A stretch of DNA of 52,803 nt, taken from assembly GCA_000934665.2 (NCBI GenBank), contig KZ537972.1:186001-238803 (forward strand), given 5' to 3'. The notes below the pieces were generated by a model. It was given only the letters and a program-made list of their open reading frames with translations, was not told where the DNA came from and did no database searches. The stretch comes from Catajapyx aquilonaris (lineage: Eukaryota). The position numbers and the translations under genes were made by a program. Positions 1 through 52,803 of this stretch are shown in pieces; position 1 is the first letter of the stretch, and the number at the start of each line of letters is the position of its first letter.

Positions 1-2535
1 TCGGTTAGTACAGTAGGGCCTAGTATATTTTCACTGAGAAAGGGAAAGTGCATTGTGAGCTCAAATTGGGCAGAAACCTACATATAACTATTTCATTGAT
101 GTAAGTTAATAATAGTACAGGTTTAGCCCATTTAACAGCTGTTAATATTTTATTGAATAAGCGTGTTGCTAACTGTGAACAAGTTGTAGGTAATTAATGG
201 CGTAATCAAATATTACTCGAGCAATGTCCAGAGTATGGTCAGTCCTATTGATCACACTTATGCACTGTAACAGGTCAGTGTTACGGTTGAGTGTGTGAGA
301 GAGAGACACGAGCAAAATTACTTTGTGCACGTACTTGTCTGTCCTCTTTGAACGACTATTAGTCGGCAGACTTCCAATTTCGGGCGTGGCCCTTAACGCC
401 ACTCTCACATTAGATTTAGGGAGTAGAGCAACGAAGGCGTTGGCGTGTGTACCCTAAGTACTGCAAGAACGACGTCGTCATTGCCCAAATTCCAATGAGA
501 GCAGCGCAATTAGTCATTCCTGTCGCGGTGGGCACATGCGATAATTACGTCTTTATGGTGCGAAATAGCCAAACTTGAGCAGCTACCGACGTTAATTCTG
601 TCGATGTACTGTTGGAGTACCAGATGGCAACCTCACAATGGAAATGTCGTGAAGGTTTTGTTAGGTTAGGTTTTTGTTTTCAACATATCAGTAATATTTA
701 TTGATCAATGTTATCCGCTGTTAATGTGCACAGAAATCTCTCATTTTCGATTTGAGATATTTGATTTTCGAATCGGTTATCTTTCCAGCGCGAAATTATT
801 TCAATATCGATTTGCGGTATTGAAATCCTGATATCGCACAGCCTTCCGATTTTGGTTTATCCATACCCTATATAGATGGGCTAGAACTTCTGAATTTACG
901 TATTGGTTGGAGTGCACACAATGTGGTTTCAAATCCTGTAAACTTTGCCTGCATTTTGAGGCCTGAACAAGTAAACGTAGCTTAATCGCTGAGATTACCT
1001 AATATCGCAATGTAATTCAGACTGGTTCTGGGGAGACTGTGGAACACACCTGAGATTTAAGTCCGAAAACAAAACCGCAGCTTAGCAACCAAAGCTGCCT
1101 GCTAATCCTGGTTTTCATACTGTATTCCCTCCAGTCCACTCCCATGAAATATTAATTTCTATTAACTTTCCTTCCCACATCTTCCCATCTCAAAGGCTTC
1201 TAATATTTGTCGCCTTATTATTTTCATTTTTTCCCTCCCCCNCCCCCCCCCCCCCCCCCAACAACCCTTCTGCTTGATCCTCCCAAGGTATTTGCCAACT
1301 TTGATTGAGAAGAGAAGTGATTTCCTTCTCCCGAGGAGAGAGCTAACCAATACTTCGCACTTGGCAAACACTGCCAGGCTTTGGGATCAGGGATTCACTT
1401 AACGTCTGATCCTCTCTAGGTGATTTTAAATTAGTTATATACACATCCAGTAACCCATCATGCATTACAGGGATCGGTAGAAAACTTACACATTATTAGG
1501 ACCCTGTTTTTTTTGTAATAAAAAAAAAGTTGGTAGAAAATTGTTAATAAGCGTGTCATTATACGAACGGCGCTGTGATCAAGTTTGTGCTAAACTCATT
1601 TGTAGGTTATCTGCCAGTTTGAAGGGCAATTTATGATCACCAGGTGATCCAACCTGCATCGTATTTTCTTCTACCCTGTAATACCTTTGAAGCTTCAAAT
1701 AATTTATAAGGCCGCGACCTGTCGTAAATAATGTATTCGCATTGTCCTCCGACTTGGAAATCGATCAGAAGCTGCGGTTAGATTTCCACTGGGTGACCAT
1801 ACAAGAGATATATACTGTATACACGCTGGCCCTTTAATAAAAAAAATAACAAAGCGTGTAATAATTAGAGCAGTCGTAAATAATAGCAGCCACTTGTGAA
1901 TAATAAACCTTTACTGCATTCTAGCATGCAAAATGTGTCGTATTGCCCAGGAAAAATATGAAAACAAAAGGGACCCCCTTTGCATGAATTATATAGAGTA
2001 AGCCGTATGATGTGGAGTCAAAACAAAGAGTGACGTAACTGTACCAAACTGTGACACTCGACCTTTTAGGATACGCCGCCGGTCCATCGGGCTTAGTGAT
2101 CCAAGCTGACCAATAAATCCAAAAGTGGACATTTTTTGTGTGCATTTTATGGCGATTCTTGTAGCCATTTTACTTGCTATTAAATGATTGACTGAGGTTT
2201 TTACTTTCCGGGGTCTGCGGTGCACCATTGCGGTCAGTAAACTGGCAAGGTAATGACGTTTGCCTATTTTTGTAATACTGGTACGGAAAAGAGGGCGCAA
2301 TCGATATGCCATGTGCTTTTATGTTACCTGGACCTGTACTGAACTTGTAATGTCAGCTGAAATTGTTGCACACTCCAGTCAAAAAAAAAATCTGCGTGCA
2401 TTTCCCCTCTGAGATATGTAGTAAAGTGTGCTTAAAATTTTAAAGAACCGCTTCCCAAAGAGGGGAATTATGGAGCATGCAGCTGGTGCGGTCAAGGCAT
2501 ATACTGTAGAGTGAATGTAGCAATTGCTTACAGTG

Positions 2536-2579
2536 NNNNNNNNNNNNNNNNNNNNNNNNNNNNNNNNNNNNNNNNNNNN
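2536..2579. other. Assembly gap
   Basis: Run of N. Confidence 0.99.
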
Positions 2580-5087
2580 TTCTAACATTTATTACATGTG
2601 CTGAAATCTAAGCTGCTACTTTAACAGTTTAAGTACAGTACTTGAATGCTTCCAGCAATTTATGTTGCTTATAACTGATTGCGTTTATTAATTTGAATTA
2701 ATTGATATTTCCACTGCAATTTCCTAGAAAAAGTCCAAATTGCGTGTAATCCTCGTTAAAAAAAACCCTTTTGTTTGCGACACGAACATACACGCCTCCA
2801 ACCTTGCAAGTGTATGTACAGTGTCCAGGTGAACACTCAAGGGCTTTGCACCTGTATGCCCACTATACAATCCGATATTCCATGCAAAATTGTGTCGATT
2901 TTTCCATGCAATAAAAATCAACTAGGGCGAAAATTCATTACTTGGAGTAAACAAACTCGAATTTTTGGAGTGGTGATGGACCAGCTTTTTTGGGGGGGGA
3001 GCACTGCATTCCTTTGACGAGGAATTTGCATCGGGCCACCGGGTCTGCTGGAAAGCGGTGCATGTCATCATTTGAAATTCAATGTCAGCTTTTGAGTCCG
3101 AAGCGTGTGCTGCTAGGGAAGGGGGGGGGGGGGTTCCCGAAAAGAGGACACTTTCTGGTGGTCGCAGACTCTGCTGTTGGAAAGAGATAATATTCTTCAT
3201 ATCCCATCCGTAAGGCCTATATAGGAAAAGGTAGGCAGGAAAGTTGTGTCGTGTCAGCTTCATTTCTAAACTTAGCTCCTCGGGGTGAGGCGTAATCGAT
3301 AGGTGAGGGCCTTTCAAGCAAAGTTTGCTTCCTACAGAGCACTTAATCACATCACTGGGACGTCTAGATACAAAATCAGACTGGTTCAAACGTGTCCTTT
3401 TGCTCTCATGCTGATTCCCCTCCCTATGACAGCCTACGCATTATTTTTCTCCAAGAAAACTGTTTCTAATTTCTGGACCCTTTGTGAGACGAGCGAGACT
3501 AATGAGGCCGATTCTGAAAATCTTGACGTTAACATCGGACCAAGAAGCGATAGTAAATTAGGTTGCACAGTCGCCGGTTAGGGTGTAATCCAATCATAGC
3601 AGTAAAGATGGCGGCAAAATATATGCCGCCAAAGGGTTTCAAACTTCTTGGAATCGGGCGCCTGATTGTGATTAATTTAACTTACGTATCATATGTAGGA
3701 CGTGGAATAATTGGAACCAATTAGCTTAATTAACGGGAATCATTTGACACTGTTTGGGTCGTGCTAATCGTGCCTATGGTCCAATGATGCGGATTAATTA
3801 CTGTTGCTTATTATTGTACAGGGTGATGTCCACTCGGTTCACAGAGGCTACTGCACTGTTTGAGTGAAATACCGGTGCCCAAAAAATGGATCAAATTGAT
3901 CCGGATACGATGATGTCGCCTTCCTTATTGGAAACTCCCACACACTCCAACAGCACCTTCTCACTTTCTCGGCCCTTTTCAAACGTGCCCTGTTTCCATG
4001 ACGACACTAACTTTTTACCACACCCTGGCAGAGTGTCTCACAGGGTGCTCCACAAGTATGTAGTAAAAAGGTTGTGGCTTATTCGGATGTCCCCATAAAT
4101 GCTTTTAAAAGCGTTTGATACAACAGATCATAAGAAGATTAATTAGGTGCATTGTGACGGAGAGTGACGTGTATTGGCTGGCGATGTGTGACGCTCGTGG
4201 GAAATTGCAGGGCATGAAATACGTTCTTGGAGGAAGAGAGGGGGACCAATTAATTATTTCTTACGCCAATCCTACCAATCACTGCTCGCGAGCAGCCAAA
4301 CGGTTTCGCGGCTGAGTGGCCCAGAAAGCTCTTGTACGGTCTGTAGGCTGGGATTCTCTTCATTTGCATAATTAGTAATGCATAGCTCTTTTGTGCAATA
4401 GCATGCGCAATCACAAGAGGCTAAAGTTGAGGATGTCAGTGTGTGGGAGGTTTACATGCAAGACAAACTTCCAGGGGTGAACTTGTAGACATCATTTTGT
4501 TCTCTATCGTTAGAGATAATTAACACCAATCAAACATATTTGGTTCACTTTGCTCAATTTTGGCCTGATTCGTGCATCACAACTGACATTGACTTGTCCT
4601 TGTTATATCAGTAAATATTTGTGTTCGTGATAATTACCTTGATCAATCGTCATTTTATGTCCAGGTGTTATAGTTGGTCGATCTACCCACGGTACCTGGA
4701 TTAATAGTCTTCACTCATGAGATACAGACTATCCTACTACACGCGATCATGTTTATTTAATTTAAAACAGAAAGTGCTCCCATGCATTTAAAAAAAAGTG
4801 TAAACCCAACATTACACCTGTTTAAAACTTTTCATTTTCTGGCATTAAATTTCTGGTAGCCAGGGTATATTATGTTAATCGTTTTATTTGCACCAGCAAA
4901 ACTTTTCTATACTATATCGATATGCAACTACTATAAGGATATGTTGTTGCAATAATGATTCACCGTACATGAGAACAGTTTTGAGAAAAATTGCTTTGAA
5001 TGTCAATGTCACCTGTGAAATTTCATTCAGTGTCCTTTTCGGTCATTTATGGCAGAAGTTTCGATATATTGATTTTATCTGAATTAA

Positions 5088-5504
5088 GGGACACCCCACT
5101 CAAAAAACAAGTTTGGCTCTAAAAATCGGGCAAAAAATCCTGAATCCGACGGTGCAATTCGTTTTTCGCTACGCGGAACGGTAATCCAAGGGCTAGGTGT
5201 CAAAGTGTGTCATCTGCTAATGAGCGGCGCCGCCACGCGGGGAACAGGGAACTGGAGGCCTGCACAGCTCTGGGATGGACCTAAGCGCGCCGGCAGGCGG
5301 GAGCAGCCCTCCAGTTCCCAAGGTCCCGAGGGCGTCGCTGGCGGATGTCCAGCTTATTCTAGCGCACTATATTTGAATTTTTCCACTTTGACCCCTCTCC
5401 CTGGGACTACCGTTCCACGTACCGAAAAACGGATTGCACCTTCGGATTCGGGATTTTTTGCCCGATGTTTAGAGCAAACTTGTTTTTTTGAGTGGAGTGT
5501 CCCT
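5088..5504. mobile_element. MITE with ~120-bp TIRs and TTAA target (Kolobok/T2-like)
   Basis: ttaa-GGGACACCCCACTCAAAAAACAAGTTT...AAACTTGTTTTTTTGAGTGGAGTGTCCCT-ttaa; inverted similarity runs about 5088-5206 versus 5383-5504; internal inverted pair GGGAACTGGAGG/CCTCCAGTTCCC. Confidence 0.88.
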
Positions 5505-8500
5505 TTAAGGACCCTTTGGGTATGTTCCTCAATTTTGACATATTTGTGGGTTGACACATTATTGCAAACACCGTCCATTTATAGATTGGTATGTCGTACC
5601 TGGTAACCACACAAAGTTTAAACAGTTTCTGTACTTCATTACTCCATGTTTTTCGAGGATGCAACCTCAGTGAAACGAGGCCATATTAACACTCCCTCTC
5701 ACCATATAAACGGGCGACACATTGCTAAAACGTGTCAGCTCCCTGGTTGTTAATACAGTTTTCCCCGCACATGAACTTGTGCATTATCACGCACTGTGCC
5801 ATTTTCCAGCCTTGCCTGGAAAGTACGAAGCTTAAAGAAGGCGCCTCAAGCACTCTGGAGATTACCAACCAGCAAGGGATGGAAAACTTTCTTATATGCC
5901 TCAGCTTTTATTTTCTTCTCAGGGTCCTCACTTTTCTGCAGATAAAATTGACTGTGTTTACCCCCCCCCCCCCCNCCCCCCCCCCTACATTGTCACCCTT
6001 CATGAGGGTTCAGGAAGAGCTTACACCCACGGCTTTCATTTCCTAAAGCGGCCCAAATCTCTGTGATTATTCTCCACGTGACTCCCATGCCTAATGGAGC
6101 AACCTACTTGTGTTATTGAAACTTTTTCTGTGGTTTTCTTGTACCAATCTATTTTTTTCTGAGGTAGGAAAAAAGGTAACACAATGTGGAGCCCTCCTTC
6201 GTAGTCATGGCAACAAAAGGAAGATGGGGGAGGTAGAGCTTAGAAATAGTGACCGAGTTGAGAAGAATCTCATGAATCTTGAGAAGTCTTCTGTAAGATC
6301 CCCAGGCCTGGAGACAGGGCTATATTTTTCACTTGAGGGTTTTTTTTTCTGTATCCAAGCCTGACGCTGTGGGGCTGTTTGGGGACCGACTGGGGTGTAA
6401 TAATCACAAAAGCCTAAAGTGACACTTGATCACACTCAGTTAAACAGGCTGAAGCTGCCTGGCGGGCGAAAAAACGCGGCTATAACGAGGGAAGCTTTCG
6501 GAATAAATTGCCTGGGATGTTCTCGGCTATATTCACAGTGGCAAGGTTAGAGACGTCAGGGAACGAGTTAATTGTTAGGGAGGAAATGGCGTCAAAAAAG
6601 TATGATGGAAGGGGGAATTATTGCGGGTAATTACACCGCAAGTATAGATAGGAGAGTGTTACAGAATTATTGCAGTAATTGGTTGGAAAGAGATATATTT
6701 TGTGAGAGAAATACACTCGAAAAGTGAGCCATATTTTTCTAAATTGAGTCGGGTAATAATTGCATCGGTAATAATTCATTAAAGTAGTTCATCAATAATT
6801 ACTGGGTGTTAGGCTGGGGTGCTAAACATAACACCATTGTGCCAATATGATAGGTGTAAAATGTTCTGAGTTAATAATTGAGTAGGCCCTATGCAAGTTT
6901 CATTTGCATGATTTGTTGTTTACTGCACAATGAGCTGTTTAACTGCAATTGACATGCTATTTCCCTGTGAATACTGTATAAGTCAATTGCATTATTAAGC
7001 ATGCTTATGGGCTGTATTATCATCATCATCATTATTATCATTATTAAGTCATATATATAGACTACTAAACAATCATAAAATGTAGTACATGATAAAAGTA
7101 TGTACAGTTTGTGCGTATGTAAAGCTGCTGATTAGTGGGTAATAATTTAATGATCACTTGATGAAATGGTGAAAGTCACCTTATATATAGACAATGGTTA
7201 AATTCGAGAAAAATAAATTCAAATTATGTTAAAAGGCACTCCACATATTTACCCAACGGCTGATACAAAAGCAACTAGATTATTGAGGCTGCAGCTGAGA
7301 CCATCGATCCTTGCACGCGTTTCTTCTTCACAATCCGGCAAAAGGACCCGGTCTATTTGCTCTCCAAGGGATTAAACACTAATAACGTCAACCACTCGGA
7401 TTAAACTTCTGTAGTACCGTATCTCAAAGGGAAGAACGCGACAATAGCACTAGAGCCACCTGCAATCCCCGGAAAGCTGGGAACTCATGATAAAGCTCGG
7501 GAATTCAAATTTAGCACCTTTTTTTTTCTTTTCAAAAAAGCTCTTCCTCTACTCAACTCACCTGCTTTCCAATCTCGCCCAGAACTAATCTAGCCCAAGA
7601 AAATTGTGTCTCGGGAGGTCAAAGAGTTCCTTCTGATCCTCGCTATCATCAAGTAGTAAAAACAGCACACGAAATAGCGTGTGCAATGCTCGATCATAAA
7701 AATAAACCTGGTAACCAAAGTGAAAGAAATAAGTGTGTCACCCATACAAAACAACCCTGGTGAAGGTTTAATCGAAGAAATTCGAGCATGGTTTTCTACT
7801 TGGAAAAGGAAAAGAGTATTCTATTCCATAGAGTCTCGTTTCCAAACCGTATTTTTTGGTCTAAAGTAAAAAAAAATAGAAGATTCGCATCTGAAGAAGC
7901 CTGGTCGAACAGGAAAACCTTTTGGGACGCAGAGTGGACAACTTCTATATGACCAACTTCAAGGTTTTCCAACAAGAAAAAACCTTGCTGAAATTGGGCA
8001 AAAAAAAATGCAAAATCCACAAGCATTTTTGAATATTTTTGAAACCGATGTTGCAGTTGATTGCATTTCAGGAGCTGACACTAATTGGGACCGTCTGCAG
8101 ATAGACTTGTGCAGGAAAACATGGGAGCTGATCGATACCGTATTCTAAACAGGGTAGATTGCGAATATAAAAAAAGTGACCTTTTAATCTCCCAGGCATG
8201 GCAACAGGTCTCTCAAACTCCTGAAGATTTTTTCGGTCAGAAAATCGGAATTGGATCGACCAATGAAAGCTGTTTCCACAACCGTAGAGTGAACTCGTGA
8301 ATCCGGATTTTCTTTTCACAGGGCTCGCAAAAAAAAATTGCAACACTGTGTAAAAACGGTTTTGCAAATTCCAGGCTCCAATGTAAACAATTCCAGCAAC
8401 GTCCTGAAATATTCACATGGCCATCTCATGTGGCTGCCAAATTGCTCATTTACACTGTGTACACGCTGCACATAGCAAACACCCAGCCAATTAAGCAATT

Positions 8501-11500
8501 AACAACACTGGTTGTCGCCAAATTTTTTGGGGGGGATTTGACCTACTGGCACACAATTGAAGCGGGATGAGCCACTGTCTACTAAACTTAATTGAGTTGT
8601 AAATAAGTTAACACCCTGATGGTTTATTCAACGCAAAAATTCATGCGTATGAATTTTAAAGTCGAGCTGAGCACTGAGACACAAACTGACGGAAATGAAA
8701 CCGTAAATAAATTATTTTCCCCAATGTCTGAATATCGGATGTGACGTCACACATTGATTTTCCAACCCGCACCTGTTGATCCGTTTATTATTTTTGTCAC
8801 ATATGCAATTTTTGATATGGTTTTTTTTTTTACGTAATACAAAAAACGTGTGCCTACCTGTTGGATCGCATGTGTGGTAATATGTCGACGTTGTCAGTTG
8901 GGTGAACTAGATCCAACTGGCAGTTGAGCGGGAACGTAAGGCAGGAAAAGTCGGCTGACGAAAACACAACGGCGCCGACTCCAATCTCACCAGATTCGAT
9001 CATTTTCACCGAACGGGCCATATGGAAAGCACTTTCTAATAGACACACTTTTTAGGCTCGAGTTTAACTCCAAATGAGTCATTAAAAATCCTCTCAAAAA
9101 TCCCAACCATTTGCAATCAGGCTATATGTATAGAGAGAGAGGTTATATTTGAAGGGACAAAAAAATGGTGTAAAATCCGGATCTGGAAAAGCTTTTTGGG
9201 GGAATACCAACCCTTCTGGATCAAAGGTCAGTGCTAATGGTATTTTCTGACGAGGTCGCGAGAGGTCGGGGTCTTAAAGATAGAACCTTAAGAGCCAGGT
9301 TTTTTTTTAAACTACCCGAAGAAGAAAGTGTTCGGATTGATAAGTTCATTGCTGTCCTTCAGAAAAAATACATAAAATAATAATCGACAAGTTGAACCAA
9401 TAATCGATAGCTAGAAGCCTACCGGTTGTGGGAAAAAAAGGTAGCTTTGAGAACACAAAAAAGCTAATGAAATTACCCTGCCTTTTATGTGGACCCACAT
9501 TTTAATTAGCCTATTCCTGATTGAACGTTAAAAAATTTGAAAAAGCTCACTGTTTGATATGTACTTTTTTATATAGTCAACGTTAAGAGGTTGATTTGGC
9601 AGCTGTTCCGACGAGAATCTCTGATCGATTTGAGCTCATATAGAGCTGTCTATATATAGGTGCTCACAAATCTTAATTTGATTCGCCTTCTTCTTATTCA
9701 CTATTGCATCCTCGTTTTGCTATCAACTCAGAAGGAGCTTAAATCCTCCTCTTTTTTTGGGGGCTGAATCCTGTTTGATCCAATCGGGATGTACGGTATA
9801 GTATCCACCTTCACACCGATATACAATAGGAGGACAACACGCGAGTTGCGTAATGCCATTAGCGACGTGCACTGGCCATTAGTGAGAACCTGGACACGAA
9901 TAGGATACATTAACAAATGATGGCGTTTCTTCGATTTGTCAATAAAGCTTGGCGTTACTGTTTTTTTTAAAGGAACTATTGCAGGGGCGACAATTGAGCG
10001 ATTGAAAAATTAGTTTCTCGAAGAGAGTCTATATGAATTATCCAATAGGCGATGCTTTCACTATTATTAAAGCTTCACAATACTTCTTATCAGCAACTGT
10101 TTTCATTAGTGTGAAAAAGCCATTATCGGAGCCATACAGGAGGCTGCACTACGGCTAAAGTAGTTTCACATTTCTTCATCATAAAAACAACAATCGCAGG
10201 TTGGCTGTAATCAAAGCATACAAAATGTATGTACTTATTTTTTATATAGTTCTAAGTTATTTAGATTTTCATTTTCAAGATCCCAACAATTTTATAGCCT
10301 GCCGGGACTTCTTCAAGCTTATTTACTAAGCAAACGTAACCCGAGAAGGCAAAAAGGTTACCCCTTATTGATACGGTATCCTGTGTAAATACGGATGTAA
10401 ACGGCTCTTATGGAAACTTTCACGTGTTGCCGAGCACATTCGGGGCTGTAACATCACAAGCTGACCTTTATTCCGAAGGACTGTGTTTATCCTTGGAGGC
10501 CCAACCACAACCGCATCCTTATCCCACCCTCAGTGTCAAATCCCACAATCCAATTTCTTGTTCTCAGGTCGCAAAATATGTCTTCAGGGTTCTCACTCCT
10601 GTGCTGACTATGATATCATCAGAATTTGTAAGAATGGTTTTTAAAAGTGAAGTCGGTCTACTGAGTGGAAGACTAGTTACTGGTGGTACAGTACAAGTCA
10701 CAAGCAACAATCATGTCCATATACTTTTTACGATTCATGCTGTTGGCGTCAACAACACTGGACAATTTCCCATACCACTCACTTGACTAGTGCTGTACCG
10801 CTTGGACTATTCGCCACCATGTCATGTACAGAATTAAACGGATTTAACTCATTTGATATTTAAAGTGTGCTGTGGCAACAGTGAAGGTTAGATTGGTCAG
10901 GGAGTTGGCCTTTTGCCAACAAAACGAATGCTGGGCGTTCCTTTCCCCCATCTACTTTAAACACGCAGAGCATTTTTGGGATAAAAGATGGAAAGGTGCC
11001 ATAACGGATGTATATGCCCAACCAACAACAACAACAACAACAGAAATGATTGAACACTAATATTGTTCCAATTAGTCATTAACTCATTATTTTTGAACTG
11101 ATGTACGTATACCATTGTGACAACGATGAAAACCGGACGCAATAATTCGATTGACAATGAAGTTCATTCTCGTCGAGGCAATGAGGAATGAGGTTTTAAT
11201 GCCTCTTTGAAATGTCGATGCAGAGTCCAATGACCTGTTGGGAAACGGTTTATTCAAACGGTCATTTTTCACGAGACTGACGGACACTATATCTGTGTCA
11301 TTCGATCGTATTTTTTTCAATTTCATAAAGATTCTTTGTGTATGTATCTTCTTTTAATTGGCCAATTTTTTTTATTCCACATCTAATTAATCTGAATACA
11401 AACGCACACAAAGAAATAAATATTTTAACTATATATCTTGTTGACTAAGACTTTAATCATAATATTATGCGTAATGAGTCGATTTAGAGTAGTATTCCAC

Positions 11501-14489
11501 ATGCAGAGTAATCATATTTATGCTATTAAGTGCATGTTTAGGGTAAGATGTACAGTACAAATGTTAGCCTACATACACCTAAACACAGGCAGCAACCACC
11601 CACGCAACCGTCGCGTCGGCTGGCAGATTACCTCATTCATATGGTGGTTGCTTAGGGACCAGGATTTGAGCATGGTAATAATTGTATGCAAAATCTCAAT
11701 TCAAGGCTGCATCCTGCACAGTAATTAGGGTTCCATTGGCATCGCTGCTGTCCAGGCAACCACAACTCGTTCCCTACCGACAGTTGAATTGGGCGTTGTC
11801 TGCTGTTGTTATTATGGGTACGCCATTGCACAGTACGTCGTTGGTGGTTGGGTCTTTCAAATTCAAACCTTTCCATTTTAGACTTGTGTAGGGTCTGATA
11901 GAACAGCAATATTTTGACCCCTAGATGTTAAACATGTCTATACATATGGGCAACGTTCTCCCACTTACCTTTTGTGAAAAAAAGGACCCATGATTCTAAA
12001 ACCCAACACTTCAGCAGCATTGTGTGGTGTTAATGGCTTTTTTTCCATTCAACTGATATAAACTTAGTGTGGCAGTCAAAGCACTGCAGCGCTATAGAAG
12101 CACACAAAGTTTGTTGCTTCCGTAAAAAAAAAGGCATTGCATATACTATACCTTTTTGACTACACACCACAAAAGAAACCTTCAAAGGGAAAACCCACGC
12201 CGTCAATTTTGCCGCTTCTTATTAGGCTACGTGTCCTGCTACCACAATGACGTCTGTTTTTTAAAAATAAAAAAAATTGATATGCGCATGTTGCTCTCGG
12301 ACATTCTTTGCAGACTGAAACTGATATTCCGTCGAGTTCACACAACCACAACATTTGGCGGTAGGAGCTGCTAATGACTTTCGTAATAATTATTAAGGGC
12401 TCGCCTGCTTAATTAAGAATAAGCACTGTATGAAAATGGCGTCATTAGCTATGAAGGAATGCAAAGGCAGACAGAGAAAATTCCAGATTTTTCTTATTCA
12501 CATAAGACAAAAGCGGTCAATAAAAAGAGAACGTCAAGTGATATTGGCATGATATTGGATGAACAGATAACAAAGAAAGGAATGGAAGCTCTTTCATTAC
12601 GTACCATTTGGCCGATACCATCCGATACCGAACAAAGATCGAGTTGCCAGTCCGATTAGTGAACCATCACTCCACAGCACTTTGCATCGATTCGGTTGAA
12701 ATTGGACAAACATGGTAGAAATTACTGATCTTTCAGCCACTATCATTGCCTAGTTACTGAAAGGGCAAACCCTAGAGTCTGTGACCTGTGATGGTTACAT
12801 GTCACGTTTCTTGGAGGATGTGGGCTCCACCCAATTTCAAAGAATTGGGATAGATGACCCAACATTTTACGTTGGGACATACTTGTTGAACTGTGTGCTG
12901 ACATGATATATTGTCCCTTACTCTAAGGTGTCTAAGATGTGTCTTGATTCAGCAACTGAGCTCCCTTCTCAATTACGTAACTTATTACACCTAATTACCA
13001 GTTAACGCCACTCACGGAGTATTAATTAACCAAATACGTCTGTACTTACGTAACTGTTGATATATTCACCAAAAATATCCAGATTGACTCTTTCACTATG
13101 AAGAACACGTACTTGCTCATCGATTGTAATTTAATTCCAACAGATATGGCTTCAGCGTCGCAAATTTTTATTAGAAATTCACTTTCACAACAACTTTTGA
13201 CTGCATTTTACAGCATACCGTACACTCCGTCCTAACAAACTTTGGGGTAACTAGCTTGTTAATTCAGGGGGTAATTATCTTGCATGTTTTGAGGGTCCCT
13301 TGGAGAATTCCGCTTTGAGAGAGCTCCAGCCAGGTTATAAGGCACCCCAGTTATTAAATATTCCGGTGTAAAATACTCCCTCCTATTAAGACCCCTGCCT
13401 ATCATAATTTTGCTCTTCAGACGACGAGGTTAGCCCCCCCTCCCNAAAAACAGGTTCTAAACCGCTATTTCAATTTGCAATGCTTGAGTCAGAGGTCTTT
13501 GAGGCTATATACCGGTAATGGAATAGGAAATGAGAGCTGATAGGTCCTATACCTAGTTCCAACTAGTTTTTAATGCAAACTTTAGCATCTAGCAACCGGA
13601 AGCTTCACCACAGAAACAGTCTCCAAACCACAGGGCGCCTTGGATAACCCAATTCCCTGAAGAAATTGTCCACATAATTTTCGCATGTAAAGGATGTCTA
13701 CAGTACATGGCATGATACAACCCAACCAACTATAGTAATGAACATTGTCATTTTGGGAATCGGTACCCCTTGAAGGCTGCAACCAACATGACCTTTGTGC
13801 TCTGCCAAGATGCCTAAGGCTTTGCGTCGCCTAATGATTAAGACATAATGGGGGTGAAGGAAAGTGACATAAATGCGGCCTGGGGTAAGATGAGTTGCTA
13901 GAGGAAAATCCAATTCCTGGAGGTGTCTCCTGGAGTTGACAGGCCGCGAAGATCCTTATTCGGAACACGGCATCTTGTGGCGGTCTTCCGACATGCCAGA
14001 AAGGATTAAAGTCCAACTGGGAGAAAAAGTCAAAAGGCTGGAAAAGGCAGAGTCTTCACTAAAAATATACTTTATTACATAAAAGGCGCAGAGACAAACT
14101 CCGTTATTATATTATTTTTTTATCGTGACAGGTTGTTTTTTTTTACGTATACGGTCACTGCGCAGTAAAAATAGTTTGCTACACGTTTCAAGCAAAAATC
14201 ACAAGGCGGACTTTGAGAACTGAGGATTTGCTAATTCGGATTGGGGGAACAGAAAACTGTTTAGGATATTTTTCAAACAAACTAAAAAAAAATTACAAGC
14301 GTTTTTTTTACACGGTATGTACAGTACACCGCTGACCTATAGAGTAACATTCCACTTGGTATGTCGCTGGTATTAGGGGAGAGTGAGTGTGACATCAATA
14401 TTACGTACTGTTTTTAAAGTGACAGCAAATTGTAGAGGCAAAAAATATTTTTTAAACATTATTTTACGCAAAAGTAAACAAATTATATT

Positions 14490-14702
14490 CTCTCTGAATT
14501 ATTTTGAGTGGTTTTCACTCTTGCACTTCAAATAGCGCACAATGTCATCGGATTCAACTAACTCAACTGTTACGGATTAATTTATGTCAATTGTGTGAAT
14601 TGAAATAAAATATGACTCAAGGATCAGTGCTATATGTTAAATGTAGGAAAGGGCGAAAAATACTCAAATTGAGCATAAAGCCACTCAAAATTATTCAGAG
14701 AG
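14490..14702. mobile_element. Old MITE / inverted-repeat element
   Basis: CTCTCTGAATTATTTTGAGTGGTTT versus AAAGCCACTCAAAATTATTCAGAGAG (~25-bp inverted repeat). Confidence 0.6.
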
Positions 14703-15366
14703 TTCAGCTAATATTCCTTTGTCGGTATGTATCCGTGTTTCTTTTAGCTGTTACTGTCATGCCCGCTTTTTTAAAACAAAAAAGTTACTGCATCTCAACA
14801 AACATTAGGACGACAGTTATATTGCAATCTAAAGTGACTCCATTTTCTTTTAGCAACACATTATTTTGGTTTTCCCTATTTTTCCTTCCAACAATGGAGT
14901 GTATATCCGTTATTGTCCTATATGATAGCAAAAAGTGCGCCTGTTCAACAAATTAATTAGCACCTGCGGGTTATGCCTTATTGCCTTTTCTTTGCGACTT
15001 TTCACGTGGTATGTGCGTGCGTGTGTGTCTCATCATTCTCTGGTGTGGGGTCAACTTAAATGTGATGTCAGTGGTCCCTGTCTCTCTGGAGGAAAAATGC
15101 TCTGCGAGTTTGACTGGGTGTCTTCTAACAATATCCATCTGACTTTTTGTGTGGGGGGAGAGTATAGCATTCATCAATATCACCGCGTCACAAAATAAGT
15201 AGTCTCGCTGAATATCACAAAAATTGGGGATATTTTTTTCTTCTTCAAACGATGTACACAGTAGGTCTTGAGGATTATTTACATCCCTGATTGGAACCAA
15301 GAATTATTAAAATGTTTATGACCATCACAGCTTTAGAATATTGGTTCAGGTTATTTCCATTGAACC

Positions 15367-18300
15367 TCAGCTGTGCTGGTGTCTTGGCGTGGTGCATCGA
15401 CTTACAGAATGGTGTTCTGTTTCCTGCAGCTTCCTTTGTTCTTGTCCGGCGGCAACATATGAAAACACGCACAGCACAGAGTAGCAGATTTGGTCTGCCT
15501 GTAAGAACAGCAAAGGACGTAGTATGTATACTAGCGACAAAAAAAACAGATGTGGTTCACACGGGCGTCGTTAGGTCGTTGGGATCCACCAATCAGCGCA
15601 GGTGCTGACTGGTGGATCCCGACCACCCAAAGATGCCCGTGTGAACTCAAAGCGAACCCAAGCTGTTTAAATTATTAATTAGGATTAAAATAAAATTGTA
15701 ACCAACAAAATGGGATTCTTACAACATCGATAAACACATCAAGCTAATGGACGCTGGCAGTGCAGACGTGTCAATTTCACTGAGATCACTCGGTGCAAAC
15801 TTAAAACCAATTTGTCCGCCTAAACGAAAAGGAAATTCAAAAAAGAAACAAAACATAAACAACAACTACTGTATCCGCCGCCTTCCCTAAACACCAAAAC
15901 TTACCATTGACGACTTGTATTTTCGTTGTATTATTTGTCTTGTTTTGGGGTCTGAAAGAAGAAAACGAAGATTTTTCCTGTTAGAATCAGATTTTTTTAA
16001 CCAAGATATATTGTACGACTAAGAGTCTGGATTACGCACTTGCTCCCTACTGGGCATTATTATATTGTATAATAAATGCAATATTGGAAGGCCAGGAAAT
16101 TGAGCGAAAAGGAGGAAAGAACGTTGTAATGAAGAGAAATGTCAACAAATTAATGGCAAGCAAAAGTACACGTTCACCCATGCGGCTTTGTTGATTTGGC
16201 CCTTTTTTTTGCGATTTACGCAGCACTCATAAGGGATTGTGGGCTTCCAAGAGTTAATTAATAAATAAAAATTGGCCACGCATGCACCACATTCTTCAAT
16301 ATATTTTTTTTCGTTTTACAAACTGATTGTGCGGAAAAAAAAGCAAAAAGCCAAATTAAATCAGGAAAGTAAATAAACCCAGAAAAGATATAAAAATAAA
16401 TAAAAAACTGGTTGAAAAATACTCACTATATTCTTCCAAGACAAATATAACTCCCTTGTGTGTGAAGCATTTGCGAATGTGATCCAGCCTTACAAAGAAC
16501 TAGAAAAGAAACAAAGAGTGGCATGTTTAGAAGGAGGAAACTGGCACAACCCCTACCAGTGCTGCTACGGATAATAATTGTGCTCTTTGCTCAGCTATTC
16601 TCTGTGCTGTGACAATAATAATGGTACTGCCTGCACTACACAACCAACATTGGGGAAAAAAGGGGGTGTTCTTTTTTTTACTGGAGCTTCCAAAAAACTA
16701 AGCACAAGCTCTCTCAAGTCCCTGGGTATAGGTAATACAGAAGGTTTGGTTGGTTTACAGAGGGTGGGTTACATTAATTTAGTTAGTTGTTATTTTGGAC
16801 CTCAAAGCCCACAACTCTCCTGCTTAATCCGGAGGGGAAAGCTTGACAAGATGTGCGTGACTAAGCCATAATTTTATTTATTTTTTAAAACTTTGCATAA
16901 GCATCGAAGCGTCACGTTTGTTGCTTTGCATAATATTAGTGGCAAACACTTCTCAAAAGGCGTAATGCGCCTCGCCTAGTAAAGCCCTATGATCTTTTTT
17001 TTTTAATGCAGCTCATAAAAGCAGAGTATTTTGGGAACATCCTGGGCCACATTCACTGTCATATGTCGATTTGATTATGTGTAGCACATAATTAGAAGAT
17101 TTTTTTTTAGTTGATACGATCGGACCTAAGTCTCATGTCAGCACTTTAATTCACGTTCCAACTTGTGGGACAGATATCGTCTTGGAGACGGGACATTACG
17201 TTAACATTCTGTTCCGTCTCCAAGTCGGGAAATTGTCATGCCCCCAGTTGTAAACATGAAAATTCTAAGCCCGGTCCTTTTTCCTCACACAAAAATTTAC
17301 ACAGAGCCACAGGACTTCCTGAAAGCAAGCTCTATACTTGCCGGAGCCGCTAATTGCAAATGGTAGCATCGACTGAATGTTAACTATATATGAAAAAAGC
17401 CCTTGCAAACTCCTCGTCCTGTCTCGTGGGAACAGTTTTGAGGGCAGCTGTAGCGCTACTTTCTACAGTGGAAAAAAGCGGCTAGCTACTATTTCTGTCA
17501 AATAGCAATCACTTACATAGTTTGGTTCACTCTGAAAAGTATTTTTTTTTGTCAACAAGGCAGGTACACAGAGGAGTAGGCATGTGAAGAGAAAGAGGAG
17601 ATGAGTTATGTACTTTGTACAAAAGCCGCACAGCCTGCCCGTTGCGAATATTATATCGGTATATGTCATTTTGGTGAGTACTATTTTTTTTGAGGCTATA
17701 TGTGGGCATTGCACAGAGTACCATGCAATATATTTTTTTTAAAAAAGAGTGCAAAGCGCAAGCCAATAACGAGGTAGCCAGCCACAGAGAGAGTTGGAGA
17801 TAGAAAGCAAGCTAATCTACCAGCATAGGGAACTTGAGAGATGGTCACAAAACACTGTGCATGTGTAAGGAACTGTGGTGCCATGCACTTTGGTTCAGGA
17901 CAAAATAACAAAGAATGGAGAGAAAAAGAATAGTTGGGGAAGTTTGTACTACAAAATCTCCTCCTCTCGAGGGGGGGTTTACAACAACAGTGCGGCTACG
18001 CATCCAACTATAGGTTATGGGTTATCCGAGCACTATTTTTGCATTACTGAGAGTTTCTCTCTATTTTTTTTTTGGTTACCAACAATCAAATGTGTTACCG
18101 GACAAGTCAGTAATACCTCAAAGTCCTGTCATCGGTAGCATGAAGGGGAAAAGAACAGGGAGAGAAAATGTTATTCTACCCACCATTTTTGTGTTCTTCT
18201 TCCATCGTTATCAAGGACCATCTCAAAAGTTCCTTAGCTTGTACTTTTTTGTCTCCAGGAAGTTGTACAGAACCAATTACATCGAGTTGATACGATGAAG

Positions 18301-21300
18301 AGTAGTAGTAGTAGATTGTCAAAGGCAAAAAGGCGAACATAATCAGCTTATAAAAAGGAATGTTACAGACAGCTGAAACATATGTTTCCCATGCAAAAGA
18401 GGACATTAAGATTGTGGGGGAGAGAGATAGAAAAAAATTTAATTAAAATAGATGTATCACCAGAAATATAGAGACTCGAAAAAATTAAAGGGGTAAAGAA
18501 TTACCTTTTGAGAACTGAGATCCAATGAATTGGAAGAACTATTTGTGTAGATACAGTTTTTTTTTCGTGACTTGGTTTTAAGAATGTAAAAGTTCAATAT
18601 AGCAAGCAGCAGGAAAGTTTGAGAGGTCCTTGCATAACATACATACATACAAATAGCAGATCACAGTAACAGTGTAGTTAGAGAAGAGAAGCTTGAAGAA
18701 AAAAAAGTGCACACTTCCAAAATGATTACTTCAGTCTTCGTGGTGCTTTTTTTGTCGTGTATTGTCAACCTTTGTTGTCTGAGAGTTAATCGATGTATGG
18801 GACACAAAACTTGTCCGAAACTGAACCCAAAAAACACAAACAGCGATAATTTTGTGTGTAGATGGTGGTCCCCAGTACCTTTTACGACACACGGGCAGAC
18901 TGTAGTGCTGCAAAAGAACATGTTAGTGAGGGCAGCTACGTCTTACTTGGTCACAATTTTAAAAATAAATAAATATATCGTTTTCTGGCGTGTAGTGTCG
19001 GTAGTTCAGCCAGGCAGTCTAGCACATTGCGAAGCAAAAAATGACAATGTTTGGTATAGTAAATAAGCTTGTAGCACACCCCATGTTGAATTACTGTGCT
19101 GTATATGTACAGTATAATGATTTGGAAGCTAGTCGATTGTATAATATAGTTTAACAATGGCCATACAAAGCTCAGCAATATAATATTGTGCCATACACAT
19201 CTATAAAAAAGAGAGAGAAACATGTTCAAAGCACAAGACTCGCCAGGGAACCAAACTCTCGACTTTGATCTGAAACGAGACCATCCAGCCATATTTTTCT
19301 GTTCCGTACCTATGTAATATTAATTTTTAGAACATTCCACAAGACGGAGGGAAAAAATTGTGTACAATATGCCAGAATCAGGCATGAGTTTACCTTGCTG
19401 TTGGCAAAGAGAAGCCCAACTCCTTCCATACACACTTGTAGCAATCCTCCTTCTCCAGTCTTCATGTCCTGAACCGGGAATTCTCCACCAAGTTCAACCC
19501 CTGGTTCAGCAGTGTTACCTCTAGCAGCTGCTTGACCCATAGCATCTTTTATGCAATAGTACAAATCCTTACACTGAAACAAGATATGGTGCAAAATCCG
19601 ACATTTCTCCCAAGATTTACAGCAGAAGAAGAGCTGACCTTCTTGGTGTAATATTTGTGGAGTTGGGTCTGACCACCGTTGCATCTCCAGAGACACAAGA
19701 CCTTGTTCTTCGGGCTGTAAGTCATGTTGACCAGCCTCTCAAACCACCACCTTTCAACTATGGTTCCATTGACTGATCTTAGGACTAGTCCATCTTCTCT
19801 GACCTCGAGGAAGAGAAGGTCACCGGAAGAGTCGATACCCGCATGAACTGTGAAGCTTTGACGGTGCATTTGACGCGAACCGAGAGGCCGCAGGTCGATG
19901 TCGTTACCATGCTGAAAATTGGTTTAGAAATGTGTTAAACTGCACTTATTGTCAACCTCATTACAACATGCATGTTGTACTAACCAAGTTGTTAATCTGG
20001 TCGAGAAGCTCGTTGACCTCTTGACTGTACACCAGCCCAATGTGACTCTTGCCAAGCAATCGACGCACTTTCTTTTTAATTTCCTGCTTGTTCACATTCA
20101 TCATCACCATGAAAGCGACTAGGTTGTATAACATTGTCGATAACAGCCGATCCTCTATGTGCTCCAGACGCTTCTTCTCAGTAACGTTCAAGGCACTGTA
20201 TCTGTAAGCACAAAGGAGATCATTTTAGGGCACCTGTTGCCTCAATCCATCTCTGCAAAATTGATTTACCTTTCCATCATTTCTCCAGGCCCTTGATCCA
20301 TCCCAACCACATCTCTCTCTTGAGCAACCGCGTCCAAAAACGCGTCTTCCCAAAATTGCATCTGGTCCCAAAGATTAGATCTATCCTTCAGGATCAATCC
20401 TGCAGGATTTCAAGTGTCACATTAGGAGAACACTGCAGATCAATTCACACACAAAATTGTTTCGATGTTCATCAAGTTTATGATCACATTACCTTCGAAT
20501 AGGTAAGTCCTGCCGGCCTCTGGGCTGGGTGTGGTTGAGGTGTTAATTATGTTTCCTCCGTGGTATCTAAACCCGGTGCTTAAGGAAGATTTGCTTGACC
20601 AAACGCTGGGACCTCGTTTACCTCTTCCTGGGAACTATAACCATGGAGGTTCAATATTCATATCCAAAAATGAGACGCTGTATCCACACCCCCCAATCAC
20701 TACATTGCTTTTAAACTACTAGAAAGCTGACATAACTAAATAGCATGCATCTACCTTTTACTCAAAAAAATTAGACAAAAAATAATAAGTCAAGAGATGC
20801 TGCATAGTGTGAATAATATATATTTTTTAAAAATATATAAAATGAAAAGGAGTAAGTAACTCAGGTGGTGTTTACTCACATTTCCCTGCTCAATCTCAGA
20901 ATCAGAAACCGTGCTTCGATACGAGTGCTGTGAGAGTCTTTGTCGCTGGTAGGCAGGGTTTGTGATAATGCTGCCTGCTTCGGAAGTGCTACAAGATGGC
21001 ACCCCTTCTGAGCCCAGGAGTGTGTCTGAGCCACCCTGCCACAGCATTGAAACAATGATTTCTCTCTTTCTCTCCCACGTTTCCAGTGCATGTTTTGCCT
21101 GCTTGTCGGATCTTTGTTCTTGACGCATGCTTTTTTTGTGTGCAAAACCAAGCGACGCCATTTGAACAGGCTCAAAAATGGCGTCAACAAGTGCGTCGAG
21201 TGATCAAAGGTTCAAGAAGAGCACAAAACATGGACGGAACCAGAAAAATTAACTTTTATAAAGGATTTAAAAGATTTAACTCCCAATAGTAAGAGCTTCA

Positions 21301-24300
21301 TCCAATAGGTGGATGGTGAGCGTGCATTTTTTAAATATTTCGTTTCGTGCAAACCAGAGATAGCGTTAGTATGTAACCAATCAGTGAAAATAAATGTAAT
21401 CGCATGCGTATGGGTAAGATACCCATAGATGCAGGGTGTAGCAAGACCTGAGAGCTAAAACGTTATTTCAAAAAAATTGCGCTTTCTGTACAAGTTACAA
21501 ATGAAACATTTAATCGATTGTTGCTCTTCAATCCTCTACCACCCTGCATTTGTGACGTCTTCAGCATTGACAAGTGACAGTGATAGTAACATGCATGCAA
21601 TTGCCAATTGACATAAATATGCTCCATAGCATCCAAAGAGGGTCTGATTTACCTCAGAGTCGAAGGAGGTCAGTTTGGCAATCAAGGACTGTCTCTTCTG
21701 GTTAAGAAGGTCCCGGAAGACTTCGGCCGCAGTGGAAGGCTCGTCTGTTTCTGACTGACTCGATTGCTGGGGCAGATTCAGCTTTGGAGGAGGAGGTTGA
21801 CTGTGAGACATACTCATCAGAGACTCTGTCTGGGAAGGCTTTCTCGAGTCAGAGTAGTGCTCGCCTGGTGGAGGCTGAGGTGACCCTCTAGGACTCTGAG
21901 GGGACTTCAAGTTCTCTCTGCTGCCAAACGGGCTCGAAACCTGTTGAATGAAACTGGTTACTTCACATTGTGTATATGGCTCAATGACCAATATTGAGAT
22001 TTAAAAATGGTACGTGCCTGAGATAGGGCTGCAGTGCTGGTTCCGCTCATCTCAACTCCTACTGCTTCACTGAGCTCTCGAGACCAGTAATGAGTGTGAG
22101 CAATTTCAAGCACTTGAAATGCAGAGGCCATTCCGCCCAATCCGTAATTTCCATACGTTTGTTCCAAACCGAAAATGACTGCTTGGAGAAGCTTCAGCAT
22201 GCCCTTCCACACGTTTTTACTGACACACTGTAAATTCAATTGAAGGTCAGTATACTGTCAAGTCAATTAAAAGCGTGTGAATCTTGCTACTGACCACGTC
22301 GTCTATGTGGTCATCAGGGCCTATCTTCTTATCCAGAGTCTTGTTGAGTCTGCTGACCATAAAGTTTCGAAAATTTTCATCCTCCATCAGCTTTTTGACA
22401 CGGTTCAATTTGAGCCAACCTACACCTTCTCCTTCCAAAACTTGGTTGATCACCTGCAATTTCAAAGATTGTTGTCTTCTGCTCCTCTTTTACTTTCACA
22501 CTACTTACGTCTTTAAGAAAGGCTTGATTTTCAGAGCTGGTGCTGGTTCTGTGCTCCATGCTTTGTACCCTCTGCTGTTCTTCCTGCTTAGCCTTCGACT
22601 GCGGCGTACTGTGCTTGATCAAGGAAGACTTTTCCGCCAAACCTTTACGACCTGCAGTCATGAACCCTAACATCAACATCATTTCTGATTTTCAATCCCC
22701 ACCATTAATACACACCTTTTGGAAACGGACCGAACATTTGAGACTTCTCTTTAGTCTTGGATGGTGGCACTGATGCTGGGCTTGCGGTTCGAGGACCGCC
22801 TTTTGAACCTGCTTCAACAATAGTGACTGATTACTGGAGTGTACACATTTTCATATTCCAAGATATTTTCTTCAGAAAATTGCTCAAGCTGATGGAGTTG
22901 TTTACTGAAAATAATGGTGCAAGAAGTATGGTAGTTACTTACCAAAGAGGTCGCTGAACATGCTGGTGGTTTGAGCAGCAATTCCGTTCAACTCGCTCGT
23001 CATGCTAGAAAAGAAGTCCCTGCTTATACTGGGTCCCATTTCTGGAGGAACCAAGGTTGTGCTGGAAGACCTTTCTCTTGGCCCTTGAGATTCGGTGGAC
23101 TCTCCCATGTTCTGTAACAACATTAGTTTATGCATCACCTTGCAATATTTTGTTTCCACAATTTGCTTACCTTGATCAGCCCTTTTTTGACAGCTGCTTC
23201 CTTAGCAGTTTTGGTCAGGTCTCCAAAAGTGTTCTTTCCAACGTGGGTCAAATCCTCGAACGTGCTTTTGCTGACCCCAGCAGCCGTTTTGCTAGCTTCC
23301 AGCGCTGTTTTGGATGCCTCGTGCATGGACTTGCTGGCTTCTTCGGCGGCCTTTTTGGCCTGCATCGTCAGCTGAAAACGACTTGGATGTGAGTTAACTC
23401 CGCGAAAGGCAAGATTCCCCGTAGTTTATTTTACCTGCTCCAGTCCAAATGGCGTCTTAAATCCCCCTTCCTCCCCGCTTGATTGCCTGCTTACGTCCCC
23501 TAATTTTTCTTTGGCTTGGACTTTCAGCTGAGAAGAAACACAACGACGAGAGACAAAGCGTAAGAGAAACGTACACCACAGACAAGTCATTTAGAGAGCA
23601 TCCCTTTGTTTGTCCCCTAGCACTATATGCTGCATCTAAACGCGAATTTTGTACGCCACAACATGCGCCCATGTTGCTATGTACAGGGTACGATGTCCAC
23701 AGTTTAAATGCGATATGAATTGTTTATCTCAGCATCCAATATTATTTGAATCACGACAAATGTTATAGATGGTATAAACATTTCTTCACGTCTCTACTAG
23801 TGGACTTGGGTACATGGCAACATGGATTGAATATGGAAGAATGGCCAGTGTCCAATATTCTTTTCTCTGCAGCGTGCAGCGGTGCGAAGGGCGGAAACTC
23901 TCTGTCACACAGTGTGCAAAAACCGGCCACTGAAATCACACGGTCATATAGTGCCAGTCGAATCGGGAGGAATGAAGAGAGGCCATGCATAAAGGCACCA
24001 AAGAAGAAGTGCTGGCACAATCCTCATGCAAGTGCTGAGGAGAAGGAAAAAAGAAATTCGTTGAGACACATAACACCGCCAGATTGTTTACGGTAAAATG
24101 ATCAGCCACAACACGTAGAAGAGAAACAACAGCCATCGTGCAAATATGATGTGAGAGCCACGACATCAGACTGGGGTTTGGGGAGGCCACATGGTTATTA
24201 CCTTGTCCATATGTGCTAAAAGGCCCTCCTGACTACTCTGGCGAGTGGTCTCTCTGACAAGCTCCTTGGCCTGCGAGGCAAACTGCTCGAGAAGAGACGA

Positions 24301-27300
24301 TTGACTACTCTGTCTGATCGGAGCCGCACCAGCACCCATGGAGCCAGCACTGGCTCCAGAACCTATGCTTGAGGTCCGGGCCACCATGCTTGTCAGGCTA
24401 GACTGCCTGGGGGGTGTGGGGCTAGTGGCGGACACCTATTTGTGATAGGAATTAAAGGGAAAGTCCATTTTTTCCCCATCTCTCACTGTATATCTCGGAC
24501 TCGGAAAAACATACGACATGAAAACACGTAGAAGGTTCAGAAAGAAAGGCGTATCCAACTTGGACGGTAACTTTGATATTGGTTAGATGTGAATAATATC
24601 AAAGTTTCCGGGTTTTGTTCAGACAACAAGCGGGACACGCCGTGTATTTTTTTTGTCGGTATATCTGTTGGTGTGGCATTGCGGTGCGGTAGATTCGGAC
24701 TGAAGAGTGAACAAGTCCAATCTTCAGATGGTGCCAAAACATTGCCTACAGCGGCGTTAAAGCGGTTTTCTACATGAGATTTTTAGCAGGTTCTACAGCA
24801 GGTACTGCCAATACGCTGACTACTGTAAGGAAGTGTTGTTGTTCCCCTGGTTTTAATTAAAAAAGCGTGCGCATAAAACTGGGGCTCTGAAAGCTGATTG
24901 TGTAAGATAGAACCAGGAAAGCAGTACACGACATTGAAGCCAGAAAGCTGAAGCTTACAGGGGTGACTGAGCGTCCAAGCCTGCTGCTGGGTTTGGGTGT
25001 GGATGGGATTTCCCTTTCTCGATCTGAACCAGCACCGCTCAGAGATACATCACTTCCCAGGCTGGGAGTAGGAGATCGGTGCCGAACCGACGATTGGTTA
25101 CTTACAACGGTTCTAGCTGTGGCAGTGGCCGTTGAGTTTGAGTCCGACTCGCCCTGGCTCAACATCTCGTCCTTTTCCTGCGCAGAACATAATATTTACA
25201 TCATTTTGGTTCAAGAAAGACGGTCAAAATGTGAACTTACTAAAGCATCAGTTTTGACTGGTATCACCTCTTCTTCTCCTGGCATTTTCATTTCTGTCTC
25301 CGAGTCGCGGTTGAAGCTGGGTATGCTCAGGTCGCTGTGGCTGGACGATGTTGATTCACCTGATCCAGGCAGGCTGCCCACTGATTCAGATGGGGTCATA
25401 CCGGGGTGGGTCATACCGGGGTACTGGAGCGTCGAAGGCGGATGGTACACCGACTTCATGTCCAGTCCACTTGACAGAGTTATTTGAGTCGCTTCATGGG
25501 CGCCTGAAATTTTTAAAGTCATTTATGTCTGGTTCTAGGTTTCAATTGCAGTGTTCTTACTTGGTGACAGGTCTGACGATTGCATTTCGGAGACAAAGTC
25601 GCTCAAAGACGAATATGAGGAACTGGTGCTGTCAGCACCTTCTGAATCTGACCCACTCTCATCTGAAACACACGTTGGATTAATTAATAACTATTAACTT
25701 GCGAACATAGAGTGTCCATTTCAGCCCACTTTAATGCGCTTCCCTATTTTCAAGGTCGAAATGGACAGACCAGGAGTGACCTGCGTGACATTACCTGTGG
25801 GTTGATTTTCCTGTTGTTGCATAGATCTAAGGGCACTGTTTAACGAGCTGTTCTCATCCCAGACTTTGAAATAAATGGGTTCCAATAAGTTGTTATACCA
25901 TTTGGGCTTGTCACCTATCTGGGTCGGATCAAACACTCCAGTTTGTATTCTCAAGAAGGCCACGTTTGACGGCGCAAGTGACCACTCGGCCAAAAACTCC
26001 ACTGCCTAAGATGTTGAAATGTTAGTCAAAATGTGTTGCGAAAAAATTTGGCAGCAAAGTACTGTACCTGTGTCCTGGCAAAACGGTTGAGAAAAGGACT
26101 GGCTTTGGGTCTGGATCGCAGAAAACTGTTGATTTGGAAGGCCACAACTGGGCGGGGATATAACCTCAGTGTACGAGTATGCTCGGTGAAATTTGCCAAC
26201 AAGTTTTGAGAGTTAAAAAACCGAACCTGGGAACAAAATCTCACGTTAAAATCGAACCGGAATATAATTTTCTTTTGGCTTGATTTTGCTTTCTCACCAT
26301 GGCGACTCTTGTGGCGACGTCTACAGAATCCACGTCGTTTCCATAGATGAACGGGTTAAATCCTCCTCTGGTCACGTGCGGATCCTGAACTTCCTGTTGG
26401 AGGACTTTAACGCTTTCGGGATTCAACTGATCCAGGTTTTTGATCGGTTGCGGTGACATGGACATGCTAGCCAGAGCCTGACGAATCCGAACGTCAGAAA
26501 ATGAGAGCCTTGTTGGGAGCAGGTAGCTTAACTATAGAAAAACAAATGTGCATGCAGTGAAAAATGATCTAGGGTGCTGCGTACTGGGGTGTCCTGTTTT
26601 GTTTTAAATTTCCAACTCCTGCCATTCCTTCTAACTCTCTACAAAGGCTTTCAAGAAACAAAACTATAGCTTTCTAACTATTTGTTTCTGCTAATATATT
26701 TTGCCAAGTGTAGCTATGTTCTACTTGGAAAATATTCAATCGGTGGTGGTGGAGAATATTCCTCAACTACCACATTGTAGTGTGTGTTGGGAGGGTGTAT
26801 GACGGTGTTGCATTGTCGTGCAAGCAAGGGAGGTGTAGGAAGAAATTGAGCTTATTTGCGGAAATGGTGCTGGAAGGACATTACACAGCACACTTATTTG
26901 GCATGCAAACATGCGGTAGACAGGAAAGAGCATAAGAGTAACCACTCAGGTCCTTATTTTCCTGTCAAGGAGCGAAATAATTATATAATTTTTTGTTGCA
27001 CTTACTGATATCGGAAATCCCTGTGGTGTTACAGATTGTTGAGTGAAGTACGAAAAGGAATGAGTGTTTCGTAATTAGAAACTAACTTACTAGAAGGAAT
27101 TTTTTTGGTAGAGAAAAGAAGCTACAACCTTGCTAGGCTTGCTGCCAACAATTAAATTACATGTGTCTAAATGCAGTGCCAGCAAGTCCAACAAGATGTA
27201 TAGTAAAGTAATGGATTTAAAAATGCTAATGAAATGAATGGAGATCCTATGTGATCTTAGTTAATTACTGCACACTACTTCCTTGACTGAAAATAACTGG

Positions 27301-29620
27301 ACTAAAGCCAAAACAAGTTGTGAAACGTAAGCATAAGACTGCAGAGAAGTTCACCAACCTCATCCATGAGTTGCATAGCCTTCAAAGTGCATAGGAGATT
27401 CAGAAGGGGAAAAAAAAGAAGGATGACATTTGTTTTGTAGAAACGGAAAAGCTTCGACTCTCACATAAAGCATGATTAACAAGTACATGTAGATATGAGA
27501 GAAATAAATAAATTTGAACGGTTACATGCACTGTCCCTGACTCTATTTTTGTATTGTACGTACCAACATTTTCTTGTTAGTTATTTGTAATAAGAGCTGT
27601 TACGAAATGTGGGCAATTTTATATTGTGAACTTAAAAACAACCCTGAGACGTTTCGCTGCTCTTTTCACTGGAACTGACTAACCTGCTTCAGGTGATTCT
27701 TGAGTAAGGTTCCTTCGGGTTCAGGTAAAGGTGGAATTTCTTCCCCGTACGACGGAGGGTGGATCTTATTCGAGTCCAGATCAATAAGCCATATATCCTC
27801 TGGTAGTCTGAATGTTTGTAAATATTATTTCAGGCATTTGGTCAGAATATGCGATGGTCAAAATTTAATTACATAAAAATTCAAAATTGAGGTGAAGTCC
27901 CCCACCATAAGCTCGTACCTGAACTGCTTTTTGTACATCAAAAAACTGGCTGGTATTCCAATAATGTATGGAGTCGGCGCAAGAAGTAACTGTAATCAAA
28001 ACAGACAACTCCTATATGCTCTCATCATCTCAGATATCCTATTAAAATTGTTTAAAAAAACCACACTTACTTGTTCCGCACAGCTCATACATGTAGGCAA
28101 CAGTGGAATGACAGGAAACATGTACTCTAGGGGGTAAAGCATTGTGACAAAAGCCATCACAGACATTGAAAGTGCGTTGTAGTCGCGCGACTGCATCACC
28201 AACTTGTTTTCCAACAAAATCAGAATGAGGACTTTGAGGCAGGTGTCCACCCCTAGTAACTCTAAGGGGAGATGAAGAGGAAAGTCAACCAAAGAGAAGC
28301 GAGTGTGGTCTGGAAGAGCAAATGCCAACGGAGGATGAATATTGCTACTGAGAACGTCCACCTGGAAAAGACAACAAAATGTGAAGATTTTTATCCAAAA
28401 TTATAAAAGTGGGAATAAAAATTTACTTACTTCCACTTTGGTTTTACCAGGCACAGATACAGGAGCGCTAAGTAGCCTCAGAATCCACGTCTCGATTTCT
28501 TTCACGTCATGCATGACGATGCTAAGTGACCCGTCATATCCTTTACCGGTTAAAACGCTCCACACGCTTTCCCTGAGTTTAATAAATAGTGAGTGTCTAT
28601 CCAATTTTATGGCGTTTACAAAAAAAAATAACTTACCTAGAGTTCTGTTTGGAAGCACCAACTTTTTTGGGAGAGGAATTTTCATTGCAAGCGTCGATAA
28701 GTCGCTTCAGAATGAACAAGCATTCTCGAAACGTCGAAAAGAACGGGTGATGTGACAATATACACAGTGAGGTCAGAGAGTGATTCCGGATCCTCTGTAA
28801 AATTCAATTCGAATTTTTTTCAAAAATTAAATGGCCGGTTTTCTTAGGCAAAAATCGACACTTACGTTTCTTTTCCTACTGGCTCGAGGTGACGGCGAAT
28901 GCGATCCCCCACTGTCGGAATCATTATTGAAAGGTGCATTGACAGCCAGCCTGCTTGTCCCATGTGGTCCAGCAGCCTCCGAGTCCTTCCTGCTGCTTGG
29001 ACAATCCCTGTCCGAGTCACTAGGTGCAATATTGCTACGATGATCGCTGAAGTCAAGAGAGACACCCTTGTCATTCATCTGTCTGAAACACCAGCCCCTT
29101 TAATTGTCACTACTGTTTCTACGAGAGCCTTTGCAAAAAAAAAACACACCTGGAAAATGCAGAGTCTGAGCTCTTCTCCATACTCTTCCTCCAGGACTCC
29201 CTCCTGAATGTGGACCTTTCTTTCCTACCTCCTCCACTAGGAGTCACCTTTTCCACCGGACGGTAGAAATTGACACAAACCCCATATCTTAACTTGCCTG
29301 GAAAAGAACTTCACTTGAATCATCTGCCATAATTAATATTATGGAAAAGACGAACCGGAATCTTTCTCAGTAAGAGTGAAGACGAAGGAAGTGGCCTCCC
29401 TGAGTGCTGTTCTTTTAGGTCCGACCGATACGCAGCCTTCTGGCTGGCAAAAGTAGACCATGTCCAATGGCAGCGGAAAGTCCTTGTGGTCATCTGGAGG
29501 ATACCTTCTGAGCAACTCCGGGGGTTGGATGGTGGCGTTTCTGCTTGGAACCCTGGTGCCAACCACTGTTAGGTAGTCGATCAATCGGGGGCAGAAGAAT
29601 TTCTTCTGTATGTCACACAT
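15367..29620 (-). CDS. MADD: MAP kinase-activating death domain protein / Rab3 GEF (DENN domain), multi-exon
   Basis: ORF pieces match [51 protein letters not shown] (uDENN), [28 protein letters not shown] (DENN), [77 protein letters not shown]. Last exons read by hand with GT-AG ends and consistent phase: 16427-16499 ([24 protein letters not shown]), 15905-15951 ([16 protein letters not shown]), 15367-15498 ([18 protein letters not shown]..stop). An in-frame upstream ATG at 29680 could add 20 aa. Confidence 0.96.
15555..15646. repeat. ~92-bp palindrome in the last MADD intron (collapsed MITE or hairpin RNA)
   Basis: GTTCACACGGGCGTC/GATGCCCGTGTGAAC and GTTGGGATCCACCAATCAGC/GCTGACTGGTGGATCCCGAC around a 6-nt loop. 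Confidence 0.85.
17517..17531 (-). CDS. MADD: Candidate 15-nt MADD microexon (SEPNY)
   Basis: Minus strand reads tacttttcag|AGTGAACCAAACTAT|gtaagtg. Phase 0-0, inside the phase-0 intron between ANSK and FFVRLD. Confidence 0.55.
27359..27379 (-). CDS. MADD: Candidate 21-nt MADD microexon (AMQLMDE)
   Basis: Minus strand reads ctttgaag|GCTATGCAACTCATGGATGAG|gttggt. Phase 0-0, inside the unusually long 1.2-kb intron between HLKQ and ALASMSM. Confidence 0.5.
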
Positions 29621-31542
29621 GATCGGCTCCTTCTTCTTCTTTTTCTTCGGCTTATTGTTGGCGTCCTCCTCCGGTTGCATTTAGCCGCCGTTGATGGTCT
29701 CCAACCAGGTGAAGAACAAGTGCTGGTTGGTGTTGGGCGGTGACCCTGATGGAGGTCGAGGCATCTTGGAAATCAGCTGCAGGTTGTTGGACAGAAGGTC
29801 ATGGCTTCTATAGTCGAAGCCAACTGCTGGAAAATTATGTGACTCTGATCGTTCTGCTACGTGCGCAGTTGTGACATATATTACATCATATGACCCAGAT
29901 CCCATCGTATATTACAGTCTACACTATTTTTCAACAAATTCATGCAGAAAATCACGTCACAAACCTACACGAACTGGGAATTTACATTACATCATAGCTC
30001 ACCCCCCCCCTTCCCCAATCCCAAAATAGCCATAATTTGATACCTGCTCTACATGACCTCCCTTTGACATTAATTTACCCAATAAGTCCTCCAGCTCTTT
30101 CCCAGGACCTAAAAGTGGTTTCTGCTGACTTGCACTTCCAACTAGATCCAGTTTGTCTGCTGCATAGAAAGGAAAAAAAAAAACTATGCTTCTCTGCACA
30201 TGCTCACCGAAACTGGGACTTTATTGATTGAAGAAGAGGGGTAGGGGATGGTCTAGTAGGGGGTGGGGGGGTTGAGTTTGCTGGGGAAATCGATACATAA
30301 AACCTGGTGGTGCAAGCGATTCACACAGACCCGGATTTCCACGCAGAACCCATCTTGACCTCTAATTTCTTTACGTATGACCTTTCGACAATGTATGAAT
30401 AGAAAACCTCAATTTTCAGGGAAGTTGATAGAGACGTTATCGCATCCTGTCAGCCATAGTGGTAATACACTATAGATAAGGTGGTATGCTGAATATTATT
30501 TTGTAAATTGTAACTGGTTACAATCTATATAGAAAGGTATGTACTCGAGTTATTTTTTGAAGCTTACTTCATCTTTATCCGTTTCCTTATCAACATTAGA
30601 TAATATTATCGCTTAAATCCACCAACGAAGGACAGGCTCTAAAAATTAATTTAAAACCGCCAACTTGTTGAAACCAGTTGATGTTGCAACCTCTGTACCA
30701 ATACTCCGACCTTCCATCCGTATAATCCGGTAAACTAGTTCGAGTCGGACATGGGGATGGCCTAATTCTCCATTTAGGTCTAATTAATGCGCATTAATTT
30801 GCATCAGCTCATTCGCAAAAAAACACTGTCTGTGTGCCTATTGATTCTGGCTTTTTTTTAAAAAAATGATGTATGTGCTCAGTATTACGCACAACAACAC
30901 ATGTCGCCACGTAATTGTCGCACCTGTACGTACCTTTAGCAGCAATGTGAAGTTTGACGCGTACTCTTCCAGCACTTCCACATCCCAACTGCAGCTGTAC
31001 TTTGCCAGCACAACCTACTACATAGAATGGGGGTGGCAGGTGGGGGGGAATTGAGGTCTGGGGGGTGGAAAAAGGTGCGGGGGAGGAGGTGGGGGTGGGG
31101 GGATCACACAGATGTGGTTTTTATACTAGTACGCCTAACATATATAATACCTAGTTATATTAAACTGCAGTTTACTACACCCAACAGTGTACGTAAAATT
31201 TATGACCTTGAGACTATCTTCATCCGGGGTCCTATCCCTCGCAATCAATGGCTGGAGGCAATGTCGGAGAGAGGTGGTTGCTATGACGACATCCCTCCCC
31301 CACCATCCAGAATGAAAAAAAAAAAGGAGATCTGGTGCTGGAAGATGTTTTACGCCCAGGAGGAATTATATTTTAGGGGTGGAAGCGTAATCTGGAACGA
31401 CCGCCCACCTGTTTGAAGGGGAAATGGTCAAAGTTCCGGGGGGACGAGTATAGACCACATGCGAATTCATTCATTATGCAGATTTCAAGAGGGAAATGTG
31501 ATCAGAAAATAATATTCAGGGGGTCCAAAAATGGGATTAAGA

Positions 31543-31812
31543 TGACGTCAAAATCTGTCCAAGAACGTGGTAAGCCAATAAAAACAGCGTCGTTAAAATA
31601 TGTCCACGATCAAAAAATGATTAAAAAATAATGACGTCACAATCTGTCCACGAATTAAGTCATAAAATAATTTTTTTTACAAACAATGACGTCAAAATAT
31701 GTCCAAAAATGGAAGAATCAAATTTTTAAAAAACGTCAAAAATAAGTCCAAGAATGGAGTAATCAGATTAAAAAATAAATTAAAAATAATGAAGTCAAAA
31801 TGGAGATCTACG
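31543..31812 (+). repeat. Degenerate array of six TGACGTCAAAAT(C/A)TGTCCA-like motifs with variable A-rich spacers
   Basis: Copies start at 31543, 31588, 31632, 31687, 31731 and 31790. Confidence 0.8.
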
Positions 31813-33270
31813 AACAAATTATACTGACTGTGAGTAGTGCCCAAACATTCACTAGGATTTGCATATTTGTCAAAAACATTCAATAGTGTTAGTGCAAAAT
31901 ATTTCCAGGGAGGACCACCATATCTGATCCTTCGTAATGATTTACTGGTAACTTCATACGATAGATAGTAATTAAGGCTAAAAAAGTGGTGACGTGCAGG
32001 GTGATCGCCTGACATCAGCCCACCCCCAACTTTTCCATTCACCTGTGCTCTAATTATTCATGGAAACCATATTTCCGGTGTATGACGAACCAGGCGTACA
32101 AAATAATTTCGTTTAATTTATTCATAGGGTGGGAATCAATTGGCGCCCAGCAGTATTACCGGAAATGAAATAGAGCGAAAGGATGACGTCATCTGATCGA
32201 TCTTATAGCCATTTTTTAAAATATAATCGATTCTTTTCCAAGCAGTATCCTGCAGACCCCTTGAAAATTTGTGTCGATAAAAAGTACGGATTATAATGTA
32301 TCATTTCGTGTGACTCTAGGCGGTTGTAAAACTTTACGTCTGAGAAATTTCGGAGGGGAGTTACCATGAAAATGCGTGTTGGCTGCGAGCTTTACGAGCG
32401 TGTTAAATGTAATGGCGATTTTTTTGGGTGCAGAGGACATGCCAAATCGTTCTTTTCAAAGCGGCTTAGCCATTAAAGGCTGGGGACTCATGGGGAAGTG
32501 CAACTAAACGCTTTCCACGCTTAAGTTCTTTCCTGTGCTGTGGGTTACTATGACATGTGCTGCACTCTAGTACACAGCATGAATCCGCAACTACGTAGCA
32601 CTGATATGCGAGGTTATGAACTCAGTCAATTTTAGCACTATGATGCAATTATCTGGGGATATGTTAGAGTGCTTGACTTCAATGGGTACATACTACGTGA
32701 TCGTGTAATTGCAAATGCATGGGTACTACAGATTCGACCTTTCATGGTGATGGTATTAATGGCTGATGAAAAGTATAGCCAGGCCACTCAGTCCGCTAAT
32801 GGCTTAGTTATAATTGAATTGTGAGTGTAAATTAAGGCAGGTTAATGCATCGTACACATAGTTTACTCGACAGTGTTGTGAACCTGTTTTTAGAGTTTAA
32901 TATTTGAAATTGGTGTTAGCTGATTGCGTTAGTGTAAATTAAATTACTTGATCAGTGTTTCTGAAATCCCTGAGAATCGGTATAGAGTAGGATTATTGTG
33001 ATTTGCGATTGACATTTACATGCGAAGGAGATGATCATTTTTTATTATTATAATTGTTGTTGTTATTATTTAATTATCATCATCATTATTACAGTATTAG
33101 TGTAGTTTTGAAGCTCCCGCTTCCTTCAGTCCGTCCACTCGAACGCACCCGAGAATATATTGTGAATGGACATGAAGCGGCGGTCGGAATGACGACGAGC
33201 CTTTGAACAGCTTTGAACACCGCAAGATGGCTGCCACCTGTCTCAACTTGTTTAACCTTTGACCTTCTAT

Positions 33271-33436
33271 TTCATCCCGCAGCTTCTGGACCTGCTGTGA
33301 TTCCTCAGGTAAGGTGCGGCAGGACATGACCAGGGGCAAAGTGAAACATCTGCCAGTAATATCCTCCTGTTTTGTCCAAATGTAATTTCTTGTCGCATGC
33401 ACTTGTTGCGAGCGGATAAACCAATCAAAAGGCAAT
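33271..33436 (+). ncRNA. Candidate orphan Sm-class RNA (spliced-leader-like) or U5 3' remnant
   Basis: CAG|GTAAGG donor (33308/33309) inside a hairpin, Sm site AATTTCTTG (33384-33392) identical to U5's, 3' hairpin, and a 3' box 15/15 identical to U1's. No convincing PSE upstream. Confidence 0.3.
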
Positions 33437-34256
33437 TATCAAATAACTAAGGTCGGGAATGACCTGCGAGGGTGACAGCTCTATGCTGACCTGGCATGCG
33501 TGTCATCTGACTTGGCAATTAATCGCACATCGAGTTAGTAAGTAATTAACTTAGTTTACGATTCATTCCTTCATGTCAAGGTCACGAGCAGTGCGAAAAT
33601 CGGGCAACCCGCCACACAGCTTATTAGATTATTCCCCATATTTATGTTATTCTTTATTTTAATTCATTTCTCTGCGTGCATTTCAGGCTGAATGAGAGTA
33701 AAACATCTGTAGCCACTGATCAAGATGGTGCTCAGCCAGTCGACTCAGGTATTGTTTTATCATCATGGTTCTCCCTTCTGGAAAATTAAACTGGCCAGCA
33801 ATAATTTTGTTACATGAACAATAATTTTAGCTAGGCTATACTTATGCATTCATACGGGTTAATTCTGAATATGAAATCATAATTTCTATTGGCATCTATT
33901 TTCTTGTAGGCCTACCAGGTCTTACTTTCCCGATTTCAAACATGCCGATTGCTCAAAAACTGTGAGGGATAGAAATAATTTGCTAACATTTCATTTGAAA
34001 TCAGCGTTGTTTCCAACCTAGATTCTGCTAATAATATGATCATACAGAATGTTATTTTATTTTTCCTTGTACGTATGGCATATCTCTTCTTCCTGTAGGA
34101 CTGTAGGACTCAATCAGGACATCCCCAAAACTAGTAGGAGAAGACTCGGGGTAAGGAAAAGGACATGGCAGCGCTCATGTGGACAAGTACGCACGTGACG
34201 AGACTAACACGTTATTCGGAAGTGACGGTATTGGACGCAAATAAGTAGCAAAGGGG

Positions 34257-37221
34257 ATGGACGATTCGAAGTGTAGTCATCGCGGGTCAAGTGGAGGTGG
34301 GCCGGAAGGAGCTGGGGATGCAAGTGGGACAGACTCCTCAAGGCAGCAGCATCGTCAGATGAGGGTTTGGAAGGAGATGCTCTATTCTGCTAACTCCCTA
34401 CGTGAAGCGGGAAAATGGATCGAGGCTTTAGCATTCTACAGGACAGTGTTGGTGAAGGAGGAAAAAGTGTTAGGTTACGACCACCCGGACACTCTTCGGA
34501 CAAAGAATGACATAGCAGTGGTGCTGTGCAACCAAGACAATTACGACGAAGCCTTGCCAGTATTCAGGGAGGTTTTGGATAAGCAGGAAGAGGTGTTGGG
34601 TCATGATCATCCTGACATTCTTCAGACAAAGATGAACGTGGCCCTAGTGTTAGGTGAACAAGGACATTACGACGAAGCCTTGGGGGCATACAGGGAGGTT
34701 TTGGATAAGAGGGAAAAAGTGTTGGGTCATGACCATCCTGACACTCTTAGCACAAAGAATAACATAGCAGGAGTGCTGTTCAATCAAGGAAATTACGACG
34801 AAGCCCTGCGGGCATACAGGGAGGTTTTGGAGGAGAGGGAAAAAGTCTTGGGTCATGATCATCCGGACACTGTTAGGACAAAGAATAACATAGCAGTAGT
34901 GCTGGGCAATCAAGGAAATTACGACAAAGCCTTGCGGGCATATACATGGAGGTTTTGGAAAATATGGAAAAAGTGTTGGGTCATGACCATCCTGACACTC
35001 TTAGCACAAAGATGAACATGGCCAGCGTGTTAGATTATGACCAAGGCAAGTACGATGAAGCCCTGCGGGCATACAGGGAGGTTTTGGAGGAAAGGGAAAA
35101 AGTCTTGGGTCATGACCATCCGAACACTCTTAGGACAAAGAATGACGTAGCAGGGGTGCTGGGCAATCAAGGAAATTTCGACGAAGCCTTGCGGGCATAC
35201 AGGGAGGTTTTGGAGAAGAGGGAAAAAGTGTTGGGTCATGACCATCCTGACACTCTTAGGACAAAGAATGACATAGCAGTGGTGCTACGGAATCAAGGAA
35301 ATTACGACGAAGCCTTGCGGGCACATAGGGAGGTTTTGGATAAGAGAGAAAAAGTGTTGGGCCATGACCATCATGACACTCTTAGCACAAAGCATAACAT
35401 AGCAGTGATGCTGTGCAATCGAGGAAATTACGACGAAGCCTTGCGGACATACATGGAGGTTTTGGAGAAGAGTGGAAAAGTGGGCCATGACCATCCGGAC
35501 ACTCTTAGCACAAAGATGAACATGGCCAGCGTGTTAGATGACCAATGCAAGTGCGATGAAGCCTTGCGGAATTACAGGGAGGTTCTGGATAAGAGGGAAA
35601 AAGTGTTGGGTCATGACCATCCGGACACTATTAACACAGAGCATAACATAGCAGTGGTGCTACGGAATCAAGGAAATTACGACGAAGTCTTGCGGGCATC
35701 ATGCAGGGAGGTTTTGGATAAGAGAGAAAAAGTGTTTGGTCATGACCATTCGGGCACTCTTAGGACAAAGAATAACATGGCCAGCGGGTTAGATGACCAA
35801 TGCAAGTACGATGAAGCCTTGCGGAATTACAGGGAGGTTCTGGATAAGAGGGAAAGAGTGTTGGGCCATGACCATCCGGACACTCTTAGCACAAAGAGTA
35901 ACATAGCAGGGGTGCTGTACAAACAAGGAAATTACGACGAAGCCTTGCGGGTATGCAGGGAGGTTTTGGAGAAGATGGAAAAAGTGTTGGGCCACGACCA
36001 TCCTGACACTCTTAGCACAAAGATGAACATGGCTCTACTGTTACATGACCAAGGCAAGTACGATAAAGCCTTGCGGATTTACCGGGACGTTTTGGAAAAT
36101 AGGGAAAAAGTATTGGGTCATGACCATCCAGACACTCTTAGCACAAAGAATAACATAGCAGGGGTGCTACGCAATCAAGGAAATTACGACAAAGCCTTCC
36201 GGGGATACAGGGAGGTTCTGGAAAATATGGAAAAAGTGTTGGGTCATGACCATCCTGACACTCTTAGCACAAAGATGAACATGGCCAGCGTGTTAGATGA
36301 CCAAGGCAAGTACGATGAAGCCTTGCGGAATTACAAGGAGGTTTTGGAGAAGAGGGAAAAAGTGTTGGGTCATGACCATCCGGACACTCTTAGGACAAAG
36401 AATAACATGGCCTACTCGCTAGGGCAACAAGGGAAGCACAAGGATGCCTTTAGTGTTTACCGTTGGTTTAGTTTACCGGGACGTTTTGGAAAATAGGGAA
36501 AAAGTATTGGGTCATGACCATCCAGACACTCTTACCACAAAGAATAACATTGCAGGGGTGCTACGGAATCAAGGAAATTACGACGAGGCCTTGCGGGCAT
36601 ACAGTGAGGTTTTGGATAAGCAGGAAAAGGTGTTGGGTCAAGACCATCCTGACACTCTTAGCACAAAGAATAACATAGCAGTGGTGCTACGGAATCAAGG
36701 AAATTACGACGAGGCCTTGCGGGCATACAGTGAGGTTTTGGATAAGCAGGAAAAGATGTTGGGTCATGACCATCAGGGCACTCTTAGGACAAAGAGTAAC
36801 ATAGCAGCCTGGGTGTTGGGCAGTCAAGGAAATTACGACGAAGCCTTGCGGGCATACAGGGAGGTTTTGAATAATCAGGAAAAAGTGTTGGGTCATGACC
36901 ATCCGGACACTCTTAGCACAAAGAATGACATATCAGTGGTGCTACGGAATCAAGGACATTACGACGAAGCATTGCGGGCATACAGGAGGTTTTGAATAAG
37001 CAGGAAAAAGTGTTGGGTCATGACCATCCGGACACTCTTAGCACAAAGAATAACATAGCAGGGGTGTGTGCAAACAAGGAAATTGCGATGAAGCCTTGCG
37101 GGCATATAGGGAGGTTTTGGAGAAGAGGGAAAAAGTGTTGGGTCATGACCATCCGGACATTCTTCGCCTGAAGAGTAATATGGAAGCTGCACAAACGGGG
37201 AGTGAAAAAGGCAAATTCTGA
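34257..37221 (+). pseudogene. TPR-repeat gene (42-aa 'LGHDHPDTL' TPR_10/TPR_12 type, kinesin-light-chain/nephrocystin-3-like repeats), frameshifted
   Basis: ORFs 34257-35015, 34946-36496 and 36444-36995, plus further units ending at TGA 37219-37221, all encode the same 42-aa repeat. Frame breaks near 34945, 36465, 36985 and about 37070-37090. TPR identity is certain; pseudogene versus assembly error is unresolved. Confidence 0.8.
34460..37165 (+). repeat. 126-bp tandem repeat, about 22 units (coding TPR array)
   Basis: Recurring ggaaaaagtgttgggtcatgaccatcc(g/t)gacactcttag...ggaaattacgacgaagccttgcgggcatacagggaggttttgg at about 126-bp period; 22 G(H/Y/Q)DH motifs counted. Confidence 0.95.
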
Positions 37222-37444
37222 ATTCTTAGGAGGTTATTTAAAAGGCAACAGCGACTTTCATTTTCATTTACATTTAACTAGTAATTGGATAGCGTGACGT
37301 TATTTTTTAAATTACCTGAATGATTTTCGGCACTGAACGTGGCGAGAATGATCATCAAGTTACTTGCCTGTATGGTACAATTATTGTAACAAATGAAATC
37401 AATAATTAACGTAATTTCTCTGATTTATTCCAACCAACATAGGT

Positions 37445-38870
37445 ATGTTGACCACGTATTCGGATGTCTCAATACAAAGAGATTTTTCAGATTTAAAAAA
37501 GTCTAAGAGATACGCTCATTATGCCTTAATTAAAGAGTCACCATACCTGGAAACATACCTCAATAATGCGTATCTCCCAATACATTCACTCCGACTTCTG
37601 GCCAATCTTCGTCAAGAACACTTTGGTTGTACATAAATTCTAACAAAATACAATTTAATGTAGAATTAGATTGCACATTATGCAATATAAAATAACAATT
37701 ATTTTTATTCTTCATCATATTATGCAATATATACACTTGCCCTTTTTTGACATATTGAGGAGGAATCACCTGCCGTCATGGCCTTTCCTCCCTCCCACCA
37801 AACAATTATTTTTTCTCTATTTGTTGACATCCCGATACACCAAATAAGGTACCTGACCCAAATAAGGCCCAGCTCCCAATAAGGCCCAGTTTTTATATCT
37901 CTGTTAATTGCGGTCGTAACGCAAAATGGCATGCAGGGGTCGATTAAGCATCAAAAAGTGAGTACAGTTCGGTAGATGGAACGCTCGTGCAGGCCACATA
38001 GGTCCATGAATTTTGCCAGTCATTATCGAGAGGCCAGAAAAACAGCTGCGTTGTAATTTTGCGCCTGAGAAAAGCCTGGATACAAGACAAGCGCGATGTC
38101 CTACGCCTGTGTAATGGTACGTACAGACACCTGAGCGACTGAGGATAGCTATCGTAGTGGCACATATGATTAAAACAGTTCCCTTTAGGTAATACAGGTC
38201 ACTTGCTGAAAGGCTACTGCGTTCCTAATAAGGCCCAGTCAACATCGTGGTGGGCCTTATTAGACTTGACTACTTTCAAACACTTAAGCAAACTTTAGAA
38301 GACATGCAGGGACAACCAGACCCGATAAAATCTACAATATGGACGAGAAAGGCTGTCGATTGACTGTCCACCATCAGCAAAATGTGTTGGTATAGCTCCG
38401 TATGCCATGAGGATGATATGAGGGACATGCGGAGGTCATTTCTTGTCTATCCTGGGTCCAGGAAGACTGCGTGGGTCTTACAGCAGAAGATATAAGGAGC
38501 AGTTTCTGTGTCCAGATTGTGAAACGTGAGAAATAGGACTTGCAATGGTGGCGAACTTACGTGGGCCTTATTTGGGACCTATGGTCTTAATAAGGCCCAT
38601 GTGTAACACTTTATTAAGCAGGTTGTCAGCCGAAGGATATGAATTCCAGCATACACGGATATATATTGACTTGTGCATTATTATATGATGTATCTGTCCA
38701 TGCAGTCAAATAAATGCTCAACGTTCACTGGGACTGGTGAAAAATTGTTATCTGTTAGGTGGGCCTTATTTGGTGCAGGTACTACATAAACGCGATACTT
38801 TTTTTAAATCCACGTACTTGCTTCAATTTCCAATATACTGTGAAGATTGTTTAAATCACTGTACCTTGGT
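37445..38870 (+). mobile_element. Decayed non-LTR retrotransposon 3' fragment, interrupted by a pogo-like element
   Basis: YALIKESPYLETYL..LRLLANLR..ELDCTLCNI resembles the C-terminal zinc-knuckle region of LINE ORF2; multiple stops; appears to resume (KRDTFF) after the insertion. Confidence 0.5.
37852..38779 (+). mobile_element. Internally deleted pogo/Tigger-like DNA transposon
   Basis: TA-CCTGACCCAAATAAGGCCC ... GGGCCTTATTTGGTGCAGG-TA (TIR plus TA duplication); AATAAGGCCC repeated internally in both orientations; broken PHD-finger-like coding at about 38385-38528 (VCHEDDMRDMR..EDCVGLTAED..QFLCPDCET*). Confidence 0.8.
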
Positions 38871-40183
38871 CTCCATCCTAATGGGCTCCACCTCCTATGA
38901 GCCTTCTCTATTGTTTTAATAATTCTGATTTTATTTTGATTACCGTGTAATGCTTGAGTGCTGGATCTATACAATTATAATTGTCAGTGAAGACCTCCCA
39001 ACTATTATTTATGATTATCATTATTATGTATACAAGTATATTCTGTTATGTTTTTCGCTTGGTTTTTCGTTGTTTTGTAATGTCGTCGTGTAATGTTCAC
39101 TAGGTTATTTTATTGTTTAAGAAGTTACTTGTAAAATTGTGGCCCGTTTTCAATGGGTTATTTTGAATAGTAGGGTACACACTTGCTCTTGCCTAATTTG
39201 CTTGGAGCAGTTATTTCAAGGCTGGGTTGCATTCACCTAGGTCTACCTAATTTATCATAATTATGGTCTCTACCACGAATTCATTACAATAGCTCTCGCA
39301 CAATATTTAATTTCATGCAGAAAAATCGGTGAGGCTACTGAGGCATAAATAATATATTTTGATTAAATATGAGGAAGCCCCTCCTCTTCCGCAACAGCTG
39401 ACTGTTTAAAATGCCTTGCCTGTTACTATATGTAAGAGTACTCATAATAATACATAGTTCTTGAATTAGAACATATTGCACAGAAAATGTTGTCACTGTA
39501 TTAAAAAATCTCACCAAAAACGGACTCGTAAAAAAACCGCCAAGTCCTTAGCCACTCCGCCAAAAACAGTTCGCGTAAAATCCGCTTAGATGGCGCTAGT
39601 GTCGGTTTGACCTCAGGCAGGGGTGGAAGGTTGGGGGAGGGTTTGGTTGGTTGGAAAAGGGGATTGTAAAAAGGGTAAATTATTTTATGGCTTAGACCCT
39701 CTCCTTCGGGGGAGGGTTGGGTGGCAGATGACCTACTGGGGAGGGAATGGTCACAGCGGGAGTGTTACCGATTAGCCACAGGGAGATCGAAAATGTTTGA
39801 AATCACAAATGAATGAATCAAGTAGCTGCAGACCTGAAGGAACCGATATGTTACAGTCATTAGACTTCATGCAATACTCTGGCTACTGCAAAATACGATT
39901 TTTTTTTAGTTCACCATAAAGTGTCCCATGTGGATGGAATGTTTATTTTCAGCGGAAAGGTGAAAAATGAAAACGAAAGATAGCTCCAAGAGTGAGTTGT
40001 AAATAAGAGATTATTGTTTATTATCACAATTCATCATTGCTGTGTGCATATACCATCGTGTTTGCAAAGAAAATAATCAAACTGAAATATACTGAAATAT
40101 ACTGCATGTCCCATGCGAAAATTGACAACTGATTATAAAATGCGGTAAAAATTATAATAAATAAATAAATACTCTTCATATCA

Positions 40184-40236
40184 TATTATATTATATTATA
40201 TTATATTATATTATATTATATTATATTATATTATAT
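40184..40236. repeat. (TTATA)n microsatellite
   Basis: About 10 pentanucleotide units. Confidence 0.95.
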
Positions 40237-41194
40237 GGTTTCATAGTTATTTGGGCAAAATTGGTCACATTGCACTTCTGCTGAATAGTGATACTTTTGT
40301 GTAAAAATGGACATGAAATATTGCGGCAAACTTGACAAAATACCTCCATCGGCTCCATGAAAAGATGTACCATTATACCTACTGTTATAATATCATAGTT
40401 GTACAGAATTAGTAATGTTACTGCGTACTTAAAGGGGGGCTCCAGAGAGAAAAGGGTCGACCCTTTCCGCCCTCTCTTCAAGGTGCATTAGCAAACCCAG
40501 TGGTCAAGCCGTCAAGGGGTGGGGGGGGGGGGAGACTAAAAGAGAACATCTCACCAAGATGTCACTGTCAGTCAGACTAGCCCAAAAGTCCCCCAAAGTT
40601 ATTAAAATAATTGCCCTGACTTTAATACCCTTCATTTATTATTTCAGTATGGGTCACTAGAAAGATATTGAACTTCCGAAAAATATAGAAAAATTTCGTT
40701 CAATAATCTGTACACGCAGAGTTCAATCCACGCAGAATTATCTGACGACATTTTGTACTAGACATATATTAAATAAAATAAATATAATATTGTTCCATAT
40801 CTTCCGTGGCCTCTGATATATTTTTTTGGAAAATTAATTCTAGTACGCAGCTTGTAGAAAAAACATTTCATCTTAATTGGCTAGTAAATTGGTTTTCATT
40901 TTTTTTAAATAATAAACATGATATATGTTACAATATACCATCCAAAACATTTACGCAACGACACTATCGGGACTTTTTTTCTCATAAATTGTTCAGCATT
41001 GCCATTGCGCCAAAATTTATTTCAGAGCTTACTTTGCGGCAGGTTTAATCATGTTAAATAATTATATTAATTTTGAAACGACACCCCATCCACAACACTT
41101 TGAAGAAGTGATATTAACGTTATCTGACATAATTAAAGATGTGAATGGAACTGTTGATTTTAGCCATTGCATGAAAATTGGAAGAAAACTGGGG

Positions 41195-41246
41195 CTTCAG
41201 CGGATCTGACGAGAACCGGTGCTTTCAACGTGGTATGGCCCTTGGC
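41195..41246 (-). pseudogene. 3'-truncated 5S rRNA copy (first ~52 nt), head-to-head with the intact copy
   Basis: Reverse complement reads GCCAAGGGCCATACCACGTTGAAAGCACCGGTTCTCGTCAGATCCGCTGAAG, then similarity stops at the start of box A. Its upstream flank also mirrors that of the intact copy. Confidence 0.9.
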
Positions 41247-41507
41247 GGGAGGGTGAGTAGATTGTGGGGGTACTTGCATCGAGTATGTGTGGGTATATGT
41301 GGGTGTATGGTATGAGTACTGCACTGCACAGTCCACGTGTGAGGTATGCTGCCATACCTCATACACCACACATACTCGATCCCCACACATACGCGATCCA
41401 AGTACCCCCACGATGGGAGAGAGGCTGTCATATGTGTACTGTGCAGTGTACTGCCTCATACCCACATATGCTGGATCCAAGTACCCCCACGATCCACTCA
41501 CCCTCTC

Positions 41508-41627
41508 GCCAAGGGCCATACCACGTTGAAAGCACCGGTTCTCGTCCGATCCCCGAAGTTAAGCAACGTCGGGCCCGGGTAGTACTTGGATGGGTGACCG
41601 CCTAGGAATGCCGGGTGCACTTGGCAT
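41508..41627 (+). rRNA. 5S rRNA gene
   Basis: GCCAAGGGCCATACCACGTTGAAAGCACCGGTTCTCGTCCGATC...AGTTAAGC (box A)...GTACTTGGATGGGTGACCGCC (box C)...CTTGGCAT; 120 nt; ends pair (GCCAAG/CTTGGC); TTTT terminator 5 nt downstream. Confidence 0.96.
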
Positions 41628-41947
41628 ACTCTTTTAGTGTATCTTATTCATTTTTATTTACATGTCGCATTCATCCCCTCTCCCCCCTCCAGTCACTCAC
41701 CCTCTCCCCTCTTTTTACTGTTCCCGCCGGGAATCGATCGTCTCCTGGCAGCTTCCCGCGTACAGATGGCGCTGGCGTCGGACTCTCGTTACGCATCTTC
41801 TCCGATTTATCCCACAACAATGCGATTTAATATTGTCCATCGCACGTGTGCAAAGGTGGCCTGAGACTGCACAGCATCCGGTCCAATTACGCCCTCCCTC
41901 TTTAAATGGCCAATTAATTTGCCAGAGCCTTTCGATGGGTGTGGCTA

Positions 41948-41973
41948 AGGGGTGCGAGCTTGTCCCCTCCCGC
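41948..41973 (+). promoter_or_regulatory. snRNA proximal sequence element (U1)
   Basis: AGGGGTGCGAGCTTGTCCCCTCCCGC starting at -58; 20/26 identical to the element at -59 of U5. Confidence 0.75.
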
Positions 41974-42005
41974 CATGGAGAGCGACCGTGGGCAGCGGGA
42001 AAAGC

Positions 42006-42169
42006 ATACTTACCTGGCACGGGACATACCTTGATCACCAAGGCGGTTGTCCCAGGGCGAGGCCCTTCCATTGCACTACGGTTGGGTTGACCCCTGCGAT
42101 TATCCCAAATGTGGATAACTCGAGTGCGTTATTTCTGGTAGTGGGGGACTGCGTTCGCGCTAACCCCCG
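42006..42169 (+). ncRNA. U1 snRNA
   Basis: 5' ATACTTACCTGG, GATCACCAAGG loop (U1-70K site), CATTGCACT loop (U1A site), Sm site ATTTCTGG, terminal hairpin GGGGGACTGCGTTCGCGCTAACCCCC. Confidence 0.97.
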
Positions 42170-42175
42170 ATCAAG

Positions 42176-42190
42176 CAATCAAAAGGCAAT
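42176..42190 (+). terminator. snRNA 3' box (U1)
   Basis: CAATCAAAAGGCAAT just after U1; AATCAAAAGACAAT lies at the equivalent place after U5 (43596-43609). Confidence 0.65.
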
Positions 42191-42489
42191 ATTGAATAAT
42201 TGTAGGACGAAGGTCCTGATCACCTGATGATTTGAGACGAAGTGAAGCCAGTGATGCCGACTGATGCCGATGCCAATGTGCGGGTATTTACTATTTACCC
42301 ATTTCTGGTATTTCGGTTTTCGGAGTATTCGGACGCTTGCGGGCGGGTAAAATCGGGTATTTTCTGGTAATGGTTAATTTTATTGGTGTTTAAAACTCCG
42401 ACGCTTGACCACTGACCAGCCCCCGGACACTACCCCAACAGTCTGCGCATTATCACCTGCCGAGGCATTTTCATTCCTATGCAATATCG

Positions 42490-42860
42490 GGCAAGGAACA
42501 GTAACAAACTATGAAACTAGCAGTTATTCCATGTTTTCATAGGTGATGGCCGGCGGCGCCTGTCAACCAAAATATATCTTAATAAACTGAACATGACCTT
42601 TCGGTTTCGACGTCACAGGAAGTAACAGGATCATACTTGAAAAGTGAGATGTCTTCTACTGCCAGTTCATACTGCATGGCTTCTTCGCCGTTCGCATGTT
42701 GAAGAAAGAGAGCCTTGAACGGAAAACTATCAAAAATCGCGCAGAACGGCGTCAAAAAGGTGCTAATAGGTGCTAATATGCCATTTAGGTTCCAACGCCC
42801 GAAATAATTATGCAATTTTAGGTTCTATAAAACTGCGATTTTTGAGGTCCTTGTGTTATG
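42490..42860 (-). mobile_element. hAT-like transposase C-terminal relic between U1 and U5
   Basis: DISLFKYDPVTSCDVETERSCSVY resembles the FKYAPxTSCDVERSFS dimerisation motif; frame is broken. Confidence 0.65.
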
Positions 42861-43412
42861 AAACGGTTAGATACGTATTTCGGTTGCGGTGTTCTGCCTG
42901 CAAAATAAAAAGTAGGTGAAAACTTCGAAATTCGTTCTCTAAGCAGAATGAAATATTTGCGAAATAGTGCAGTGTCGACAGAGGCCAGACGGATGCATGG
43001 TCTGAATACGCGTACAAATGAAATGGTTTGTCTCCTTTGGGCTGTATGCAGCTATGCTATAGGTAAGCTCCTGAAGTGGCTCTTGAGTGCCTCTACTGCC
43101 TCACGGGTAATTTTCCACTTGCTTCGTGCAACGACCCATTGCATTCACTCGTCCGATAGTTTTGTTCTGCCCGCCATTTCTGCCTCCGCCACCTAGTGGC
43201 CAGGTATAGACTTTGGCCCGCCACCTCAGTGTGGGGACAGCCAACTATTCGGGCAAAATTGCACATTTGCAATTGTTTTCGGCTTCTCATTCAAATTTAG
43301 GCATTTTAAAATTAACAGATGGAAAGAGATACGACTCTTGTTGGATGAAGCATCCATGGTTTTACACTCAATATGTGATGAAAATGTCTACGATGATTCA
43401 TATCGCGCGTTG

Positions 43413-43438
43413 AGGGGATCGAGCACGTCCAGTCCCGC
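43413..43438 (+). promoter_or_regulatory. snRNA proximal sequence element (U5)
   Basis: AGGGGATCGAGCACGTCCAGTCCCGC starting at -59; matches the U1 element in sequence and position. Confidence 0.75.
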
Positions 43439-43471
43439 GTAGGTCTGGGCGCCTGTTGCGAGCTGAAATTC

Positions 43472-43588
43472 ATACTCTGGTTCCTCTTCAATCCTCGTGT
43501 AAATCTTTCGCCTTTTACTAAAGATTTCCGTGGAGAGGTACACTCTGAGTCTTATGTAATTTCTTGTCGCCTGCCTGCAGCAGGCGGA
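43472..43588 (+). ncRNA. U5 snRNA
   Basis: 5' ATACTCTGGTTCCTCTTCA, invariant loop I in AAATCTTTCGCCTTTTACTAAAGATTT, CCGTGGAGAGG, Sm site AATTTCTTG, 3' hairpin CGCCTGC/GCAGGCG. Confidence 0.96.
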
Positions 43589-44920
43589 TAAACCAAATCA
43601 AAAGACAATACTCAATACTGAAACTATCCCGGTCACCTGGCGACCAGGGATTGCAGCTGTAAGCTGACATGATATGCGTCATGCGTGTCACCTAATTTGT
43701 CAGCTAATCAGGACATCCAGTTAGTAATTAGTTCAGTGGAAAAAAAAACAACTTCGAGCGAAAGGATTAAGGATCCCTTCCAGGTATCCAGGATTGATTT
43801 TGCAGTGCCAAAGTTGCAGATTTTAAAGACGTCTGCAGCAGAACTGATTAAGTGAAAAGTAATACTGCATAGATTACGCAGGGACAAAGCTGTGGCTGTA
43901 AAGGCATGAGCAATTCCACCTGCAGACTTGAGGTGAGGAAATGAAGGGAATGATGTCATTTTATTGCTGTCAGGTAATTCTCGCACTATAGTCACCATTG
44001 CACAAGAGCAAACACTCAAATCCATGCAAATGCATTGAGACCTTGATGTTCCTCATGATGCTGACCTACTGTACATAATGTCCCATTATGGGCATCCTCC
44101 TCTGGCAACAACAGACCTGAAGATTACTGCTGCTTACAGTATTAAACGCTATGTCTAGGAGAAAATGTAATATGGAAGAACAATTTACTCTCACTCATCT
44201 TCCCGGCAATTATTGTCTTATAGCCAGATAGCCTACTTGATCCACCTAGATTACTCTTTATCTCTCGATCGATACACTGGAATTTATTCAGCATAATAGT
44301 TTTGCAAGAGATTGTATTTTTATTCATATTTTCGACAAATTGGTTATAAGAGGCTTTATTGCACCAAATAATAACTATTTCTACTCTCAATATTATGTGA
44401 GATATGCGAGATATGTAGCTGTAACATCTGTACACAGACAAGACCTTTCTCCCATGATTTTACAATGTTACCACTGAACCTAAGGAATGCATATAGTGCC
44501 TACACTGCAGGAGAAAAAATTAATTTCCATATTGGACTTAGCGACTTCTGGCTTGCAGAAATTTGAATGTTATTTTTTTAAATGTTAAAATGATATACCA
44601 GCAGCTGGGCGCAAGTCAACTCTTCAGGCCTCTATAGAGATGTTGTGTGAAATGAGCTGTAAAATGACTTCACTCGCTTAAATTATGCAAAGTAGTATGG
44701 AAGACCAGCAACTCAATCAGAACTACGAGTATGTTATGTCGTGTAAGAAGAAGAAAATCCAGGGCAATAAACACAAAATTGCAGTGAAATAGGTGGTTTG
44801 GCCTCTGTTGGATCTTTATTGTTATATTTTTTGTCACTAGTTTTTGACCAGCTCATTGATGAGTATATAGCGGGGTTTCACATGAAATATTGCCATTTCA
44901 CCTGTTGCACAATAATTAAT

Positions 44921-46945
44921 TCAAATATTGGGCAAAAACAGATCGTCTATCCAGGACAAGTCGCCGTTTAAAATGTCCGTATCTTTGACGGTCACTGCCT
45001 CGTTAGTCGAGTGTGATTTTTTGAATTCTACAACTTCTTTGATGTCTTCCGTAACGCACACACTTCCCTCAAAGTTTGCACTGGATATTTCGAGATCGTC
45101 AGTATGCAGATATTTTTTCAAATCTGCGGCATCGTCATTGAGTCTAACACAGTTGACATTGTTATGGTTGGAGTCATCTCTTTGACAGCATCCAGTCTCA
45201 GCTTTGTCTCCAGGTGGTGTCTCAACGGTATGGTGGTTACCGGTCAGGGTCAACTCGTCATTACCCTGTGGTGACTCGAAGTCAAATTTCGGATACGGAT
45301 GAGTGATTGTGTCTATTGGAGCCAGTTGCTCCTTCAGCTCCTGGATATCTCCTGGAGCCAATCGCAGCGTCTTTTCCGTGTGAGAGTCGCTCAGTTCTTG
45401 GAGGTCGCTCAGTTTCGACAGCAGCTTGGGAAACAGTACGGAGGCGTTGCGATGACCGTGACGCCACTCCACGTACCTGAGGGTCAAGATCATGGATTCA
45501 ACAGAATTCCTCTCTAGTAAGAAACAATATTCAATAGTGATGGACCAACTTCTTGAATATGGCGATGTAATTGTCCTGCAAGTCGGACACTTTGGCCGTG
45601 TCCATCAGCCCCTCACGTTCCGGACAGAAGATGACCAGCATGCCCATCAGCAGGATGATAGGCATGTCCGGTTTCAGGTCTTGCATCCCTCGAATGAACC
45701 TGACAATCATCTCAAACAGCTCAGGCGACAGGACACGTCTCAGCTCGCTCATCTCCAACGGGACTCGAACCAGCGACTCCTACGTCAGAAGAACACTAAC
45801 AACCATTCAATTCTGAACAAAGTTAATACCTGGTGGGCATCTCTTCTGAAGTGTGAGAGCCTGAGGTAGTCGTTGTCCTTGTCGTAGAGACGTGCGGCTG
45901 CCAGAAGACCTAGCTCCAGCAGCGATGCTCTGACCAGCGTCCGTTGGTCCTCGGGCTGCAACGAGGCGAATGGAGGAAGCATCCGGACCACGTGGTATGA
46001 CCGGAGAAGAACCTTAGCGAACATGTGCGTTGCCTGATGCGCACAGAGGAAAAACTCATTACATCCCGCAGCATCGTTCCTATTTGTTTGATTGGTACTT
46101 GCTTTGTGTCCACGTGTTTCCTGCGAGAACGGGTATGCTTTCCGTGATTGCATGACCCTGTCGATCATGTCCTGAATGACCTCCTGCTCCTCCGGATTCA
46201 GAAACTCGGGCAGTCTTTGAAGATCCGGCACGTGCGGCTCCAGACTCCTCTTCTGAACGCACCCAGACTCTGACGTGGCAGGCGCTGATTGGCTCATCTG
46301 CTTCTGAACGCACCCTGACTCGGACGTGGCAAGTGCCGATTGGCTCCTCCGCTGTCTGGCCCTCCATATTTCCTTCTCCTGGTCGTTCATCACCCATCGT
46401 GGCTCCATGCCCACGCTCAGACACTTGTCCCATCGACATCTCTTGCATCTCTTCCGCTTCACAACAGTCATCTGTGTACAAGTCGTTCCGGGTTAATTGC
46501 ATTGTGAGACATAAGTGTAATGTGCGTACCTCGCAACGGCCTTTTTCAGCGCATGTGTAGGATTTGTAAGCGTCGTGGTAGACCGCTCTTCTGAAGAACA
46601 CCTTGCAGCTGTCGCAGGAAAGGCCGCCGAAATGAAGGGTTCTGGCGACGTCGCCGCACACGTCGCACCATTTGACGCGATCCGCGGCTGTATAGAGATA
46701 ATTATGTTTCAAAATTGGGATCTAGTAGGCCTATAGGAAACAATGCAAATATAATATTTACATTGTCAAGTCTCAAAACCATTTCAATTTGCTGCCTCTG
46801 ATAGTTATGAATGTCTTCAAATAATTAATGTTGCAATGTTCAGTAGTTTAATATCACTGACGATAACGGATATGCACAGTGTACACTGCACAGTAGGCTA
46901 TACGCAGAGAATGGTGTACTCACTGCAATTTTTCTTCACCTCCAT
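44921..46945 (-). CDS. Nuclear receptor, NR1 group HR97-like (NR1L) / HR96-related, multi-exon
   Basis: C4 zinc fingers CDVCGDVARTLHFGGLSCDSCKVFFRR..YTC..GRCE..RKRCKRCRWDKCLSVGM; LBD motifs FASLQPEDQRTLV, LVIFCPEREGL, LFPKLLSKLSDLQEL. A first exon 46924-46945 (MEVKKNC, gtgagt donor) splices in phase to the DBD exon. The HFGG..CDSCK pattern resembles crustacean HR97. Confidence 0.9.
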
Positions 46946-47805
46946 ACGGAACAGATGACAATTTGTGTAGAGCTAATTTTTCTGTAATTAAATATAAATG
47001 ATTACCATGACGTCATAGAATATTAGCGTGCGCACTTACTAGAAGAGCAATATAACAGCGGAACTTCCAACGATAGATGTATCCTAGTTGATTGCATGCT
47101 CGAGGTACTAACGCCTGCATATCGCTGGACTTGTCTGAATGATATCGCCGAGATAAAAATTAACTCAACAGATAAACACTATAATGAAGTACCGGTATCG
47201 CAGGGCTCAGACTCCGAGTTAAGCACGGCCGCTTTAAGGTCGTCAGTGTGTCACCCAAGAGATAATAAATTGTGCAGAACTTTGTAGCTGACCGAACACT
47301 CCGAAGACATCTTGAAAAGCTGCCTTTATTGCGTCAGAAGGAGAAACTTGAGACATGCTGACTACCCAAAAACCTGACTAAGTTGCACTTTAATCAGGTT
47401 CTGTCCCCTTGTCCCAACATTTATTTATTTATTTATTTACCCTGCATATGGAAATGTGCCATTGGCATTCTCATCGTGTATAATATGGACGTGACTTGGG
47501 GGGTGAACTCTTGAGGGTTCACTTTCCCTACAATAACAGCGCAATTTGGTTTAAGGTATGGGTCAATTTGGTGTATAAAGCAGGACTGGTTTGTATGTTT
47601 CAGGTACAACTCGGGTATTGTTAATAGGTCAAATGTTAACATATTTGCTCCCTACTTTGATTGGTTAAAATCGGGCGTCATTGTAAAAATTGTACTGCAG
47701 TGCATTGACCATCTAATCAAGGATCAAGTTGAAACCAGTGAAAAGTGTGATTAGGCCTAGATGTAACATATTTTAATGTGCAAAATCGTCTATTGCAGGG
47801 AGGCG

Positions 47806-48122
47806 GAGTCGGAGTGACGCCGCGGTAACGTATATGCGCTCACGGATGTTAAGGTCCCGGGTTCGATCCCAGCCCGGAGTTACCCCCTTCATCTCGTGCA
47901 GAGTTCGGGGTCATGTCTGGCTTCGTCTCGGGTGGGATTTCCGATATACTAACCATCCGGGGAGTTCACAAAATGACCAAAGCAATGACATTGCACTGCA
48001 CTTTGCACATCCCACATCCCCTCCTGTCATCCTTCCCGTGGGCCCGGGCGCTTCAATTAATAGGTTCCAATGTATAATATATATCAATAAAGCCGTTTGT
48101 GAGTCTGTCTGTCGTCTCTGTC
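47806..48122 (+). mobile_element. tRNA-derived SINE
   Basis: A-box-like TGACGCCGCGG, B-box GGTTCGATCCC, about 200-bp body, then AATAAA and a (GTCT)n-like tail. Confidence 0.7.
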
Positions 48123-48457
48123 CCAGCGTTGCCAACTCAGCGGTTTTGTAGCTAGATCCTGGCTTTTTTGCGGCCCCAGGGGGGAAGGACGGGAGGGGTT
48201 GCTGGGATTAGAGTACATCCAGATTGTGAGCAGGTGGGGGGAGGGAGCGCCGGAGAGATGCTATTGTTCTCCGGCGGCTTAATGAGGACCGGATGGACAA
48301 GGTGGCGTTATGTTACCTGTACAAGTACATGTTTTCAGAATACTTCAGAATACATTCTGTTTGTAGCCAATTTTTAAAAATTTTTTTAACGAGGCCGCGG
48401 AGACCATCATTATGACACCTCTACGTAAATGGATTATTGCAATTGTTGCTCCTGTTG

Positions 48458-48677
48458 CCTCGAAAATGGCCACTGGCCTAAAAAATCAACCATACCTAGG
48501 TTTGGTCGCCTTCAAAATACCAGACCTAGGTGTGGTCGTTTTAAACTAGCCATGCCTAGGTCTGGCTGTTTTGAAACAATCACATCTACAGGTATGGCTT
48601 GGTTTGAAAACGACCAGACTTAGGTCTGGTGATTTTTTCTGTGTTTTTTTTTCAGGCCAATGGCCGTTTTCGGGGGT
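48458..48677. mobile_element. MITE with internal ~31-bp palindromic tandem units
   Basis: TIRs CGAAAATGGCCACTGGCCTAAAAAA / TTTTTCAGGCCAATGGCCGTTTTCG; about five internal units centred on CCAKACCTAGGTYTGG. Confidence 0.75.
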
Positions 48678-49142
48678 TGAGCCTAGCACATGTACAGTAT
48701 ACGTATGGTTAATACATGTATAGATCATAAGTACAGTAATTACTATTTATTATGCAGTGGAGGTGGATAAGAAAAAAGAAAATAGTTCCCAGTCAAAAGA
48801 CAAGACACTTTTGGCCATTAGTAGCAGCTGAAAGATCACCTTTCAGAAAAGTCAATGCAATGATCAGAATTTTTATGGCATTGTCAATGCGACGATGCCT
48901 TTCTCTTTCTGACAATATTCTGAATGCAAAACTGCTCATTACATTCATGGTTCAACATGTGGGGTAAAGGGCTCATTGAATCTTTCTGGATCACATTCAG
49001 ATGGTTATTATTATTATGTGCAGGATACATGGCACAACCTTATACAGTATAAACAGATTGGATCTGCATACATGTAAAGGACAATATCATTTTACTCCAA
49101 ACATCAAAAGCTATTGAAGGGGAGAGTACTTCCAGAGATGCA

Positions 49143-50416
49143 TTACTGGAAATTTGCATAAGTGCCAAAGGATTCCAAGAATGCCAAGGCACAGTCATAG
49201 CAATGGTTATATTGGTCCTGTGGAGAGAAAATTGCTTATGAGGAAAAATAACTATACTATATAGTATACTAACTATACTAAGACGTATGTCAAACCATAT
49301 GTCGGATGAAATGGGGATTGCTCCAACGAACTGCCTTAACAGCCAGATAAACATCAGCCTCATGTTCCAACTTCATCTTGTCAAACATGAAAAAGACTCC
49401 AACAAACAGGCCACAAGCAGATGCCCCATCGCTGAAATAGCAAGAAATTCAGTCAAATCCGGAATATTGCCAACGAGAATATATATTGTGGCCATTCAAC
49501 TGACTAGCAAGCTACGGTGATGGGTCCACCACTGGAGGGAACATTCTCCAGGCAATTGTACAGACTGAGGAGGCTGGTCTTCTCCTGAGGCAAGATGAAA
49601 TTCTGCTCCCAGTTGAGGAGGTGAAGCAGGCAGATCTCACGAGGCTTCTCAAACAGCTGCAAAAAGAAGAAAGCAACTCAGTTATATTAAATTTATCAAC
49701 CAATTAGGCTAGTTAATAATGTTCTGACTTTAAGGCTGTTCTTCAAAAGTATCATCCTCCGAGTGATGTTGCCTTCTGTCGTTTCCTTCTTGGCTTCCAG
49801 ACTCAGATGACCATAGCTAATCACCTCATCATTTGTGGGCCAGAAGACAGGCGTATCCTGCGCAAGCAAAGATTAATCCTGGTCAAAAACTAGTCCTTTT
49901 AATTCGAGAGAGAGGGAGAGAGAGGATATGTTGGTGTATAGTGTACAGATTAGTCTGACCTCATTTTTGGGGTCAGGTTGCTGCAAGATGACAACTGTGG
50001 GTGACATCTTCTCATAGACCATGTGCCAGAAGTGGTGTTGGGTGTGGGGCAAAGGCAGCTGGGTGGCGATGAAGTGGTCCTTCTGTTGATAACTGTCGAC
50101 TGAAACTGCGTTGATCAATTGCTTGGATTGGGCCTGGTTTGTGGAGGAGATGGTGATTAGGCCATGTGCAGGGGGGCACAGGAAAGCCTCTCGGGTAAGC
50201 TCCTTTATCTCGGGAGAATCTCTCTGGTTGGCCAGCATCTTTCCTCTTTCTTTCTCCAGCCTCTTGTACATACTGCCTCTCGATTTCCATCTGTGGTGGA
50301 CTCCCCGCAACATCTTTCAAGAGCTGGAATCGAGACTTGAGCTCGCTGCAAGGCACGCTGAAATTCTCTTCAAACAGGATCTCACACAAAATGACATGTG
50401 CAAACTTGTATTGCTC
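49143..50416 (-). pseudogene. Receptor-type tyrosine phosphatase 3' part: end of D1 plus D2 pseudophosphatase domain, one frameshift
   Basis: Spliced reading: EQYKFAHVILCEIL..LINAVSVDSYQQKDHFIATQLPLPHTQHHFWHMVYE..VFWP..PITVACYDGASACGLF..DVYLAVKAVR..DQYNHCYDCALAFLESFGTYANFQ*. The CxDGASACG motif lacks the catalytic Arg. A 4-bp insertion at about 50269-50272 shifts the frame. Confidence 0.85.
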
Positions 50417-50556
50417 CTGTTAAGCACTAGAATTACCGTAATTACTGTGTTTCGATGCAGCATTTTCAAAAAGTGTACCGACAGACCCAGTTTCAGCTGT
50501 TGATTGCTCTCCATCCTACAAATTGATTTTATGACATTATCCAAGTAGATCCAAGG

Positions 50557-50557
<1 letters not shown>

Positions 50558-50634
<77 letters not shown>
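50558..50634. repeat. (CTA)n microsatellite
   Basis: About 25 perfect trinucleotide units. Confidence 0.97.
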
Positions 50635-50635
<1 letters not shown>

Positions 50636-50753
50636 GTATATAGCCAGAATTCACCAGTAAGTCACCTAGAAATAGTATGTAGAATTCATAAACTTCCAGC
50701 ACACCTTCCTGCTATACGATAGAGGCGAGGGTCGACAAAGTAATCTACCTATA

Positions 50754-50903
50754 CAGGGTGTTCCAGATTCGTGGGTCACTTTTTGATAACTGACAGTAGT
50801 TATAGAATGGGGCACATGGTTAGGGGCACAACAAGCTACAAAAATAACTGTTATCAGTCGACATCAGTTTTAAAAAAGTGACCCACGAATCTGGAACACC
50901 CTG
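50754..50903. mobile_element. Tc1/mariner-type MITE
   Basis: 31-bp perfect TIR CAGGGTGTTCCAGATTCGTGGGTCACTTTTT / AAAAAGTGACCCACGAATCTGGAACACCCTG; TA on the left, TG on the right. Confidence 0.88.
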
Positions 50904-51163
50904 TGCAATAAGCATATAATTCTGAGTAGGTTTTTGACATGGAATATTAATTGTGTCTTCACCATGATAATCCGCCATGTCTTCCCCATTACTGGTGAAG
51001 GTGAAGGCCAGATCTGAAGCATTGTTGCGAGCGTGGCAGTACACGGCTGGGGGGGAGAGATGTGACTTGACCACCGTCACATCCAGGTCATCTGCCATTA
51101 ATAAGCACGGAAAATAATGGTAAGTTAAATACGATGTTTGTAATGTCTAAAAAGGAGTCTTAC

Positions 51164-51224
51164 CTTGCTGAGCTCTACTGTAACAAAACGTGAAAACAAT
51201 CACTAATAAGAGAAGCTTTACCAT
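51164..51224 (-). CDS. Signal-peptide exon (MVKLLLLVIVFTFCYSRAQQ), probably first exon of the PTP gene; a further exon lies at about 50925-51105
   Basis: ATG, Lys, hydrophobic core, SRA cleavage-like site, then a g|gtaaga donor. Confidence 0.5.
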
Positions 51225-51875
51225 CGCGTTTAAATTAAAACTGTAACACACGAGGTGCTGACATTGAGCATCAGCAATTAGGCCTACTTTCTGTCTTGAA
51301 TGGAAGTGAAAGAGCTCGAATAATAGTGAAATGTTGTGCACGCAAAGCGTCCTTGCATGAAAATTCAAAGGATGTGGTGACTATCACATTTAGCTATAAG
51401 CGGTCAGATTATCAGAACCAGTCCCTCTGACAAATTGCATCTATGCTACTATTTCCCCTCCCTGTATTGGCCAACATGACGTTTGTAATTATATACAAGA
51501 GTGTATAGGTTGGACTTTTGTAAGTGGGCACTTATGAACTTGTTCTTCAAGTAACAACTTCGTGCAGTCACTGTAGCAGGGGTTTTAGCTTGAGAAATAA
51601 TTTGTAATTTCGAGGAAAAAGACGTAGAAAAATTGTGGACGTTTCATATTTTCACATCTCCAGTATAGGCTATCTGCTGGTGGAAAATTTCTCAAATTTC
51701 TGTAAATTCTTCAGGCTTAGTCTGCCACTTTTAAATAAGAGTAAATGCATCTGTTCATTATAAAAAGCAGAAACCTAGGGAGTATGTCGAGGTCAGTGTC
51801 GCAAAATTCAACATTTCACAATTCAATTTATTAGGGGGTCGCAGTTGGTAAAAGGTTGGAAATCACTCTCTTAGG

Positions 51876-51879
<4 letters not shown>

Positions 51880-51960
<81 letters not shown>

Positions 51961-52018
51961 TATAATAATAATAATTTATTACGTCTCGGGATATTCTCCC
52001 TTTGGACAGAGAGGACTG
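51880..52018 (-). mobile_element. 5'-truncated retroelement with (TTA)n tail and 14-bp target-site duplication
   Basis: CTCTCTTAGGATAT at 51866-51879 and 52019-52032 flanks about 96 bp of (AAT)n plus about 40 bp of unique sequence; on the minus strand AATAAA precedes the tail. Confidence 0.65.
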
Positions 52019-52399
52019 CTCTCTTAGGATATCCCTTCCTTCCTCCCTGTCTTCAGGCCCAGCCGGAAGAAAGGTCGGGTATAGTAATAAATGCGTCGTA
52101 GAACAATGTCAACGATCAACGAAGCCACCTGCTATGAGGCACAGGGTCACCTTGGACACCTTTCAAGGTCATGTAGCTGTACTTGGGAAAATCTGGGTCT
52201 GGCCACCATCTGCTAATTTCATCATCGACAGCAAGAATCAGTGCTGCATTAACCAACAAGCCCAACAAGCCCTGGCTTGGGGCGCGCGAGTTTTAGGGGC
52301 GCAAAATTTTTGGACTCTGCACTAGATATATTGAAAAATTATTTATTAATTTTTTATTAATTTATTTAAAATTATTATGCACTGCTTTGCTAATTCTAT

Positions 52400-52548
52400 C
52401 AGTGGCGTAACGGCAGGGGGGGGGGCTAAAATCACGGAGGGGGCGCCGAGAAAATGCGCCCTGCCGAAAAGGCGCCCTGCCCAAAATAAGGCGCCCCTTC
52501 CGAAAATGTGCACCTGCCGAAAAGGCGCCCCTGCCGAAAAGGTGCCCA
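52400..52548 (+). mobile_element. hAT-like element end with ~17-20-bp subterminal repeats
   Basis: CAGTGGCGTA terminus followed by about six GCGCCC(C)TGCCGAAAA-like units. Confidence 0.55.
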
Positions 52549-52803
52549 TTAAGGATCCCCACGTTGACATTATTCTAAGAATGTATTGTGCAATTTTGCA
52601 ACCAATTGCAAGGGTGAAAGAACTTGCTCAAAACTTAAACTAATCAAATCAGAACTCCGTGCTACAATGAAGCAGGAACGATTGTCTGCACTGTCTTTGC
52701 TTTCAGAGCATTTGTTGATGCTCGTTTAGATATAATGTGCTTGTCTGAGACCAAGATGAAGGGGTGTTCAGTGGGTGATTTCAATGGGCTAACAGGTTTC
52801 TGG

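Follow-up and report, generated by a model that had tools for sequence, protein, structure and literature searches.

The candidate RNA locus at positions 33271 to 33436 of the window, the 52,803-nucleotide stretch of Catajapyx aquilonaris contig KZ537972.1 analyzed here, is most likely an ordinary patchwork, in which the tail of a U5 gene is flanked by an unrelated splice site on one side and by a damaged protein-coding gene copy on the other. A preliminary description had presented the locus as a candidate Sm-site RNA with the layout of a spliced-leader (SL) RNA. All of the motifs on which that proposal was based are real, but they come from different sources; the observation was partly confirmed, and its interpretation is partly supported. 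We consider the locus to be probably a mosaic relic with a cis-type donor rather than an RNA gene. The three-part composition of the locus and the U5 origin of its 3′ block are shown at the level of DNA sequence, and the features concerned are as follows.

33095..33379 (+), single-copy donor-bearing stretch, promoter- or first-exon-like (self-match only)
33123..33140 (+), best nearby PSE-like site, weak (PWM 10.3), implying a start near 33177 and an RNA of ~240 nt
33223..33239 (no strand assigned), overlapping AGATGGC and GCCACCT cores, over ATG 33227 (sequence)
33277..33319 (+), proposed stem I enclosing the donor (MFE −16.1, z −0.93; 86/500 shuffles as stable)
33306..33314 (+), predicted near-consensus 5′ splice site CAG/GTAAGG, 378 nt upstream of an orphaned acceptor
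33320..33369 (+), proposed stem II (z +0.07, chance level)
33380..33415 (+), U5 3′ end, with Sm site 33384-33392 and terminal hairpin 33393-33414 (U5 genome matches)
33422..33436 (+), snRNA 3′ box, inherited with the U5 piece (14-mer match behind known snRNA genes)
33437..33547 (+), U5 downstream flank past the box (33476-33547 aligns to the flank of the window's U5)
33621..33748 (+), 3′ part of the intron, acceptor, and exon (33687-33748) of an ankyrin-TPR copy (paralogue homology starts at 33622-33650)
34100..37220 (+), TPR exon of the 5′-truncated copy, a pseudogene (stop at 34242, several frame breaks)
43472..43587 (+), intact U5 gene, closest relative of the fragment's flank (Rfam 83.1 bits)

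Sources of the three parts

The motifs named in the preliminary description were each located: the donor, with its GT at 33309; CCGCA (33277), ACCTG (33290), and TGCGG (33315); CAGGA (33320), GGCA (33335), TGCC (33351), and TCCTG (33365); and TCGCA (33393) with TGCGA (33407). The Sm-like site at 33384-33392 is identical to the Sm site of the window's U5 gene, and the 15-mer at 33422-33436, which has two exact matches in the window, is the box found behind the window's U1. An Rfam search with 33271-33436 returned no covering family, either at gathering or at E ≤ 10. The 5′ part had been described as resembling none of U1, U2, U4, U5, U11, U12, or U4atac, and it indeed showed no likeness to U1, U2, U4, U5, U6, U11, U12, U4atac, or 5S of the same genome in either orientation; the scores of the best two of 20 such tests were reached by 7/300 and 15/300 shuffles. 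Against U5, with its invariant loop 1 and 5′ stem, the 5′ part scored at chance (269/1000 shuffles reached the score).

Homology from 33380 onward bears out, at the DNA level, the suggestion that the candidate was born from a U5 3′ end. A DNA search of the organism's own genome, in which only the best candidates were scored, gave nine non-self matches, each beginning at 33380 and each a U5 gene (one being the window's own U5), and a profile of 11 U5 loci matched the candidate only from this position. A diverged whole U5 gene was rejected on the basis of this boundary and the chance-level score of the 5′ part. Positions 33380-33547 are a copy of the 3′ end of a U5 gene with ~110 nt of flank past the 3′ box, and the nearest relative is the U5 gene 10 kb away. 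Alignment of 33476-33547 with the flank of the U5 at 43472 gave a score of 54, which was reached by 0/1000 shuffles; a few other U5 flanks scored 27 to 29 against the candidate flank and the rest scored 22 or less, the window flank being shortened in that comparison. This likeness beyond the box had been missed earlier. Because it runs past the 3′ box, the Sm site, third hairpin, and box must have been inherited together as DNA, and copying of the U5 3′ end accounts for all three.

The copied block has decayed. Its terminal hairpin is weakened (−8.1 versus −13.5 kcal/mol in U5) and carries an A-A mismatch. The U5-constrained part differs by 6 substitutions in 55 aligned positions plus 3 gaps, and the flank differs by 13 substitutions in 72 positions, split over two lineages (both counts by eye), so that no slowdown of substitution is apparent. 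Partial gene homology, nontranscribed flank, and decay thus occur together, as in a truncated U5 copy. Counting against a relic, all 17 of 17 positions around the Sm site are intact, and the box is off by just one U1-type base and one indel. The differences concentrate in the hairpin and spare the Sm site and box (hypergeometric p of 0.05 to 0.14 for 7 to 9 differences, a biased value because the site was found via these motifs). Sm-class features are present at the locus, namely, an Sm site followed by a 3′ hairpin (33384-33414, weakened) and a 3′ box. The GGTC..GACC palindrome at 33451-33464 is also intact; genome-wide, such a palindrome lies 2 to 37 nt past the box at 10/58 box sites versus 28/865 background windows.

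Truncated snRNA pseudogenes are the nearest known counterparts, together with Drosophila snRNA:LU should the case be novel. Like U5 snRNA (RF00020) and DNA-mediated truncated snRNA pseudogenes, the candidate has a Sm site, terminal hairpin, 3′ box, and flank of U5 descent; unlike U5, it is without a promoter, 5′ stem, invariant loop 1, or Rfam U5 match, and its hairpin is weakened.

Downstream, from ~33621, the window matches an ankyrin-TPR gene family at 71 to 91%. It had been remarked earlier that the donor could simply serve the TPR acceptor in cis, and this fits well: 33686/7 is a real, conserved acceptor that has no native upstream exon. In the paralogues, the equivalent acceptor is served by a coding exon ~350 nt upstream, which is mostly ankyrin encoding (by eye); in the window, the candidate and the U5 block occupy the place of that exon and most of the intron. 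Exon 33687-33748 is out of frame, with 62 nt compared to 55, 58, or 61 nt in 7/7 paralogues examined. For the TPR exon, four paralogues keep open frames of 440 to 736 aa and a fifth (L120) is also broken. The downstream copy is a headless, broken pseudogene. Since the donor sits 378 nt before the orphaned acceptor, cis splicing would be its simple use.

We propose that DNA rearrangement, in one or more steps, joined the last ~36 nt of U5, the 3′ box, and a flank of 110 nt or more to a unique promoter- or first-exon-like stretch on one side and to a headless ankyrin-TPR copy on the other. The U5 piece has decayed since then, at a roughly neutral rate. Should Pol II read through from the stretch at 33.1 to 33.25 kb, U1 would take CAG/GTAAGG, and cis splicing from 33308 to 33687 would discard the Sm site and 3′ box with the intron, leaving a noncoding or NMD-type pseudogene transcript. 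Processing at a 3′ box depends on an snRNA promoter, and because of this coupling the box is expected to be inert here. A relic would have little import beyond snRNA gene turnover; it would serve as a warning that a donor, Sm site, hairpin, and 3′ box can be brought together by rearrangement.

The window's 5S (41508-41626), U1 (42006-42169), and U5 genes are linked within 2.1 kb (41508-43609). Several contigs have similar groupings of 5S, U1, and U5, whose orientations differ. Directly upstream of the window's 5S gene, at ~41250-41500, a long imperfect inverted repeat was noted by eye. The minus strand carries a DENN-domain gene (19.5 to 29.7 kb), presumably MADD-like, as well as a nuclear receptor (44.9 to 46.7 kb) and a tyrosine phosphatase (~50 kb).

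Copy number, folding, and promoter of the donor-bearing part

A DNA search of the genome with 33095-33379 recovered only the stretch itself, and comparisons with snRNA genes and orphan loci gave no homology. The short frame from ATG 33227, used in a protein search of the same genome for a parent gene, likewise matched only itself, at the low sensitivity afforded by 27 aa. No source was found in the genome searches for 33095-33379 or for 33548-33620, which counts against a mosaic. Genomic copies of the candidate had been suggested as a check: a 20-mer of the proposed exon is present once, with two 2-mismatch matches (control, 1), both without GT or Sm context. In a metagenome scan, in which records of the organism itself were possibly not included, the exon 20-mer had 0 matches and a 17-mer of the Sm region had 44, with 0/44 accompanied by the U5 loop or box. 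An inverted U1 5′ end was rejected as the source of the donor (205/300 and 97/300 shuffles reached the score), and an 11-mer in common with one U1 promoter and a 16-mer in common with a repeat were attributed to chance. The candidate was also rejected as a missing minor snRNA; U4atac, U11 (two), U12, and U6 occur elsewhere in the genome above the Rfam cutoff.

The SL-like stems can be folded where they had been placed, but no better than shuffled sequences. For the whole candidate, z values of −0.13 and +0.15 were obtained, compared to −3.34 for U5 and −2.07 for U1 in the same test, and stem III gave −1.14. Within the sequence examined, the GT is paired in 55% of 55 distinct donor-like sites, and at 3/55, the candidate among them, the donor is as fully paired and as well folded. 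When donor-like sites were matched for GC, 3/10 folded as well as the candidate. Shuffled sequences folded better than the ~240-nt RNA implied by the PSE-like site at 33123 (z +1.1). One of 15 segments tested, 80 nt long (33100-33179), contains an inverted repeat, overlaps the PSE-like site, and gave a z of −2.78 (0/100 shuffles). A Pol III reading (PSE-like site, AT-rich box, and stop at the T run 33369-33372) was rejected at z +0.39; the U6 promoter offered no template for comparison.

Promoter slots, at the PSE position ~55 nt ahead of the start, were scored with a PSE matrix (PWM) built from 15 promoters. The slot for a start at 33274 scored −0.2, below 13/15 known promoters, and 25% of background slots reached this value. 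Ten of the 15 true promoters scored between 10.5 and 19.5; the test is leaky, because both U2 promoters and those of U4atac, one U4, and U12 score below 7. Of 229 background slots, among them the true U1 and U5 sites of the window, 4.4% scored at least as high as the 10.3 of the site at 33123-33140. A distal motif lies 234 to 311 nt upstream in 13/19 snRNA promoters versus 17/160 background cases; none was found for starts at 33274 and ~33177, as is also the case for 6/19 known snRNA promoters. The cores at 33223-33239, which we take to be YY1/CTCF-like, are too close to serve as the distal element.

Rival readings of the locus

An expressed orphan Sm-class RNA of the Like-U type, 140 to 240 nt long and relying on the Sm site, hairpin, and 3′ box captured from U5, is an unlikely explanation. 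Its promoter, new or diverged, would be the PSE-like site at 33123 (start at ~33177) or an unrecognized one for 33274; the U5 parts would serve Sm-ring assembly and Integrator cleavage, and the exposed donor could act as a U1 decoy. Such an RNA is consistent with the intact Sm site, box, and downstream palindrome, with the base context of 33271-33276, which resembles a U5 start, with the PSE-like score of 10.3, and with a comparable five-locus orphan family in the genome. A precedent is Drosophila snRNA:LU (CR43708), which, in the available text of its description (PMC4053861), is like the candidate in its orphan body, Sm site, 3′ stem-loop, and nearby U5 gene; unlike the candidate, which is known from sequence alone, LU has PSEA and PSEB, stems that covary in nine species, and TMG and Sm-IP evidence. 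No structure signal was obtained at any boundary tried (z −0.13, +0.15, +1.10, and +0.39), and the weakened hairpin, the missing distal motif, and the neutral-level substitution count also argue against a functional RNA, as do its single copy and its dissimilarity to the other orphans (15 loci by three scoring schemes; best, 9/300). It is still more doubtful that the locus encodes a young expressed Sm-class RNA, formed when a U5 tail was grafted to a donor-bearing 5′ piece unrelated to it, as one of a genome-wide set of orphan snRNA-type genes that retain their promoters and 3′ ends but exchange their bodies (two five-locus families). SL RNAs have been proposed, in the portion of PMC3342872 available, to derive from spliceosomal RNAs. 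A young grafted Sm RNA would, if true, be a snapshot of that proposed origin from spliceosomal snRNAs, and the candidate, if expressed and Sm bound, would be a test case for SL RNA birth. That nothing is transcribed or spliced at the locus and that the 5′ part is inert captured DNA, such as a dead first coding exon or a 26-nt exon (33283-33308) that had an acceptor of its own upstream, appears very unlikely to us. A branch-like site, pyrimidine tract, and CAG do precede 33283, and a single stop interrupts the frame between ATG 33227 and the donor; against this, the DNA and protein searches yielded no parent, and no strong plus-strand donor was seen upstream by eye.

The original proposal of an SL RNA, which would give an exon of ~35 nt (33274-33308) in trans, is now highly improbable. 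Like SL RNAs (Rfam SL1/SL2; features as in the available description of SLIDR, PMC7986045), the candidate is ~140 nt long and has a donor, Sm-like site, and 3′ hairpin in SL order, with the donor placed right after a short exon. In favor of this reading, a box follows the hairpin, the MFE fold pairs the donor, and the same text (PMC7986045) reports SL trans-splicing for copepods and amphipods. Unlike SL RNAs, the candidate is single copy, with no leader-bearing copies elsewhere and with near matches of the exon 20-mer that have no GT or Sm context. Its gap of 73 nt between donor and Sm site exceeds the 20 to 60 nt given as the SLIDR default in the available text (PMC7986045), it has no folding signal and no recognizable PSE at the implied start, a donor in a hairpin is common among donor-like sites, the exon end does not resemble four Parhyale leaders (by eye; PMC5111886), and a natural cis acceptor is close, 378 nt downstream. 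Multiple copies are not an absolute requirement, because some nematode SL variants are encoded by one to three genes each according to the same partial source (PMC7986045). A telomerase RNA under an snRNA-type promoter is scarcely credible. Insect telomerase RNAs use snRNA-type promoters in the text available (PMC11892584, PMC13023368), and the candidate can be read as a 135- to 240-nt RNA behind a PSE-like site, with TAACCT at 33253; however, the template-like match to TTAGG is just 6 nt, at chance level (TTAGG may not be the repeat of the host), there is no folding signal, and a Sm-site 3′ end is not mentioned for insect telomerase RNAs in the available portions of these reports (PMC11892584, PMC13023368). 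In the literature searched (mostly open-access, main texts), we found no matching arthropod orphan Sm RNA and no matching crustacean SL RNA gene structure.

Box sites and orphan genes elsewhere in the genome

The exact box 14-mer occurs 58 times in the genome (reversed control, 7). In 25/58 cases, it lies behind recognizable snRNA genes (11 U5, 9 U1, 2 U2, 2 U4, and 1 U12), one of the nine U1 matches (L103) being 5′ truncated. Twelve of the other 33 sites have nothing recognizable, and the remaining 21 include the candidate, L079, two U2 tails, a diverged U1, and small orphan-gene families. The relic reading preferred here is supported by 5′-truncated snRNA tails with a box at other loci, namely, L079 (U5, with a dead Sm site), L076 and L088 (U2), and L103 (U1). 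Counting against it, apparent orphan Sm-site genes with variable bodies elsewhere in the genome raise the prior for an orphan gene at this position.

L079/L018 (G000 C691, ~74448-74500, minus strand) is a second orphan U5 tail, located directly behind a 5S gene and with its Sm site destroyed; its hairpin is closer to that of the candidate than the U5 hairpin is. At L021/L003 (G000 C20, ~127400-127560), an intact U5 body is joined exactly at its start site to a U1-type promoter. Elements ending in (AACC)n coincide with or closely adjoin the starts of genes for U1, U5, and orphan snRNA-type RNAs (L092, L102, L104, L108, L109, L094, and L010/L025), and a 3′ segment of U2 is part of one element type. 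The pattern resembles targeted insertion at snRNA start sites; studies of snRNA-targeting elements have reportedly been published. The only U4atac found, L056 (G000 C53:88244-88360, minus strand), is without the usual PSE, distal motif, and 3′ box. As the truncated tails, the L021 fusion, and the start-site insertions show, shuffled snRNA gene pieces are common in this genome. Such shuffling cuts both ways, making a relic ordinary and pointing to the possible existence of orphan Sm-site genes with variable bodies.

One family of five loci (L092, L099, L102, L106, and L108; G000 C2776, C4843, C6977, C9828, and C12270) has no Rfam match. Its members have in common a 3′ end composed of the Sm site AATTTTTGG, a CCGG hairpin, which is kept, a 3′ box, and flank, and their bodies are variable, at 80 to 100 nt. 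The promoter, with a PSE-like site, is 92 to 100% identical over 240 nt in the three loci examined for it, and the distal motif is present at −240 in L099. L099, L102, and L106 have CAG/GT ~16 nt before the Sm site, after a pyrimidine-rich, exon-like piece of ~33 to 36 nt, and in L108 a GT lies inside a perfect hairpin. Several copies, a common promoter, the distal motif, and a kept hairpin set this family apart from the candidate. No relationship between the candidate and this family was detectable, and a by-eye resemblance to L099 and L106 was not significant. These five loci are better candidates for an orphan Sm RNA or SL RNA than 33271-33436 and are the better object for the question of SL RNA birth. 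L175 contains a further promoter piece.

Another five loci (L068, L069, L073, L091, and L104) have in common a promoter-like region of ~230 nt (72 to 100%) and a 3′ box with flank, around hypervariable bodies of ~50 to 60 nt without a Sm site; two of them are on C155, oppositely oriented and separated by 2.8 kb. Two smaller groups (L089, L107, and L109; L098, L101, and L072) each have a common GC-rich 3′ hairpin and a 3′ box behind unrelated 5′ parts, and L098 and L101 carry, by eye, a Sm site and a U1-like hairpin.
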